A DNA stretch of 64,000 nucleotides from Abditibacterium sp. (GTDB lineage Bacteria > Armatimonadota > Abditibacteriia > Abditibacteriales > Abditibacteriaceae). The stretch covers positions 416,001 through 480,000 of the forward strand of contig OZ251992.1 of the NCBI GenBank assembly GCA_965246885.1, in the 5' to 3' direction. The first letter of the stretch is position 1. Every line of letters starts with the position of its first letter. Made by a program: the position numbers and the translations under genes. Below the pieces are notes generated by a model. The model had not been told where the DNA came from. It made no database searches and saw nothing but the letters and a program-made list of their open reading frames with translations. Shown here piece by piece: positions 1 through 64,000 of the stretch.

Positions 1-38
1 CGGGTCGCGGCAACGGTCGCCGCAGGCCTGCCGACAAA

Positions 39-140
39 AGAATCAGCCCGGCGGACGGAAGAATTAAGCGCGCCGCCAAAAGAACTAACCCGGCGGACGG
101 GAGAATTAACTCTGCGGCGCGAGAATTAAGCGCGCCGACA
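39..140. repeat. 21-bp-period degenerate tandem array (AGAATT core)
   Basis: Units start at 39, 60, 81, 102 and 122 with core agaa(t/c)(t/c)a. The string gaagaattaagcgcgccg recurs at about 30217. Confidence 0.8.
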
Positions 141-288
141 GTTCGCCGGGGCAGGCGGATGACTCCGGGAGACCGCGCAACGCTTATTAGGTGTCGCACG
201 GCAACCGACGCGCGTCCGCCTCGTCTTGACCTACCCGGTTTCTCGCCGGGCCGACTCACCCCCTGCCGTACCCAAGGAGAAACACAAT

Positions 289-2262
289 ATGGAATTATCA
301 ACTTTAAGCGTCGAAGAGGCCGCGTCCCCAGACGCGCCGCCCTTTCCCGACGAAGACAATACTGACACACACCACAGCCCCGCCCCCACCGAATCCGAAG
401 AAGAATTTTCACCCGCGCTGCTTTTTCTCGAAGACTTCGTTGTCACCGCCCTCCTGTCCGCCGGACGCCCCCTGAAAAACGGCGAACTTGCCCAAAAAGC
501 CGAGGCGGGCGGTTGGACGCTCAACCGTCCTGCGCTTCGTCAAGCGCTCGCCGCGTCCAAGCGATTGCACAACGAAAACCGCGAGTGGGAAGGCGCTTGG
601 CGCTTGCAACGCCGCGCCCTGCCGCGCGAAGAGCGTTTGCGCGTGCCGGTCGAAGCGCTTGTGCGCGAGTTCTTGGAAATGGTCGGCAAGCCGCTCCCCG
701 TTCCCGTCATCGCCCGCGAAGTCGCGGCCATGCGCAACGCGCCGGACTCGAATTTGAAAGACGCCGTCGCCACCATCTTGCAAACCGCGCCGTACGCCCT
801 CAAAGTCGGGCAGGGCGCCTTTTTGCACGAGAACTTCGCGCTCAAAACCGGCGCGCCGCGCGAGGAAGTCACCATCCGCGAGAACCGCTTGCACCTGGAC
901 GCCGACTTTCAAGGCTTAATCGAGTTCGCCCAAGTCGAGGCGAAAGACGCCGCAGGCATCGCGCGCGAACTGATGGAGTTCACCGGCGGCCCGCTTTCGC
1001 AACGCGTGATTGGCTTCTTCGTCGCGCGCGCGCAGGGCCGCGCCTTTTCGCCCGCCAAGCTCGCCGAGGTGCTCAACGACCGCGCGCAATTTCAGCCGCT
1101 TTTGGGCGGATTTGTGTCACTTCAAGAGGCCCTGCCCGCTCTGCGCGACTCGGCGGTGGAGTTTCTCAGCGAAGTGGGCGGCGAAGCCGAAGCCGTTGAC
1201 CCCGAAGCGCTCTTGCGCTTGCGTGTCGCACCCAAAGATGTGGTCTTTCCCTCCGAAGAAGCATTAGAAACATTGAAAGAAGTGGGCCGTAACGCCCAAG
1301 GGGAGCCGATTCACACCGCCAAAGTGGTTTTGGATGTTTGGGATGTCGAGCCGGACGAACCCACCCTCGTCGCGCAAGTCCAAGGGTTGAACGAGGCGCT
1401 ACGCCGCGATACCCAGAACTGGATGCCTTTTGGCTTGGGCCGCTTTTTGCTGCTCGATTCCGTTCCTGCGAGCGCGCGCGAAGTGCCGCCGCGTCTCAAA
1501 CCCGCGACCGCGACGGGGAAGAACCGCATCACAAACGAGCTGTTCGACTTGGAGATGGACGACGCCGGACTCGATGGCGACGGCGCCGCGTTTGTTCACT
1601 CGCCCGAATGGGACGATATTGGCGAAGAAGGCGAAGTGGAGGGAGCGCGTCTGGGAGCGCTGACGGCCCATGTCCCGATTTTGAACCATCACTACGAAAC
1701 CGGCACGTTGCGCATCCGGGCGATGGACGCCGCCGTGTGGGAACTCAAAGCGCCCTTCTCGCGGCTCACCCTGCATCAGCGCACCGACGACGCGGGTGAA
1801 CTGCCCTTCGAGGTGTGGGTCTCGCGCGAAAACGGTCTCGCGTCGGGCGAAGAACTACGCGGCTGGTTCATGGAAAACTTGGGGCCGTCGGGCGGCGTTG
1901 CCAAAATCGAGCGCGAGGGTGATAAACTCTGGATCGCGCGCGATCCGTTCGACCCGCGCGTGTTCCTGACGGAGAACCGCGTCGAAGACCTCGAAGATTT
2001 GCGCGCCGGAGCCGCCTTTCTCTCGCTTACGGAACTGCTGGTCAAGATTCTGGGCGACTCGAAAACCGGCTTGGAGTTGCCGCTTTTGTGGGCGCACGCC
2101 AACATCGTGCGGCGCACCTCGAAGCGCCTGCTCGCTTCCGTCCTGAGCCTTTACGCCCCGTTCACCGTCAAACAACGCGGCCAGAACGCGTGGGTTTGGA
2201 CGCTCGACCCGACCAAAGACACCGAGTTTAAAAAGGGCAAGCGCCGCTTCGTGCGGGAGTAA
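289..2262 (+). CDS. Large hypothetical protein
   Basis: Long ORF with host-like codon usage; ATG at 289 follows an AAGGAG RBS; no motif recognised. Confidence 0.8.
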   Translation: MELSTLSVEEAASPDAPPFPDEDNTDTHHSPAPTESEEEFSPALLFLEDFVVTALLSAGRPLKNGELAQKAEAGGWTLNRPALRQALAASKRLHNENREWEGAWRLQRRALPREERLRVPVEALVREFLEMVGKPLPVPVIAREVAAMRNAPDSNLKDAVATILQTAPYALKVGQGAFLHENFALKTGAPREEVTIRENRLHLDADFQGLIEFAQVEAKDAAGIARELMEFTGGPLSQRVIGFFVARAQGRAFSPAKLAEVLNDRAQFQPLLGGFVSLQEALPALRDSAVEFLSEVGGEAEAVDPEALLRLRVAPKDVVFPSEEALETLKEVGRNAQGEPIHTAKVVLDVWDVEPDEPTLVAQVQGLNEALRRDTQNWMPFGLGRFLLLDSVPASAREVPPRLKPATATGKNRITNELFDLEMDDAGLDGDGAAFVHSPEWDDIGEEGEVEGARLGALTAHVPILNHHYETGTLRIRAMDAAVWELKAPFSRLTLHQRTDDAGELPFEVWVSRENGLASGEELRGWFMENLGPSGGVAKIEREGDKLWIARDPFDPRVFLTENRVEDLEDLRAGAAFLSLTELLVKILGDSKTGLELPLLWAHANIVRRTSKRLLASVLSLYAPFTVKQRGQNAWVWTLDPTKDTEFKKGKRRFVRE

Positions 2263-2337
2263 AGCGCGAGCGGCGGGGTGCGCGTTTCTTGGCGCAAAAT
2301 GCGCACCCCGCCGCCTTTTGGGGCGTCCGAAAGAAGC

Positions 2338-3570
2338 ATGAAATGGTTGCTCTTTCTGCCCGTTGTGGCGGGCGTGGCTTTGGCCGCGCGCGCGCAGTTC
2401 TCCCCTTCTTCCCCCAAATCTTTGTCCGTTCCGCCGGTGCGTCTCGTGGGTGTGCCGACGGGACAAACAAACGCGCTGGGCCTGACGGTTCCGGCTGGGT
2501 TCCGCGTGAGCGTGTTCGCGGAAGGCTTAGACCGCCCGCGCCGCCTTGCGGTCGTGCCCAAAAAGGGCGGTAAAGGGTATGATGTGGCCGTCTCGCTTTC
2601 CTATGATGGCGAGGTCGTGCTGTTGCGCGATTCCAACGGGAGCGGCGTGGCGGATTCGCGCACTACGCTCTTGTCCGGCCTGAACCAACCCTACGGCCTC
2701 GCCTTCGACGGCACGTCCTTATATGTGGGCAACACCGATGCCGTGTGGCGTTATCCCTTCACCCCCGGCCAGACCAAAGTGACGGGTGGGGGGCGCAAGA
2801 TTGCCGATCTTACGCGCGGCGGCTACAACAACCATTGGACGCGCAACTTGCTGTTTGACGCTTCCAAGCGCAGCCTGTTTGTGACGGTTGGCAGTTCGTG
2901 CAACGTGTGCGAGGAAGGCGATCACCAGCGCGCCGCCCTTTCGGTTATGCGCCCCGATGGTTCGGGCAAGCACGTGGTCGCAAGCGGCCTACGCAACCCG
3001 ACGGGCCTCGCTTGGAACCCCGCGAACAAGAGTTTATGGACGGTGGTCAACGAGCGCGACCAACTGGGCGACGACCTACCGCCCGACTTCCTCACCTCCC
3101 TCGCGCCGGGCCGCTTCTACGGCTGGCCCTACGCCTACACCGACCCCGCGCGCCGCGTCGTGCCCGACCCGATCTTTGGCGCCGCCCATCCCGACCGCGT
3201 TCGGGCGACCACGCCGCCCGATTTCCCCGTCCAAGCGCACTCGGCGGCGCTGGGTGTGGCGTTCTACCCGTTGAGCGATGCGGGCGGGAATTTTCCCGCG
3301 CAGTATCGCGGTGACGCTTTCCTCTCCTTTCACGGATCGTGGAACCGCGCTCACAAGACCGGCTATAAGGTCGTGCGCGTTCACTTCGCGCACGGCAAGC
3401 CCGTCGAGGTCTCCGATTTCGTGACCGGTTTCTTGAAAGGTGAATCGAACTGGGGCCGCCCCGTTGACATCCAACTCGCGCCGGACGGCTCGCTGCTCTT
3501 TTCCGATGATCAGGGCGGCAAGATATGGCGCGTTTCCTACGTCGGCGACGGAAGCGGACGGGCCTCGTAA
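2338..3570 (+). CDS. Secreted glucose/sorbosone dehydrogenase family (PQQ-dependent beta-propeller)
   Basis: Signal peptide; motifs NNHWTR, SGLRNP, NERD, YGWPY, HGSWNR, GRPVD. Confidence 0.9.
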   Translation: MKWLLFLPVVAGVALAARAQFSPSSPKSLSVPPVRLVGVPTGQTNALGLTVPAGFRVSVFAEGLDRPRRLAVVPKKGGKGYDVAVSLSYDGEVVLLRDSNGSGVADSRTTLLSGLNQPYGLAFDGTSLYVGNTDAVWRYPFTPGQTKVTGGGRKIADLTRGGYNNHWTRNLLFDASKRSLFVTVGSSCNVCEEGDHQRAALSVMRPDGSGKHVVASGLRNPTGLAWNPANKSLWTVVNERDQLGDDLPPDFLTSLAPGRFYGWPYAYTDPARRVVPDPIFGAAHPDRVRATTPPDFPVQAHSAALGVAFYPLSDAGGNFPAQYRGDAFLSFHGSWNRAHKTGYKVVRVHFAHGKPVEVSDFVTGFLKGESNWGRPVDIQLAPDGSLLFSDDQGGKIWRVSYVGDGSGRAS

Positions 3571-3600
3571 ACATGAGCGCGGCGCGTTACAATTGTTCCC

Positions 3601-4452
3601 GTGCGCCGCTTTGTGCCTTTTCTCGTGCTGCTTTTGACGCCCGCGCTCGCCGTTGCCGCGCCCAAGCTCGACACGTCGGGAACGCAAGAACGCGACGTGG
3701 TGTTCGTGCGGCACGGCGCGCGGGCGCTGTCGGTGCATCTGCTGCGCCCGTTGCCGCTTCCCAAGACGACGTTGCCGGTCGTGCTATATTTTCACGGCGG
3801 CGCGTGGCGCAACGGCTCGTATCAGAAGATGTCGCCGACACTCATCGCGCTCGCGCGGGCAGGCGTGGCGGTGGCGTCGGTCGAGTTCCGCGCATCGGAC
3901 GAAGCGACGTTTCCAGCACCCCTTGAGGACGCGCGGGCGGCGGTGCGCTGGGTCAAGGAGCAGGGTGCGGGGTATTCGCTCGACGCCAAGCGGTTGGGGG
4001 TGTATGGCCTTTCGACGGGTGGACTGTTCGCGGGATTGCTCGCGTATTCGGGTTCGAGCGCCCGCGCCGCCTGCTTGCAAAGCGCGCCCAGTGACCTCAA
4101 TACGCTCCGGGGCGCGCGGCTGGATTGGCAAGCGCCCGACTCGCCCCTCGCGGCAATGATGGGGGTTCCGCTTTCCAATCATGGGGCGTTGGAGCGCGCG
4201 AGTCCTCTTTTTTATGCCGACGAGGACGCGCCGCCCACGCTACTGTTGGCTGGTGCGCAGGACACGTTTATCAATCCAGCGCAAAGCGAGGCGCTCTATG
4301 AGAAGCTGAAGCGGGCGGGGGCGCGAGTGGAGTATCAGGTGTTCGAGGGACAAAACCACGACCTGCGCGACGCGCAGGACGACGTGACGCACGCGGTAGT
4401 TGCGTTCTTCGGGCGCGAGTTGGCACCCAAGACGCCACACTCCAAGCCATGA
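3601..4452 (+). CDS. Secreted alpha/beta hydrolase (esterase/lipase)
   Basis: HGGAW oxyanion motif, GLSTGG nucleophile elbow, later Asp and His. Confidence 0.9.
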   Translation: MRRFVPFLVLLLTPALAVAAPKLDTSGTQERDVVFVRHGARALSVHLLRPLPLPKTTLPVVLYFHGGAWRNGSYQKMSPTLIALARAGVAVASVEFRASDEATFPAPLEDARAAVRWVKEQGAGYSLDAKRLGVYGLSTGGLFAGLLAYSGSSARAACLQSAPSDLNTLRGARLDWQAPDSPLAAMMGVPLSNHGALERASPLFYADEDAPPTLLLAGAQDTFINPAQSEALYEKLKRAGARVEYQVFEGQNHDLRDAQDDVTHAVVAFFGRELAPKTPHSKP

Positions 4453-4904
4453 ACCGCGACCTCATCGCCCGCGCCGTCATCGTGCGCGGCGGCGCCCTGC
4501 TTGTCAACGGCAACATCAACAAAAAGACCGGGGAGAAGTACATAGCCCTGCCCGGCGGCCACGTTGACCCCGGCGAGCACTGCACGGAGGCCCTCCAGCG
4601 CGAAATCGAGGAGGAGCTATCCGCCGTCGCGCAAGTCGGCGCGCTCCTCTTCGTCACCGAGGACATTTATCCGGGCCGCGAGAAAGACGAAAAGGCGCGC
4701 CACGAACTGACCCTCTTCTTCGCCGCCACCCTTTCCGGCGAAACGACGCGCGCCGACGGCACCGTCGCCAGCCCCGAAGCATGGAAGCAACTGCACTGGC
4801 TGCCCTTGGCGGAGCTTCCCGCCGCCCATCTGCTGCCCCGCAGTGCCAAAGCGCGCTTGTTGGACGAATCCGCGCCGCTCTACCAGTTCACGGACTCCCG
4901 CTAA
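4449..4904 (+). CDS. NUDIX hydrolase
   Basis: Nudix box PGGHVDPGEHCTEALQREIEEEL. Confidence 0.9.
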   Translation: MNRDLIARAVIVRGGALLVNGNINKKTGEKYIALPGGHVDPGEHCTEALQREIEEELSAVAQVGALLFVTEDIYPGREKDEKARHELTLFFAATLSGETTRADGTVASPEAWKQLHWLPLAELPAAHLLPRSAKARLLDESAPLYQFTDSR

Positions 4905-4909
4905 CGGGC

Positions 4910-4936
4910 GGGGGCAACCACGTGGGTTGCGCCTAC
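4910..4936 (-). repeat. GTAG-type REP-like hairpin
   Basis: Minus strand reads gtaggcgcaacccacgtggttgcccc: GTAG followed by an imperfect palindrome. Confidence 0.5.
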
Positions 4937-4953
4937 ACACTTCTCCCCCCATT

Positions 4954-5625
4954 ATGTCCCTCATCGAACTGCGCGCGGTCGAGAAATCTTACGAAGTCGA
5001 GTCGCGCCGCGTGCACGCGTTGCAGGGCGTCGCTTTGGAGGTGGCGCGCGGCGAGTTTTTGGCGGTCGTCGGGCGGTCGGGGTGCGGCAAGTCCACCCTC
5101 CTGAACCTGCTCGGCGGCATGGACAGGCCCACGAGCGGGCAAGTATTAGTGGACGGGCTGGACGTCGCCGCCCTCGACGAGCGCGGCCTGACCCGCTACC
5201 GCCGCCATACCGTCGGCATCGTCTTCCAGTTCTTCAACCTCATGCCCCTGTTGACGGCGACCGAAAACGCGGCGCTTCCCGGCCTGCTCGCGGGGCGCCC
5301 CAAGCGCGAAACGCTCGCCCGCGCGCGCGAACTGCTGGCCAGCGTGGGCTTAGAGCACCGCTTGGATCAAGGCGCGAGCCTCCTGTCGGGCGGCGAGATG
5401 CAGCGCGTGGCGGTCGCGCGCGCGCTTATCAACGACCCGCAACTCCTCCTCGCCGACGAGCCGACCGGCAACCTCGACAGCGCCTCGGCGCAATCCGTGT
5501 TGGAAGCGTTGTCCAACCTCGCGCGGCAAAATGGCAAGACCGTCGTGATGGTTACGCACTCGCGCGAAGCCGCCGCCATCGCCGACACCACGCGCGAAAT
5601 GAGCGACGGGCGGTTTATCGTGTAG
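4954..5625 (+). CDS. ABC transporter ATP-binding protein (LolD/MacB-like)
   Basis: Walker A GRSGCGKS, signature LSGGE, LLLADEPTGNLD, VTH. Confidence 0.95.
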   Translation: MSLIELRAVEKSYEVESRRVHALQGVALEVARGEFLAVVGRSGCGKSTLLNLLGGMDRPTSGQVLVDGLDVAALDERGLTRYRRHTVGIVFQFFNLMPLLTATENAALPGLLAGRPKRETLARARELLASVGLEHRLDQGASLLSGGEMQRVAVARALINDPQLLLADEPTGNLDSASAQSVLEALSNLARQNGKTVVMVTHSREAAAIADTTREMSDGRFIV

Positions 5626-5685
5626 GGACGCTGCTTGCCGCGTCCGCACCCCACAGTGACGAGAAGGACGCTGCTTGCCGCGTCC
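5622..5685 (+). repeat. GTAG-type REP-like hairpin, duplicated
   Basis: ggacgctgcttgccgcgtcc at 5626-5645 (directly after GTAG) and at 5666-5685, between convergent genes. Confidence 0.65.
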
Positions 5686-5692
5686 TTATTCT

Positions 5693-6241
5693 TTATTCCT
5701 TGATGGCGAGGGCGCCGCAGGCGCACAGCGCGCCGCCGGTTTGGAAGTAAGAGGTGCGCCCGCACCGCCCGCAATCGAAGCGCCACCCGACGGGCCGCTT
5801 CTCGGTTTTGCGCGCGGGGACGATGTTTTGAGCGCGGAGCAAGCGGGCGCGCAGGTCGTCGTCGGGCACCATCATCTCGCGGCGCGCGGCAGTTTCGGCG
5901 CGGCTGCGCCGCTTTTTGGGCGCTTCTTCCTCCATTGGAACGGCTTCCGCCCCGTTTTCGACGCGCTTGGAAACGTTCTGCCCGTATTGTTCCGCCAAAT
6001 TCGCGGGGACGCGGGGGCGTCTGCTCTTTTTGGCGGGCGGTTCGGCGGGTTTACCCGCCTTTTGAAGCTGTTCGCGCGCTTGGGCAGCGCTGATCTCTGG
6101 CGTGGGGGCGGGGGCATCGAACAACTCGGCAAGTGTGGGCGGCGCGGCGGGGCGCGCGGCGGCGTGGGGAGCGTGGGCGCGGGCCGTGCTCTTGGACGAG
6201 GGGGAGGAGGGCTTCTTGCCGCGCGCCGAGGAAAAGGACAT
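5693..6241 (-). CDS. Hypothetical basic protein with C-terminal Cys4 zinc ribbon
   Basis: Low-complexity N-terminus; C-terminal CGRC...CAC. Confidence 0.75.
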   Translation of the reverse strand: MSFSSARGKKPSSPSSKSTARAHAPHAAARPAAPPTLAELFDAPAPTPEISAAQAREQLQKAGKPAEPPAKKSRRPRVPANLAEQYGQNVSKRVENGAEAVPMEEEAPKKRRSRAETAARREMMVPDDDLRARLLRAQNIVPARKTEKRPVGWRFDCGRCGRTSYFQTGGALCACGALAIKE

Positions 6242-6419
6242 GGTTTTAATCATAGCGAAACGGCGCGGGGAAGCGCCGGAGGTTTCATTGATTCGAGTGA
6301 CCCGAAGTATAGCGGCGCATCAGCGTTTGAAAAGGGCAGCGCGGAGAAATTTTGGGATGCCCGTAAACCCTGACAAAGCGCTTCCCGCGCGGTGCGCGCT
6401 TTGCGACTGTTGTGCCCGT

Positions 6420-7109
6420 ATGTCTCCTTTTGAACAAGCGATGGCGCTCGCGGTGCAACTGCCCCTTGCCGAGCGCGAGCGGTTGGGGCGCGCGCTGGGC
6501 CTCAAGCTGGAAGCGCCGCGCAACCTGTTGCCCCTCGCCAAAGCGCCCGACCCATCGGCGGCCAACCCAACGGAGTGGCGGGCGCGCGAGCGGGGGCACG
6601 CCGTCCTCGACACGCCTCAAGCCGCGACGGGCGCGATCGGCGCCGACGCGTTGCGGGGTATGTGGGGGCACATGGAACTGCTCGACTTCGCGGAAGATTC
6701 GACGCTGACCGAGACCGTGTCGCGCTTGCCGATGGGGACGCCGGTCGTGGTGCACACAAGTGTGGTGCTCGATTTGGCGCTGGGCGGCGAGGCCACGCGC
6801 GCGTTTTGGGCCAAGCCGAACGTGGAGGTGCGGCTCGCCACGCCGACATACCTGTCCATATTGGAGGGGTGCGAGGACGAGGCGCAGCGCGCGCGGGTGC
6901 ACGACTTTGTGGCGCCCTTCGCGGTCTTGTCGTTGGGGCCGATGGCCTCGAATCGCGCGGTGCAACTCATGCTGGCGGGCGACGGCGAACTGGGCGCGCT
7001 CGATGCGCTCGTGGCGGCAACGGCTTTGGCGCACGAAATCCCGCTCGTGACGCGCACGCCGCGCGCCTTCGCATCGGTGGCGGGCCTTCAGGTGGCGGTT
7101 CTGGCGTGA
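6420..7109 (+). CDS. PIN-domain (VapC-like) protein with N-terminal extension, degenerate active site
   Basis: VVVHTSVV...LDALVAATALAHEIPLVTR matches the PIN pattern. Confidence 0.75.
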   Translation: MSPFEQAMALAVQLPLAERERLGRALGLKLEAPRNLLPLAKAPDPSAANPTEWRARERGHAVLDTPQAATGAIGADALRGMWGHMELLDFAEDSTLTETVSRLPMGTPVVVHTSVVLDLALGGEATRAFWAKPNVEVRLATPTYLSILEGCEDEAQRARVHDFVAPFAVLSLGPMASNRAVQLMLAGDGELGALDALVAATALAHEIPLVTRTPRAFASVAGLQVAVLA

Positions 7110-8158
7110 CGCTTCCCGGTTCCAACCCCGATTTGGAAGCCCACTTCGACGCGGCCCGCGCCGTTTTGGGCGGTGTCGTCGCCTCTCTTCCCGCGCGCGT
7201 CGCGGCCTTGTGCGACGTGGACGCCGATGGCCTCGCGGCGGCGGCTGTCTTCGAGCGGGTCATGGAGCGCGCGGGCCATCCCGTCACCATCGTCCTGCCC
7301 GACCGCGAGCGCAACGCTTGGACTCCCGAAAACCGCCGCCGACTGGCGCAAACTGCGCCACAGTTTACCTTTGTCCTCGACCTCGGTTCCCGCGACGAAA
7401 AGGTGCTCGACGGGGTGCCCGCGTGCTTCATTGACCACCACCGGCCCGAAGGCGCCCCCGAAGGCGATACGCTCATCTCCGGCTACGGGTGGAACCCCAT
7501 CCCCAACACGTCGTGGATGGCGTACGAACTGGGCGCGGGGCTATGCGACCTCGACGGCTTGGACTGGATTGCCGCCATTGGCACCTTCTCCGACCTCGGC
7601 GAGCGCGCGCCTTGGCCCTTGCTCGACATCTGCAAGAAGCGATACACCGCCAAATGGCTCAAAGAAGCCACTGCCCTCGTCAATGCCCCGCGCCGCGCGT
7701 CCGGCTTTCGCCCCGAAATCGCCCTGCAAGCCTTGCGCGAGCACGCCAGCCCCAAGGAGCTATGCGAGTCCACCTCCGACTCGGCGCGCACCATCCGCGA
7801 CGCGCGCATGGAAGTCAAAGCCGCCCTCGAAGAAGGCAAAAAAGCGGCGCCCAAGTTCGCGGGTGACGTCGCAATTATCGAAGTCAACTCCCCCTGCCAA
7901 ATCCACCCGCTCATCGCGCAAATCTGGCGCGGGCGCTTGCCCAAATACCACGTCCTCGCCGCCAATACGGGCTACATGGCGGGCCGCGTCAACTTCTCCG
8001 CCCGCTCCGCGCCGGGTAAAAGCGTGCTCGACTTTCTCAAATCGCTCGACGCAGGAGAAGGCGAGGGCCACTTCGGGCACGGCCACGACCAAGCGTCCGG
8101 TGGGAGCTTGCCCTTGGAACGGTGGGAGAAACTCAAGCGGGCAATGGGGTTCGTTTAA
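7106..8158 (+). CDS. DHH/DHHA1 family phosphoesterase (RecJ-like)
   Basis: DVDADG, VLDLGS, IDHH, GHGHDQASG; GTG start overlaps the upstream stop. Confidence 0.9.
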   Translation: MTLPGSNPDLEAHFDAARAVLGGVVASLPARVAALCDVDADGLAAAAVFERVMERAGHPVTIVLPDRERNAWTPENRRRLAQTAPQFTFVLDLGSRDEKVLDGVPACFIDHHRPEGAPEGDTLISGYGWNPIPNTSWMAYELGAGLCDLDGLDWIAAIGTFSDLGERAPWPLLDICKKRYTAKWLKEATALVNAPRRASGFRPEIALQALREHASPKELCESTSDSARTIRDARMEVKAALEEGKKAAPKFAGDVAIIEVNSPCQIHPLIAQIWRGRLPKYHVLAANTGYMAGRVNFSARSAPGKSVLDFLKSLDAGEGEGHFGHGHDQASGGSLPLERWEKLKRAMGFV

Positions 8159-8264
8159 ACGCGGAACGCTCCCAATGCGGGAAGCATTGGCTTTTGGGAA
8201 CTCCTTACTTTGTTGCTTATAAGTCGAATCCGCGCCGCATCGGTTGGGCGTCCGTTCCACCGCC

Positions 8265-8984
8265 ATGACAATCACGCCTTCGATTTTGCCCTCGGTGCGC
8301 GCGGAGTTGCACGAGCGGTTCCTGTTTAACTTCCGCGTGCCGGTCGCGGAATTGGAGCGGGAGTTACCGGCGCCTTTTCTGCGGGTGCAACCCTTCGGTG
8401 AGTGGGGCGTTTTATCATTTTGCTTGCTCGATTTGCGCGGCCTGACCGTCGCGCCGCTTTCGACTGCCGTTGGCTTGAACTCGCTTTCCTGCGCGCCGCG
8501 CTTTGCGGTGCTCGATGACGAAAACGACGGCGTGCCCGCCGTGTTTGTGACCGAGCGCTTTTCCAATTCGGCGTTCGGCTCATGGTTTTCGTCGCTGGGC
8601 TTTTCCGCGCCCCACCCCTACATCGAAGCGCGCATCGGGCACGACGCCGGTCGCACCACGCTTTACGCCGGGATGCCGAACGACGAACCCATGTTCGAGG
8701 CAACCGTGCGCGGTGGGCCGAACACCTCGCAAATCTGGCCCGACACGCGCACCTTTGGCGAGTTCATCTCGTCAGCACTTCGCAGCTACGGCCTGTCGCG
8801 CCACGAAAACCGCCTGACGGTGATGGATTTGCGCAAAAACGAGGGCACCTACGAGCCGCTCGAAGCCACGCGCGTCGGCGGCGCTTTCGTCCAAGAATGG
8901 CAAGACCGGGGCGCCGTCCTCGACAGCGTTTTCCGTACGATGGGCGGGCGCTACGAGTGGACGTATCACGGGCTGACCAACTGA
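8265..8984 (+). CDS. DUF2071/YqjF-like protein
   Basis: FLFNFRVP..LP.PFL pattern typical of this family. Confidence 0.6.
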   Translation: MTITPSILPSVRAELHERFLFNFRVPVAELERELPAPFLRVQPFGEWGVLSFCLLDLRGLTVAPLSTAVGLNSLSCAPRFAVLDDENDGVPAVFVTERFSNSAFGSWFSSLGFSAPHPYIEARIGHDAGRTTLYAGMPNDEPMFEATVRGGPNTSQIWPDTRTFGEFISSALRSYGLSRHENRLTVMDLRKNEGTYEPLEATRVGGAFVQEWQDRGAVLDSVFRTMGGRYEWTYHGLTN

Positions 8985-8994
8985 GGCCCCGGCG

Positions 8995-9816
8995 TCAGTC
9001 GCCGTCCATCGCGCGCAACAGGGACAGCATGAGGCCGGAGTGTTCGCCGTTGCCCTGATGGTGATACGCGACGGACAGGTTGCGCAAGACGCGGGCGATG
9101 ATTTCGCGCGCCGACGCCGACGAGCGCATCTCGCCGGGCGCAGCTTTTTCGAGGGTGGCGACTTCGCGGGGGCTGAGCATCCGCCCCCGATTATACGGGT
9201 CGAAGATGCAGCCTTGGCGCCGGTCGCGCGCGAGGAAGTGGCCCGGAAAGTTGCACCCCTCAATGCTCAACCCGACCCGCGCGCCCACGAGGATGAAGAC
9301 GCACGACAGGGAAATGGGCAGGCCCGTCCCTTCTTCCAGCACCCACAGGAGGTTGGAGTTGTGCGGCTCGTAGAACTCCTCTGGCGTGGCGCCGCGAAAA
9401 GCGCGGTACTCGAACAAAAAGCCCGCTAAGGCGAGGGCATCGCCCGCGTCATCGGTCGCCTCGAAATCGCGCGCGAGGGCATCGAGCGCCGCCCCGCCCC
9501 GGCCCGCAACGTCGTTCCCACATTGCCAACTGGCCAACACCCACAGCGCGCGTTCGAGATACGCCGTTTCCGGCTCCACCGTGTTCAGTTCCCGCCACTC
9601 GCGCCACAAGAGCGCGGTTGCGTCTTCGGGCGACAGTGGCAAATCGAGCGCGAGCGTTTGCAGCGCCAAACGCTGCGCGCCCGTCAAGACGATGTTCTGC
9701 GCTTCGATTTCCTCCCATATCCCTGCTCCCAACGTGCGCAAGCGCGCCGCCACCTTCTGCGCCACAACGGGCGAGGGGTCATCGAGCAAGCGCAAGAGAA
9801 AAGGGAGGTCGGTCAT
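8995..9816 (-). CDS. SirB1/transglutaminase-like domain protein
   Basis: GLPISLS, NFPGHFL, DPYNRG, IIARVLRNL. Confidence 0.85.
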   Translation of the reverse strand: MTDLPFLLRLLDDPSPVVAQKVAARLRTLGAGIWEEIEAQNIVLTGAQRLALQTLALDLPLSPEDATALLWREWRELNTVEPETAYLERALWVLASWQCGNDVAGRGGAALDALARDFEATDDAGDALALAGFLFEYRAFRGATPEEFYEPHNSNLLWVLEEGTGLPISLSCVFILVGARVGLSIEGCNFPGHFLARDRRQGCIFDPYNRGRMLSPREVATLEKAAPGEMRSSASAREIIARVLRNLSVAYHHQGNGEHSGLMLSLLRAMDGD

Positions 9817-9828
9817 GGGATGATGCAA

Positions 9829-9931
9829 GCGAATAAATTCGCAGCCAGCAAAGTCGTCGGCCTTCGCCGACGCGTCGCAGTTAACCCCGTCAACGAAGGT
9901 TGACGTTCCGGCTGGCTGCGACTTCATTCGC
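9829..9931. repeat. Y-shaped palindromic element family A, copy 1
   Basis: Terminal IR gcgaatRaattcgcagccagc plus two inner hairpins. Confidence 0.9.
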
Positions 9932-9939
9932 TTATCGTT

Positions 9940-10323
9940 TTAGTTCAGCAGCGATGGCAGGTGCAGCAGAAACGGCGCGATGGCGGCCTCAAAGCGCGTG
10001 CCGTCGCCCTTTATCATGCCATACGCGCCGCGCATCCACCCGAAATCCGTCGGAAGCGGACAAAAACTTTCATACGTAAACTCTTCGCCCGGACTGAGCA
10101 CCGGTTGCTGGCCAATCACTCCCTCGCCGCGCACCTCTTCGACGCCGCCCGCCGCGTCCGTGATGACCCAGTGCCTATCGAACAACTGCACCGACTCCTC
10201 ACCTGTGTTCATCACGGTAATCTGGTATGACCAAAGCCACTGATTCTGGTCGGGTTGCGACCGCTCGGATTGATAAGACGGGCGCGCGGTGATCTTCACG
10301 CCCTGCGTTTCACAAGTTGACAT
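9940..10323 (-). CDS. apaG: ApaG protein
   Basis: RHWVITD, GEGVIGQQP, MRGAY. Confidence 0.95.
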   Translation of the reverse strand: MSTCETQGVKITARPSYQSERSQPDQNQWLWSYQITVMNTGEESVQLFDRHWVITDAAGGVEEVRGEGVIGQQPVLSPGEEFTYESFCPLPTDFGWMRGAYGMIKGDGTRFEAAIAPFLLHLPSLLN

Positions 10324-10423
10324 GGTGCAAATTCCCTTGACGGGAAGAAGCCAAGTTTAAACCAACCTCGGCGAGGGCGTCACCACCTTCTACCACTCTC
10401 TCACCGCCGTGCGCCGCGTGCGG

Positions 10424-10547
10424 ACAGACGTCTGTCGGCGCGTGGCGCACGTCTGTCTTCCGGTCACAGATGTCTGTCTTCCAATGCCAGACGTCTGGCA
10501 TTGCGTGGCGCATGTCTGTCGGCGTGTGGCAGACGTCTGCCGACGGA
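10424..10547. repeat. 21-bp-period tandem array (GTCTG core), 6 units
   Basis: Units at 10424, 10445, 10466, 10487, 10508 and 10529 with core (g/c)a(c/t)gtctg. Confidence 0.85.
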
Positions 10548-10586
10548 AAATTTACGTCCCGCGCCGCTTGCGGCAAACTGGTCATC

Positions 10587-12515
10587 ATGGCGACAGCACT
10601 CCCCCCTGCGGGCCGCGTTCCCGATTTGCCGCCCGGTTGGGAAGTCGAGCGGCCCGCCCTACTCCGGCGGCGCGCACACGCGCTCATTTTAGGACTCACG
10701 CTTTGCTTTGGCGCGATGGGCGCGAAACTGTATTCTCTGCAAGTGGTGCAGGGCGCTTCGTTCATCGCGCAGGCCAAGCGCAATCGGCTGGCGCATGTTT
10801 CGATTCCCGCGCCGCGCGGCGTCCTGCTCGACTGCAGAGGACAGATTTTGGCAACCACCCAAGCGCTCCATGCGGTCTCGGTCGTTCCGGCGTTGCTGCC
10901 GTCGGCGCGCACGCAAAAAGAGGAGCGCGCGCGCTTGCTCAGGTCGCTGGCGTTTCTGATTCACACGACGCCCGACGCCATCGAAGCCACGCTCACGACG
11001 GCCCGCCAAAAGCGCGGCGCGCGCTACTTCGACCCGATTCAGGTGGCGACCAATTTGGACATGCCCACGATGGCGCGTTTGGTCGAGAACCGCCCGCGCT
11101 TGGATAACGCCATCCTGCTAACGGATGATTTGCGCCGCGTGTATCCCGGCGGCGAACTGGCGGGGCATGTGCTGGGCTTCGCGCAAACGGCCAGCGAGGA
11201 AGACCTTCAGCGCGCCCAAAAGCGCGGGGCGCCGCTTCACCCCGATGACCGCGTCGGCAAGACCGGCTTGGAGCGCTACTACGACCGCGAGTTGCAAGGC
11301 GTGCGAGGAGAGGAGACCTTTGAAGTGGACGCGCAAAGCCGCCCCGTCGCGTTGCGGGGCCGCACCCCCGAACACGCGGGCAACACCTTGCAACTCTCGC
11401 TCGACGCAAAGCTCCAGCGCGCCGCCGAAGGCGCTCTGGCGGCGGCCCGTAACTCTGGGGCGCTGGCGGCCATAGACCCGCGCAACGGCGAGATACTGGC
11501 GCTCGCCTCGCGCCCCGGCTTCAACCCCAACACCTTTTCTTTGACGGGGGCGGGGTTTCAAGCGGCGTATCGGCAACTGCTGCATGACCCCAAGCACCCG
11601 ATGCTCAACCGCGCCGTCACGTCGCGGTTTCCGCCCGGCTCGACGTTTAAGCCCTTCGTGGCATCGGCGGGCTTGGAGCGGGGCGCGGTGTCGCCCTATT
11701 CGACGGTGGATTGCCCCGGCTACTTCGTGATGGGCCGCAAGTTCGGCTGTTGGGCGGTGCACGGCGGCGGGGTGAACCTGTCCGAAGCGCTCGCCAAATC
11801 GTGCGACGTGTATTTCTACCAACTCGGCCTGCGCTTGGGCAATCCCGAATCATCGGGGCCAACGTATTTGGCGCACGTGGCGCGCGGCTTTGGCTTTGGG
11901 CACCGGACGGGGATAGATTTGTCGAGCGACGAGGGCGGGCTGATGCCCGACCCGGCGTGGCGGCGCCGCTTCAATGCGCACCGTCCGGCCTTGCAACGCT
12001 GGTTTCCGGGCAATACGCTCAATATGAGCATCGGGCAAGGCGACGTGTTGGCGACGCCGCTCCAGATGGCGGTGGCAACGGCGGCCATTGCCAACGGCGG
12101 CACGCGTTGGACGCCGCATCTGGTGCGCGAAGTGCGCGACGCAAGCGGGAAACTGCTGCGCCGAGTCAAGCCTCAGGGAGCGGGTGTCGGGATTTCGGCG
12201 CGCAACTTGGCGATCGTGCGCGCCGGGATGCGCGACGTCGTAACGAACGGCACGGGCAAGCCGTGCAACTTGCCGCAGGTGGAGGTCGCGGGCAAGACCG
12301 GCTCGGCGGAGGACGTTCACAACGCGCTTCCGCACTCGTGGTGGATTTGCTACGCGCCCGCCGAGCACCCCACCATCGCCATTGCCGTCGTGGTGGAAAA
12401 CTCCGGGCACGGGTCAGAAAACGCCCTGCCCGTCGCCCGCGCGGTGCTGGACGCCGCCTTTGCGCCAATGCAAGCGAATGAATTCGCAGCCAGCAAGAAC
12501 GTCAACCTTCGTTGA
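10587..12515 (+). CDS. mrdA: Penicillin-binding protein 2
   Basis: TM anchor, APRG, PGSTFK (SxxK), SCD, KTG. Confidence 0.93.
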   Translation: MATALPPAGRVPDLPPGWEVERPALLRRRAHALILGLTLCFGAMGAKLYSLQVVQGASFIAQAKRNRLAHVSIPAPRGVLLDCRGQILATTQALHAVSVVPALLPSARTQKEERARLLRSLAFLIHTTPDAIEATLTTARQKRGARYFDPIQVATNLDMPTMARLVENRPRLDNAILLTDDLRRVYPGGELAGHVLGFAQTASEEDLQRAQKRGAPLHPDDRVGKTGLERYYDRELQGVRGEETFEVDAQSRPVALRGRTPEHAGNTLQLSLDAKLQRAAEGALAAARNSGALAAIDPRNGEILALASRPGFNPNTFSLTGAGFQAAYRQLLHDPKHPMLNRAVTSRFPPGSTFKPFVASAGLERGAVSPYSTVDCPGYFVMGRKFGCWAVHGGGVNLSEALAKSCDVYFYQLGLRLGNPESSGPTYLAHVARGFGFGHRTGIDLSSDEGGLMPDPAWRRRFNAHRPALQRWFPGNTLNMSIGQGDVLATPLQMAVATAAIANGGTRWTPHLVREVRDASGKLLRRVKPQGAGVGISARNLAIVRAGMRDVVTNGTGKPCNLPQVEVAGKTGSAEDVHNALPHSWWICYAPAEHPTIAIAVVVENSGHGSENALPVARAVLDAAFAPMQANEFAASKNVNLR

Positions 12516-12564
12516 CGCGGTGTCGGCGAAGGCCGACAATCTCGCTGGCTGCGAATTCATTCGC
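12474..12564. repeat. Y-shaped palindromic element family A, copy 2
   Basis: Same IRs as copy 1; overlaps the stop codons of both convergent genes. Confidence 0.9.
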
Positions 12565-12778
12565 TTGCATTGGCGGCGCCCTCCCCCTCATCATGCAACG
12601 CCGCCTTCAGCGTAGCCTTGGCTTTAATCCTCGCATACCCGACGAAGAGCATCAGCGCACCCCAGAACACGAGCGAGAACGCGAGTAACCCCTGCAAAAA
12701 CGCGAGCGCCGCCGCGTGCCACGCAACCAAGGCGACAACGCCCATGACGATCAACACCAAACCAACGAGCAATGCCAT
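12557..12778 (-). CDS. Small two-TM membrane protein
   Basis: Two hydrophobic helices; follows trmFO on the same strand. Confidence 0.7.
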   Translation of the reverse strand: MALLVGLVLIVMGVVALVAWHAAALAFLQGLLAFSLVFWGALMLFVGYARIKAKATLKAALHDEGEGAANASE

Positions 12779-12811
12779 AAACCTTGCCGCCAAGGTTACA
12801 AAACGGGCAGA

Positions 12812-14161
12812 CTATAGGGCGCGTCTCACGACGCGCCCCCCGGCAAGGGCAGGCTCCTTTGCGAACGCCTCAAACGCCGCTTGGCCCCGTTCGACGAACG
12901 CTTCGGCTTTGCCCTCCTTCTTCCACTTGCGCCCATCGGCGCGCGCTTCCAAGGGCGGGAGCAGCGCCCAGTTCGAGTTCATCGGCTGAAAATGCTTGGC
13001 GTCCGCCGTCGTGATGTAGTGCGACAGGCTACCCAGCACCGTCTCGCGCGGGAAGACTTGCGGTTCCTCGCCCCTCACGAGGCGTGCGGCGTTGCGGCCC
13101 GCGATGAGACCCGCCGCTGCGCTTTCCAAATACCCCTCGACGCCGGTGAGTTGCCCCGCGAAGAAGAGGTCGTCGCGGATGTTGCTTTGGAACGTCGGGC
13201 GCAAGACGGAGGGGCTGTTGAGGAAAATGTTCTTGTGAATGACGCCGTATCGGACGATCTCGACGTTCTGGAGGCCGGGGATGAGGCGCAGAACGCGGGT
13301 CTGCTCGCCCCACTTGAGCCGCGTTTGAAAGCCGACGAGGTTGAACATCGTTTGTTCCAAGTTTTCGGCCCGCAGTTGCACGGCGGCGAAGGGCCAGCGC
13401 CCGGTCGTGGGGTCAGTGAGTCCGGCGCCGCGCATCGGGCCAAAGCGCATGGTGAGGCGCCCGCGCGTCGCCATCTCCTCGATGGGCATGCAACTCTCGA
13501 AATAGGGCACGTCCTCATCGTTGTGGGCGTCGGCCTTTTCCGCGCCGAGTAGCGCCTCGCGCAGTTCGTCGTATTTGGCTTCCGACAGGGCGGCGTTCCA
13601 ATACGCGGCGTCGCCCTTGTCGTAGCGAGAAGCGAGGAAGAGGGTGTCGAAGTCGAGCGAATCGGCGTCCACGACGGGCGCGACGGCATCGAAGAAGTTG
13701 AGAAACCCCGCGCCGAGGGTCGCTTGAATCGAAGCCGACAGCGCCTCGCTCGACAGTGGCCCACTCGCCACGATGCAAGGCGTATCGGGGATGGCGGTGA
13801 CTTCCTCGCGGATGATTTCGACGTTCGGGTGGGCTTCGAGGCGCTCTGTCACGCCGCGCGCGAACTTCTCGCGGTCAACGGCGAGCGCGCTCCCGGCAGG
13901 CACGGCGCTCTCGTCGGCGGCGGTCAAGATGAGGGAATCGAGGCGGCGCATCTCCCACTTGAGTAGCCCCGTCGCTTTGTCGAGGGTGTTGGACTTGAGC
14001 GAGTTCGAGCAAACCAACTCCGCCAAGTTGCCGGTCTGGTGGACGGCGGTGCCCTTCGTCGGACGCATTTCAAACAGCCGCACGCGTGCCCCGCCCTGCG
14101 CCGCTTGCCATGCGGCCTCGCACCCCGCGAGTCCGCCGCCGATGATGGAAAAGTCGTTCAT
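12812..14161 (-). CDS. trmFO: tRNA (uracil-54) C5 methyltransferase, FAD/folate-dependent
   Basis: IIGGGLAGCEAA, ELVCSNS, VGFQT, AGQLTGVEGY. Confidence 0.96.
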   Translation of the reverse strand: MNDFSIIGGGLAGCEAAWQAAQGGARVRLFEMRPTKGTAVHQTGNLAELVCSNSLKSNTLDKATGLLKWEMRRLDSLILTAADESAVPAGSALAVDREKFARGVTERLEAHPNVEIIREEVTAIPDTPCIVASGPLSSEALSASIQATLGAGFLNFFDAVAPVVDADSLDFDTLFLASRYDKGDAAYWNAALSEAKYDELREALLGAEKADAHNDEDVPYFESCMPIEEMATRGRLTMRFGPMRGAGLTDPTTGRWPFAAVQLRAENLEQTMFNLVGFQTRLKWGEQTRVLRLIPGLQNVEIVRYGVIHKNIFLNSPSVLRPTFQSNIRDDLFFAGQLTGVEGYLESAAAGLIAGRNAARLVRGEEPQVFPRETVLGSLSHYITTADAKHFQPMNSNWALLPPLEARADGRKWKKEGKAEAFVERGQAAFEAFAKEPALAGGRVVRRAL

Positions 14162-14167
14162 TGCGGT

Positions 14168-15601
14168 TTAGTTTGAGGCGGTGCCCATGTCGTCGCGGCA
14201 CGTGCGGGCGGCGGCTTTGGCGTCCTCCAATGTCGCCACTTCCCCGCTCAGTTGCAAGAAGTAAACGCGCTCGCAAACCTTCCCGAACACCGGGCCGGGT
14301 TTCCAGCCCATTTCGAGAAGGTGTCGGCCTTGGAGAAGCGGGGCGGGCGGGCCGAACTCGACCCCGGCGGCACGTAGTCCGGTCTCGAACCAACTCGCGG
14401 CCTCGTCGAAGCCGCGCGCACGGGCGAGTTTGAGGGCCAGTTGCGGTGGCACGCGCGCGGCGAAAAAGCGGAACTCTTTGGCTTCGACGGGGGCGCGGCG
14501 GAACCAGTCGGGCGCGACCTTGCGGGCGCCGACGAGCTTGATAACAAGGGCGCGCACGTCTACGGCGTCGCCGCGCCCTTTCAGGCGGTGGATGCCGAGG
14601 TCGTCGAGCAGACGTTTGGTATCGCGCCAGCCCAAGAAGGAGCCAAGGGTAGCGAGCGTAAGGGCGATGGATTCGGGGAAATCGAGGGCGCGGGCTTCGA
14701 TGGCGGCGCGGTCGAGGGCAGCAGGGATGGTCGAGCGAATGAATTCGCAGCCAGCGAGGTCGTCGGCCTTCGCCGACGCAGGGGCAGTCACCCCGTCGGC
14801 GAAGGCCGACGACCTCGCTGGCTGCGAATTCATTCGCTCGCCCTCGCGCTCTAACGCCCGTTCTAAGGAGGGAAACAGCCGCGCGAAAACGCCGGTCTCG
14901 CGGCCCGCCCGCAAACCAATGGAGGGGCGGGCGGCGCGGAGGAGCCACTTTTCCCATTCGCCCCACACGCGCTCGCGGGGCAGGTCGTCCAAGGGGGTGG
15001 CGCGGCACAGCGCGGCGGTGGCGGGGTCAATCGTCAGATCAAAGCGGGCGGCAAATTGCACGGCGCGTAGGACGCGCAGCGAATCTTCGCCGAAATGCCG
15101 CTCATCTACGGCACGGAGCAGGCGGGCCTCCAAGTCGCGGCGCCCGTTGAAGGGGTCTACGATGTCGCCCGTTAACGGGTCGCAGAGGATGGCGTTGAGC
15201 GTGAAGTCGCGGCGGCGGGCGGCGTCTTCGATGCTGGCAAAGGGGTCGCCCTCGACCTCGAAACCCTTGTGGCCCGTCCCGGTTTTGCGGTCGCGGCGAG
15301 GAAGCGACACGTCCAACTCGAAGCGTTCGCGCTTGCCGCTCGCGTTACGGGCGTGCCAGACGAGCTTGAGGACGCGGAAACTCTCGCCAACCGCGTCCAC
15401 GCGACCGAGCGTTTTCAACACGGCGCGCAGCTGTTCGGCGGGCAGGCCGTAAACCTCGATATCGGCGTCTTTGGGGGCAAGGCCAAGCAAGGCATCGCGC
15501 ACGAAACCGCCCACTAACAAGGCGCGTCCGCCGAGCGGTTGGACGGCGCGCGCGAGTTGGCGGGTCTTGTCGAGGAGGGGCGAGGTGGGAAGAGGAAGCA
15601 T
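14168..15601 (-). CDS. cca: CCA tRNA nucleotidyltransferase / poly(A) polymerase family, with in-frame palindrome insert
   Basis: VGGFVRD, DADIE, RRDFTLNA, EDSLRVLR; HD region degenerate. CCA vs CC- or A-adding specificity not determinable. Confidence 0.85.
   Translation of the reverse strand: MLPLPTSPLLDKTRQLARAVQPLGGRALLVGGFVRDALLGLAPKDADIEVYGLPAEQLRAVLKTLGRVDAVGESFRVLKLVWHARNASGKRERFELDVSLPRRDRKTGTGHKGFEVEGDPFASIEDAARRRDFTLNAILCDPLTGDIVDPFNGRRDLEARLLRAVDERHFGEDSLRVLRAVQFAARFDLTIDPATAALCRATPLDDLPRERVWGEWEKWLLRAARPSIGLRAGRETGVFARLFPSLERALEREGERMNSQPARSSAFADGVTAPASAKADDLAGCEFIRSTIPAALDRAAIEARALDFPESIALTLATLGSFLGWRDTKRLLDDLGIHRLKGRGDAVDVRALVIKLVGARKVAPDWFRRAPVEAKEFRFFAARVPPQLALKLARARGFDEAASWFETGLRAAGVEFGPPAPLLQGRHLLEMGWKPGPVFGKVCERVYFLQLSGEVATLEDAKAAARTCRDDMGTASN
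14735..14837. repeat. Y-shaped palindromic element family A, copy 3 (intragenic)
   Basis: Near-perfect palindrome inside the cca ORF. Confidence 0.92.
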
Positions 15602-15620
15602 GAATTGGCAAACTGGGCGC

Positions 15621-15806
15621 ATGCCCTTAATCTCCGAGTGGTTCAAAGAAGTATTGATGTGCCCCGTGTGTCGCGGTGAGTTGGAAGAAGACGAAGCGAA
15701 ATCGCTCTTGCGCTGCCCCAAAGATGGGTTGGAATTCCCCGTGCGCGACGGGATTCCGATGATGCTGGTGAATGACAAGCCGGAAGGCGCGCCTTCCCCG
15801 GCGTGA
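15621..15806 (+). CDS. Trm112-like / YcaR protein
   Basis: LMCPVCRGEL...FPVRDGIPMML. Confidence 0.9.
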   Translation: MPLISEWFKEVLMCPVCRGELEEDEAKSLLRCPKDGLEFPVRDGIPMMLVNDKPEGAPSPA

Positions 15807-16786
15807 CGCCCACCCACTCCGCCATGCCGCCCGACTTGTCCATCGTCATCCTCAATTGGAACGCGCGCGATTATTTGCGCGCCTGTTTGCGCTCGCTTGA
15901 AAACGTGGCGGGGGAAGTGGCGTTCGAGACCATCATCGTGGACAACGACTCGCGGCTCGACGACTCTCCCGCGATGGTCGAGCGCGAGTTTCCGGGTGTG
16001 ACGCTCATTTGCAACCCCCAGAACAACGGCTTCTCGGCGGGGAACAACCTCGGCTGGAAGGCGGCCAAGGGGCGCCATGTGTTGTTCCTCAATCCCGACA
16101 CGGTTGTCGAAGCGGGCGCATTGGAAGCGTTGGTTGCGGCGCTGGACAGCGACGCCCACATTGGCGCCGTCGGGCCGCGCATGACGTACCCCGATGGCGA
16201 GTTGCAATTCTCGGCGCGCGCCTTTCCCAACTTCGGGGCGGGGCTGTTTCGCAACTCCTTTCTGGGCCGCCTGTTCCCCAACAACCCTTGGTCGCGCGCC
16301 TACTTGGGCGAAGGCTTGTCGCGCGACCGGAATCAAGACGTGGACTGGCTGAGCGGCTCCGCCCTCGCCGGAAGCCGCGTCGCCTTGGAAGCCGTCTGCC
16401 TCCACAACGGCCCTTGGGACGAGGACTACTTCATGTATTGCGAAGACATTGACCTGTGCTACCGCCTCAAAGAGCGCGGCCTGCGCCGCGTCTACGTTCC
16501 CGGCGGCACCATCCAGCACCACATCGGCAAGTCGAGCGACCTCGCGCAAGCCAAGTCCATCCGGCGCCACCACGCCGCCATGTGGCAGTTCTACCGCAAG
16601 CACTACATGAAAGGCGCGGGCGCCCTGCTCGCCCCCGTCGCGCTGCTGGGCATCGGCATCCGCGAAACCGCCGCCGTCTTCAAAATCTGCCGCACCTACG
16701 CCCGCATGGGCGTTTTGCGCCTGTTCCTACGCCGCAAAGCCCGCGCGAAGGGGCTGGGCTGGTTTTTTAAGAAGGGGGGCGGATGA
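15803..16786 (+). CDS. Glycosyltransferase family 2
   Basis: SIVILNWN, VDNDS, FLNPD, FMYCEDIDLC. Confidence 0.93.
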   Translation: MTPTHSAMPPDLSIVILNWNARDYLRACLRSLENVAGEVAFETIIVDNDSRLDDSPAMVEREFPGVTLICNPQNNGFSAGNNLGWKAAKGRHVLFLNPDTVVEAGALEALVAALDSDAHIGAVGPRMTYPDGELQFSARAFPNFGAGLFRNSFLGRLFPNNPWSRAYLGEGLSRDRNQDVDWLSGSALAGSRVALEAVCLHNGPWDEDYFMYCEDIDLCYRLKERGLRRVYVPGGTIQHHIGKSSDLAQAKSIRRHHAAMWQFYRKHYMKGAGALLAPVALLGIGIRETAAVFKICRTYARMGVLRLFLRRKARAKGLGWFFKKGGG

Positions 16787-16792
16787 TGGCCA

Positions 16793-16889
16793 GCGAATGA
16801 ATTCGCAGCCAGCAGAAGCGTCGACCTTCGTTGACGCGATGCTTCCGTCGGCGAAGGCCGACGTTTTCGCTGGCTGCGAATTCATTCGC
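16793..16889. repeat. Y-shaped palindromic element family A, copy 4
   Basis: Same IRs as other copies; directly after the GT2 stop. Confidence 0.9.
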
Positions 16890-16972
16890 TGGCTGCCCCC
16901 GCTTTTTCTTTGCGCAAAATAAGGGGTAATCGGCCCTGACGCGGCGCCGGTTTCTTGGTATGTTGTAAGCGT

Positions 16973-17323
16973 ATGCCCGACCGCCAAAGCGTGGGGCGGC
17001 GCTTCATTGACTTGCGGCCCGACGCGCCCACACCGCTCTACCCCGTCGAACTCGAACGCCGCCGCCGCGTGCGGCGCATCGGCGACCGCCCGCCTTTCGA
17101 CGCCCGACGCCGCCACCGCCGCGCGCCGCTTCTGTTTTGCGCGCTGTGGACGTGCGCGTGGTGCGGGGGTGAACTGCGCCGCCAAGGCAACATCGCCGCC
17201 AATGCGCGCCGCTTCGTGCTGGTCGAGCACCCCCAACTGCGCGCGTGCGACTGCCTCGAATCGCGCTTGGCCGGAGCGCTCGTCGTCTTGACGTGGAAAT
17301 TCCAAAGCGGGCCGGAAGCGTAG
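16973..17323 (+). CDS. Possible small hypothetical protein (CxxC, CxC)
   Basis: ORF fills the gap before the helicase; Arg-rich and could be spurious. Confidence 0.35.
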   Translation: MPDRQSVGRRFIDLRPDAPTPLYPVELERRRRVRRIGDRPPFDARRRHRRAPLLFCALWTCAWCGGELRRQGNIAANARRFVLVEHPQLRACDCLESRLAGALVVLTWKFQSGPEA

Positions 17324-17353
17324 AGGTTGCTCGCGTCCGCTCACACTAAGGGC

Positions 17354-18973
17354 GTGTTTCGGCGGCATCAGGCAGCGTTTGGAGAGCTTTGTAGCGGCAT
17401 TGCGGACGGCAAGATCGGCAATGTGCGCTCCATCATCTGCTCCATCACCCCCGGCGGCGGCAAGTCGCTCCTGCCGGTCATCGCCGCCAATACCCTCATC
17501 CCCCGCGTGGCCGACCGCATCGCGTGGATCGTGCCCCGCCGCTCCTTGCAAGAGCAAGCCGAAGCCGAGTTCGCGGCGGGCCGCTCGCGCGAACTGCTCG
17601 GCAACCGCCACCTCATCCGCAAAACCACCGGTGAATTAGACCCGTGCCGGGGCTTGTCGGGCTTTTGCACCACCTACCAAGCCATCGGCGCCAACAACAT
17701 GTTCTTGGTGGACGAGTTCTCGCGCCACCGCTACGCCCTCGTGCTCGACGAGCCGCACCACGTCGAGGAAGGCGGCGCGTGGGAGCGCGCCCTCGCGCCG
17801 CTTGTGAAGCGGGCGGCCCTCACCGTGTTCATGTCCGGCACATTGGAGCGCGGCAACCGCCGCAAGATTGCCTTCCTCGGCTATGGCGATGCCATGAACG
17901 GCGAGGTCGTGGACTTAACCGGGCGCAGTGGCGCCGTCGTCCAGTACTCGCGCGCCGACGCCCTCTTCGACAAGGCCATCCTGCCCATTCACTTCGAGCT
18001 AATGGACGGGACGGCCAACTGGATCGGGCGCGACGGCGTCACCTATGGCACGCGCCTATCCGACGCCGGAAAAGACACCAACGAGGCCATTTATACCGCG
18101 CTCAAGACGGAGTTTGGCCTGCACCTCCTCGACGAGTGCGCCGCCCATTGGAACGCTTACCGAGTCGAGCACCCGCGCTCGAAGATGCTCGTCGTCACCG
18201 CCAACATCGAGGACGCCAAGCGCTACCTCGCCCATGTCCAAGGCGCGGGTGTCAAAGCCGCCATCGCTACCTCCGACGACACCGCCCTCGCCACGCGCGC
18301 CATCAACAAGTTCAAGCTCACCGAGGGCAAGAGCGCCATCCACTGTTTAGTCACCGTCGCTATGGCTTACGAGGGGTTGGACGTGCCGCCCGTCACCCAT
18401 ATCGCCTGCCTCACGCACATCCGCTCCAAGCCTTGGATCGAGCAGATGATCGCCCGCGCCACCCGCATGGACTTCGGCGCGGGCGCGTGGGAGGAGCAGA
18501 TGGCGTTCGTTTATGTCCCCGACGACCGCCTCATGTGCAACATCATTGGACGGATGCAAGAGGAACAGATTGTCGCCGTGAAAGCCCGCCTCGAAGAGGA
18601 TGAGTTCGAGTTGGAAGCCGAGTCGCGCGCCCAAAACGACCCATCGGAGCGCAAAACCATCACCCCCGTCGGCTCCGGCGCGCTCACAAGACGCTCAAGC
18701 CGCGTCGGGCACGGCCCCAACGAGACCCCCGCCGTCCCCAACGAAGCCGTCATCCTCACCCCCTCACAGCAGGAATCCGCGCTCCGCGAGCGCATCCAAG
18801 CCTACTGCAAGGGCGTGGACGCCCTGCTTTTCGACCGCTCATGGGGCGAGACCAACAAGCGCGTCGTCAAGACCTTCGGCAAGTCCCGCCAAAACATGCA
18901 CTTGGACGAACTGCTGCGCGTGCTGACGTGGCTGGAGGAGATGTACCCGCTCGGTTCGATGAGCCGGAAGTAG
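17354..18973 (+). CDS. Superfamily 2 (ResIII/DEAD-like) helicase
   Basis: TPGGGKS, LDEPHH, MSGT, MAYEGLDVP, QMIARATR; GTG start inferred. Confidence 0.9.
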   Translation: MFRRHQAAFGELCSGIADGKIGNVRSIICSITPGGGKSLLPVIAANTLIPRVADRIAWIVPRRSLQEQAEAEFAAGRSRELLGNRHLIRKTTGELDPCRGLSGFCTTYQAIGANNMFLVDEFSRHRYALVLDEPHHVEEGGAWERALAPLVKRAALTVFMSGTLERGNRRKIAFLGYGDAMNGEVVDLTGRSGAVVQYSRADALFDKAILPIHFELMDGTANWIGRDGVTYGTRLSDAGKDTNEAIYTALKTEFGLHLLDECAAHWNAYRVEHPRSKMLVVTANIEDAKRYLAHVQGAGVKAAIATSDDTALATRAINKFKLTEGKSAIHCLVTVAMAYEGLDVPPVTHIACLTHIRSKPWIEQMIARATRMDFGAGAWEEQMAFVYVPDDRLMCNIIGRMQEEQIVAVKARLEEDEFELEAESRAQNDPSERKTITPVGSGALTRRSSRVGHGPNETPAVPNEAVILTPSQQESALRERIQAYCKGVDALLFDRSWGETNKRVVKTFGKSRQNMHLDELLRVLTWLEEMYPLGSMSRK

Positions 18974-18977
18974 CTCT

Positions 18978-19101
18978 TGCCCAGCGACTCAAGTCGCGGG
19001 CAACCTACGGCAAAGCCTCCCTTCGGAGGCTACGCGCCTGCACACTCAGTCGGCGCAGGCCGACTTTGCCGTAGGTTGCCCGCGACTTGAGTCGCTGGGC
19101 A
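18978..19101. repeat. Y-shaped palindromic element, family B
   Basis: 38-bp perfect terminal IR enclosing two hairpins. Confidence 0.9.
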
Positions 19102-19110
19102 GAAGACACC

Positions 19111-20295
19111 ATGCAACCCGCCACCCCACTTGACCCATTAAACCCCTTCGCCGCCTTGCGCGCGGAAGCGGCGACCTTGGGCGCGGAAGCGGACGGGGTG
19201 TTCGCGGGGCAGTTTTGGACGGCGGGGCAGCGTCAGGGGCACTCGTTGCACGAGGTTTCATACCGCGCGTGCTTCAAGCCGCAACTGGCGGCGTTCTTTA
19301 TCGAGCGGTTTTCGCGGCCCGGCGAGTGGGTGTATGACCCGTTCATGGGGCGCGGCACGACCGTTTTGGAAGCGGCGCTGCGCGGGCGGCGGGCGTGGGG
19401 GAACGACCTCAACCCCGTGTGCGCGCGCTTGATTGCGCCCCGCTTGCAGCCGCCGGACGCGCTCGCGGTGCGGGAGAGGTTGGCGATGGAGCTACCGACG
19501 TCCGCCCTTGAGAGCGGGGAGTTGCTGGCGTTCTACCATCCGTCCACCCTCGCGGAGTTGGAAGCGTGGCGGCGCTATTTTGCGTCGCGCCGCGCGGCGG
19601 GGAGTTTCGACGGCGTGGACGGTTGGATCGAAATGGTCGCGTGTAGCCGCTTGAGCGGGCACTCGCCCGGCTTCTTTTCGGTGTATACCTTGCCGCCCAA
19701 TCAAGCGGTGTCGGTCGCGTCGCAACGGAAGATCAACGCCCGCCGCGCGCAAACGCCGCCCGCCCGCGATACTCGCGCCCTCATTTGGCGCAAGACGGCG
19801 CAACTGCTCGGCAGTCCGGCGCGCCCTGCGCCGCTCGCGCACCGCGTCACGACGGCCTGCGCCTCGCACTGCCCAGAGTGGGCGCGCGGGCAAGTGGACT
19901 TGGTCCTCACCTCGCCGCCGTTTCTCCATGTGGTGGACTACCGCGCCGACAACTGGTTGCGCGCGTGGTTCTTGGGCGTTAACCAGACGGACGCCGCGCT
20001 GTGGCAACCCCCGCAATTAGAGGAGTGGCGCGCGTCCATGAAGCGGGCCTTCACTGCGTGGCACGGGCTACTCAAGCTGACGGGCGCCGTCGTCGTTGAG
20101 GTGGGCGAGGTGCACGGCGGTAAGCTCGACCTCGAAAAGGTCGTCGCGGGGGTCGGCGAAGAAGCGGGCTTTGCGGTCGAGGCCATCCTTATCAACGGCG
20201 GGCGCTTCACTAAGACGGCGAACTGCTGGGGGATAGACAACATGAGCAAAGGCACCAACTCCAACCGGCTGGTCGTGTTCTCACGGCAGGCGTAG
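19111..20295 (+). CDS. DNA amino-methyltransferase (N4-C/N6-A family)
   Basis: DPFMGRGTT (motif I) precedes LTSPPF (motif IV). Confidence 0.88.
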   Translation: MQPATPLDPLNPFAALRAEAATLGAEADGVFAGQFWTAGQRQGHSLHEVSYRACFKPQLAAFFIERFSRPGEWVYDPFMGRGTTVLEAALRGRRAWGNDLNPVCARLIAPRLQPPDALAVRERLAMELPTSALESGELLAFYHPSTLAELEAWRRYFASRRAAGSFDGVDGWIEMVACSRLSGHSPGFFSVYTLPPNQAVSVASQRKINARRAQTPPARDTRALIWRKTAQLLGSPARPAPLAHRVTTACASHCPEWARGQVDLVLTSPPFLHVVDYRADNWLRAWFLGVNQTDAALWQPPQLEEWRASMKRAFTAWHGLLKLTGAVVVEVGEVHGGKLDLEKVVAGVGEEAGFAVEAILINGGRFTKTANCWGIDNMSKGTNSNRLVVFSRQA

Positions 20296-20339
20296 GGTCG
20301 CAAGAAGCGACCCGGCCCGTTTCCGCCAAACTGCTCCTC

Positions 20340-21677
20340 GTGTTGCACCTCGTTTTCAAGCCCCACCGCGAAACGCTACGCGCGCAAACGTCGGACGCGC
20401 AGAAGCTGTTCGTGCTCCTCAAGGTCATTCCCTCGGCAAGCGTGGGCGCGGTTCGCCCGCCCCTCGCGCTCGCGTTTGTGGTGGACACGAGCGGCTCGAT
20501 GCGCGAAGCGGGCGAAAGCGGGGGCCAAAGTTCCAAGTTGGAGGTCGCCATCCGCGCAGCGCAAAACGCGTTGGGAGACGCGCGGCTGGTGGAGGGCGAC
20601 CTCGTGAGCGTGATTCAGTTCGATGACCGCGCGCGCGTCGTGCTACCGCTCGCGCCTTTGGGAGATCGGCGCGCGGCATCTGCGGCGCTCAAGACGCTCG
20701 GCGGCTACACCGGGGGAACGCAAATCGCCAAGGGGCTGGAAGCGGCGCGCGGCGAATTAGCGCGCATCCTCCAAGCGGGTGTCGCGCAACGCGTGCTCTT
20801 GCTGACCGATGGGCAAGCCTTTGACGCCGAGTCGTGCCGCACTGCCGCCAAAGCACTTGCGCTGGCAAACGTGCCCCTTGTGGCGATTGGCGTGGGCGAT
20901 GACTACAACGAGGAACTCTTGCGCGACCTCGCCGAAATCGGGCGCGGGCGGCCCTACCACCTGTCCGAAATCGAGCGCTTGGAGGAAGTGTTCGGCATGG
21001 AAGTGCAGTCGTCCACGCGCGAAGTCGTGACGGGCTTGCGCGCGCACGTTCAGACCACCCCCGGCGTGACGCTGGGCGGCGCGACGCGCGTGTATCCCGA
21101 CTTGGCCGAAATGCCCGTTAGCGCCTTGGCCCCCGACGCGGCGACGGCGCCACTGGGCAACATCGCGGCGGGCGACTATACCGTCTTCATTCTGGAGATG
21201 ACCATCGCCGGAGCCGCGCGCGCGGTCGGGCGGGAGCGCTTGGCGACGGTGCAACTCTTCGGAAGCACCTCGACCGCCGCCGGGGAAATTGAGTCGCCCG
21301 CGACTGAGCTTGTCGTTTCCCTCTCCCTCGACGACGCCGATGCGGAACTGGTCAACGACGAAGTGCTCGGCTACGTCGAGCAGCGCAACGTGGACAGGCT
21401 GGTTCAAAACGCCGTCCGGCGCGCCCAAAGCGACGTTCCCGGCGCCCAGAAATCGCTGCGCATCGCGCTCGACATCACGCGCCGCATCGGAAACGCGCGC
21501 GCCACGCGGATGCTCCAACAGTCGCTTGACGAACTGGGCACGCGCGGCCAACTGTCGTCCTCCACGCGCAAGACCGTCCTACTCGAAACCCGCACGCGCA
21601 CGGTGAAGACCAAAGTGGCGGACGCCCTCGACGACGTTCCCGCCGACGACGACATCCACCGCCTGACGGGGGCTTAA
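20340..21677 (+). CDS. von Willebrand factor A domain protein
   Basis: MIDAS DTSGSM, GGT, LLTDG. Confidence 0.92.
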   Translation: MLHLVFKPHRETLRAQTSDAQKLFVLLKVIPSASVGAVRPPLALAFVVDTSGSMREAGESGGQSSKLEVAIRAAQNALGDARLVEGDLVSVIQFDDRARVVLPLAPLGDRRAASAALKTLGGYTGGTQIAKGLEAARGELARILQAGVAQRVLLLTDGQAFDAESCRTAAKALALANVPLVAIGVGDDYNEELLRDLAEIGRGRPYHLSEIERLEEVFGMEVQSSTREVVTGLRAHVQTTPGVTLGGATRVYPDLAEMPVSALAPDAATAPLGNIAAGDYTVFILEMTIAGAARAVGRERLATVQLFGSTSTAAGEIESPATELVVSLSLDDADAELVNDEVLGYVEQRNVDRLVQNAVRRAQSDVPGAQKSLRIALDITRRIGNARATRMLQQSLDELGTRGQLSSSTRKTVLLETRTRTVKTKVADALDDVPADDDIHRLTGA

Positions 21678-21719
21678 GAGCCTTGCCACTCGAAGGGCAA
21701 CGCGCGAAACTGCGAACGT

Positions 21720-24700
21720 ATGTTCTGCCCCCTGTGCGAGTCGGAGAACCCTGCCGCTTCCAAGCGGTGCCGCGCGTGCGGCGCCTCCTTGGGCGCACGG
21801 GAAGCGTCCGGGCCAAACGAGGCGCCCGATGCGCTTGCGGTCGGCTCCGTTTTGGGGCGGCTGTATTTGGTCGAGGGCATCTTGGGGCAGGGCGGGTTCG
21901 GCATTACTTACCGTTGCCGCGACCAGATGTTGGAGCGGCCCGTCGCGGTCAAGGAGTTTTTCCCGATGGGCAGTCGGCGCGCGGGCGTAGCTGTCGAGCC
22001 GGGGCGCACCTCGTCCGACCAGTTCCGCGAAGCGCGCGCCCAGTTCCTGAGCGAAGCCAAGCTGCTCGCGCGCTGCCACCATCCCGGCGTGGTGATGGTG
22101 CACACCGCTTTCGAGGAGAACGGCACGGCGTACATGGTCATGGAGCTTTTGCACGGCCAGAACCTGATGCAGCTTATGGACGCCCGTGCGGGCGCGACGC
22201 CCGAAGCCGACGCCCTTGCGCCCATCGAGCGCGTCGGGCAGGCGCTGGAATACGTGCACTCCCAAGGGCTTCTGCACCGCGACATCAAGCCGGAAAACAT
22301 CATCGCTTGCGACGACGGGCGCGTAATGCTCATTGACTTCGGCACGGCGCGTGAATACGCGCAAGGGCAGTCGCAAGGCCACACCGTCGCCGTCACACCG
22401 GGTTTTGCGCCGCTCGAACAATACGCCAAGCAAGCCAAGCGCGGCGCCTTCACCGACGTTTACGGCTTGGCCGCGACGCTGTATTACTTGCTGACGGGCG
22501 CCCCGCCGCCCGCCGCGAGTGACCGCGCGATGGGCGTGGTCGTGCGCCCCCTGCGCGAGCAGAACCCACGCGTGAGCGCCCCCGTCGCGCACGCGGTCGA
22601 AGCCGGATTGCAAATGGAAATCGCCCGCCGCCCGCAAAGCGTGCGCGCTTTTCTGGAACTGCTGCACGCCCCCGCAAGCGAAGCGCCCACCCTCCTGCCG
22701 CCGACGCCCTTCCCACCCGCGCTTTCCCAAGCCGAAACAGAAGCAAACCTGCAAGCACAAATCGCGGGATTCGTGTCGCTTTTGCCCGCTCCCAATCCGA
22801 CAATCCCCCTCGCGCCCACCCCATTCGCGCCCGTCGCGCTCGCGCCACTCGCCCCAGCCCCAGATAAACCCTCGCTCCCGCGCCCATCGTCCGCATCGTT
22901 GCCCTCGCCGTTCACCTCGTCGTCCTTGGCGCCCACCACGCCGTATCTGCCGCCCTCGACGCCGCTCAATCAGGGCGGCGGCATCGGGGTGAATGACACG
23001 ACACCCAGCAACATACTCCGTTGGGTTGTCGGCGTCCCTATCCTCATCACTTCCATGTTGATGGCGCTTCAATGCGCCACCAGTCCCCCTACTCCGCCCA
23101 GTTCCATCACTTGGACATCCCCCGGCAACCCGCCTAACTTCTCGCCGCCTAATTACTCCTCGCCGCCAACCAACTACTCGCCCAACTTCAGCACCCCCGC
23201 GCCCGCCGGAATCACGGAACCCCTTCCCGGCATCGCCCCGTTGTCGGTGCAAAAATTGCCGGTGAGTCTGGGTGCTAAATTGGGGGACTCCGCACCCTTT
23301 TTCCCCAATTGGGCCACCTTCTCGCCGGACGGCAAGTGGGTGGCCTACTGCGATGCCGCGAACGTGGTACGCGTGTGGAGCCAAAGCGCGCGTCGTGTGG
23401 TGCGAACGTTGCCGCAACCCAAGGAACACCCCATTCGTGAGATGAGTTTTGCCCCTTCCGGTAAGCTACTGGCCACATTTTACCGAGGAGAACCAGATTA
23501 CGGATGTAACCGCGTCAGCGTGTGGAATGTCCAATCGGGGAAAGTTCTGGGAACACTCGATGTCGGTTCAGAGGGAGAACGGTTCGATATAGGCGCGGTG
23601 CGCTCCGATGGGCAGGTCTTACTCTATCATGGCACAAGCTGGAGTAACAGCGCGACCCGCCCCACTTCATGGTTTTGGTGGAATCCGCGCACGGGCAGCA
23701 AAACTCCATCGGCTCTTGGCCGTAGAGTAGTTGACAACGAAGTGGCTTTTTCGCCACAAACTGGGAAGTTGGTCACGGGCGACCGCGCTGGCCACATCTC
23801 TTGGTTCGATGCGCGCACTGGGGCGCTGACGGCGCAAAACAAAGCTCTTTTAACCGTGCGCCAGTTCCGCGCGTCATCCGCCTACCGCCAAGTGTTGGAG
23901 TCCTCTCTGGAGGGCAAACAGCTTGACGCTCCGCTTATGGTGGACACGCTGAAATTCTCCTCGAACGGCTCCTTTGTGGCCAGCCGGAACTTGGGGGAGA
24001 TTTGCGTTTTCGACCACAACGGCCAGTCGGTGGGAACGATAACCGCGCCCTTCTCTTCCACCTTCGCCGTCTCGCCTGATGGTCTTTTAGTTGTGGACTC
24101 TCCCTTCTCGTATGCGTCCGAACAGGGCATCCAACTTCTTGCGCTTGGTCAGGGGCAGGGGGCGCGTCTGCTTGTTCGCAAACCAATGAAGGGATATGGG
24201 GGCGCCGTCACTTTCTCGCCCGATGGCAAGCGCGCGCAGGCTGTCGTGCAGACCGCCGAAGGCATCGCGCTGTACACATGGCCCGTGAAGGAGCATAAAC
24301 CAAGCGTCCCGCGCGTCGCCGGGGTATCCGCCCCGTTTAGCTTCGCGCCTTACGCGCTTACCGGAACGAGGGGATTTAGCTCTTCTCCGGGAGCGGCGCA
24401 CGCCGTATCCGATAAGTTTGTTGCCTCAGTGAGTAATGGGGCCGCCTACATCAATGACGTGGGTGGTTCATCGATCAAAACGATGGGGGTAAACGTCGGG
24501 GGAGCCGTCCAACAGGGCGACTTGGCCGCGTCGCCCGATGGCGGGCTACTGGGTGTGCGCGGCCCGACCGGACAAACGCAGGTGTTGAAAGTGGACGGGG
24601 GGGCGCCGCTTTCCTTCAGGGCGTCGCCGCCTTCTCCTGCCAACGGGAATCCCCAAGGCCAAAACAAGAGCCTCGTCTTTTCGCCCGACCACCGCTTAGT

Positions 24701-25364
24701 GGCGCTTGTGGGAGCAAACAGTGGCAGCGAGGTCGTGGAGTTGTGGGCTTTGCAGGGGGTACCCCGGCGTCTGGCGTCCATCAGTCACACCGCGCCCGCG
24801 ACTGCCCTCGCGTTTTCGCCCAATGGCCGCGCCTTGCTCATCGGATACAAGGGCGGCGCCGTGCAGTGGTTTGATGTGTGGACGCGAAGGGTGGCGGCGG
24901 AGACCGCGATTGACTCGGCGTCCACTGCGGTCGCGGCCATTGCTACTTCGGGCAAGGGTTGGTTGGTCGCTAAAAAGAACGGCGGCACTTTGAGCGTCGT
25001 TCGCTACGGCGGCGCGGATACGGCGGACAGCGCTACAGCAAGCGCGGCGCTGTCGTCGCCCAACGTGCTGTTTTCGGTAGAAGCTACCACCGACATCGCC
25101 GCCTTCTCGCCGGATGGCAACGTATTGGCGGCGCCGTTCGTGGGTGCCAATAGCCAAAGCATCAACTTTTGGAACGCGGCGGCGGGGTCGTTCTTGCAAA
25201 AGTTGTTAGTCAGCCAACTACCAGACGATAATCCACTGCGCTTCCAATCCCTCTCCTTCTCGCCCGACGGCAAGCGCCTCTCCTGCTTGCGATTCAACCC
25301 ACAGAACTCTGTTGCCGAAGTTGGGACGTGGCAGCAACCCGCCGCGCCAAGGTCGGGGAGTTAG
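21720..25364 (+). CDS. Ser/Thr protein kinase: zinc ribbon, kinase, Pro-rich linker, TM, WD40-like propellers
   Basis: LGQGGFG, VAVKE, HRDIKPEN, DFG; many FSPDG repeats after a hydrophobic segment. Confidence 0.93.
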   Translation: MFCPLCESENPAASKRCRACGASLGAREASGPNEAPDALAVGSVLGRLYLVEGILGQGGFGITYRCRDQMLERPVAVKEFFPMGSRRAGVAVEPGRTSSDQFREARAQFLSEAKLLARCHHPGVVMVHTAFEENGTAYMVMELLHGQNLMQLMDARAGATPEADALAPIERVGQALEYVHSQGLLHRDIKPENIIACDDGRVMLIDFGTAREYAQGQSQGHTVAVTPGFAPLEQYAKQAKRGAFTDVYGLAATLYYLLTGAPPPAASDRAMGVVVRPLREQNPRVSAPVAHAVEAGLQMEIARRPQSVRAFLELLHAPASEAPTLLPPTPFPPALSQAETEANLQAQIAGFVSLLPAPNPTIPLAPTPFAPVALAPLAPAPDKPSLPRPSSASLPSPFTSSSLAPTTPYLPPSTPLNQGGGIGVNDTTPSNILRWVVGVPILITSMLMALQCATSPPTPPSSITWTSPGNPPNFSPPNYSSPPTNYSPNFSTPAPAGITEPLPGIAPLSVQKLPVSLGAKLGDSAPFFPNWATFSPDGKWVAYCDAANVVRVWSQSARRVVRTLPQPKEHPIREMSFAPSGKLLATFYRGEPDYGCNRVSVWNVQSGKVLGTLDVGSEGERFDIGAVRSDGQVLLYHGTSWSNSATRPTSWFWWNPRTGSKTPSALGRRVVDNEVAFSPQTGKLVTGDRAGHISWFDARTGALTAQNKALLTVRQFRASSAYRQVLESSLEGKQLDAPLMVDTLKFSSNGSFVASRNLGEICVFDHNGQSVGTITAPFSSTFAVSPDGLLVVDSPFSYASEQGIQLLALGQGQGARLLVRKPMKGYGGAVTFSPDGKRAQAVVQTAEGIALYTWPVKEHKPSVPRVAGVSAPFSFAPYALTGTRGFSSSPGAAHAVSDKFVASVSNGAAYINDVGGSSIKTMGVNVGGAVQQGDLAASPDGGLLGVRGPTGQTQVLKVDGGAPLSFRASPPSPANGNPQGQNKSLVFSPDHRLVALVGANSGSEVVELWALQGVPRRLASISHTAPATALAFSPNGRALLIGYKGGAVQWFDVWTRRVAAETAIDSASTAVAAIATSGKGWLVAKKNGGTLSVVRYGGADTADSATASAALSSPNVLFSVEATTDIAAFSPDGNVLAAPFVGANSQSINFWNAAAGSFLQKLLVSQLPDDNPLRFQSLSFSPDGKRLSCLRFNPQNSVAEVGTWQQPAAPRSGS

Positions 25365-25367
25365 CCT

Positions 25368-26477
25368 ATGCGCTGCCATATTTGCAGTGCGCCTGCGCCC
25401 GCCGAGGGCGTCGCTTGCCGCGCGTGCGGCGCGCGGTTGCGCGTGGCCACCTCCGCCGTCGTTGCGCCGCGCGCGCCGCTACCGACTTTGGCGCCGGTGC
25501 CGGTGGGCGGGGCGAGGGAGGAGGCGCGAGTTCTACTGGCGCATATTCGGCGGGCAGTCGGGGCGCCGCGCATCGTGGCGGGCGGGTTCATCGGGGGCGC
25601 GGCCGGCGCGGCCCTGCCGATGTTCGTCCTTGAGAATGGGGCGCTGCAAAGGTGGGACGTGGCGGGCGGACTTTCGGCCCCTTCTCCGGCGCCGCATTAC
25701 CGCAAGGGAAAGAATGGCCCGATCACCTGTGCAGCGTTCGCGCCGACGGAGGGTTTCTTTGCAACGGGGCACGAGTCGGGATTGATAACGTGGCACCGTC
25801 TCGCGGCGGGCAAGCGGGAGGTCGCATTGTGCCCCGCGCATCGGGGGCGGGTCTTGTCGCTTGGCTTTGCGGGGGCGCGTTTATGGAGCGCGGGGAGCGA
25901 TGGAAGCGTCGTTGCACTTGAACCAAGTGCAACGACGGTTGGGAGAGAGCAAATCGTCCTCGACGGACTCGCGTGGCTGGTGTGCATGACGGTTGCGCCC
26001 GATGGCGCGTGGCTGGCGCTTGGCGGCGACGGCGGGGAATTGGAAATGCGGCGCGTTTCACCCGATGGGGAAGCAAAACGGCGCGAATGGGCGGCGGAAC
26101 TGGGCGGCGCCCGGATGAAGTCGCTCGCCTTTTCAACAAACGGCAAGATGCTTTACGGGCGCGACGCGACGGGAACGGTGCGTTTGTGGGCCGCGCAAAC
26201 CGGCCACGAACTTCAGTCGTTCCCCTCAGACACAGACGCGGGCGGTGCGGCGCCTGCCCTCGCGCCCGACAACCGTTTGCTTGCCCTTGCCGGAGCGCAT
26301 CGGGAAGTGCGCCTCTTCGACGCATGGACGGGCGCCGCACCTCCGCCGCTTGCGCTTCCCTTTGAGGGCGCCCACTCCCTTGCGTTTGCCCCTTTATCAG
26401 AAGACGGAGGCCGCCACACGTTGCTGTTGGCTACCGGAGCGAATGTCGCCGCCATCTGGAAAATCGGACTACCATAA
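25368..26477 (+). CDS. Zinc-ribbon plus WD40-repeat protein
   Basis: CHIC...CRAC N-terminus; WD-like blades. Confidence 0.8.
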   Translation: MRCHICSAPAPAEGVACRACGARLRVATSAVVAPRAPLPTLAPVPVGGAREEARVLLAHIRRAVGAPRIVAGGFIGGAAGAALPMFVLENGALQRWDVAGGLSAPSPAPHYRKGKNGPITCAAFAPTEGFFATGHESGLITWHRLAAGKREVALCPAHRGRVLSLGFAGARLWSAGSDGSVVALEPSATTVGREQIVLDGLAWLVCMTVAPDGAWLALGGDGGELEMRRVSPDGEAKRREWAAELGGARMKSLAFSTNGKMLYGRDATGTVRLWAAQTGHELQSFPSDTDAGGAAPALAPDNRLLALAGAHREVRLFDAWTGAAPPPLALPFEGAHSLAFAPLSEDGGRHTLLLATGANVAAIWKIGLP

Positions 26478-26566
26478 CACGGCGGCGCCTAACTTTGGCG
26501 CTTAATCCGGCCTCTTGGCAAAAAGCGTGAATTAACGGGCCACAAATAGCGTTTCGTCGGGCGGAT

Positions 26567-28105
26567 GTGGCACACATCGCAGTCAAGGCGAACGCAAAGG
26601 TTCCCGACCCTATGGCTTTACTTCCCGGTGGCACCCGGCCCCGCTTCGGCGGCGCATCCGGCCCAATTCCTCCCCTTCCCAACGGCAACGGTGGCGGCTC
26701 GGCCCTTGCCGAGCGGCCCGCGCCCGCTCCGGCTTCCGCGCCCGAAGAGGAAAAGGTCGCCCCCAAAACCGAGGGCGGCGCGGTCGCGTCGTTCCTGCTG
26801 TCGGAAATGGAGATGCCGGTGGATGCCGACGACGCCGACTTCGACGACGAGATGCTGCGGCTTTCCCATAAAATCCACCTCGTTTTGGTGGACGAGTTGG
26901 GAGGGCAGCAGTTCAAGTCCGACGACCGCGAACGGCTCCGCCCCGTCGCGCAACAGGTGATGAACGACGTGCTCAAAGACGAGAAGCCGCTCATGCCCAA
27001 GCGCCGCGCCGTGCTTCTGGAGGAAGTGCTCAACGAAGTGCTGGGCTTCGGGCCGATGCAATACCTGCTCAACGACCCCTCCATCTCGGAAATCATGGTC
27101 AACAGCCCCGTTGACATCTTCATCGAGCGCAAGGGCAAAATCTGCCGCTCCCGGCGCAAGTTCGTGGACGACAACCACGTCATGAACATCGTTGACCGCA
27201 TCGTCCGGCCCCTTGGCAAAACCGCCAACGCGCGCACGCCGATGGTGGACGGACGCCTCCCGGACGGAAGCCGCGTCAACATCGTTATCCCACCGCTCGC
27301 GCTCAACGGGCCGAGCATGAGCATCCGCAAATTCTTCAAAAAGAAGCTCGACTCCGAAGCCCTCGTTACCTTCGGCTCCATGACCGAGGGGATGCGCCTG
27401 TTCTTGGAAGCCGCCGTCAAAGCGCGCATGAACATCATCATCGCGGGCGGCACCGGTTCGGGCAAAACCACCACGCTCAACATCACCTCGAACTTTATCC
27501 CGCAAGGCGAGCGCGTCGTCACCATCGAAGACGCCGCCGAATTGCAGGTGTATATCCCGAACATCGTGCGCCTCGAATCGCGCCCGAAGAACATCGAAGG
27601 CGAAGGCGAAGTCACCATCCGCGACCTCGTGAAGAACGCCCTTCGTATGCGTCCCGACCGCGTGATTGTGGGCGAATGTCGCGGCGGCGAAACGCTCGAC
27701 ATGCTGCAAGCGATGAACACCGGTCACGAAGGCTCTCTCTCCACCGTTCACTCCAATACGCCGCGCGACACCATCTCCCGCTTGGAAACGCTGTGCTTGA
27801 TGAGCGGCTTGGAACTTCCGATTCGCGTTATCTCCAAACAAATCTCCAGCGCCGTCAACCTCATCGTCCAGCAAGCGCGCTTGTCGGACGGGAGCCGCAA
27901 AATCACCCACATCACCGAAGTGCAGGGCATGGAAGGCGACACGCTTTTGCTGCAAGACATCTTTATCTTCGAGCAAAAGGGCCGCACGTCCGAAGGCAAA
28001 GTCATTGGCCGCCACCGCGCCACCGGCTTTCGCCCCAAGTGCATGCACGAAATCGAATCGCGCGGCTACTCCTTGCCGCGCAACCTGTTCCAACCCGAAG
28101 GATAA
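26567..28105 (+). CDS. cpaF: Tad/Flp pilus assembly ATPase
   Basis: GGTGSGKTT, TIEDAAEL, LRMRPDR, AMNTGHEG. Confidence 0.95.
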   Translation: MAHIAVKANAKVPDPMALLPGGTRPRFGGASGPIPPLPNGNGGGSALAERPAPAPASAPEEEKVAPKTEGGAVASFLLSEMEMPVDADDADFDDEMLRLSHKIHLVLVDELGGQQFKSDDRERLRPVAQQVMNDVLKDEKPLMPKRRAVLLEEVLNEVLGFGPMQYLLNDPSISEIMVNSPVDIFIERKGKICRSRRKFVDDNHVMNIVDRIVRPLGKTANARTPMVDGRLPDGSRVNIVIPPLALNGPSMSIRKFFKKKLDSEALVTFGSMTEGMRLFLEAAVKARMNIIIAGGTGSGKTTTLNITSNFIPQGERVVTIEDAAELQVYIPNIVRLESRPKNIEGEGEVTIRDLVKNALRMRPDRVIVGECRGGETLDMLQAMNTGHEGSLSTVHSNTPRDTISRLETLCLMSGLELPIRVISKQISSAVNLIVQQARLSDGSRKITHITEVQGMEGDTLLLQDIFIFEQKGRTSEGKVIGRHRATGFRPKCMHEIESRGYSLPRNLFQPEG

Positions 28106-28129
28106 GCGCGCCGCGCCCATTAAACAGCT

Positions 28130-29092
28130 ATGCAAACCATGCTCATTCTCCTTGTGGTCGTCAACATCATTGGGTTGGCGGCGACAAAAATGAAAAAGAA
28201 GTCTGCCGTTACCACTGATGGCGTCTCGGTCGCCTCGGTGCAGGACACCATCACCCGCTCCAAGAACGAGCGGTTCGCGCTCATCGCCCGCTTCATGAAG
28301 GGGCGCAAAGACGCCGGTCTCATTGAGCGCAACCTCACCACTGCCGGGTTGCTCATCAAGCCGTCGGAGTTCTTCTTCATCAACTTGCTGGTGCTGGCGT
28401 TCATGGTGCTGATGGCCATCGCATACTTGTCGCTCAAGTGGCCCAACGATGGCGCCTTCTTTACCCTTGTCAAGCGGATGTGTTTTCTGGGCACGATGGC
28501 GCTCATTGGGTGGAAAGGGCCGCAAGGCTTTTTGCAGTTCAAAGCGAACGGGCGCCGCGCGAAGTTGGAATATCAACTCGCCGACGCGCTCACCATCATC
28601 TCGTCGGGACTTAAGGGAGGCTACTCCTTTGCTCAGGGCCTCGACATGGCGGGCACGCAGATGGAGGAACCGATTAAGTCGGAAATCGAGCGCGTCATGC
28701 GCCTCATTCAACTGGGTCTGGACACGCCCAAAGCGCTCACGCAAATGTCCGAGCGCGTCAACTCCTACGACTACGACATGACCGTGAGCGCCACCAACAT
28801 CCAGTTGGCCGTCGGCGGCAACTTGTCCGCGCTGTTGGAAGGCATCTCGGCCACCATCCGCGACCGCATCCGTTTGCGCCGCGACGTGGCGGCCCTCACC
28901 GCTCAGGGGCGCATTTCCGGCGGCATCCTCTTCGTGTTGCCCCTTGGCATTGCCTTCTTTTTGTGCGGCATCAACTGGGATTACATGTCCTCCCTCTTCA
29001 CCGAAAAGGGTATGTACTTCGTCTATGGCGCCATGACCATGCAGGGCTTGGGCTTTCTGTGGATGAAGAAACTTCTGGACTTCGATAATTAA
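28130..29092 (+). CDS. tadB: Tad pilus membrane protein (T2SSF domain)
   Basis: LADAL, GGNL, LTAQGRIS; follows cpaF. Confidence 0.9.
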   Translation: MQTMLILLVVVNIIGLAATKMKKKSAVTTDGVSVASVQDTITRSKNERFALIARFMKGRKDAGLIERNLTTAGLLIKPSEFFFINLLVLAFMVLMAIAYLSLKWPNDGAFFTLVKRMCFLGTMALIGWKGPQGFLQFKANGRRAKLEYQLADALTIISSGLKGGYSFAQGLDMAGTQMEEPIKSEIERVMRLIQLGLDTPKALTQMSERVNSYDYDMTVSATNIQLAVGGNLSALLEGISATIRDRIRLRRDVAALTAQGRISGGILFVLPLGIAFFLCGINWDYMSSLFTEKGMYFVYGAMTMQGLGFLWMKKLLDFDN

Positions 29093-29110
29093 CCTCCGTC
29101 AACCACCACC

Positions 29111-30109
29111 ATGCAACACATCATGACCCCGTTTATGATCCTGATCTGGCTCGGCTTTCTGGCCTGCTTGGGATTGGTTTTGTCGGCGCAGTTCACGCGC
29201 GCGGGCTTCCAAAAGCGCCTCCAGCAAACGCTCACTCCCGACGAGGACGAAGTGGACGACCTTTTGTCCGAGCAAAACAAAGCCGAAATGGAGAAGTCCT
29301 TCGTCGCGCGCCTCATGACGCCGGTCGTGAAGAAGTTCGGCGCGCTGTTTCGCGGCTCGGCGCGCGCTTCGGCGGGCGCGCAGGTGCGCGACATGCTCGA
29401 ACAAGCGGGGCACCCGATGGGCATGCACTACCCCGAATTTCTGGGCCTCAAACTGTTCTGCCTGATCTTCTTTACCGGATTCGCGATGATTTCGGGCGTG
29501 TTCATCGTCCCCTTGATGCTCGGCTTGTATGGCATGGGCGGCGACCCCACCACCACCATCATCATGGAAGGCTTATACGTGTTGATTGGCGCCTACATGG
29601 GCTTTTCGGGGCCGACGTTTTGGCTGCGCAAAGCCGTCAACAAGCGCCTCAAGCAAATCCGCAAGTCAATGGCGGACGTGGTAGACCTTATCGTTCTCGC
29701 CATCGAAGCGGGTCTGGGCTTCGACCAAGCGGTCGGCCAAGCGGTGCAAAAAACGACCGGCCCGCTATCGGAAGAGTTGGCGCGCGTTTTGGACGAAATC
29801 CGCGTCGGCAAGCAGCAGGGCGAAGCGTTCCGCGACATGGCCAAGCGCGTTCGGATGTCCGAACTCACGCTTCTGGTCGCCGCCATCGACCAAGCGACGC
29901 GCATGGGCACCGGTCTGTCGCACGCGCTCCGGTTGCAAGCGACCGAAATCCGCGAGCGCCGCATGAGCTACATCAAAGAGCAAGCCGGAAAACTGCCCGT
30001 CAAAATGATGATGCCGCTTGTATTTTGCATCTTCCCCGCGCTGTTCGTGGTCATCCTCGGCCCCGCCGCCGTGAAGATGATGGAAATGTCGGCGCGCGGC
30101 GAAATTTAA
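29111..30109 (+). CDS. tadC: Tad pilus membrane protein (T2SSF domain)
   Basis: EAGLGFDQA, KLPVKMMMPLVFCIFP. Confidence 0.92.
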   Translation: MQHIMTPFMILIWLGFLACLGLVLSAQFTRAGFQKRLQQTLTPDEDEVDDLLSEQNKAEMEKSFVARLMTPVVKKFGALFRGSARASAGAQVRDMLEQAGHPMGMHYPEFLGLKLFCLIFFTGFAMISGVFIVPLMLGLYGMGGDPTTTIIMEGLYVLIGAYMGFSGPTFWLRKAVNKRLKQIRKSMADVVDLIVLAIEAGLGFDQAVGQAVQKTTGPLSEELARVLDEIRVGKQQGEAFRDMAKRVRMSELTLLVAAIDQATRMGTGLSHALRLQATEIRERRMSYIKEQAGKLPVKMMMPLVFCIFPALFVVILGPAAVKMMEMSARGEI

Positions 30110-30136
30110 GCTCTGAATTATGCGGGCGACGCGCTG

Positions 30137-30260
30137 ACAGACCTCTGTCGTCGCGTCGCCCATGCGTGCCGATGGAAGAATTAGCCGCGCCACCCAAAGA
30201 ATTAAGCGCGCCGATGGAAGAATTAAGCGCGCCAGCGCGTCGCCCATGTCTGTCGTAGCG
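30137..30260. repeat. Composite 21-bp-period array
   Basis: AGAATT-type units nested between GTCTG-type units; cgcgtcgcccatg at 30152 and 30236 (84 bp apart). Confidence 0.8.
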
Positions 30261-30329
30261 GCGCCGATGACGGTGGAAGGGTGACGGAGGGCGGCGGCGG
30301 TGCGGCGCGGGTTCGTTAACCTTTCCCGT

Positions 30330-31229
30330 ATGGCAACCGCTCCGCACGCGCCGTTTGGCCCCCTGCTCACCGCGATGGTGACGCCGTTTCACGCCGATTT
30401 TTCCTTGGATTACGAGAAGGCCGAGCAAGTCGCGGCCCATCTGCTCGCTAATGGCTCGTCGGGCCTCATCGTTTCAGGCACGACCGGCGAAAGCCCGACG
30501 CTTTCTCCCGAAGAAAAGCTGGAACTGTTCCGCCGCGTGAAGCGCGTGGCCGGACACGCGCCTGTCGTCGCCAACACCGGAGACAACGAGACCGCCTTTT
30601 CGGTCGAGTTCTCCAAGCAAGCGCAGGAAACCGGCGTGGACGCGCTGCTGCTTGTCGTGCCGTATTACAACAAGCCCTCGCAAGAAGGGCTGTTTCGGCA
30701 CTACGAGGCGATAGCGAACGCGGTTAATTTGCCGTGCGTGTTGTACAACGTGCCGGGCCGCACGGCGCGTAATATGGCGCCCGCGACGCAGGCCCGCCTC
30801 AGCCGCATCCCGAACATCGTCGCCACCAAAGAAGCGAGCGGCGACATGATCCAGACCGCCCACATCCGCGCCCTGAGTGACCCCGACTTTGCCATTTATT
30901 CCGGCGACGACGCCGCGACGCTTCCCATGCTGCCCTTGGGTTGCTGCGGCTGCATCTCGGTGCTGTCGCACATCGCTGGGAAGCCGTTCCTCCAGATGAT
31001 GGAGTCGTTCTGGGCGGGCGATTATGACACCGCGCGCCAATTGCACTTGCGCCTCCTCCCAGTTATCGAGGCCATCTTCCCCGCGAACGCGCCCAACCCC
31101 GCCCCCATCAAGGCCGCCCTCAAACTACAGGGCCTCGACACCGGCCCCCTTAGATTGCCCCTGTTAGAGTGCGACGCCGGGGAAGTCGCGGAGTTAAAGC
31201 AGGTGTTGCAAACGGCGGAACTGCTTTAA
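30330..31229 (+). CDS. dapA: 4-hydroxy-tetrahydrodipicolinate synthase
   Basis: TAMVTPF, GTTGES, PYYNKP, YNVPGRT, KEASG. Confidence 0.96.
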   Translation: MATAPHAPFGPLLTAMVTPFHADFSLDYEKAEQVAAHLLANGSSGLIVSGTTGESPTLSPEEKLELFRRVKRVAGHAPVVANTGDNETAFSVEFSKQAQETGVDALLLVVPYYNKPSQEGLFRHYEAIANAVNLPCVLYNVPGRTARNMAPATQARLSRIPNIVATKEASGDMIQTAHIRALSDPDFAIYSGDDAATLPMLPLGCCGCISVLSHIAGKPFLQMMESFWAGDYDTARQLHLRLLPVIEAIFPANAPNPAPIKAALKLQGLDTGPLRLPLLECDAGEVAELKQVLQTAELL

Positions 31230-31283
31230 CCCACAGAGGCGCTACTTCCAGCGCCCTCGCGGGCAACCGGAGAAGCCGCGCTC

Positions 31284-31400
31284 TGTCATTCCGAGGGGAG
31301 CCTTGGCGACGGGAGGAATCTACTTTCGCCCTCTGCTCGGTGGCAAACAGGCCGCGGGGATTAGATTCCTCCCGTCGCCAAGGCTCCCCTCGGAATGACA
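31284..31400. repeat. Long inverted repeat, TGTCATTCC-type REP-like element
   Basis: 39-bp perfect arms at 31284-31322 and 31362-31400. Confidence 0.9.
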
Positions 31401-31432
31401 AATTGCGACTCTGTAAGGTATCTTTTACTGAG

Positions 31433-31732
31433 ATGAACCGCCACCGCGCTTTCACGGGCGAATGGATGCCCCGCTTCTTTGTATGCGTTGTGGATATTAC
31501 CTTTTGGGGTGTTGTCTTGGCGCGCGTGTCGGGTTTGTCTGAGCCAATCTCTTTTGGTTTGTTGACGCTCTTGGCGATTGCCCTCTCGTTTTTGTGCGCG
31601 GCTGTTTGCGAGCGCGACGCGCAAAAGGCGGCGATTTTGTCGGATTGGTTTCTCTATTTCCCTGTCGTCGTCGCGTTGGGTTTGGTTGGTTGGGCCGCTT
31701 GGTTCGTGTTGTGGCCCAAACTCTCCAAGTAG
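31433..31732 (+). CDS. Small membrane protein
   Basis: Three hydrophobic segments; starts MNRHRA. Confidence 0.65.
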   Translation: MNRHRAFTGEWMPRFFVCVVDITFWGVVLARVSGLSEPISFGLLTLLAIALSFLCAAVCERDAQKAAILSDWFLYFPVVVALGLVGWAAWFVLWPKLSK

Positions 31733-31744
31733 CCTAACAATTTG

Positions 31745-32044
31745 ATGAACCGTCACCGCGCCTCCTTTTCGTGCTTCCATGCGCTGGGTTGCGGATTGCC
31801 GCCGCTTTACTCGCTGTGCTATGCGCCGATTATCGCCCGCTTTTTGATGGCGCACGGCGTTCCTAAATGGCTTGGATGGGTGCTGGGATTCGCCGGATTT
31901 TGGGGAGGGATGAACTTGGGGCACCGTCTCGCGGTCGTTTTGCCGCCGAGGTTTGCGAAACTGGCGAACGTTATCGAGTTTGCCGTGTGGGTGTTGCCTG
32001 CACTTGGCATCCTCGTTTTGTTAGTGACCGAGCTACCGCGATAA
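31745..32044 (+). CDS. Small membrane protein
   Basis: Hydrophobic; also starts MNRHRA. Confidence 0.65.
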   Translation: MNRHRASFSCFHALGCGLPPLYSLCYAPIIARFLMAHGVPKWLGWVLGFAGFWGGMNLGHRLAVVLPPRFAKLANVIEFAVWVLPALGILVLLVTELPR

Positions 32045-32053
32045 CCCCGCCTC

Positions 32054-32701
32054 ATGGATAAAATCGAATTGCTTTCCGCCCTCGCCGACGAGATTCGCGT
32101 CTGCCCATTGTGCCGTTTGGCCGAAACGCGTACACTCGCCGTTCCCGGCGAGGGCAACGGGACGGCGGAGATTATGTTCGTGGGCGAGGGGCCGGGCGAG
32201 CAGGAAGACCAATCGGGGCGCCCGTTCGTCGGGCGGAGCGGGCAACTGCTGACGCAAGAACTGCTGAAAATCGGTATCCGACGCGAGCAGATTTTCATCA
32301 CCAACATCGTCAAGTGCCGCCCGCCGGGAAACCGCGACCCGCTCCCCGATGAAATCGCCGCGTGCAACGACTGGCTCAGCGCCCAAATCGCGCTCATCGA
32401 GCCGAAATTCATCGTCCCCGTCGGCGGGCCATCGCTCAAAACCCTCGTATCGCCCAAGCTCGGCATCACCAAAGCGCGCTCCAAGGTCTATCGGCGCGAC
32501 GGCATCCTGTTCATCCCGATACTCCACCCCGCCGCCGCACTGCGAAGCCCCGCCACGATGGAGCAGTTTCTGGAGGACTTGGCGAATCTCAAAAACTTCC
32601 TGTCGCGCGACATCACCGACGAGGAAATCACCCCGGTCGAAGACCCCAAACCCGCCGCCCCGTCGGTGGACGGGGACGGCGGGACACTGAGTTTGTTTTG
32701 A
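32054..32701 (+). CDS. udg: Uracil-DNA glycosylase family 4
   Basis: CPLC, GEGPG, PFVG, KCRPP.NR, HPAA. Confidence 0.93.
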   Translation: MDKIELLSALADEIRVCPLCRLAETRTLAVPGEGNGTAEIMFVGEGPGEQEDQSGRPFVGRSGQLLTQELLKIGIRREQIFITNIVKCRPPGNRDPLPDEIAACNDWLSAQIALIEPKFIVPVGGPSLKTLVSPKLGITKARSKVYRRDGILFIPILHPAAALRSPATMEQFLEDLANLKNFLSRDITDEEITPVEDPKPAAPSVDGDGGTLSLF

Positions 32702-32707
32702 ACGATT

Positions 32708-33550
32708 ATGAAACGCTTTCTACCACTACTTGCGCTGGGGATTATACTGGGCCGCGAAGCGGCCTACGCGCAGGCCAAACCCCAAGAATCAACGCGCCGC
32801 AAAGACCAAGTCCTCGACTTGCTCGCCCCATATCTGCAAGCCGACACGTTTCAGGGGACGCTCGACCTGACGGCTACGAGCGTTGAAGCGGGGCGCGAGG
32901 TGCTGATCTTTCACGTCCAAACCCAAACGGCGTATCGCTCCGATGACGACGGAAACACGCAGCGCGAAGCGACGCGGGCAGTTGTGAACTACAAAATCGG
33001 TTCTCGCCCTGTCACCTACACCTACAAGGTGGTGGATACCGGGAAATCCCGAACTGCCGCAGTGATAGAGAAGAAGCTGTATGCGCCAGCCGCGCGCGAA
33101 CCGCGCTCGCCTGCCCTCGCGCTGCTGCTGCCCGCGATCATCAATGTGTCTCGCCTCGTTGAACAGGACGCGAAAGCGAGTTTCTCGGTTTCCGATGGAG
33201 TGCAAGATGGGCACGCCGTCAGCATCCTGCTGAGCCAAGGACAGACCGCCGACTTCAAACTGCGCGCCGTATCGGACGCCCACAGCCACGCGCTGGAATC
33301 GCTCCGCATTCAGAACAACGCGCACGTGGTCACGGTGCGGATTTCCAACCAAAAGTTCGATGAGCCACTGGCCGAGTCGCTGTTCGGATGGAAGCCGCCA
33401 AGCGACTACCGCCGCACAACGCAGCGCGAGTTGGAAAGGTGGCTGCTTCCGCCCGCTCTCTCCGCGCCCAGAGTGCCTACGGCTCCGAAAGTGGTGCCTG
33501 CAGCGAGTTTTCGCACGGGAGAGAGCGGTGCGGCGCTCTCCCTCTTTTAG
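32708..33550 (+). CDS. Secreted LolA-like fold protein
   Basis: Signal peptide; C-terminal ISNQKFDEPLAESLFGWKPP resembles LolA-like proteins. Confidence 0.6.
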   Translation: MKRFLPLLALGIILGREAAYAQAKPQESTRRKDQVLDLLAPYLQADTFQGTLDLTATSVEAGREVLIFHVQTQTAYRSDDDGNTQREATRAVVNYKIGSRPVTYTYKVVDTGKSRTAAVIEKKLYAPAAREPRSPALALLLPAIINVSRLVEQDAKASFSVSDGVQDGHAVSILLSQGQTADFKLRAVSDAHSHALESLRIQNNAHVVTVRISNQKFDEPLAESLFGWKPPSDYRRTTQRELERWLLPPALSAPRVPTAPKVVPAASFRTGESGAALSLF

Positions 33551-33559
33551 CTGCCTACT

Positions 33560-33637
33560 GGCCCGCAGATGAACACGGACAACCCCAGATAAACATCTGC
33601 GTTCCATCCGCGCCCTCTCTGTGTCCATGTGTGGGCC
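33560..33637. repeat. Imperfect inverted repeat (CAGAT..ACAC type)
   Basis: ggcccgcagatgaacacggac ... gtgtccatgtgtgggcc. Confidence 0.5.
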
Positions 33638-33762
33638 AAAAAGAAAGCGGAAACAGTTGGCGGCTCAGGCGTCTTAGACCGCACAAAACCAGTTTTTTCG
33701 CCGCGCGACGACCACTCGCCGTGCGGCTCTTTTTTGTCAACTTCAAGGACAACACACCAACA

Positions 33763-35424
33763 ATGAAAGACCGAATCAAAATTATCCCGCTTGGCGGGGC
33801 CGCCGAAATCGGCAAGAACATGATGCTCTATGAATACGACGACAAAATCCTCATCGTGGATTGCGGCGTCATGTTCCCCGACGAGGAACACCCCGGCGTC
33901 GACCTCATCATCCCCGACTTTTCGTATCTCAAAGAGAACCGTAAGAAAATCGTCGGGCTGTGCCTGACGCACGGGCACGAAGACCACGTCGGGGCGATGG
34001 GCTACTTCCTCGCCGAGTTCCCCGAAGTCAAAATCTACGGCTCGCCCTTGACGCTGGGCATCATGGGCATCCGCCTCCGTGAGGCGCCCGTTGACCCGAA
34101 GGACATCAAGACGCAAATCGTGCAACCGGGCGAAGCCGTGCAAGTCGGGCCGTTCAACGTCGAATGGATTCGCGTGTCGCACTCCATTCCCGATTCGTGC
34201 GGCTTTGCCATCTCGACCGAGATTGGTACCGTCGTCCAGTCGGGCGATTTCAAGTGGGATCAAAACCCAATTGACGGCAAAGCGCCGATGATCTCGCGCT
34301 TCGCCCACTACGGCGAGCAGGGCGTCTTGGCGCTCTTGTCCGACACCACCAACGCCACGCGCTCCGGCTCGTGCGAGAGTGAAAGCACCGTGCGCCCCGC
34401 GTTGGAGCGCATCTTCGCTGACGCTCCGGGTCGCGTGTTCGTCGCGTCGTTCGGCTCGAACGTCCACCGCGTTCAGCAAGTCCTCGACATAGCGCACCTT
34501 TACGGGCGCCGCGTCGCGTATACGGGCCGCTCGATGCTGCAAATCTGCGCCGTCGCCACCGAGTTGGGCTACCTCAAGCCGCCCACGCCGGTCATTGACA
34601 TCGAAGAGATAGACGACTACGCCGACGACAAGCTGTGCATCGTGATGACGGGTTCGCAAGGCGAACCGATGGCGGCTCTAAGCAAAATCGCGCGCGGCAA
34701 CAACCGCTTCGTGACGCTGCGCGAAAACGACACGGTCGTTCTCAGTTCCAGCCCGATTCCCGGCAACGAGGGCGCCATTTACAAGGTCATCAACAACTTG
34801 TGCATGGCGGGCGCGCATGTTTTCCGCGCGCCGCACGACCACGTCCACGTTTCGGGACACGGCAACCGCGAGGATTTGAAGCTGATGCTTAACCTCACCA
34901 AGCCCAAATACGCCATTCCCTATCACGGCGAACCGCGCCACGCCCTCGCCTACGCCGACCTGTGCGAGGAGATGGGTTACTCGCGCGAGCAAATCCCGTT
35001 CATGCAAATCGGCGACGTCGTCGAAGTCAGTCCGCAAGGCATCTCGATGACCGACCAAGTCACGGCGGGCGAAGTGTTGGTGGACGGCCTCACCATCGGC
35101 GATGTCGGCTATTCCGTCCTACGCGACCGCAAGCACTTGAGCGACGATGGCGTCGTCGTCGCCAGCGTGATTATCGCCAAAAAGACCGGCGCCATCCTGA
35201 GCGGCCCCGACCTGACGCAGCGCGGCTTCTTGCACCAGCCCAACAACGAGGAGTTCCTCAAGGGCGCGGGCCAAAAAGTCGTGGACAAAATGCGCGGCAT
35301 CAAAGGCGGCGCGGGCGGCGACCTCAACGGCCTGTCCCGCCTCATCCGCGAAACCCTGAGCGACCACTTCTGGGTGCAACTCAAGCGCCGCCCCATGATC
35401 CTGCCCGTCGTGATGGAGGTTTGA
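33763..35424 (+). CDS. rnj: Ribonuclease J
   Basis: EIGKNM, THGHEDH, HSIPD, TGSQGEP, HVSGH, RRPMILPV. Confidence 0.96.
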   Translation: MKDRIKIIPLGGAAEIGKNMMLYEYDDKILIVDCGVMFPDEEHPGVDLIIPDFSYLKENRKKIVGLCLTHGHEDHVGAMGYFLAEFPEVKIYGSPLTLGIMGIRLREAPVDPKDIKTQIVQPGEAVQVGPFNVEWIRVSHSIPDSCGFAISTEIGTVVQSGDFKWDQNPIDGKAPMISRFAHYGEQGVLALLSDTTNATRSGSCESESTVRPALERIFADAPGRVFVASFGSNVHRVQQVLDIAHLYGRRVAYTGRSMLQICAVATELGYLKPPTPVIDIEEIDDYADDKLCIVMTGSQGEPMAALSKIARGNNRFVTLRENDTVVLSSSPIPGNEGAIYKVINNLCMAGAHVFRAPHDHVHVSGHGNREDLKLMLNLTKPKYAIPYHGEPRHALAYADLCEEMGYSREQIPFMQIGDVVEVSPQGISMTDQVTAGEVLVDGLTIGDVGYSVLRDRKHLSDDGVVVASVIIAKKTGAILSGPDLTQRGFLHQPNNEEFLKGAGQKVVDKMRGIKGGAGGDLNGLSRLIRETLSDHFWVQLKRRPMILPVVMEV

Positions 35425-35429
35425 GCCAG

Positions 35430-35460
35430 AAAAGCCCGCCCCGAAAGGGGCGGGCTTTTT
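35430..35460 (+). terminator. Intrinsic terminator
   Basis: aaaagcccgcccc-gaaa-ggggcgggcttttt. Confidence 0.9.
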
Positions 35461-35499
35461 GCGCATCAAGGCGTCAAGGGGTATGATTATCTCGGTGCC

Positions 35500-36465
35500 A
35501 TGAAACGCAAACTCTTCTTCGCGGGCGTGCTGCTTGTGCCGGTGGTGGGGATGTTCCTCGCCGCGCGTGCGGCGGCGAGTTGGCGCCCTGTTCGCGCTGC
35601 CGTCGCGCCGGGCGCCTACACCCTGCGCGCTCTGCCGCACGATTGGTTGGAGACGCGGTCGGATTGGGGTGTCCGATTGATGCGCGGCGACCAAACCTTC
35701 GTTGCGAAGACTTATCATGGCTATGCCGCCGTCTCGCCTGACGATACGCTCGTGGCCCTTTTTGATTCGGGGCAACATGATTGGGGAAGCTCAATTACCT
35801 TCAGCCAGCCCTCGCTGCGTGTGGCGAATATCGCTGATGGGCAAACGCGGCGCGTCTGGCGTAGTTTGCCTTTTCGTCAGGGCGAGGAAATAGAAGATGG
35901 ACGGTTCGAGCAAAGCGGGCGTGTGCTGGCCGTTGCCACGTTCTTTCGCGTCTTGCGCTTGGATGTCTCGACGGGGAAGATGCTCTCCAACGTCCCGATG
36001 CGCTTCCAAAACACGCCCGCCGAAGGGTGTGGCATGATGAGCGGCGTCTCGTTCTTAAAGAACGGCGACCTTTACTACCTCAACGGCGATGCGGGGCTGG
36101 TCGTGGACGGGCGAACGGGAGTGCCCAAGCGCAAAGCGGACATGGGCACCGTTTCGCCCGATGAGTCGTTGGTGTTCTTTACATACGATCCCCAAGCGCT
36201 TGGGATGTGGGTCGGCGACTTCCACACCGGCAAACAACTCTGGAAGGAAGACACGGCAACCGAGGGCGACGCCAGCATCTCGCCCGACAGCCGCACTTTT
36301 TTAGTCGTCCGCCAAGGCAAGACCTTTTTGGTTGACGCCCGCACCGGGAAGGTGCAACGCGAACTCAAACTCCCCGTCGCCAAAAGCTACGCCTTCGCGC
36401 CCGACGGCAACGCCATCTACGCCCTGCGCGAAGACGGGAGCATCTTCCGGTGCCGGTTGAAGTGA
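35500..36465 (+). CDS. Secreted/membrane-anchored WD40-like beta-propeller protein
   Basis: Signal/anchor; SPD and FAPDG repeats. Confidence 0.75.
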   Translation: MKRKLFFAGVLLVPVVGMFLAARAAASWRPVRAAVAPGAYTLRALPHDWLETRSDWGVRLMRGDQTFVAKTYHGYAAVSPDDTLVALFDSGQHDWGSSITFSQPSLRVANIADGQTRRVWRSLPFRQGEEIEDGRFEQSGRVLAVATFFRVLRLDVSTGKMLSNVPMRFQNTPAEGCGMMSGVSFLKNGDLYYLNGDAGLVVDGRTGVPKRKADMGTVSPDESLVFFTYDPQALGMWVGDFHTGKQLWKEDTATEGDASISPDSRTFLVVRQGKTFLVDARTGKVQRELKLPVAKSYAFAPDGNAIYALREDGSIFRCRLK

Positions 36466-36468
36466 ACC

Positions 36469-37356
36469 TCACCCGTTCGCCGGGTTGAAGGGCGAATAGG
36501 CGCCGAACCCCCAGCGCATCGGGGTGAAGTGGGGCGACCAAAGGGCGCGGCGAAGGGTGAATCGAACTGTGCGGTCGGTGCCATGCCAGACGGTGCGGGC
36601 TTCGCCGCTCAGTTGGAGCAGGGCGCCGGACGCGAAATCGAGAAAGGCGAGGCCCGCGCGCGGGTCGAGTTCAAGGTTGCCCAGCGTTTGGAACATGGCG
36701 TTGCCGGGGAAGTCGCGCCACACGAGCGTGCGGTCGTCCCCGGCGCGGACAAAGCCGGGGTTGCCGCCCCGGTGGGAGCAGTCGGCGCCGTTTCCGGGGG
36801 AGGCGGTGGCGATGAAAAAGGTGTCGGCGCGCGCGACAAAGAGTGCCGCCGCCTCGTCCAAGACGTCGCTTTCGATGGGCGCGACGGCGACGACGGGAGC
36901 GGCGACGGGCAAAACGTGGCGCTCTTGGATGTATTTCGGGCAGTTGGAATACACCTGCTCGCCCACGATTTCTACGATGTCGCCGCTCCGATGGCCCATT
37001 CCGTTGGCGCGCAAGCGGCGGCGCGTGGAAAGGTCAAGGGCAATCAGGCCAACGGGCGCGGCGCCGTTTCCAAGTGCGCGCCAGAGCGGATCGGCGTCCA
37101 AAGGCGCCGCGAGACGGACGGCATCAAGACGCAAACTGTTCCCGACGACGCTCATAAACCCCTCGCCCGCGAGGGGCGTCGTCCACAACGCGCCGGTTTC
37201 GTCGGCGCCGCCCAAAAAAGCGAGCGACTGCTGGCGTACAAAGTCGCGCGCCGCGTCGGGCCATAGGTCGCGGATACCCTGTCCGACGCGCGCGGCCATG
37301 TCGCGCATGCCCGCGCGCTCTTGAACGGCGAGTTCGCCGGGGTGGAAAGGGTTCAT
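36469..37356 (-). CDS. Pyridoxamine 5'-phosphate oxidase family protein
   Basis: FHPGE, RLRANG, NCPKYI, SHRGG.PGF. Confidence 0.9.
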   Translation of the reverse strand: MNPFHPGELAVQERAGMRDMAARVGQGIRDLWPDAARDFVRQQSLAFLGGADETGALWTTPLAGEGFMSVVGNSLRLDAVRLAAPLDADPLWRALGNGAAPVGLIALDLSTRRRLRANGMGHRSGDIVEIVGEQVYSNCPKYIQERHVLPVAAPVVAVAPIESDVLDEAAALFVARADTFFIATASPGNGADCSHRGGNPGFVRAGDDRTLVWRDFPGNAMFQTLGNLELDPRAGLAFLDFASGALLQLSGEARTVWHGTDRTVRFTLRRALWSPHFTPMRWGFGAYSPFNPANG

Positions 37357-37362
37357 AATTCC

Positions 37363-37800
37363 CTAAAAGAAGCCGCACGACGGCGCGGCGCCACTGGGCG
37401 CGTCCGCTTCGTCCGCGCCGGAGGGGGCGTAGATTTCCAAGCGGATGCCGTCGGGGTCGCGGAAAAAGATGCCGCCGCTTTGCATCCCTTCGGCGTGCGG
37501 AACGACGCCTTGATACAAGAACTCCGCGCCCAGTTCGCGCACGCGGGTCTCGGCAGTGCGCACGTCTTCGATGCTTCCCACCTCAAACGAGAGGTGGTGC
37601 AGGCCGGGAGTCGCGCCATCGAAGCGCCCCTTACCCTGTTGCCAGAGCGTCACATAAAGGGTGCCGCCCTCGCCCAGAAAAGCGAACTGCTTGCCCGCTT
37701 CAGCCGATTCGCCCATCACGCTCAGGCCGAAGGCCTGAGTGTAGAACTCTTTGGAGCGCGCGATGTCGCTCACGTTGATGCCGATGTGTCCTGTTTTCAT
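37363..37800 (-). CDS. VOC/glyoxalase family protein
   Basis: HIGINV, GLHHLSF, DPDGIRLE. Confidence 0.92.
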   Translation of the reverse strand: MKTGHIGINVSDIARSKEFYTQAFGLSVMGESAEAGKQFAFLGEGGTLYVTLWQQGKGRFDGATPGLHHLSFEVGSIEDVRTAETRVRELGAEFLYQGVVPHAEGMQSGGIFFRDPDGIRLEIYAPSGADEADAPSGAAPSCGFF

Positions 37801-37812
37801 AGTGTATTTTCC

Positions 37813-38295
37813 TTAGCGCGACGGGCGAGGGCTATCCCACCAGTCGGCGTCGTTCCACTCGCGCGGCGCGGCGTCATCGCGCAGCAGCCGCTCCGCTTCG
37901 TCAATGGGAAGGTCGTTGATGCTGGCTTCGCGGCGGCGCATCAGGCCCGACGAATCGAACTCCCACAGTTCGTTGCCATGCGAGCGGTGCCACCCGCCTG
38001 CCGCGCCCTGCCACTCATAAAAGAAGCGCACCGCCATGCGGTTTTCGCGGAACCCCCACAGTTGCTTGACCAAGCGGTAATCGAGTTCGCACCTCCACTT
38101 GCGCGTCAGGAAGGCAAGGATGGCGGCGCGGCCCGCGAAGAACTCGTCGCGGTTGCGCCACTGGCTGTCGAGCGTGTAGGCCGAAGCCACTCGCTCCGGG
38201 TCGCGCGTGTTCCAAGCGTCCTGCGCCAATCGCACTTTCTGGCGCGCGGTTTCTATGGTGAATGGTGGCAACGGCGGGCGGGTTTCGGGCGTCAT
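37813..38295 (-). CDS. DUF1348 / NTF2-like protein
   Basis: [24 protein letters not shown]. Confidence 0.9.
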
Positions 38296-38367
38296 GTCTG
38301 ACCTCCTATCGGGCGGTTAAGAGGTTAGCGACTTCTTTCTAACCCGTCAAGAGGCGCCTCGGTGGTT

Positions 38368-38949
38368 ATGAAGGATTTTCTTTGGATGGGCGCGCGGCTC
38401 TGGCTCGACGCGGTGAATACCGAGTGGGTCGAGGGCGACGAGCGCGTCGAAGGCTGGCCCGACGCGGTGGGTTTGGGCGCGTGGTTGCGACAAGCGGGCG
38501 ATCTGTATGAGGAAGCGGGAGCGCTGCGCGACTTCGCCCTCGCGGACGAGGCGCTCCTGCGCGATATGAAGCGGTTGCGCACGACACTACGCGCGGTTTG
38601 TGAGGCGGCGCACGCGACGGGCGCACTTGCGCCCCCAATGTTGGAAGAGATCAACGCGGCCTTGCGGCATCGCGGGGTCGTTACTCGCCTCGAAGCGGGC
38701 GCGAACGGCTGGCGCGAGCGGGAGTTGCCAAGCGGCGAAATGACGGACGCGCCTTATCTGCTCGCGCGCTCAGCCGCGCGGTCGCTGAGCCGGGGGGAGT
38801 TGGCGCGGCTGCGACCGTGTGCCAACCCCAACTGTATCCTGTGGTTCATGGACACGAGCAAGAACGGCACGCGGCGCTGGTGTTCAATGGAAGGGTGCGG
38901 CAACCGCGCCAAGGTCGCGGCGCACTTCGCGCGCAAGCGAGCGAAGTAA
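38368..38949 (+). CDS. ABATE/CGNR zinc-finger protein (probable regulator)
   Basis: LDAVNT; CANPNC...RRWCSMEGCGNR. Confidence 0.92.
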   Translation: MKDFLWMGARLWLDAVNTEWVEGDERVEGWPDAVGLGAWLRQAGDLYEEAGALRDFALADEALLRDMKRLRTTLRAVCEAAHATGALAPPMLEEINAALRHRGVVTRLEAGANGWRERELPSGEMTDAPYLLARSAARSLSRGELARLRPCANPNCILWFMDTSKNGTRRWCSMEGCGNRAKVAAHFARKRAK

Positions 38950-39050
38950 GGCGCGGCCAAATTGGTTCACGTCCCAACTTACACTGTGCGCGTCTCGTTA
39001 TGTCTTCGCCGCGCCGATTGCCGGGCCGTCTACGCAGCGCGCTCCTTTTT

Positions 39051-40412
39051 ATGAAACGCCACCCGCTTCTGGCTTTGGTTCTGCTCGCCGCTTCGGTGGG
39101 CGCGGCTTTGTCGCTCCACGCTCAAAACCGCGACCCGCTCGCCGGCGACCGGCCCACCGGCCCCGTCAAACCCGCGCCGCTCGAACCCGACAAGGGCGTC
39201 TACCTTGGCGCCGCGCTCGATTCGTCGCAACTCAAGGGCGAAGCCTACGCCGCTTTGGTCGCGCAGATGACCGACTTTGGACACCTCGCTGGCCGCAAGC
39301 AGGCGCTGTACGTCCACTTTCTCCAGTTTCCCAACGACGCGGGCACCTTTGGAACGTGGGATCGGGACGCTAACGGTTGGATTTCCGCCGCGACCTTTTC
39401 AAGTGCCTGCGACCGTGTCGGCGCAACGCCCCTCCTCACCTTGGAACCCATGCGCCCGCGCACCCTGCTCGACTGGCGCGCAGGCTCGCCCGCTTTTGAG
39501 GCCGCTAAAGCCTTCGCCCAAGGCGCCGGAAAGTGGAACAAGCCGCTCTTTATCCGCTTTGGCCACGAGATGAACGGCAGTTGGTACCCTTGGGGCGAGT
39601 GGATAGACAAGAACGAGAACCAAGTGTTCGACCCCGACGAAGCGACCAACTTTTCCGGCGCCAACTACATCCAAGCGTATCGCAACGTCGCTTCCATGTT
39701 CCGGCGCTACGCGCCCAAAGCCGTGCTCGTATGGTGCCCCAACTCCGGCTTGGTCGGCGGCGGGCGACGCGACCCCTTCCGGCGCTGGTATCCCGGCGAC
39801 GACGTCGTGGACTGGGTGGGCCTCGATGTCTACGAGCGCGGCTTCTTCTTGCCCGCCGCCAACGGGCACTTGTGGGGCGGCCAGTTCGCTTATAACCTCA
39901 CCCACGACGCCGCCGACGACCCCCAAACCCCCGAAAACGAAAGCGTCGGCTTTTACAACATCTACGCGAACATCAAGCGCAAGCCCATCCTTATCTGCGA
40001 AACCGCCGCCACCCAGTCCTTCCGCACCGACCTTTCCCTTCAAGAGCGCCAAAAGATGACGCGCGACTGGAAGATCGGCTACTGGAACGCCAACGAATAC
40101 GGCTGGATGCAGAACGTTTATGGCACCAGCACCTCCCCCGGCCAAAAGTTCCTGCACCCCATAGACGCGGAGTTCCCCATGATTAAGGGCGTCGTGTGGT
40201 TTCAAATCGCCAAGCGCGAAGACGTTTCGGGCCGTGTCCCCGGCCAACCCACCACCAAGTTCAAGGACGCATGGCTCGATTACCGCGTCGGCGGTGGCGT
40301 CTCGCCCGACGACCGGGGTTTAAGCGGTCAACAAGAGATAGACGTGTTCCGCTCCCTGACCGGCAACTCCTACTTCCTGAGCGATGTGCAACCCAACCAC
40401 CTGCCGCGCTAA
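39051..40412 (+). CDS. Secreted glycoside hydrolase family 26-like
   Basis: RFGHEMNGSWYPW, YPGDDVVDWVGLD, ICET. Confidence 0.88.
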   Translation: MKRHPLLALVLLAASVGAALSLHAQNRDPLAGDRPTGPVKPAPLEPDKGVYLGAALDSSQLKGEAYAALVAQMTDFGHLAGRKQALYVHFLQFPNDAGTFGTWDRDANGWISAATFSSACDRVGATPLLTLEPMRPRTLLDWRAGSPAFEAAKAFAQGAGKWNKPLFIRFGHEMNGSWYPWGEWIDKNENQVFDPDEATNFSGANYIQAYRNVASMFRRYAPKAVLVWCPNSGLVGGGRRDPFRRWYPGDDVVDWVGLDVYERGFFLPAANGHLWGGQFAYNLTHDAADDPQTPENESVGFYNIYANIKRKPILICETAATQSFRTDLSLQERQKMTRDWKIGYWNANEYGWMQNVYGTSTSPGQKFLHPIDAEFPMIKGVVWFQIAKREDVSGRVPGQPTTKFKDAWLDYRVGGGVSPDDRGLSGQQEIDVFRSLTGNSYFLSDVQPNHLPR

Positions 40413-40439
40413 AGCCCATACTTTCCCGCGCACTTTCTC

Positions 40440-41855
40440 ATGGACTTCCAATCGCTTTCCTCTTCCTTCGAGGCCGCCGGACAAGGGCAGGTTTTCGCGT
40501 TCTTCGACCAGCTTTCCGCCCAAGAGCAGCAAGAGTTGCTCGCCCAAGCCGCCGAAATAGATTTGGGGGAAGTCGAGACGCTATGCGCGACGCTGCTCGG
40601 CGACCACAAAACGGCGGCGCGCTTTGACGACCTCGAACCTGCGCCCTTCGTGCCGCTCCCGCAACACGGCGGCGACGCCGAAAAGTGGCGGGAAGCACGC
40701 GAAACCGGCGAAGCGGCACTTCGCGCGGGGCGCGTGGCGGCCTTCACCGTCGCGGGCGGGCAAGGCACGCGCTTGGGTTACGATGGGCCAAAGGGCACTT
40801 TCCCGGTCACGCCCGTGCGCGGTTTGTCGCTGTTCGCCGTCTTCGCCGCCAAGATAGAAGCCGCCGGAAAGTTGTATGGCCGCCCGATTCACTGGTTCGT
40901 CATGACCTCGAACCAAAACCACGACGCGACCGAAAGCTTCTTCGCGGAGCACGATCACTTCGGTTTGGCGCCGGAAACCGTCCACTTCTTCAAGCAGGGT
41001 CGCATGCCTGCCGTTGACTTCAATGGCAAAATACTGCTCGAAGACAAAGGCCACATCGCGCTGTCCCCCGATGGTCACGGCGGCTCCTTGCGCGCCCTTG
41101 AACGCTCCGGCTCGCTCGACATCATGCGCCGCGAAGGAATAGACACCATCTCCTATTTTCAGGTGGATAATCCGCTTGTTCGCGCCATTGACGCCGATTT
41201 CGTCGGCTGGCACCTCGTTTCCGAATCGGGAATGTCCAGCAAGATGATCCCCAAAGCCTACGCAGGCGAGAAAGTCGGCCATTTCTGCTCCCGCAGTGGC
41301 CGTCTGGAGGTCGTCGAATACTCCGATTTGCCCGTTTCCATGCAAGAGCAGACCGACGAGCGCGGCGAACTGCGCTTTCGCGCCGGAAGCATCGCCATCC
41401 ATATCCTTGACCGCGAGTTCGTCGCGCGCATGGGGAAGCAGTCCTCCTTGCCCTTCCACCGCGCCGACAAAAAGATACCTACCGTTGATGCGCAGGGCAA
41501 CGCCGTCAAACCGGACAAGCCCAACGGAGTCAAGTTCGAGACCTTCGTCTTCGACGCCCTGCCCCTTGCCCGCCACCCCGTCGTGATTGAAACCCTGCGC
41601 GAGGACGACTTCTCCCCCGTCAAGAACGCCGAGGGTGTGGACTCGCCCCAGACCTGCCGCGACGACCAACTGCGGCAGTGGGCGCGCTGGCTGGCGTCTG
41701 TGGGCGTGGAAGTTCCGCTTGACGAACGCGGCGTGCCGACGGTCAACTTCGAGGTGTCCCCACGCTTTGGCTTCGATGCCGCGACCTTTTCTTCGTCGTG
41801 GAGCGCGCTTGTACTCCACCCGTCCATCGAAGATGGACGGGTATTGGACGTATGA
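40440..41855 (+). CDS. UDP-N-acetylglucosamine pyrophosphorylase (UDPGP type 1, UAP-like)
   Basis: AGGQGTRLG..GPKG, PDGHGG, QVDNPL, VVEYSD, KFETFVFD, FSPVKN. Confidence 0.92.
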   Translation: MDFQSLSSSFEAAGQGQVFAFFDQLSAQEQQELLAQAAEIDLGEVETLCATLLGDHKTAARFDDLEPAPFVPLPQHGGDAEKWREARETGEAALRAGRVAAFTVAGGQGTRLGYDGPKGTFPVTPVRGLSLFAVFAAKIEAAGKLYGRPIHWFVMTSNQNHDATESFFAEHDHFGLAPETVHFFKQGRMPAVDFNGKILLEDKGHIALSPDGHGGSLRALERSGSLDIMRREGIDTISYFQVDNPLVRAIDADFVGWHLVSESGMSSKMIPKAYAGEKVGHFCSRSGRLEVVEYSDLPVSMQEQTDERGELRFRAGSIAIHILDREFVARMGKQSSLPFHRADKKIPTVDAQGNAVKPDKPNGVKFETFVFDALPLARHPVVIETLREDDFSPVKNAEGVDSPQTCRDDQLRQWARWLASVGVEVPLDERGVPTVNFEVSPRFGFDAATFSSSWSALVLHPSIEDGRVLDV

Positions 41856-41872
41856 CGATCGCGCTCCGCGCC

Positions 41873-43162
41873 CTAACGCTGCAATTGCGGCAGTATCCGA
41901 TTGGTGCGCGGGTTGATGACGATGGGGCTGGCGTTCTTCGCTTGGGCGTCAACGATGGGGTCAAACGGGCGAATGTTCGGCTTGACTTGGAAGTAAAGCG
42001 GCGGCAGTTTGTAAGCCTTGTTTTTAGCGTCTATCCACGCGGCGGCGTAGCCGAGGTTGTTCGTGTCGTAGTCCACCCACGCGTAGCCGCGCTCCGTCCC
42101 GACGCCGCATGGGTCGCCCCAACCCGTGCCCCACGAGTTTTTAATCAGCCAAGCGTTCTTCTTGTCGCTCCAACCGATGATGAGGATGACGTGATTGACC
42201 GCGTGGTAGCGCGTTTTGCCATCGCCGCCAAGCGGCGTTAGGGTGTTGACCGGCACGTTCTCTTTGAACGCATCGGCGCCGCCCGCGTAGGCTTGGAACA
42301 ATGGCGTGGCGAGCAAAGTAGCGGCGACGGGGCCGTGATCGCAGAGCGCTTCCTTCATCTCATCGCGCGTGGGCAAGCGCAAACCGTTATACCCCGCTTC
42401 GCCTTGGTCGGTGACGTACGCCCAAGCCGACGCGCGGTAGGGCGTGGATAAACCCTCTTTGCACGCCTTTTCGCCGCCGCCATAGGGCAAATCGGCTTCG
42501 CTCGCGGTGCCGTGACTGACGAGGTATTCCATGACCGGCGTGTGCCAGCCACCAGGCGGAAAAGCGCACTTACCCGCGTCGGCGCCGTTATCACCGACGG
42601 CGCAGTCGAGGATTTGCTGCTCGGACAGGTCGAGCTTGTCGCCGTTGCGGATGAGATTCGAGGCTTCGAGCGCGGCAATGGGCGCGAAATCCCAGCACGT
42701 TCCGCACGGGTTCTGATTGCGCACCGCCGTCACGTCGCCTTGGGAGCGCCAGTCGTAACTTTTGAGCTTGGGCGAGGGCTTATATTTGATTTCGCGCAGG
42801 TTATAGCGGCCCACAAAGCTGTCGCGCGCTTGCAAATCGAAGGCACGGAGTTGGTTGCCGATGCGGTTTTGCACCACGCTGCGCTCTTTGATGTCGGGCG
42901 GCACGGTGGCTCCGGCGAGGCTGCTGAGCGGGAAGTCAAGCGCGGGGGTATAGGCCAAATCGAAATTGCGCCCGCTCGCGGCCACGCTCGCGCGCAACCC
43001 GGTTAGCTGGTTTCGGATGGCGAGGGGCGCCGTCAATTCGCGCGCCCGCAAGTCCAAGGTAGCTTTCCCTCTGGGAACAATGCGAATCTGCGCCCAAACG
43101 CCGCCCGCCACCACCACAGAAAACGAGAGAACTCCCGCCCAGATCAGCCGTTTTGTGTTCAT
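41873..43162 (-). CDS. Secreted papain-like (C1A) cysteine protease
   Basis: QNPCGTCW, LSEQQILDC, NHV, KNSWG..WG. Confidence 0.93.
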   Translation of the reverse strand: MNTKRLIWAGVLSFSVVVAGGVWAQIRIVPRGKATLDLRARELTAPLAIRNQLTGLRASVAASGRNFDLAYTPALDFPLSSLAGATVPPDIKERSVVQNRIGNQLRAFDLQARDSFVGRYNLREIKYKPSPKLKSYDWRSQGDVTAVRNQNPCGTCWDFAPIAALEASNLIRNGDKLDLSEQQILDCAVGDNGADAGKCAFPPGGWHTPVMEYLVSHGTASEADLPYGGGEKACKEGLSTPYRASAWAYVTDQGEAGYNGLRLPTRDEMKEALCDHGPVAATLLATPLFQAYAGGADAFKENVPVNTLTPLGGDGKTRYHAVNHVILIIGWSDKKNAWLIKNSWGTGWGDPCGVGTERGYAWVDYDTNNLGYAAAWIDAKNKAYKLPPLYFQVKPNIRPFDPIVDAQAKNASPIVINPRTNRILPQLQR

Positions 43163-43300
43163 TATGGATGCCAGAAACCAAGAGCGCGAAACGGGGCGGA
43201 GCAGCACTTCTCTACTCCGCCCGTTTCGACGCCGGGTATCTTAACCGATGAACACCCGAATTTCAAGACAGAAAACCCTTAAAATTCCGTCCCTGTTACC

Positions 43301-43981
43301 TCACGGAGCGCGCACGCCCAACTCCTCAAGCGGCCCGCGCCGCGTTTGTCCGAAGTCATCGGCTTGAAAAACTTCATCCGACCCGACTTCGAGCGCCGTC
43401 AACCATCCGCCACCGTGCGCGTAGGTGTCAATACAGACGGCGAAACCCCGGTCAAGTGGGCGCCCGCTTTTTTGACTCGTGTGGCCGACGACGACGCGCT
43501 TGCCGCTTGGGTGCGGCTCGATGTCGTGGATGCCGCGCCATAGTAACCACCATTCGGGCGTGTCTTCGAGCGGCTCTTGACCGCTCGCGCCGTGCACGAA
43601 AATGTGGTCGTTCGACTCCCAAAACAAGCGCGTGCGCGCGAGAAATGCCCAATGCGTCGCGGGAATGTCGTCTAAGCTCAGGGCATCGTAGGATTCGACC
43701 GTCTCCTGTCCGCCAACCTCCCACCAAGAATGAAGCCAACCCCGGTCAACGCGGGCTTTGAGCATCCACGCTTCGTGGTTGCCGCGCAAAAAGATGTGTC
43801 GCCCTTCCCGCTCCAGTTCAATCAATCGTTCGATGACGCCGCGCGAATCCGGCCCCCGGTCAACGTAGTCGCCCAAGAAGACGATCCGGTCGTCGCCGTC
43901 CAAGGGGAGCGAGGCAAGTAGAGAGTCAAGCGCGATAAAGCAGCCGTGAATGTCGCCAACGGCGAAAATGCGAGAAGGCAC
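43301..43981 (-). CDS. Metallophosphoesterase (PphA-like Ser/Thr phosphatase)
   Basis: GDIHG, GDYVDRG, GNHE; GTG start inferred. Confidence 0.92.
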   Translation of the reverse strand: MPSRIFAVGDIHGCFIALDSLLASLPLDGDDRIVFLGDYVDRGPDSRGVIERLIELEREGRHIFLRGNHEAWMLKARVDRGWLHSWWEVGGQETVESYDALSLDDIPATHWAFLARTRLFWESNDHIFVHGASGQEPLEDTPEWWLLWRGIHDIEPHPSGKRVVVGHTSQKSGRPLDRGFAVCIDTYAHGGGWLTALEVGSDEVFQADDFGQTRRGPLEELGVRAP

Positions 43982-44020
43982 GCCGTAGTTTTCCGCATTT
44001 AGAACGCCTGTCGAGCAATG

Positions 44021-44135
44021 ACAGACCTCCGCCACTGCTCGGCGCATGTCTGCCACTGCTCGGCGCATGTCTGCCACTGCTCGGCGCATGTCTGCCACCG
44101 AAAGACGGACGGAGGTGGCGCCTCGCCAGACATCG
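44021..44135. repeat. 21-bp tandem array (GTCTG core)
   Basis: ccactgctcggcgcatgtctg three times, plus degenerate flanking units. Confidence 0.9.
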
Positions 44136-44248
44136 CTCAATAGTTCGCACAACTCTGTTTTTCTATCACTAAGAATATCCAAAGGTTTTCTTAATGGCAA
44201 CCCTCATGCATTTGGGTTGGCGCCTCGTTGTGTGCGGGGCGAACTGAA

Positions 44249-44782
44249 ATGCAAACCAAACACCTCTTTTTGCGCGATGCGCGCGTATTGGCTTTGACTG
44301 TCATCTGTGTGGCAACGGGCGGGGCGCTGGCTTTGGCCGTGCCCGCAATGGCCCAACCCGCCGCTTCCGCGCCGCGCGCCGAAGTGAAGGCCGAACTCAA
44401 AGCGTTCAAGGTCGCAGGCGACAAGCTCGTGGCCGCCGACAGCGCCAATCCCGGCGACGTCATCGAATATCAAGCCCGCTACACCAATGTGGGCGGCGCC
44501 CCGGCACAACGCTTTTCGCCGCAACTGCCTGTGCCCACTGCCTTAGTCTACGCGGGCAACTCGGCACTTCCGTCCGGCTTCTTGGCCACCACCGACGGCA
44601 AGAACTTCGCCCCGGCTCCGCTTATGCGCGCTGTGCGCAAGGCTGATGGCACCACTCAACTGGTCGCCGTCCCGCTCCGCGCGTACCGCGCCCTGCGCTG
44701 GCAACTGGGCACCCTTGCACCCGGCCAATCGGTCACCGTCCGCGCCCGCGCTCGCGTTAAATCCTTCGCCGACGGCAAGTAA
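44249..44782 (+). CDS. Secreted DUF11-like (conserved repeat domain) protein
   Basis: Signal peptide; PGDVIEY..YTN; WQLGTLAPGQS. Confidence 0.8.
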   Translation: MQTKHLFLRDARVLALTVICVATGGALALAVPAMAQPAASAPRAEVKAELKAFKVAGDKLVAADSANPGDVIEYQARYTNVGGAPAQRFSPQLPVPTALVYAGNSALPSGFLATTDGKNFAPAPLMRAVRKADGTTQLVAVPLRAYRALRWQLGTLAPGQSVTVRARARVKSFADGK

Positions 44783-44971
44783 GCAAAACGGCTTCCTGAA
44801 AGCCCCGCTCAGGCAAAGGCAACAACGCGCCAATACGTGACTTCGACAGTCACCAGCGTCGCGTTGCCCCCGCGAACGGGCTTCTAAAGCCACCCTGACT
44901 ACGTTTTGATCGCTTCGCCATTGGTTTGCCGCACTGCCACTGCGAGCGTCTTCAAATTTTTCAAAAATCCC

Positions 44972-47608
44972 ATGCAGACTCAAACACGCCGCCCCATTTT
45001 ACGCGGCTTCTTGATCCCGCTTGCGCTGTGCGCGAGTGGGTTGCTGGCGCCGTCGGCTCACGCTCAGTCGACCGCGCCAGTTGCTGGCACTACCATTGGC
45101 AACAAAGCGTCGGCCACCTATACCGACAACGCCAATGTGTCGCGCTCCACGCTGTCGAACACCGTTTCGACAACTGTCACCCAAGTGCCCGCCGTTAACC
45201 TGACCGCTCCCCGCAACATTCGCGGCTATCCCAGCGCTCCGGTCAACTTCTCGCACACCGTCACCAACACCGGCAACGGCCCCGACTCCTTCAACCTCAC
45301 GGCAGTGTATGGCACCGGCACCAACGTGTCGCCGCTTTCCATCTACGCGGACGCTAACGGCGACGGCATCGCCGACAACAACACGCCCATCACGGTTTCC
45401 CCGACGTTGCAACCGGGCCAGTCCTACTCCTTCGTCGTCACGGGCACCATCCCCGGCAGCGCCACTGCTGGCTCGACGGGCACCATCACCGTTGGCACCT
45501 CGTCCGTCACCAACTCCGGCGTTACCGGCTCCAACACCGACACGGTGACGGTCTCGACCAACGCCAACATCGTCTTGCGCAAGTCGGTTTCGCTTTCTTC
45601 CGGCGCGCCCAGCGATACCACGCAATACACCTACACCCTGTCGTATGTGAACAACTCGCAAAAGACGGCTGGCTCGACGGTCATCACCGACACCATCCCG
45701 ACGGGCCTCAAGTACGTTCCCGGTTCGGGCGTTTGGCAGGGCAACGCCTTGACGGACATCTCGACCGATACCGACGCCACCATCACCAACTCGGACGCCA
45801 CCACGTCCACGATCAAGTTCTCCGAAACCGGACAAAACGTGAGCGCCACCATCAGCAGCGTTCCGCCGGGTCAGGGCGTCATCACGTTCAAGTTTACGGC
45901 CCCCGCCGTCACCGCTCCGGGCGTGTACAACAACACGGCGAACATCTCGTATGACGACGGCAGCGGCTCGCCCACAGCCGTTACGGATGTCTCGAACACC
46001 GTTCCCTTTACCGTCTCTTCGAGCGTGGCCTTCACCTTCACCGGGCCGCCCGCCATCCCCAGCGCGCCCCAAGGCAGCACCGTCTCGTTCAACAACACGT
46101 TGACCAACAACGGCACCGGCACGGACACCTTCAACATCACCCTCGTTCCGCCCGGCACCGGCGCGTTCCCCGCAGGCACCACGTTCCAACTGTATAAGTC
46201 CGACGGCGTCACGCCCTTGCTCGACACCAACGGCGACGGCATCCCCGACACCGGCCCCGTTGCCAGCAAAGGCACCTACGTCGTCGTGTTGAAGGCGCTC
46301 TTGCCTTCGGGCGCTACGGGCGGCCCCTTCGAGATGGACAAAGTCGCCACTTCGATCACCGACAAGTCCACGCAAACCGCGCAGGACAAACTGACGGTCA
46401 TCAAAGCCTCTTCGGTGGACTTGACCAACTTGGACAACACCAGCGCCGTCATCCCGGCCACCAGTGGGCCTTTCGTCGCTGGCAGTGGCGCGACCATCAG
46501 CTTGTCCGGCAACCCCGGCTCCACGCAAATCTACCCGTTGCGCGTCATCAACAATGGCCCTGCGGGAACCACCGACTCCTTCGCGCTGAGCGTTTCCACG
46601 CTCGCCCCCGGCGCCACCGGCTTCCCCGGCGCCTTGCCCGCAGGCTACACCGTCGTTTACCGCGACAAGACCACCGGCCAAGTCCTCTCCTCCGTTGACA
46701 ACTTGGCGGGCGGCGGCGGCACCCGCGACGTTCTCGCTTATGTGACCATCCCCACCACTGCGGTTGGCGGCACTTCGGTTGACCTCTACTTCAAGTCGGC
46801 CTCGCCCACGAGCGGCACCAACGACACCGTCTTCGACCGCGCCACCGTTAATGTTATCCGCAGCATCTCGGTCAAAGACAACAACTCCGGCCAAGTCGCT
46901 CCCGGCGGCTCCGTCACCTACTTGCACACCATCACCAACACCGGCGATGTTCCCGAAACCATCATCAGCGTGACCAAAGCGGGCGACGCCAACGGCTTCT
47001 CGTCGGCCCTCTATCCCGACACCAACGGCAACGGCGTCCTCGACCCGGCAGAGCAAGCCACCCCGCTCACCACAGTTGGCCCGCTCGCTCCCGGTCAATC
47101 GGTCGGCGTGTTCGTGAAAGTCTTCGGCCCCGTTTCGGCCACGCAGGTCGGCGGCGTCAACACCACCACGCTCACCGGCACGCTGTCGGCCAACTCGACC
47201 GACACCACCTACACGGCAGGCACCATCAACGGTAGCTCGACCGACTCCACCACGCTCGTCTTTGGCGACGTGAAACTGGACAAGCAGCAATCGCTCACCG
47301 GCGTCGCTGGCTCGTTCGTTCGCTCGAACCTCGCTGTTGGCCCCGGCGGAACGATCTACTACCAGATCACCGTCACCAACACCGGCACCGCGCCCGTGAC
47401 CAGCGTTGTCGTCAACGACGCCACCCCCGCTTACACGACGGCTTTGGCCGCGCCCGCCCCGTCCTACACCGACAAAACCGGCGCAGCAGTCACCACCGGC
47501 ATCACCGCGCCCGCCGCTAACGCCGCCGGTTCCTACACCTTTCCGGTCGGCACCCTCGCGCCAGGCGCGTCCTCGACCATCGTCTTCGCCGTGAAAGTCC
47601 AAGGCTAA
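44972..47608 (+). CDS. Large secreted Thr/Ser/Gly-rich DUF11/Ig-like repeat surface protein
   Basis: Signal peptide; repeated TNTGN..D, DxNGDG Ca-loop-like motifs, PGG.I.Y.ITVTN. Confidence 0.85.
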   Translation: MQTQTRRPILRGFLIPLALCASGLLAPSAHAQSTAPVAGTTIGNKASATYTDNANVSRSTLSNTVSTTVTQVPAVNLTAPRNIRGYPSAPVNFSHTVTNTGNGPDSFNLTAVYGTGTNVSPLSIYADANGDGIADNNTPITVSPTLQPGQSYSFVVTGTIPGSATAGSTGTITVGTSSVTNSGVTGSNTDTVTVSTNANIVLRKSVSLSSGAPSDTTQYTYTLSYVNNSQKTAGSTVITDTIPTGLKYVPGSGVWQGNALTDISTDTDATITNSDATTSTIKFSETGQNVSATISSVPPGQGVITFKFTAPAVTAPGVYNNTANISYDDGSGSPTAVTDVSNTVPFTVSSSVAFTFTGPPAIPSAPQGSTVSFNNTLTNNGTGTDTFNITLVPPGTGAFPAGTTFQLYKSDGVTPLLDTNGDGIPDTGPVASKGTYVVVLKALLPSGATGGPFEMDKVATSITDKSTQTAQDKLTVIKASSVDLTNLDNTSAVIPATSGPFVAGSGATISLSGNPGSTQIYPLRVINNGPAGTTDSFALSVSTLAPGATGFPGALPAGYTVVYRDKTTGQVLSSVDNLAGGGGTRDVLAYVTIPTTAVGGTSVDLYFKSASPTSGTNDTVFDRATVNVIRSISVKDNNSGQVAPGGSVTYLHTITNTGDVPETIISVTKAGDANGFSSALYPDTNGNGVLDPAEQATPLTTVGPLAPGQSVGVFVKVFGPVSATQVGGVNTTTLTGTLSANSTDTTYTAGTINGSSTDSTTLVFGDVKLDKQQSLTGVAGSFVRSNLAVGPGGTIYYQITVTNTGTAPVTSVVVNDATPAYTTALAAPAPSYTDKTGAAVTTGITAPAANAAGSYTFPVGTLAPGASSTIVFAVKVQG

Positions 47609-47638
47609 GACCAACCGGGCGCCCAGCGCGCTCAAACC

Positions 47639-47670
47639 AAAACCCCCGGCTCGAAAGAGCCGGGGGTTTT
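47639..47670. terminator. Bidirectional intrinsic terminator
   Basis: aaaacccccggctc-gaaa-gagccgggggtttt between convergent genes. Confidence 0.92.
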
Positions 47671-47688
47671 GTTCGTTTTGGGCAGCCT

Positions 47689-49272
47689 TTAAAACTGCTC
47701 GCGCGCTTCCACGCCCAGCACGCGCAATGCCGCCGTCGCGACGTTGCCCGCCGCGCGCAGCAATTCGAGCCGCCGCGTTGTGGGCGCGAGCGAGGGCGCG
47801 TTGTGGCGCGACAATTCGCGCGCCGCCCGCGCCAATTGGCCCACGAAGTCGGCGACTTTGTGCGGCGCGCGCTCCGATGCGGCGCTCTCCAGACAGTCTG
47901 GCCACAGCGCGACCAAGCGCGCCAGTTCCCGCTCGCCCGTGCTCCACTCGCCGCTTTCTGACGCGGCGGGCGCGCGGCCTTCGAGGGCGCGGCGCATCGT
48001 CGCCAAGCGCGACGGGAGCAATTGTGCGGCGTAAGCGGGGTTCGATTCGTCGTCGCGGGCGGCGATTTCCAAGTCCACAACGGCAGTCTTGCTCGCGGGC
48101 TTGGCGCAAAAGAACCAGCGCAGCGTGTCGGCGCCGACCTCTTCGATTTCCTCGTCCAACACGAGCGGTCCGCCGCCCAAGCCCAGCCGAATCGGGGCGC
48201 CGTCGCGCTCCAAAGCGGCGTCTTCGACGGTGACGAACTCGACCTTGCCCTCGTCCAACCCCGCCGCGCGCAATGCCGCTTTGGTGCGGGCGATGTAGGG
48301 CTTGTGGCCCGCGCTCCACACGTTGAGGATGGCGTCAAAGCCGCGCTCGAACTTCCAAGCGTGATAGGCGACATCGCCCGCGAAGTAGGTGGCGCGGCCC
48401 GTCGCGCGCCGGAGCACGCGGTCGGCGTCGTCGCCAAACTCGGTCGTGCGGAGCCACAACGCCCCGTCGCGCTCGTAGGTGGTGCCGCGCGCGGCGAGCA
48501 TTTCCAAGGCGCGGTCAAGGTGCCCGTCGCGCGCGAGATCGGACTCGCGCACCCACGAATCGAAGCGCGTCCCGAAGCGTTCTAAGGAGGACTTTTGCAG
48601 TTCAACGGCGCGCTCCAAGGCGAACTGCGTGGCGGCTTCCAGCCGTTCTTCGACGGGAACAGCGAGCCACTTCGCGCCGTCGCGCCGCGCCCATTCGCCG
48701 CCGAGGGTGCGCGCAAAAGCGCCCGGAGCGGGCGCGTTTTGGCCAAAAGCGTTCTGATAGGCGCCCCAAACTTCCTCGCCTAAGGCGCGCAGTTTGGGGC
48801 TACTGGTTTGGTCGTTGAGGTAGAACTCGCGCGAAACGCGCGCCCCGGCGCCTTCGAGCAAGCGGCACAAAGATTCGCCCCACGCCGCGTGCCGTCCGGC
48901 GCCCAAAGGAAGCGGGCCGGTCGGGTCGCTGGACACGTATTCGACCAAAATGCGTTGCCCCGCGAGCGCGTTCGAGGCGCCGTAGTGCGCGCCCTCGCGC
49001 GTGGCGCGTTCGAGTTCGGAGAGAAAGTGTTCGTCGCTCATGTGAAATTGCAGCCTGCCAGCCTCGAAAACAACGCGGCCCGCCCAATGGGGGCCGAGCC
49101 GTTGGATGGCAGTTTGCCCGATTTCGTCAGAGGAACGCCCGGTCGTTTGAGCGCTATGGAGAGGGAAATTGGAAGAGAACTCCCCCCACCGTGCGTCGGG
49201 GGCGACGGAAACAACGGCATCGGGCGCGTCCAAGACGCGGGCGAACAGGGCGCGCAGGCGGGAGCGGGTCAT
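47689..49272 (-). CDS. argS: Arginyl-tRNA synthetase homologue with degenerate catalytic motifs
   Basis: Full ArgRS architecture (EYVS.DPTGPL, REFYLND, GDDADRVL, YFAGDVAYH, DALR-type C-terminus) but HIGH reads PLGA. Confidence 0.75.
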   Translation of the reverse strand: MTRSRLRALFARVLDAPDAVVSVAPDARWGEFSSNFPLHSAQTTGRSSDEIGQTAIQRLGPHWAGRVVFEAGRLQFHMSDEHFLSELERATREGAHYGASNALAGQRILVEYVSSDPTGPLPLGAGRHAAWGESLCRLLEGAGARVSREFYLNDQTSSPKLRALGEEVWGAYQNAFGQNAPAPGAFARTLGGEWARRDGAKWLAVPVEERLEAATQFALERAVELQKSSLERFGTRFDSWVRESDLARDGHLDRALEMLAARGTTYERDGALWLRTTEFGDDADRVLRRATGRATYFAGDVAYHAWKFERGFDAILNVWSAGHKPYIARTKAALRAAGLDEGKVEFVTVEDAALERDGAPIRLGLGGGPLVLDEEIEEVGADTLRWFFCAKPASKTAVVDLEIAARDDESNPAYAAQLLPSRLATMRRALEGRAPAASESGEWSTGERELARLVALWPDCLESAASERAPHKVADFVGQLARAARELSRHNAPSLAPTTRRLELLRAAGNVATAALRVLGVEAREQF

Positions 49273-49280
49273 GAGAGACA

Positions 49281-49383
49281 GCGAATAAATTCGCAGCCAG
49301 CGAGGTCGTCGGCCTTCGCCGACGGCGTTTCAGTTACTACGTCGGCGAAGGCCGACGACCTCGCTGGCTGCGAATTTATTCGC
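49281..49383. repeat. Y-shaped palindromic element family A, copy 5
   Basis: Same IRs with a compensatory change in both arms. Confidence 0.9.
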
Positions 49384-49390
49384 TCGCCAT

Positions 49391-50668
49391 TCACCGGCCC
49401 CAAACCGTCGCAGCAAATTGAAACAGCGCCGTGAACGCCGCGCCGCCCGCAAGCGAACCCGCGAACGACCACATCATGCCCGCGTTCAGCAGTCGCAGCG
49501 GCGAGCGCGAGGTCATAAACGGCGTGTTCTGATAGTGCGCCATCAGTTGCTGCGCCGCGCGGATGCCCGATTCCAACTGCTTCTTCGAGGCGGGGCGCGT
49601 TGTGAACAGCACTTGCAGCACGTCGCCAAACGAGCGCCACACGAAGAAGGTGAAGATGAGTAGCCCCAGAATCCAGTCGGGCGTGAGCGCCGAAAGGTGC
49701 GTGATGCCCACGTAAATGAGGCCCGCAATGGCCATCAGGTTCGTGCCGCAACGCGGGTGGGCGCGCGGCATCTTGGCCACGTTTTCCGGCGTGAGCGGCA
49801 GGCCGCGTTCCAAAGCGTGGACGGTCTGATGCTCCGCCGCATGCACGCCCGCCAAGGGCGTGAGGCGAAACATCAGCAGAAAGAACAGGGCATGCAACCC
49901 CGCGAAGAAGGTGTTGAGCAGGTTGGCCGAATCGTTTTGCAAACCCAAGCGCCCCGACAGCACGAGCATGCCGAACTCCGGGTTAATGGCGCGCGCCACG
50001 AAATAAACCGCCAACTGCGCGATATAAAAGAACGCGGCGATGGTGAGACCCGACAGAAACAGCCCGAAAGCGGATACCCCACCCGTCAAAACGCCGTCGG
50101 TCAGCCACACGCCGAGGGGCGTCGCCATGCCACCGACGACGGGCGGGCGGACATAGCCGGTCAGCGCCGACAAAACGTCGGCCCGCGACAGCATGCCGAG
50201 GTATCTGTTCGCCTCGTCTAAGACGGGCAGCGACCCCAATCCGGCGCGGTCGAACGTCAAGAGGGCGTTGGGCAGGGAAAACTGCGCGGGCACGAACGGC
50301 ACTTCGACGCGCATCACGTCGCGCGCTTTGAGTTCGCGCAGCGTATCGAGGGGCGACGGCGGCGCGCTGGCGAGCGCCTCGCCGTCTTGCTCGACCAAAG
50401 CGTTAGCGCCGTGCCCATTGAGCGAGGCCACCTCGCGCGTCGGAGCGAAGACGCGCGCCGAAGCCGTCGCTAAGTCGTCTTGCGTGATGATTCCCACCAA
50501 CCGCGCGCTTCGCTCGGAAAACTGCGACCTATCGGGCGTGACCCGATCTAACACCGCGACGACCCCGCCATTCGATTCACGTAAATTCTCCGCGACTAAT
50601 CCCAAAGCGGTATCCGCTTGCACCACCGGCGCGCGCCGCGCCAACTGGACGGCCAAAGTAAAAGGCAT
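49391..50668 (-). CDS. CBS-domain plus DUF1385 membrane protein
   Basis: CBS pair (LVGIIT, LPVLD..YLGMLSRAD); HAAEHQ, HPRCGT, TT.PA. Confidence 0.85.
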   Translation of the reverse strand: MPFTLAVQLARRAPVVQADTALGLVAENLRESNGGVVAVLDRVTPDRSQFSERSARLVGIITQDDLATASARVFAPTREVASLNGHGANALVEQDGEALASAPPSPLDTLRELKARDVMRVEVPFVPAQFSLPNALLTFDRAGLGSLPVLDEANRYLGMLSRADVLSALTGYVRPPVVGGMATPLGVWLTDGVLTGGVSAFGLFLSGLTIAAFFYIAQLAVYFVARAINPEFGMLVLSGRLGLQNDSANLLNTFFAGLHALFFLLMFRLTPLAGVHAAEHQTVHALERGLPLTPENVAKMPRAHPRCGTNLMAIAGLIYVGITHLSALTPDWILGLLIFTFFVWRSFGDVLQVLFTTRPASKKQLESGIRAAQQLMAHYQNTPFMTSRSPLRLLNAGMMWSFAGSLAGGAAFTALFQFAATVWGR

Positions 50669-50731
50669 CCAATGTCCAACGAACCGAGCGCGCGGAAGTC
50701 GCACCCGAAACGATAAAAATGCCCGTGCCTC

Positions 50732-52024
50732 TTAACCGATGCGTTCGACCCCGCCCAGATACGGCCTGAGCGCGTCGGGAATCGAAACGCTCCCGTCCGC
50801 GTTCTGGTAGTTCTCCAGAATTGCCGCGAAAGTGCGGCCAACGGCCAAGCCGCTCCCGTTGAGCGTGTGCACGAACTCCGGCTTGCCCGGCTTGCCGTTC
50901 TCGTCGAGCGGGCGGAAGCGGATGTTGGAGCGGCGGGCTTGGAAGGACTCGAAGTTGGAGCAGGAACTAATCTCGCGGTAGGTGTTCTGCGACGGGAACC
51001 ACACTTCCGGGTCGTAGGACTTGGTCGCTTTGAAGCCCAAGTCGCCCGTCGCGTGTTCCATCGTGCGGAAAGGAAGACCGAGCTTTTCGAGGATGGACTC
51101 GGCGTGCGCGCGCAGTTGTTCGAGGGCTTCGTAGGAGTTGTCGGGCGCCACGAACCAGACCAACTCCACTTTGTCGAACTGGTGGACGCGAATCATGCCG
51201 CGCGTGTCGCGTCCGGCGCTGCCCGCTTCGGAGCGGAAGCAAGGCGAATAAGCGGCGTAGCGGACGGGCAATTGCGCGGCGTCGAACACTTCATCGCGGT
51301 GGAAGTCGGTGACGGGCACTTCGGCGGTCGGGATGAGCCACAAGTCTTCCCCGTTGATTTTGTAAGCGTCCTCGGCGAACTTGGGCAAAATCCCGGCGCC
51401 CTCCATCGCGCTCGAACGCACCAACACCGGCGGCAACAACTCCTCGTAGCCGTTCTCGCCGGTCTGCACATCGAGCATGAACGAAATTAGCGCCCTTTCC
51501 AAGCGGGCGCCCATGCCGCGCAGCACGTAAAAGCGCGCGCCGGAGGTTTTCGTGGCGCGCTCGAAGTCCACGATGCCGAGTTTTTCTCCCAGTTCGTAGT
51601 GCGGCAACGGCTCGAAATCGAACGCGCGCGGCGTTCCAAAACGGCGCACTTCGACGTTCTGTTCCTCGCCCTCGCCGACCGGGGCGGAGGGGTGATGGAT
51701 GTTGGGAATCCCCAGTAGCGCGGTTTGCAACTGCTCATCTAACTCGCGGGAGTTGCCCTCCAAGGCGCCGATTTGCTCGCCGACTTCGCGGCCCTCCTTA
51801 ACTAAGTCGTCGGCAGGCTCACCTGCTTTCTTGGCGCGCCCAACTTGGGCAGCGATCTCGTTGCGCCGCCGCTTGAGTTCCTCAATTTCGGCAGTCGCCC
51901 GCCTACGCGACTCATCGAGAGACATAAATCCGTCCACCAGCGCATCCGCGCCCTTGATGTTTTTATTGCGCAAGTGCGCCTTGACCAAATCCGGGTTGGC
52001 GCGCAGAAATCGAAGTTCCAGCAT
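50732..52024 (-). CDS. serS: Serine--tRNA ligase
   Basis: [40 protein letters not shown]. Confidence 0.97.
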
Positions 52025-52057
52025 GATTGATGGGCGCCAGTGTAGGAAAATAGGGAG

Positions 52058-52990
52058 GTGCTTCCCTTCGACCCCCGAAAACCGCTCTTTGGATTCAAAG
52101 CCCGCGCGCCCCACGCTCGGCGGCGGATTCATTTGTTCGCCGACAAAACGGGCGTGTTCTTTCGCCCGCGAACGGCGCCCGCCGACTGGTGGGGTGGCTT
52201 TGCCGACGAGCGAATAACTCGACGGGCGATAAGACGTAAATGGTGGGCACGGGTGGTTGCGGGCCTATCGCAACCCATCGCCAAGAGTCATTTTTACCGC
52301 GTTTTTGATGTGTCCGCCCCCGATGCGTCGGGGCGGACATGGCGCATTTGGTGGCGCCCCGATGAATCGTGGTTGGAGCCGCTCGACCAAAAACACGGAC
52401 AACTGGGCGCGTTCCTCAGGCCGCGCCCGTCGCAGTTTCATTTGTGGAGGACGCCAACAGCCACGCTCAAGGAGCATTTTCTGAAGGAGTGGGCCGACGC
52501 CGGGAGCGACGCGCGCGACGCGATGGGCTGGTGCGATTTGAACATGGAAGAGCGGCAATCCCGCGCGCTACGCTGGGCCGAGGGCGACTTAGCGACGCTG
52601 CGGCAACTGCTGGAAGCGGCCATGAAAGCGGCGGTGTGGGATGAGCCACCCAAATCCACGCGGTCGCTTTCGGCGGTTTGGCTCCACAAACGCGCGATGC
52701 AACTCGACATCACATGGCAATCTTCGCCCGCGTTTCAGACTCTCCTCCCGCCGCTCGTTCCCGTTATCGAAGCGCGCTTTCGCAGCTTCTATGACCTCCC
52801 GGACAAAGCGCGCTTGAATTGGGGTTTTCCTTGGTTCCAAGAGGACGTTCACTGCAATTTCGATGTGTGTCTCCAAGTTGCGGAACCAACGGCCCACGAG
52901 CGCCTCGAAGCCGCGCTTTTCCTGCGCGAGTGGTTGCGCCAAAACGCGCCGGATTTGTTGCCCGACTGGTTTCCGGGTGACGTTGGATAA
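52058..52990 (+). CDS. Hypothetical Trp-rich protein
   Basis: 310-aa ORF filling the gap; no motif recognised. Confidence 0.6.
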
Positions 52991-52993
52991 GAG

Positions 52994-53596
52994 CTACTCG
53001 GTGCCTTCGGGTAGGTCGTCGAAGCGGCGGTAGCAGTCGCCCACGCGGAACTGGATGCCGAGAGCCGCGAGTTGCACGCGGGCGTCGCGCGTCAGATGGC
53101 GGGTGAGGCGGGGTTCTTCGTTGGAGTGTTGCGGGCGGCTCCAGTGGTCGAGGCGGATTTTGTCCTGCCATAAGACGAGGTAATCGCACAGCGAAGGGAG
53201 CAAGAAATAGTTCGTCCGCTTGGTCGAGAGGTCAATGTTCTTCGTGGAAGGCGACAGCACTTCCACTAAAACGAGCGGCTCCAACAGGGTGCGCTCGTAT
53301 TCGCGGTCGAAGTCGGCGTCCTCGCAATAGACCACGACATCGGGGTAAGCGTCCATGTCGGCGTCCTCGACCCGCACCAGTTGGTCGCTGATTACAGCAA
53401 AGCAGGAAGTGTCTACTAATGCAGTATCCAGAACTCGCCCAACAGCCATGATAATTCTTGCATGACTGGGACTGCCCCCGGCCATTGCGACGATGTATCC
53501 GTTGAAGAACTCGTGGCGAACCGGTGAGTCGCGTTCGAGCCGATAAAAGTCGGCGCGCGTGTGGACGGGGAACTCGATCTGGCGGGCGGCGCTCAT
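52994..53596 (-). CDS. Uma2 family endonuclease
   Basis: RHEF.NG..VAMAGGS..H, YPDVVV, VEVLSPST. Confidence 0.92.
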   Translation of the reverse strand: MSAARQIEFPVHTRADFYRLERDSPVRHEFFNGYIVAMAGGSPSHARIIMAVGRVLDTALVDTSCFAVISDQLVRVEDADMDAYPDVVVYCEDADFDREYERTLLEPLVLVEVLSPSTKNIDLSTKRTNYFLLPSLCDYLVLWQDKIRLDHWSRPQHSNEEPRLTRHLTRDARVQLAALGIQFRVGDCYRRFDDLPEGTE

Positions 53597-53653
53597 AAGC
53601 AACAGTTTAAGCCGCGCCCGCGCATGGCAAAGCGCACCTAAACTCGCGCGTCG

Positions 53654-54202
53654 ATGAGCGAATCGAACCCTTGGACAACGAAAAGCACGCGCCACATTTA
53701 CGAGAATCCTTGGATTTCCGTGCGCGAGGATGCCGTCATCACGCCCGGTGGAAGCGACGGGATTTATGGCGTGGTTTCGATGAAGGGCCGCGCGGTCGGC
53801 GTCGTGCCGCTCCATGACGACGGGACGGTCACGCTCGTCGGCCAATGGCGCTACACGCTGGGCCAATACAGTTGGGAAATCCCCGAAGGCGGCTGCCCGC
53901 CCGACGAAGCGCCCATCGAAGCCGCGCGCCGCGAACTGCGGGAAGAGACCGGCCTGCTCGCGGCAATGCTCCACCCGCTTGGCGGAGAGGTTCACCTGTC
54001 CAATTCCGTCACCGACGAACGCGGGTATCTCTTCGTCGCAACCGGGTTATTGCAAGCCAAGGCCGCGCCCGAAGACACCGAACAAATCGCAACGCGCCGC
54101 CTGCCCCTGTCGGAGGCCGTCGAGATGGTCGTGCGCGGGGAGATTGGGGATAGTTTGAGCGTCATGGCGCTGCTGCTGTTGGAGCGGCGAACCAACGCCT
54201 AA
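53654..54202 (+). CDS. NUDIX hydrolase (ADP-ribose pyrophosphatase-like)
   Basis: WEIPEGG...AARRELREETGL. Confidence 0.93.
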   Translation: MSESNPWTTKSTRHIYENPWISVREDAVITPGGSDGIYGVVSMKGRAVGVVPLHDDGTVTLVGQWRYTLGQYSWEIPEGGCPPDEAPIEAARRELREETGLLAAMLHPLGGEVHLSNSVTDERGYLFVATGLLQAKAAPEDTEQIATRRLPLSEAVEMVVRGEIGDSLSVMALLLLERRTNA

Positions 54203-54300
54203 AGACGCCGCAAAACAAACGAAGCCGACCTTCGTCGGCTGACGCCGTTGGTTGTAGCCCGCAAAGGCGGGCTTGGTTTGGGTTGCGGCGTCTTTAGGCG
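54196..54300. repeat. Y-shaped palindromic element, family C
   Basis: 18-bp terminal IR; inner hairpins agccgac-cttc-gtcggct and agcccgc-aaag-gcgggct. Confidence 0.85.
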
Positions 54301-54306
54301 CTGGCT

Positions 54307-54627
54307 TTATCTGCCCCGAACAAACGTCGGGATGGCCAACACCAGCACAATGGCGGACGGGTCGAGCAGCCAAACCCACAGCGCGTGAATGCGAAGCGGC
54401 GCGAAAACGAGGCAACCGAGCAGGAGCGGCACGCCAAACGAAGCGCCCATAGAACTCCATTTGCCCGAACCCTTGCGGGCTTCAAGGGAATTAAAGCGAA
54501 GAATAAGCCAATTCATCGTCGCCAAGAACGCGCCAAAAAGCCACAACGGACACGCGACAATGAATCCTGCCGCCTCGCGCGTCGTGCAACCCAGCAGGTG
54601 GGCGAGGGCGTGCGTGAGGGCGGTCAC
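54307..54627 (-). CDS. Small membrane protein
   Basis: GTG overlaps the upstream stop; three hydrophobic segments. Confidence 0.6.
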   Translation of the reverse strand: MTALTHALAHLLGCTTREAAGFIVACPLWLFGAFLATMNWLILRFNSLEARKGSGKWSSMGASFGVPLLLGCLVFAPLRIHALWVWLLDPSAIVLVLAIPTFVRGR

Positions 54628-55136
54628 TCCGCTTTCTCCGCTTTTTCTTCCTGCGCGCGCAACACCGACGCGATGAGGCGTTCCATCGTGGCGCGCATTT
54701 CGGGGTCTTCGATTTGTCCGGCGAGTTCGCGGCCCCGGCGCGCGGCGGCGTCGTTGGTGGGGACGTGCAGAGCGACTTCGCGCTTGTTCGGCTGAGCGGG
54801 AAAAGTGGGGTCTTCCCAGTTGTCCTCGACGCTGGCTTTGCGCTTGCCGGGGGGGAGCGTGACGCGCACGCGTAGCTTCTGCACGATGGGCTTGCGCAAG
54901 CGCCCGTTGAGGCGCGCGATGATGCGGCCTTCGAGAAAGTGAACCTCGTGCGACCACTGCGGACTGCGCGCGCGGATGTAGAGAATTCCGCCCGTGAAGC
55001 GTTCGGCGAGCGTGTTGGCGGCCACCAAAGGCCCCGCGACTTCCTTCCACAATTCCACCGCCATTTGTTCCAATACCTTGCCGCGCCAGCCGCGCTCGTC
55101 CAAGACGCTGTTGACAATATTGCTCACGTTGTCCAT
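54624..55136 (-). CDS. DUF721/DciA family protein
   Basis: W.EVAG..VAANT, SPQWSHEV; canonical position after recF. Confidence 0.85.
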   Translation of the reverse strand: MDNVSNIVNSVLDERGWRGKVLEQMAVELWKEVAGPLVAANTLAERFTGGILYIRARSPQWSHEVHFLEGRIIARLNGRLRKPIVQKLRVRVTLPPGKRKASVEDNWEDPTFPAQPNKREVALHVPTNDAAARRGRELAGQIEDPEMRATMERLIASVLRAQEEKAEKAE

Positions 55137-55160
55137 TGAATCACCTCGGTTTCACTCGAT

Positions 55161-55192
55161 TTATCCACAGGTGGGCATAAAGCTATGGAAAA
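55161..55192. promoter_or_regulatory. DnaA boxes between recF and DUF721 gene
   Basis: Perfect TTATCCACA at 55161-55169; degenerate reverse box tatggaaaa at 55184-55192. Confidence 0.7.
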
Positions 55193-55194
55193 CT

Positions 55195-56337
55195 CTACTC
55201 CACCTTCCCGCCCTCCACTCGAAAGTGCGCGGCGACTTCCGCTAAGAATGTCGCATCGGTCGCGGTTACGATGCTCTGCGAAAACGACTTCGCTTCGCCT
55301 AACAATAACCCTCTGCGCGTCGCGTCCAACTCCGATAACGCATCATCTAACAGCAGTATCGGATCATCTCCTAAGGTATCCCGCACCCAATGCGCAAGCG
55401 CGATTTTAAGCGACAAAACCGCCAACCGCCCCTGCCCTTGCGAGCCGTAGCGCCGTAAATCCACGCCGCCCAGTTTGAAGGAGAACTCGTCGCGGTGCGG
55501 CCCGCTTTGTGTGGAAGCGCGGCGAAAGTCGTCGCGGTGGTCGTCCTCCAGAGAACTCAAAAATAAGCGCGAGAACTCTTCCTCGCTCCCGCGCCGCCAA
55601 GCCGACAGTCCCGGCGCATATTCGATTTCAAACGGCCCGTCCAACCCTGATAAGCGCGCGTGCGTTTCGGCGAGGAGAGGGGCGACTTCGACAAAGAACT
55701 GGTTGCGCGCCGCCAACACCCGCGCGCCGTAGCTCACCAAAGCGCGGTTGAGTTCGCCCAACGAGCCGTATTTCTCCTCGGTTTCGCGGCTTTTGGGGTT
55801 GTCGAGCGACGCCTTGATGTAGGCGTTGCGCTGCTGCAAAGCGCGCCGATAGCGGGCGATGTCCGAGAAGTAGGCGGGCCAGATTTTGCCCAGTTCGAGG
55901 TTCAAAAAGCGCCGCCGCTCTTCGGGTTCGCCCGACACGAGCGCCAAGTCGTGCGGGAAAAACGACACCACCTGCAACTGCCCCAGCCACCCCGCCACCG
56001 CCGACTGCGGCACGCCGCCCACCTTCATTTCGCGCTCGACCTTTTGCCCCTCGACGCGCCAACTGTATTCCAAGCGCCGCACATCCGCCGCCCGGTTCGG
56101 CGGCGGCGGCAACTCCACTTCCGCGCCCAACCGCGCCGCGCGCTCGTTCCACCGGATCAATTCCCGGTCGCGCTCCACGAGCGGCGATTTCGTCGTCGCC
56201 AACACGCACACCGCCTCCAACAAGTTCGTCTTCCCCTGCCCGTTATCCCCCGTAAACGCCACCAACCCGGCGGGCAACTGTAGCTCCTGCGCGGCGTAGT
56301 TGCGGAAATTGGCGAGGCGGAGGGAGCGGACGACCAT
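55195..56337 (-). CDS. recF: DNA replication/repair protein RecF
   Basis: NFRNY, GDNGQGKTNLLEA, GPHRD, GSQGQ, LLLDDALSELD. Confidence 0.96.
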   Translation of the reverse strand: MVVRSLRLANFRNYAAQELQLPAGLVAFTGDNGQGKTNLLEAVCVLATTKSPLVERDRELIRWNERAARLGAEVELPPPPNRAADVRRLEYSWRVEGQKVEREMKVGGVPQSAVAGWLGQLQVVSFFPHDLALVSGEPEERRRFLNLELGKIWPAYFSDIARYRRALQQRNAYIKASLDNPKSRETEEKYGSLGELNRALVSYGARVLAARNQFFVEVAPLLAETHARLSGLDGPFEIEYAPGLSAWRRGSEEEFSRLFLSSLEDDHRDDFRRASTQSGPHRDEFSFKLGGVDLRRYGSQGQGRLAVLSLKIALAHWVRDTLGDDPILLLDDALSELDATRRGLLLGEAKSFSQSIVTATDATFLAEVAAHFRVEGGKVE

Positions 56338-56377
56338 GTGAGGGAACGCGGAAAAAGAACGAACAGCGAAGTGGTGC

Positions 56378-56740
56378 TTAACGATGCGTCTTCGCTTTGT
56401 TGATGGACGCAACAACGATGGCGACCAACTCGTTGGCTTCGGCGCGCAGGTCAAAAGCAGTTTCAGGCTGAATCAGACCGCGCTTTTCGAGAAGGTCAAG
56501 CCAGAACTCCGACTCGTCCGCCTCTTCCACCGTGCCCATTTTGGAAATAAAATCGGCGTTCGATTTAGCGCGTTTCGCGGCTCGCGTATTGGCACCAACA
56601 GACGTGGCACAACGAAGCAACTGTTTCCCCAACACATCCGCCGTCCGGGTGCGTGGCAACTGCTCGACAACCTCAATGATATCCAACGCAAACAATTTAG
56701 TGCGGTCTCGCAAGTCAAAGGGCTTCTCTTCGCGGTTCAT
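56378..56740 (-). CDS. Four helix bundle protein (23S rRNA IVP family)
   Basis: L.DRTK.FAL, QLLR.ATSVGAN, S.ADFISK, EADES.FWL, EANELVAI. Confidence 0.9.
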   Translation of the reverse strand: MNREEKPFDLRDRTKLFALDIIEVVEQLPRTRTADVLGKQLLRCATSVGANTRAAKRAKSNADFISKMGTVEEADESEFWLDLLEKRGLIQPETAFDLRAEANELVAIVVASINKAKTHR

Positions 56741-56782
56741 AATTTCCTTTTCCGCGTTCCGGTTTCTGACTTCCGCGTTGGG

Positions 56783-57877
56783 CTACGCTTGCATCGGCAT
56801 GACGATGTAAATGAACCCCTCGCCCGCTCGCAGGATGCCGGGGTTGAGGGCGCCGTTGAGTTCGAGGGTCAGTTGGTCGTCGGGGATGAGGCCCAACACT
56901 TCCATGAGGTATTTGGCGTTGAAGGCGATTTGCAATTCGGAGCCGTCCATCGCAATCGGGATTTCCTCGTAGGTTTGGCCCGCTTCGTTCGATTCGGCGT
57001 TCATCGAAAGCGTGGCGTTGTTGAACTTGCACACCATTTTCTGGTTGGCCGAGCGCGACACGATGTCCACGCGGCGAACGGCTCCCAGCCATTCTTCACG
57101 CTCGAAGGAGACTTTGCGCTCGGTCGCTTTGGGGATGACTTTCTCGTAATTGGGGAATTGGCCGTCCAACACGCGCGAAACGAGCGTCGCCGACTCCGAC
57201 GAGAACTGCACCTGACTCGAACCGAAGCGGATCGTGACCATGTCCTCGGCGCCGCGCCCCAACACGCGCTCCAATTCGATGAGCGGCTTGGCCGGAACGA
57301 TGGCCGAAACGGGAGTCGCAACAGCTTCGCTGAGAAGTGTTTGCTTCCACGCCAAGCGGTGCGTATCGGTCGCCACAAGCGTCAAGGTGTCGCCGCGCGC
57401 CTCGAACAGGACGCCCATCAGAATCGAGCGCGACTCTTCTTTGCTGGCCGCGAACGCGGTCATGCGAATCATTTCCTTGAGCGTCGCGGCGGACAGCGTT
57501 ATCTCGGTGCCCTGCGTCACTTCCGGCACGACCGGGAAATCTTCGGCGGGCGCGCTCATAATCGTGAACCGCGAATGACCAGAGCGCACCACGACCTTCC
57601 CATCGCCGCCTTCAAGCGTCACGGGGGCATCGGGCAGCTTGGAAACGTAGTCGCTCAGGACGGAAGCGGGCAGCGCGACCTCGCCGTTCTCGGACACCGT
57701 CGCGGGAAGGGCGCACCGGACGAAAGTATCGAGGTCGGTGGCCGACAGCTTGATGCGGTCGTCGGCGGTCTGGAGCAAGACGTGCGTCAAAATCGGCAGG
57801 GTATTGCGCGACGACACGGCGCGACCGGCGACGCCGAGGGCTTGGGCGAGATACGAGCGTTCACAGGTAACTTTCAT
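56783..57877 (-). CDS. dnaN: DNA polymerase III beta sliding clamp
   Basis: LPIL, ATDLD, ATDTHRL, GQFPNY, FNAKYL, VMPM. Confidence 0.97.
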   Translation of the reverse strand: MKVTCERSYLAQALGVAGRAVSSRNTLPILTHVLLQTADDRIKLSATDLDTFVRCALPATVSENGEVALPASVLSDYVSKLPDAPVTLEGGDGKVVVRSGHSRFTIMSAPAEDFPVVPEVTQGTEITLSAATLKEMIRMTAFAASKEESRSILMGVLFEARGDTLTLVATDTHRLAWKQTLLSEAVATPVSAIVPAKPLIELERVLGRGAEDMVTIRFGSSQVQFSSESATLVSRVLDGQFPNYEKVIPKATERKVSFEREEWLGAVRRVDIVSRSANQKMVCKFNNATLSMNAESNEAGQTYEEIPIAMDGSELQIAFNAKYLMEVLGLIPDDQLTLELNGALNPGILRAGEGFIYIVMPMQA

Positions 57878-57914
57878 GGCGACGATATGGGTAGATTTTA
57901 CCCCGATGGAAAAG

Positions 57915-58010
57915 TCGGGGGATAACTCAGGTATAACTCGGCCCAATTGGGTAAAACCGGGTCAAATTAGGGATAACTCTGGGGATAAGCGGTAATTGTA
58001 GGGATAAGTC
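57915..58010. promoter_or_regulatory. DnaA-box cluster upstream of dnaN
   Basis: Several tagggataa/tggggataa boxes (for example 57968, 57980, 57999), all in one orientation. Confidence 0.75.
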
Positions 58011-58030
58011 GCTGCTTTTTCCCCCTCCCA

Positions 58031-58477
58031 CTATTTCACTTCGAGCAATTCGACGGTAAAAATCAGCGTCGCGCCCGGCGGAATGACGCCACCCGCGCCT
58101 TGGTCGCCGTAGCCCAACGCCGGGGGAATGACGAGTTTGCGCTTGCCGCCAACTTTCATGCCCGCGACGCCTTCGTCCCAGCCAGCGATGACTCGGTGAG
58201 CGCCCAGTGGGAAATCGAACGGCTTTTTCCCATAGCTTTGGTCGAACAGTTGGCCGTTGGTGAGGGTGCCCCGATAGTTCACCGTCACAATTTTCCCGGC
58301 CACCGCTTTGGCGCCCATCCCAATTTTCAGGTCGGTGATCTTCAACCCCGAAGCCGTCGTGCGCGTTTTGGGGCCGGGTTTATGCGTCGGTTTCTTGGCG
58401 GGCTTGGAAAAAGCGGCGACGGGAGATAACGCCAGCAACCCGGCGAGCAGAGGTAAAGAACGAAAAGCGGATTTCAT
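58031..58477 (-). CDS. FKBP-type peptidyl-prolyl isomerase, secreted
   Basis: Signal peptide; VIAGWDEG, IPPALGYG, IPPGATLIFTVELL. Confidence 0.95.
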   Translation of the reverse strand: MKSAFRSLPLLAGLLALSPVAAFSKPAKKPTHKPGPKTRTTASGLKITDLKIGMGAKAVAGKIVTVNYRGTLTNGQLFDQSYGKKPFDFPLGAHRVIAGWDEGVAGMKVGGKRKLVIPPALGYGDQGAGGVIPPGATLIFTVELLEVK

Positions 58478-58609
58478 GGGGGCGCAGTTTAAACCGCAAG
58501 CCGACATGGGGCCACCCCTATTTTTGTGGGCCGCTCCCATTGCGCCTTTCTCGCTTTGCGATAAAGCTGTCCCAAAGCGAAGCGCTGTCTTGGAGAGAGA
58601 ATTCATACC

Positions 58610-58900
58610 AAGTCGAGTTTTCCCTATGTTTTGAAATTTTTCGTCGTGGCTTTAGTACTTTAAATTTATTTAAAATACCTGGTTATTATTATTAGGGGCA
58701 GGGAAAAAGGGATAACTTCTAATGTCAATGCACGCGGCGGCCATATAAAGCCAACATACGCTGATTTTTCCGCCGAAAGTTATCCACATGGCATGGGGAT
58801 AAATCGGGCACTTATCCCCGTTATCCATAGGGGTCGAAAGTTAGCAAGAGTTGTTCCTTCCCTGTCCATAGGTTTATCCCCATGCGAGGAGGAAAACTAT
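58610..58900. other. Predicted chromosomal replication origin (oriC)
   Basis: AT-rich tract at 58651-58693 with TAA-trio repeats next to a GC-rich spacer and a box; DnaA boxes at 58780 (perfect), 58794, 58812, 58821, 58874. Confidence 0.85.
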
Positions 58901-59019
58901 TCTTCTAATCCTATTGGTAATTCGCCGCCTTGGGCGAGCAATTTATCGGATGTAAATTGCTCGCCCAAGTCCATTTAACCCTCATCACCGCACAGCCGGA
59001 GCGCGGGAGTCAGAGGAGT

Positions 59020-59160
59020 CGGTAATTCTTCGGAAGACCGATGTAGCTCCTTGGAAGAACGGACTACTTCCTCCAAAGAAGTAAGGAATTCAAGCGGAGA
59101 ACTACCTACTTTGTCGGGTGGGAGCAGTAGTTCTTGCTCTAAGTAGGTAATTCTGCGCTC
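59020..59160. repeat. Highly degenerate 21-bp-period array
   Basis: Recurrent ta(a/g/c)ttc-like cores at 21-bp spacing; reverse orientation of the AGAATT type. Confidence 0.45.
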
Positions 59161-59322
59161 GCTTTGCGTCCGTGAATCGAAGACAGGAGAAATTTTCGCT
59201 CCGCCCTTGGTCGCCAACTCTTCGGCGCGCAGAATTCTTCGCCACATTTTGCTTCGAGGTACGCATCTTGAGTCAAACTGGCCCCTCGAATCCCGCTTTT
59301 CAAAGCGGGAATTAATACCACC

Positions 59323-60303
59323 ATGACACACACGACAACTCTTCCCACACGCCCCTTGGGGCGCTCTGGCTTCGATGTTCCCGTCCTCACCTTCGGTTGC
59401 TGGCAGGCGGGCGGCTCCGAATGGAGCGACACCAATGACGATGACTCACTCGCCGCCATGCGCGCCGCGTTTGAGGCTGGCATTACTTTCTTCGACACCG
59501 CTGAGGTTTATGGCAGCGGCCATTCCGAGGAATTATTGGGCCGTTTCATCGGAGAAGTGGGCCGCGATTCCATCCGCGTCACTACCAAAGTCGGCGCGGG
59601 CAATCTCGCGGGCGATTTGGTCAAAACCGCCTGTCACGACTCGCTCCGACGCATGGGACTGGAGCGTGTGGATTTATATCAAATTCACTGGCCCGCCGGA
59701 ACGTGGGGTTCGCCCGTTATTCCCATAGAGGAAACCATGACGGCGCTCCTTGAACTCAAAAACGAGGGAAAAATTGGCGCTATCGGTGTTTCCAACTTCA
59801 CTAAAGAGCAGATCGCCGAAGCTGCTCAGTTTGGACGCATCGACTCATTGCAACCGCCCTACTCGCTCTTTTTTCAACCCTTCGTGCAAAACGGCACAGT
59901 CCAGTATTGCCAGCAGAACGATATCGCCGTCATCCCCTACTCGCCCCTCGCGCAGGGCCTCGTGAGCGGCAAATTTACCCTTTCCAACCGCCCGACGGAC
60001 AACCGTGCCGGAAATCACCTCTTCAAAGACCCGACATACGGCTTCGCGCTTGATGCTGTCGAGGAACTCAAGTCCATTGCCGGGAAGTATGGCGCCACCA
60101 CGCTGCAATTGGCCCTCGCGTGGCTCATCGCGCAACCCGGTGTCACCAGCCCCATAGTCGGAGCGCGCACGCCGGGACAAATCCAAGGCGCCGCCAAAGC
60201 CGCCGAACTTCGTTTGGAAGACGCCGACATCGCGGCCATCTCGGCCATAGCCAAACCCGTATTGGACTCGTTGCCCGACGCCAAGACGAACCCTTGGATG
60301 TAG
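59323..60303 (+). CDS. Aldo/keto reductase
   Basis: FDTAEVYG.G.SE, DLYQIHWP, IGVSNF, YSPLAQG. Confidence 0.95.
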   Translation: MTHTTTLPTRPLGRSGFDVPVLTFGCWQAGGSEWSDTNDDDSLAAMRAAFEAGITFFDTAEVYGSGHSEELLGRFIGEVGRDSIRVTTKVGAGNLAGDLVKTACHDSLRRMGLERVDLYQIHWPAGTWGSPVIPIEETMTALLELKNEGKIGAIGVSNFTKEQIAEAAQFGRIDSLQPPYSLFFQPFVQNGTVQYCQQNDIAVIPYSPLAQGLVSGKFTLSNRPTDNRAGNHLFKDPTYGFALDAVEELKSIAGKYGATTLQLALAWLIAQPGVTSPIVGARTPGQIQGAAKAAELRLEDADIAAISAIAKPVLDSLPDAKTNPWM

Positions 60304-60317
60304 TTCTTTCATCGAAC

Positions 60318-60349
60318 AAACCGCGCGGCACCTTGCGCCGCGCGGTTTT
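60318..60349 (+). terminator. Probable intrinsic terminator
   Basis: aaaccgcgcggc...gccgcgcggtttt. Confidence 0.7.
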
Positions 60350-60390
60350 GCACAAGAGGCACGGCGGCAATGTTGGTAAATTAAGCGGTG

Positions 60391-61446
60391 ATGAACGAAA
60401 TTTCTTGTGCCGTTATCGGCTACGGCGGCGCTTTTAACATGGGTCGTGCGCACGCCTCCTACATACAAGCCACGCCGGGTTTGCGCCTCCACTCCGTCTG
60501 CGACTTGTCCCCCGACCGCACGGAGGCCGCGCGCGCCGACTTCGCGGGCATCCAGACTTTCAATGCAATAGATGAACTAATCTCAGCAACAGACCTCGAT
60601 TTGTGCGTCATCGTTCTGCCTCACAATCTGCACGCGCCCATTGCCATCCAATGCGCGCGCGCCGGAAAGCACGTCGTGACCGAAAAGCCGATGTGCGTGA
60701 CAGTGGACGAAGCGACCCGCATGATTGAGGCCTCGCGCGCGGCGGGCAAGATGTTATCGGTGTTCCACAACCGCCGTCAGGACGCCGATTATCAAACGCT
60801 ACGGCGCCTGTTGGTCGAAGAAAGGCTGATCGGCGACATCTTCGCCATTGAGGTATTTTCGGGCGGTTTCGGCGCGCAAGACCCGAAATGGTGGCGCTCC
60901 AGCAAGCAGATTTCCGGCGGGTATTTCTACGATTGGGGCGCGCATTTTCTCGATTGGGCGTTGGGATTGTTGCCCGGTAAAATCGTGGACGTGAGCGGCT
61001 ATTTCCACAAACGCGTCTGGCATGATGTCACCAACGAAGACCAAGTGCAAGCCTTGGTGCGCTTCGAGTCGGGCGCCGTGTTGGACATCACGATGAGCAG
61101 CATTGCGCACGCCCAAAAGCCGCGCTGGTGGGTTTTAGGCGACAAGGGCGCTCTCGTTGATCGCCAAAAAACATGGGGCCAAGGCCACTTCGAGGTTACT
61201 GGCGACTTCCAAGCGAGCGGCCACAGCGCTGTTTTAAACGTGCCGTACACAGGCGACAGTCATTGGGAAGCCTACTACGCAAACATCGCCGCGCACCTGT
61301 TAAGGGGTGAAGAATTGGCCGTTAAGCCCGAACAAGCGCGCCGCCTCATCGCCATTATGGAAGGCGCCGAAAAATCCAGCGCGCTGGGCCACTCGGTCGT
61401 TCTACCCACAGAAGACGAAGACGCGCAGTTCGTGCGCAACCACTGA
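60391..61446 (+). CDS. Gfo/Idh/MocA family oxidoreductase
   Basis: VIGYG, GKHVVTEKP, FHNRR, DWGAH. Confidence 0.93.
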   Translation: MNEISCAVIGYGGAFNMGRAHASYIQATPGLRLHSVCDLSPDRTEAARADFAGIQTFNAIDELISATDLDLCVIVLPHNLHAPIAIQCARAGKHVVTEKPMCVTVDEATRMIEASRAAGKMLSVFHNRRQDADYQTLRRLLVEERLIGDIFAIEVFSGGFGAQDPKWWRSSKQISGGYFYDWGAHFLDWALGLLPGKIVDVSGYFHKRVWHDVTNEDQVQALVRFESGAVLDITMSSIAHAQKPRWWVLGDKGALVDRQKTWGQGHFEVTGDFQASGHSAVLNVPYTGDSHWEAYYANIAAHLLRGEELAVKPEQARRLIAIMEGAEKSSALGHSVVLPTEDEDAQFVRNH

Positions 61447-61468
61447 GTGGCGCGTCAAACTACCCGAT

Positions 61469-61484
61469 TGTTTCACATGAAACA
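61469..61484. promoter_or_regulatory. parS site (1 mismatch)
   Basis: TGTTTCACATGAAACA. Confidence 0.85.
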
Positions 61485-61524
61485 TTGGGGAACGATGGCG
61501 TCTTGATTCGCAACCAAGCCGCGT

Positions 61525-61540
61525 TGTTTCACGTGAAACA
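61525..61540. promoter_or_regulatory. parS site (consensus)
   Basis: TGTTTCACGTGAAACA. Confidence 0.95.
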
Positions 61541-61547
61541 ACGCGGC

Positions 61548-62474
61548 TTACATTTGGATAGAGCCGACAAGCTGAGCGACTGCACCGATGTCGTGTTGCT
61601 TCAGGTAGGCCGCGATACCGTCAATAATTTGCAGCGCCGCGCCCGGCTGGACGAAGGTGGCGGTGCCAACTTGGACGGCGCTGGCTCCTGCAATTAAAAA
61701 TTCGAGCGCATCGTTGGCCGTTGCGATGCCGCCGATGCCGATGATGGGGACGGTGATGTGTGGGTCGCTGGCGCATCTCCACACGGCGCGTAGCGCGAGG
61801 GGGCGAATGGCGGGGCCGCTCAAACCGCCCGTCCCGTTGCTTAAACGGGGGCGCCGCGTGCGCGTATCAATGGCGAAGCCAACGAAGGTGTTGGCGACAC
61901 AAAGCGCATCAGCGCCGCCGTTTTGCGCCGCGCGCCCGATTAGAGCGATGTCCGTCACGTTGGGCGACAGCTTGACGAACAAGGGCAAACCAGTCGCGGC
62001 GCGACACGCACGCACAACAGCTTCGGTTTGCGCCGGGTCGGTCGAAAAGTCGAGGCCGTGCGCGACGTTGGGACACGAAATATTCAGTTCGAGAGCGTCA
62101 ACTCCCTCCTCTGCATCCAAGTGGGCACATAATTCTGCAAAATCTGCGACGGAGTCTCCCGCGATGTTCACCACGAGGCGCGTCCCACATCCGCGCAAGA
62201 ACGGCAGTTTGTCGCGCCGAAAAGTCTCTAATCCAACGTTCTGCAGGCCAATAGCGTTCATCACCCCGGCGGGCGTCTCACAAGTGCGTGGTGGGGCGTT
62301 GCCCGCACGCGGCAGGCGCGTCACGGTTTTGCACACCAACGCGCCCAAACGCGACACGTCCACCAAGTCGGCGATCTCCTCGCCATATCCGAAAGTGCCC
62401 GATGCGGTTAAAACCGGGTTTGCCAGTTCGAGTGCTCCCAAACGGATGCGCAAATCGGGAAATGTTGGGTTCAT
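61548..62474 (-). CDS. pyrD: Dihydroorotate dehydrogenase B catalytic subunit
   Basis: ASGTFGYG, NAIGLQN, ELNISCPN, KLSPNV, GGLSGPAI. Confidence 0.96.
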   Translation of the reverse strand: MNPTFPDLRIRLGALELANPVLTASGTFGYGEEIADLVDVSRLGALVCKTVTRLPRAGNAPPRTCETPAGVMNAIGLQNVGLETFRRDKLPFLRGCGTRLVVNIAGDSVADFAELCAHLDAEEGVDALELNISCPNVAHGLDFSTDPAQTEAVVRACRAATGLPLFVKLSPNVTDIALIGRAAQNGGADALCVANTFVGFAIDTRTRRPRLSNGTGGLSGPAIRPLALRAVWRCASDPHITVPIIGIGGIATANDALEFLIAGASAVQVGTATFVQPGAALQIIDGIAAYLKQHDIGAVAQLVGSIQM

Positions 62475-63325
62475 GTCCAATTTATCTCCTGCCCATCGCA
62501 CGCTGGCCCATCCACGCAAATGCGCCGAAAGCGTCCGTACTCGCCGCCATGTGGTTCGCGCATCGGCACGACGCAACCATTGCACACCCCGATGCCACAC
62601 GGCATATTCTCTTCGAGCGACACCTCGCACGCCACGCTTTTGGCCGCGCACAACCCCGCGACGGCGCGCAGCATCGGATACGGCCCGCACGCGAAAACCA
62701 TATCCGGCGGCTCGCTTTGTAGGCAAAGTTCCAGCAAATCGCCCACGCGCCCACAGTGCCCGCGCGAGCCGTCGTCCGTAGCGATTTCCAAGTTTGAGAA
62801 ATGCTCTTCACAAAGCACATCGCCCGCCGACCGTGCGCCCAACAACATTAAAATGTCCACGCCCCGCTCTTTGAGAGTGCGCGCAGTCAATACCATCGGC
62901 GGCACGCCGACACCACCGCCCACCAAAACGGCGCTTTGCCTTGCTTTGTGAAGCGAGAAACCATTGCCAAGCGGCCCAATCAAGTCGAGCCAGTCGCCCT
63001 CATTTGCCCTTGCAAGGAGCGCCGTGCCGCGCCCTTCAACGCGAAACAGAACGTCGAACTCATCGCCGCGCACGTCCATAACCGAAAACGCGCGCCGCAG
63101 GAGCGGGTCGAAAGACCAACTCCCATCACTTTCGCCGGTGCGCGCGCAGGGCAAGATATGCACGAACTGGCCGGGCCGGGCCGTCTGCGCCACGTGCGCA
63201 CACTCGATGGCAAAGGCGAAGTGGTGCCGCGCGACCTCGCGCTTGGAACGAATACGCGCCCGCAGTTGGCGCCGCTCGATGGGGGGCGCTGCGATGGGGG
63301 GCGCTGCGATGGATGTCGGGGTCAT
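62471..63325 (-). CDS. pyrK: Dihydroorotate dehydrogenase electron transfer subunit
   Basis: PGQF, LRRAFS, GPLG, GGGVG, CGIGVCNGC, CVDGP. Confidence 0.93.
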   Translation of the reverse strand: MTPTSIAAPPIAAPPIERRQLRARIRSKREVARHHFAFAIECAHVAQTARPGQFVHILPCARTGESDGSWSFDPLLRRAFSVMDVRGDEFDVLFRVEGRGTALLARANEGDWLDLIGPLGNGFSLHKARQSAVLVGGGVGVPPMVLTARTLKERGVDILMLLGARSAGDVLCEEHFSNLEIATDDGSRGHCGRVGDLLELCLQSEPPDMVFACGPYPMLRAVAGLCAAKSVACEVSLEENMPCGIGVCNGCVVPMREPHGGEYGRFRRICVDGPACDGQEINWT

Positions 63326-63364
63326 GCAAGAGAGTTTGACACGCTCGGTGAGCGCCCTTACGCG

Positions 63365-63835
63365 TCACTCTTCGGTTTTACGCCCGCGTCCGCGCATTCG
63401 GTCGAGGAGTTGGGCGAAAAGCGCCACATCGTCGAACTGTTGATACACGGACGCGAAGCGGACATACGCGACCTGATCGAGCGCGAGGAGCGTTTCCATC
63501 ACCAACTCCCCGACCCGTCCGGCGGCAACCTCCGCCCCGCCTTCGGAGCGCAGTGCCGCTTCAATTTCCTCGACAGCCCGCTCGATGTCCTGCGTTGCGA
63601 CGGGCCGCTTGGAGCACGCCTTGGACAAACCAGAACGCAACTTGTCGGGCGAAAACTCTTCGCGCCGTCCGTCACGCTTGACCACAATAAGCGGTGGCTG
63701 CGCAATTCGCTCGAACGTCGTGAAGCGCTCATTGCACGAATCGCACGAGCGCCGCCGCCGTAGCGCCGCGCCGTCCTCGACGGGGCGCGAGTCCACGACG
63801 CGCGTGTCGTTGTGATGGCAGCGAGGGCATCTCAT
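63365..63835 (-). CDS. nrdR: Transcriptional repressor NrdR
   Basis: MRCPRC, VVDSR, RRRRSC, RFTTFE, AYVRFASVY. Confidence 0.97.
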   Translation of the reverse strand: MRCPRCHHNDTRVVDSRPVEDGAALRRRRSCDSCNERFTTFERIAQPPLIVVKRDGRREEFSPDKLRSGLSKACSKRPVATQDIERAVEEIEAALRSEGGAEVAAGRVGELVMETLLALDQVAYVRFASVYQQFDDVALFAQLLDRMRGRGRKTEE

Positions 63836-63841
63836 AGCGAG

Positions 63842-63857
63842 CGTTTCACGTGAAACA
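63842..63857. promoter_or_regulatory. parS site (1 mismatch)
   Basis: CGTTTCACGTGAAACA just downstream of parB. Confidence 0.88.
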
Positions 63858-63874
63858 AAGTGGGCCGCGCGGCT

Positions 63875-64000
63875 TTAACTCTTGGCCGTGAGCTTCTGAG
63901 TTAGGCGCGCGAGTTCTTCGGGCGAACTATAGTGAACTACCAAAGCGCCGCCGCGCGCGCGCGCGCGAATCTGGACGCGGCTCCCTAATGCGCGCGCAAG
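63875..64000 (-). CDS. parB: ParB/Spo0J, 3' end only (truncated by window)
   Basis: Manual translation LARALGSRVQIRARARGGALVVHYSSPEELARLTQKLTAKS* matches the ParB dimerisation tail; adjacent to parS. Confidence 0.8.
   Translation of the reverse strand, partial: LARALGSRVQIRARARGGALVVHYSSPEELARLTQKLTAKS

Follow-up and report, generated by a model that had tools for sequence, protein, structure and literature searches.

A displaced native arginyl-tRNA synthetase retained in the Abditibacteriaceae: a candidate non-charging, arginine-binding pseudo-synthetase

A housekeeping synthetase that has been displaced is normally expected to be lost, and a locus where such a gene is instead retained family-wide under selection raises the question of what its product does. 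The gene concerned, P0001, lies in a window of 64,000 nucleotides (the whole stretch of DNA that was analysed) from Abditibacterium sp. A sequence-only reading had described it as an arginyl-tRNA synthetase (ArgRS) homologue with eroded catalytic motifs, possibly a repurposed paralogue. The odd ArgRS copy is real and conserved, and not an artefact, and its retention points to a second job for the protein. The gene and the parts of its product that matter here are listed below in window coordinates.

47689..49272, minus strand: native-type argS, probable pseudo-synthetase P0001; open reading frame of 527 aa with all ArgRS domains
48982..49272, minus strand: Add1 (D-loop/A20-reading) domain, residues 1-97; the GF(I/L)N motif is GRLQF in P0001
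48892..48942, minus strand: class I signature strand and loop, residues 111-127 (sequence comparison)
48793..48795, minus strand: Lys160, in place of Gln (sequence comparison)
48352..48387, minus strand: guanidinium-binding helix with Tyr296, Asp300 and Lys307 kept (from homologues; roles from the available part of PMC3956977)
48295..48315, minus strand: W-G-A/P-D-H loop; His323 and Tyr326 kept, Gly320 and Asp322 relaxed
48169..48192, minus strand: KMSKS-equivalent loop, Lys-Arg pair gone (row comparison)
48007..48057, minus strand: omega-loop/anticodon helix, residues 406-422, rewritten (sequence comparison)

Both the Add1-catalytic-Add2 architecture and the ArgRS fold are found in P0001, judging from its domains and its structural model. 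Profile searches gave weak matches to PF00750 and PF05746 and none to PF03485, and the score against TIGR00456 (231.5 bits) misses the equivalog cut-off of 261.65, the second ArgRS copy of the same genome reaching 489.5. The AlphaFold2 model, computed from an 82-sequence alignment, has a mean pLDDT of 94.0; Foldseek ranks ArgRS structures first with this model, the best being Campylobacter jejuni 3fnr (TM 0.77 by query length and 0.90 by target length), and an ESM Atlas search returned ArgRS clusters only. Relatives of P0001 in public records carry a plain arginine-tRNA ligase annotation, and the source names of the homologues place the organism within the Abditibacteriota/Abditibacteriaceae.

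The second canonical argS for which a search had been proposed does exist. A PF00750 profile search of the genome hits two places, namely the P0001 gene (22.4 bits) and C1:814441-816204 (326.1 bits), and the latter encodes a protein whose HVGH motif is intact and whose length is covered by an alignment to ArgRS 4oby of E. coli (E 8e-136). The two copies are 26% identical over 396 columns. Both argS types occur in all 24 Abditibacteriaceae relatives, hence in 25/25 genomes with the source genome included, and the odd copies, present in every one of the 25 with identity down to 43%, lack internal stops in 24 cases; the copy is broken near its C-terminus in G023 (79% complete) and split across contig ends in G018.

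Which of the two copies is the newcomer can be read from their relatives and their surroundings, the upstream features being the following.

49281..49383, no strand assigned: 44-bp perfect inverted repeat, REP-like, 8 bases upstream of the argS start codon
49391..50704, minus strand: CBS + DUF1385 gene, ancestral upstream neighbour of native argS
50732..52024, minus strand: serS, intact (TIGR00414, 529.7 bits, above cut-off)

The outside relatives of the second copy (best 80 of 592 stretches) are mostly from Verrucomicrobiota, at 46-58% identity, which suggests that the working argS was imported, its nearest relatives outside Abditibacteriota being Verrucomicrobiota among the matches listed. 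The orthologues of the odd copy in other families are, by contrast, the sole and intact ArgRS. As judged from coordinates, the CBS-DUF1385 gene stands directly upstream of the native gene in 17/29 single-copy, 10/12 Abditibacteriaceae and 8/13 other degenerate genomes, counts in which several misses may be contig breaks. Trees and synteny thus support the odd copy as the ancestral gene, still at its original position, and the working copy as the newcomer, which reverses the earlier view of P0001 as a paralogue. Two arrangements elsewhere are worth recording. At G053:C39 and G130:C53, argS is directly preceded by a DUF1385-like gene, and since the G053 argS is of the imported type, a replacement in place is suggested there; at L120 (G098:C149) and L122 (G074:C150), a degenerate native copy sits just upstream of the imported one and shares its contig and strand. 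Seven genomes in which argS is of an imported type only yielded no native copy (G044, G053, G078, G112, G113, G202 and G208, the call for G078 resting on one match), so this copy is dispensable in some lineages and the second job is not universal.

The residue comparison covered 25 Abditibacteriaceae copies, 36 single-copy rows and, from families f8, f15 and f30, 14 degenerate copies; "single-copy" here means that a second argS type was not detected in that genome, although incomplete assemblies could hide one. The G037 copy, of another ArgRS type, was left out of the family and phylum counts, and the mis-framed G180 fragment was left out of the residue and site comparisons, being included among the 36 KMSK-loop rows. 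The frame of P0001 is open over its full 527 aa, and the motif changes described from the sequence are all present in its translation: residues 114-127 read SSDPTGPLPLGAGR, with SAGH at 320-323, IRLGLGGG at 361-368, YAAQLLPSR at 414-422 and Phe527 as last residue. The identical PLPLGAGR stretch occurs in 5/25 Abditibacteriaceae genomes, and the PLGA spelling, whose conservation across relatives had been put forward for checking, does not extend beyond those five. The first HIGH histidine is present in 0/25 and the second in 1/25 of the family's copies, at least one being missing in all 25; taken together, these counts mean that the motif changes are not sequencing noise.

Not every change weighs the same. 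Both HIGH histidines are indeed absent from P0001, which has Pro122 and Ala125 at these positions, but the value of this loss as a sign of erosion is limited, because 17/35 single-copy ArgRS of the phylum also lack both (the first is present in 11/35, the second in 13/35); the loss is hence not diagnostic of inactivity in this phylum. Four of these 17 also lack Asn/Gln at the second position, and a few database homologues of P0001 retain a HIGH histidine (5/118 and 12/118). Sole ArgRS without both histidines, for example L075 (G031), L072 (G036), L169 (G121) and L159 (G149), are presumably active and offer a test of that motif's importance. The loss of the terminal Met stands for P0001 itself, but it is weaker evidence, as is the change at site 160 (Gln in 36/36 single-copy native enzymes, Lys/Arg in 25/25 Abditibacteriaceae copies), because the working copy varies at both equivalents: it ends in Ile in G000, and only 5 of 24 rows (L033-L059) have the Gln of its GDWGTQFG motif, with Ala in 12 others, Pro in 6 and Gly in 1.

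As far as sequence comparison goes, three changes are diagnostic: Asn116 to Asp/Glu, the loss of the KMSKS-type Lys-Arg pair and the rewriting of the anticodon helix. Site 116, equivalent to E. coli N123, is Asn in 35/35 single-copy enzymes and Asp/Glu in 25/25 Abditibacteriaceae copies (Asp in P0001), with D in 106, E in 12 and N in none of 118 database homologues; among 150 library representatives, 14 have Asp/Glu at this site and none of these retains the KMSK pair together with the QYAH motif. The KMSK-type basic pair is found in 34/36 single-copy rows, 1/25 Abditibacteriaceae copies and 0/14 other degenerate rows. Also invariant in single-copy enzymes and altered in the Abditibacteriaceae are G320, Y415, Y418, H420, H485 and M527, with Y415A, Y418L, H420P and M527F fixed. 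We take the Y-x-Q-Y-A-H-x-R helix sites and the terminal Met of ArgRS to serve anticodon reading. New residues have been fixed over P0001 406-422, namely an acidic R406-D-D-E409 patch and A-x-x-L-x-P in place of Y-x-Q-Y-A-H; E409 and L418 occur in all 119 homologues spanning those sites, L418 and P420 being newly fixed.

Such a gene could be a relic in slow decay, and selection bears directly on this. Nei-Gojobori dN/dS values of the odd copy in close within-clade pairs range from 0.08 to 0.22, with similar values for the working copy; the pooled value over seven disjoint pairs is 0.159, and the 95% interval for G000-G003 is 0.11-0.19. Medians over the 95 of 300 pairs with dS < 1.5 are 0.36 for the odd and 0.29 for the working copy, saturation and GC bias being expected to push such estimates upward. 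By part, dN/dS is 0.24 in Add1, 0.13 in the catalytic domain, 0.10 in the KMSK region and 0.17 in Add2, so that the rewritten KMSK loop and Add2 are themselves constrained. In the tree, the Abditibacteriaceae odd copies have a long stem (1.03 changes per column) and shorter crown branches, a pattern that would be expected from a change of function followed by constraint. Decay could draw on a dN ratio of about 1.46 relative to the working copy, on the broken G023 copy and on the shortening of some native copies in other families to 390-480 aa. The presence of the copy in 25/25 genomes at identities down to 43%, under purifying selection (~0.16), nonetheless indicates that it is not decaying; new residues have been fixed, and neither the neutral evolution nor the frame disruption of a pseudogene was found. 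Decay is thus very improbable and, for the Abditibacteriaceae, already largely refuted; a dN/dS test across relatives is what the sequence-only reading had proposed. Together with the second argS, this selection makes repurposing, as first proposed, the best reading.

What has been kept may indicate the nature of the second job. In the alignment with E. coli ArgRS, P0001 E111 corresponds to D118, D116 to N123, A125 to H132, Y296 to Y313, D300 to D317, K307 to R324 and H323 to Q341. According to the available part of PMC3956977, D118, Y313 and D317 of the E. coli enzyme bind the arginine guanidinium, D118A and D317A abolish arginine binding by ITC, and N123, H132 and Q341 touch the arginine main chain. 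All members of the guanidinium-binding set (D/E118, Y313, D317, R/K324) have their counterparts in P0001, and Glu111 and Arg127 of the class I signature are retained; of the main-chain contacts (N123, H132, Q/H341), P0001 keeps H323 alone, D116 and A125 being altered. Across 120 database homologues, E111 is conserved in 118/118, E243, Y296, D300, H323 and Y326 in 120/120, and Lys or Arg at 307 in 120/120. With the published roles, these equivalents describe an intact side-chain pocket from which two of three main-chain side-chain contacts are gone, and the loss of N123 and H132 may weaken the binding of free arginine.

We tentatively favour, at somewhat less than even confidence, a non-charging arginine- or arginyl-binding pseudo-synthetase, probably a sensor. 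As trees and synteny support, an intact E. coli-type argS appears to have been imported and to have taken over tRNA charging from the family's ancestral ArgRS; sequence comparison shows that the old copy then lost residues of the ATP site and of anticodon reading, while its fold and its pocket for the arginine side chain stayed and new residues became fixed. Its charging activity has most likely gone, and its ligand is most likely arginine or a carboxyl-blocked arginyl group, as in Arg-tRNA; as a HisZ-like regulatory subunit, it would relay the state of this ligand to a putative partner. A purely tRNA-binding role, another of the early proposals, is disfavoured, since preservation is poorest in the tRNA-identity domains and best in the arginine pocket. 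ArgR (PF01316) was found in 0/71 phylum genomes by a search that detected it in 9/14 controls, and argG is present in G000, which leaves an arginine-sensing job open; the absence of ArgR does not single out the carriers, because genomes with an intact native enzyme lack it too. A family comparison found no conserved arginine-pathway neighbour near the locus, and the buried polar pocket residues could have been retained for folding alone. Agmatine was considered as a ligand and is not supported, PF04371 being without a match and speA without an above-cut-off match in G000 (92.7% complete).

A two-copy survey of a phylum sample of 201 genomes, with a follow-up of 30, shows that the Abditibacteriaceae are not alone. 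Degenerate native copies occur in f8 (6), f15 (6) and f30 (2), each beside an imported argS, and the imported copies form several separate clades in the tree. The single-copy enzymes share 117 conserved sites. Of the 58 that fall in the catalytic domain, each of the four lineages retains 29-38, against 0-3 of 12 in Add1 (3/12 in the Abditibacteriaceae), 5-9 of 41 in Add2 and 1-2 of 6 in the KMSK region. All four have sixteen retained sites in common, among them E111, R127, N153, D154, E243, W273, R289, Y296, D300 and K307, and likewise 22 lost ones, among them N116, K365, Y415, Y418, H420 and M527. At site 116, the 14 other degenerate copies have Asp in 8, Gln in 1 and Asn in 5, and the Asn to Asp change recurs in G025 and G027. 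Other two-copy genomes carry a native copy that looks intact (G169, G193) or is partly eroded (G029, G057, G115, G156).

Degeneration apparently occurred about four times independently, as the CBS-DUF1385 protein tree supports: each degenerate lineage is there sister to a group with intact single-copy enzymes (SH-aLRT 97 for f8 with f36, 96 for f30 with f25, 96 for f15 with f31), and the Abditibacteriaceae fall inside their own class, with f3 (SH-aLRT 90). Native-copy trees instead group the degenerate rows together (support 95), as a shared origin would, although this grouping is probably caused by long-branch attraction; one of these trees left out three fragments and 13 Abditibacteriaceae rows. 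An AU test does not reject class monophyly of the native copies (p 0.056), a result that does not demonstrate it, and a shared origin retains some plausibility against the intact sister groups of the CBS-DUF1385 tree.

P0001 might still be a synthetase, either slow, conditional or of altered specificity, serving as a backup or on another tRNA. The domains and fold are all retained, 17/35 single-copy enzymes do without both HIGH histidines, and the working copy varies as well (Gln at the Q160 equivalent in 5/24 rows, Ile end in G000). The accessible text of PMC3956977 moreover has the canonical KMSK missing in many ArgRS, and that of PMC5919687 has N153 of yeast ArgRS touching the adenylate via its backbone. 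Against this stand the 22 single-copy-conserved sites lost across the four lineages, and the four tRNA-Arg genes of the genome look normal, no special substrate tRNA being found by ARAGORN in the genome; residual charging activity appears unlikely. Three calls that at first sight might mark a special tRNA, two of Stop(TTA) and one of SeC, are copies of a palindromic repeat present at 31 places, and the calls made in intron mode were noise. The false tRNA-SeC/tRNA-Stop calls from this repeat family lie at G000:C1:351206, 1435707 and 3354297.

The main rival is an ATP-independent enzyme acting on Arg-tRNA, either a deacylase (removing arginine or canavanine from a wrong tRNA) or an arginyl transferase, which might work as cyclodipeptide synthases or SbzA do, the new Asp116 then adjoining the ester bond. 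E243, W273 and R289 are retained in all four degenerate lineages, and their equivalents presumably sit at the tRNA CCA end, as in the yeast ArgRS complex. The main-chain contacts equivalent to N123 and H132 are lost while side-chain contacts stay. Carboxyl-side contact loss, an acid at 116 and retained CCA-end residues would together fit an arginyl ester; relaxed anticodon and A20 sites would likewise suit an enzyme indifferent to tRNA identity, and Asn to Asp is seen again in 8/14 copies of f8, f15 and f30, as well as in G025 and G027. Yet Asn is retained in 5/14 of these copies, Asn to Asp needs a single transition and is often tolerated before Pro, Glu replaces Asp in 12/118 homologues, which is unusual for a catalytic base, and no acceptor or biosynthetic gene is conserved near the locus in the family comparison. 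Such an enzyme is possible, if doubtful. It is also doubtful, a little more so, that displaced native ArgRS have repeatedly and independently become ATP-independent arginyl-tRNA enzymes (proofreading deacylases or arginyl transferases) via the same Asn to Asp change, with Gln to Lys/Arg in two lineages; if true, a hidden second ArgRS activity would be exposed, separable from charging only once an imported copy charges.

The neighbourhood of P0001 suggests another possibility, that of a structural partner of the CBS-DUF1385 protein, SerRS or another translation factor, the pocket being a matter of fold only. Adjacency to the CBS-DUF1385 gene is phylum-wide, the newly fixed R406-D-D-E409 patch is of surface type, and an ArgRS:SerRS partnership is described for an archaeon in the available part of PMC7373986. 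The adjacency is, however, broken in 2/12 Abditibacteriaceae and 5/13 other degenerate genomes, the CBS-DUF1385 gene persists where no native copy was detected (G044, G053, G078, G113, G202), and serS is not near the gene in G004, G009 and G011; a purely structural role is therefore improbable. As initially described, serS and the CBS-DUF1385 gene both lie upstream on the same strand. The CBS-DUF1385 linkage comes from the intact ancestor (17/29 single-copy genomes) and is broken in some carriers, and serS was seen near native argS only in the Abditibacteriaceae, the three genus members just named being exceptions.

The CBS-DUF1385 protein, encoded in 65/71 phylum genomes, has an invariant H-x-x-E-H and H-x-R-C set and is possibly a nucleotide-regulated, metal-dependent membrane enzyme. 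Homologues of dnaN, recF and dciA (54624-57946) lie upstream of serS in most Abditibacteriaceae loci, and in the window a 120-aa ORF (56378-56740) separates dnaN from recF. On the other side, a 900-aa DUF11-repeat protein and its 184-aa upstream partner (44228-47608) are encoded convergently on the P0001 gene, with the following feature in between.

47638..47671, no strand assigned: terminator-like hairpin between the P0001 gene and the convergent DUF11-repeat gene (pattern match only)

The upstream hairpin at 49281..49383 is ruled out as a dedicated argS regulator, being a REP-like repeat found at 56 genome places.

Whatever the activity, the same core kept in about four lineages amounts to a natural experiment in which charging is set apart from a non-charging role of ArgRS. 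Non-charging synthetase copies are already known (HisZ, LeuRS-I, LeuRS2, SLIMP), and P0001 is not filed as an active ArgRS. A full-text literature search, with most subscription papers outside its coverage, returned no title or abstract opening describing such an ArgRS copy, and in the available part of a 2022 review of duplicated synthetases (PMC9437257), "ArgRS" is absent and arginyl occurs only in a reference.

The closest relative is the bacterial ArgRS of the SANPTG subtype (3fnr and the single-copy Armatimonadota argS), of which P0001 is a direct orthologue, sharing its fold, domain order, genomic position and arginine side-chain pocket. It differs in the N123 equivalent, the KMSK Lys-Arg pair, the Y-x-Q-Y-A-H motif and the terminal Met, and a second, intact argS always accompanies it in the genomes examined. 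NrtL (NF045898) is an ArgRS-derived anticodon-binding family to which NCBI gives a name distinct from that of the ligase. P0001 scores 52 bits against it, below the cut-off of 340, and is thus not NrtL; the NrtL model (327 positions) covers the N- and C-terminal parts of ArgRS and skips most of the catalytic domain, so that NrtL appears to retain the opposite domains to P0001.

Cyclodipeptide synthases and SbzA, which are of class I descent and whose donor is aminoacyl-tRNA (available part of PMC9437257), could serve as a model for the Arg-tRNA enzyme; the likeness would be functional and not sequence-based, P0001 having all ArgRS domains and no biosynthetic cluster. LeuRS-I of Sulfolobaceae, LeuRS2 of Halobacteria and SLIMP are full-length copies with little or no aminoacylation, retained like P0001 beside a working synthetase (available parts of PMC9437257 and PMC4005665). 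As far as these sources extend, they keep tRNA binding and LeuRS-I adenylates, whereas in P0001 the pocket stays and erosion affects the ATP and tRNA-identity sites. For the arginine-binding pseudo-synthetase that we favour, the functional model would be HisZ, a HisRS paralogue and regulatory subunit of HisG that senses its cognate amino acid and does not adenylate (available part of PMC9437257). The analogy lies in an amino-acid pocket kept while the ATP and tRNA-identity sites are eroded; HisZ is of class II with a known partner, and P0001 is a full-length class I protein from a displaced native gene.
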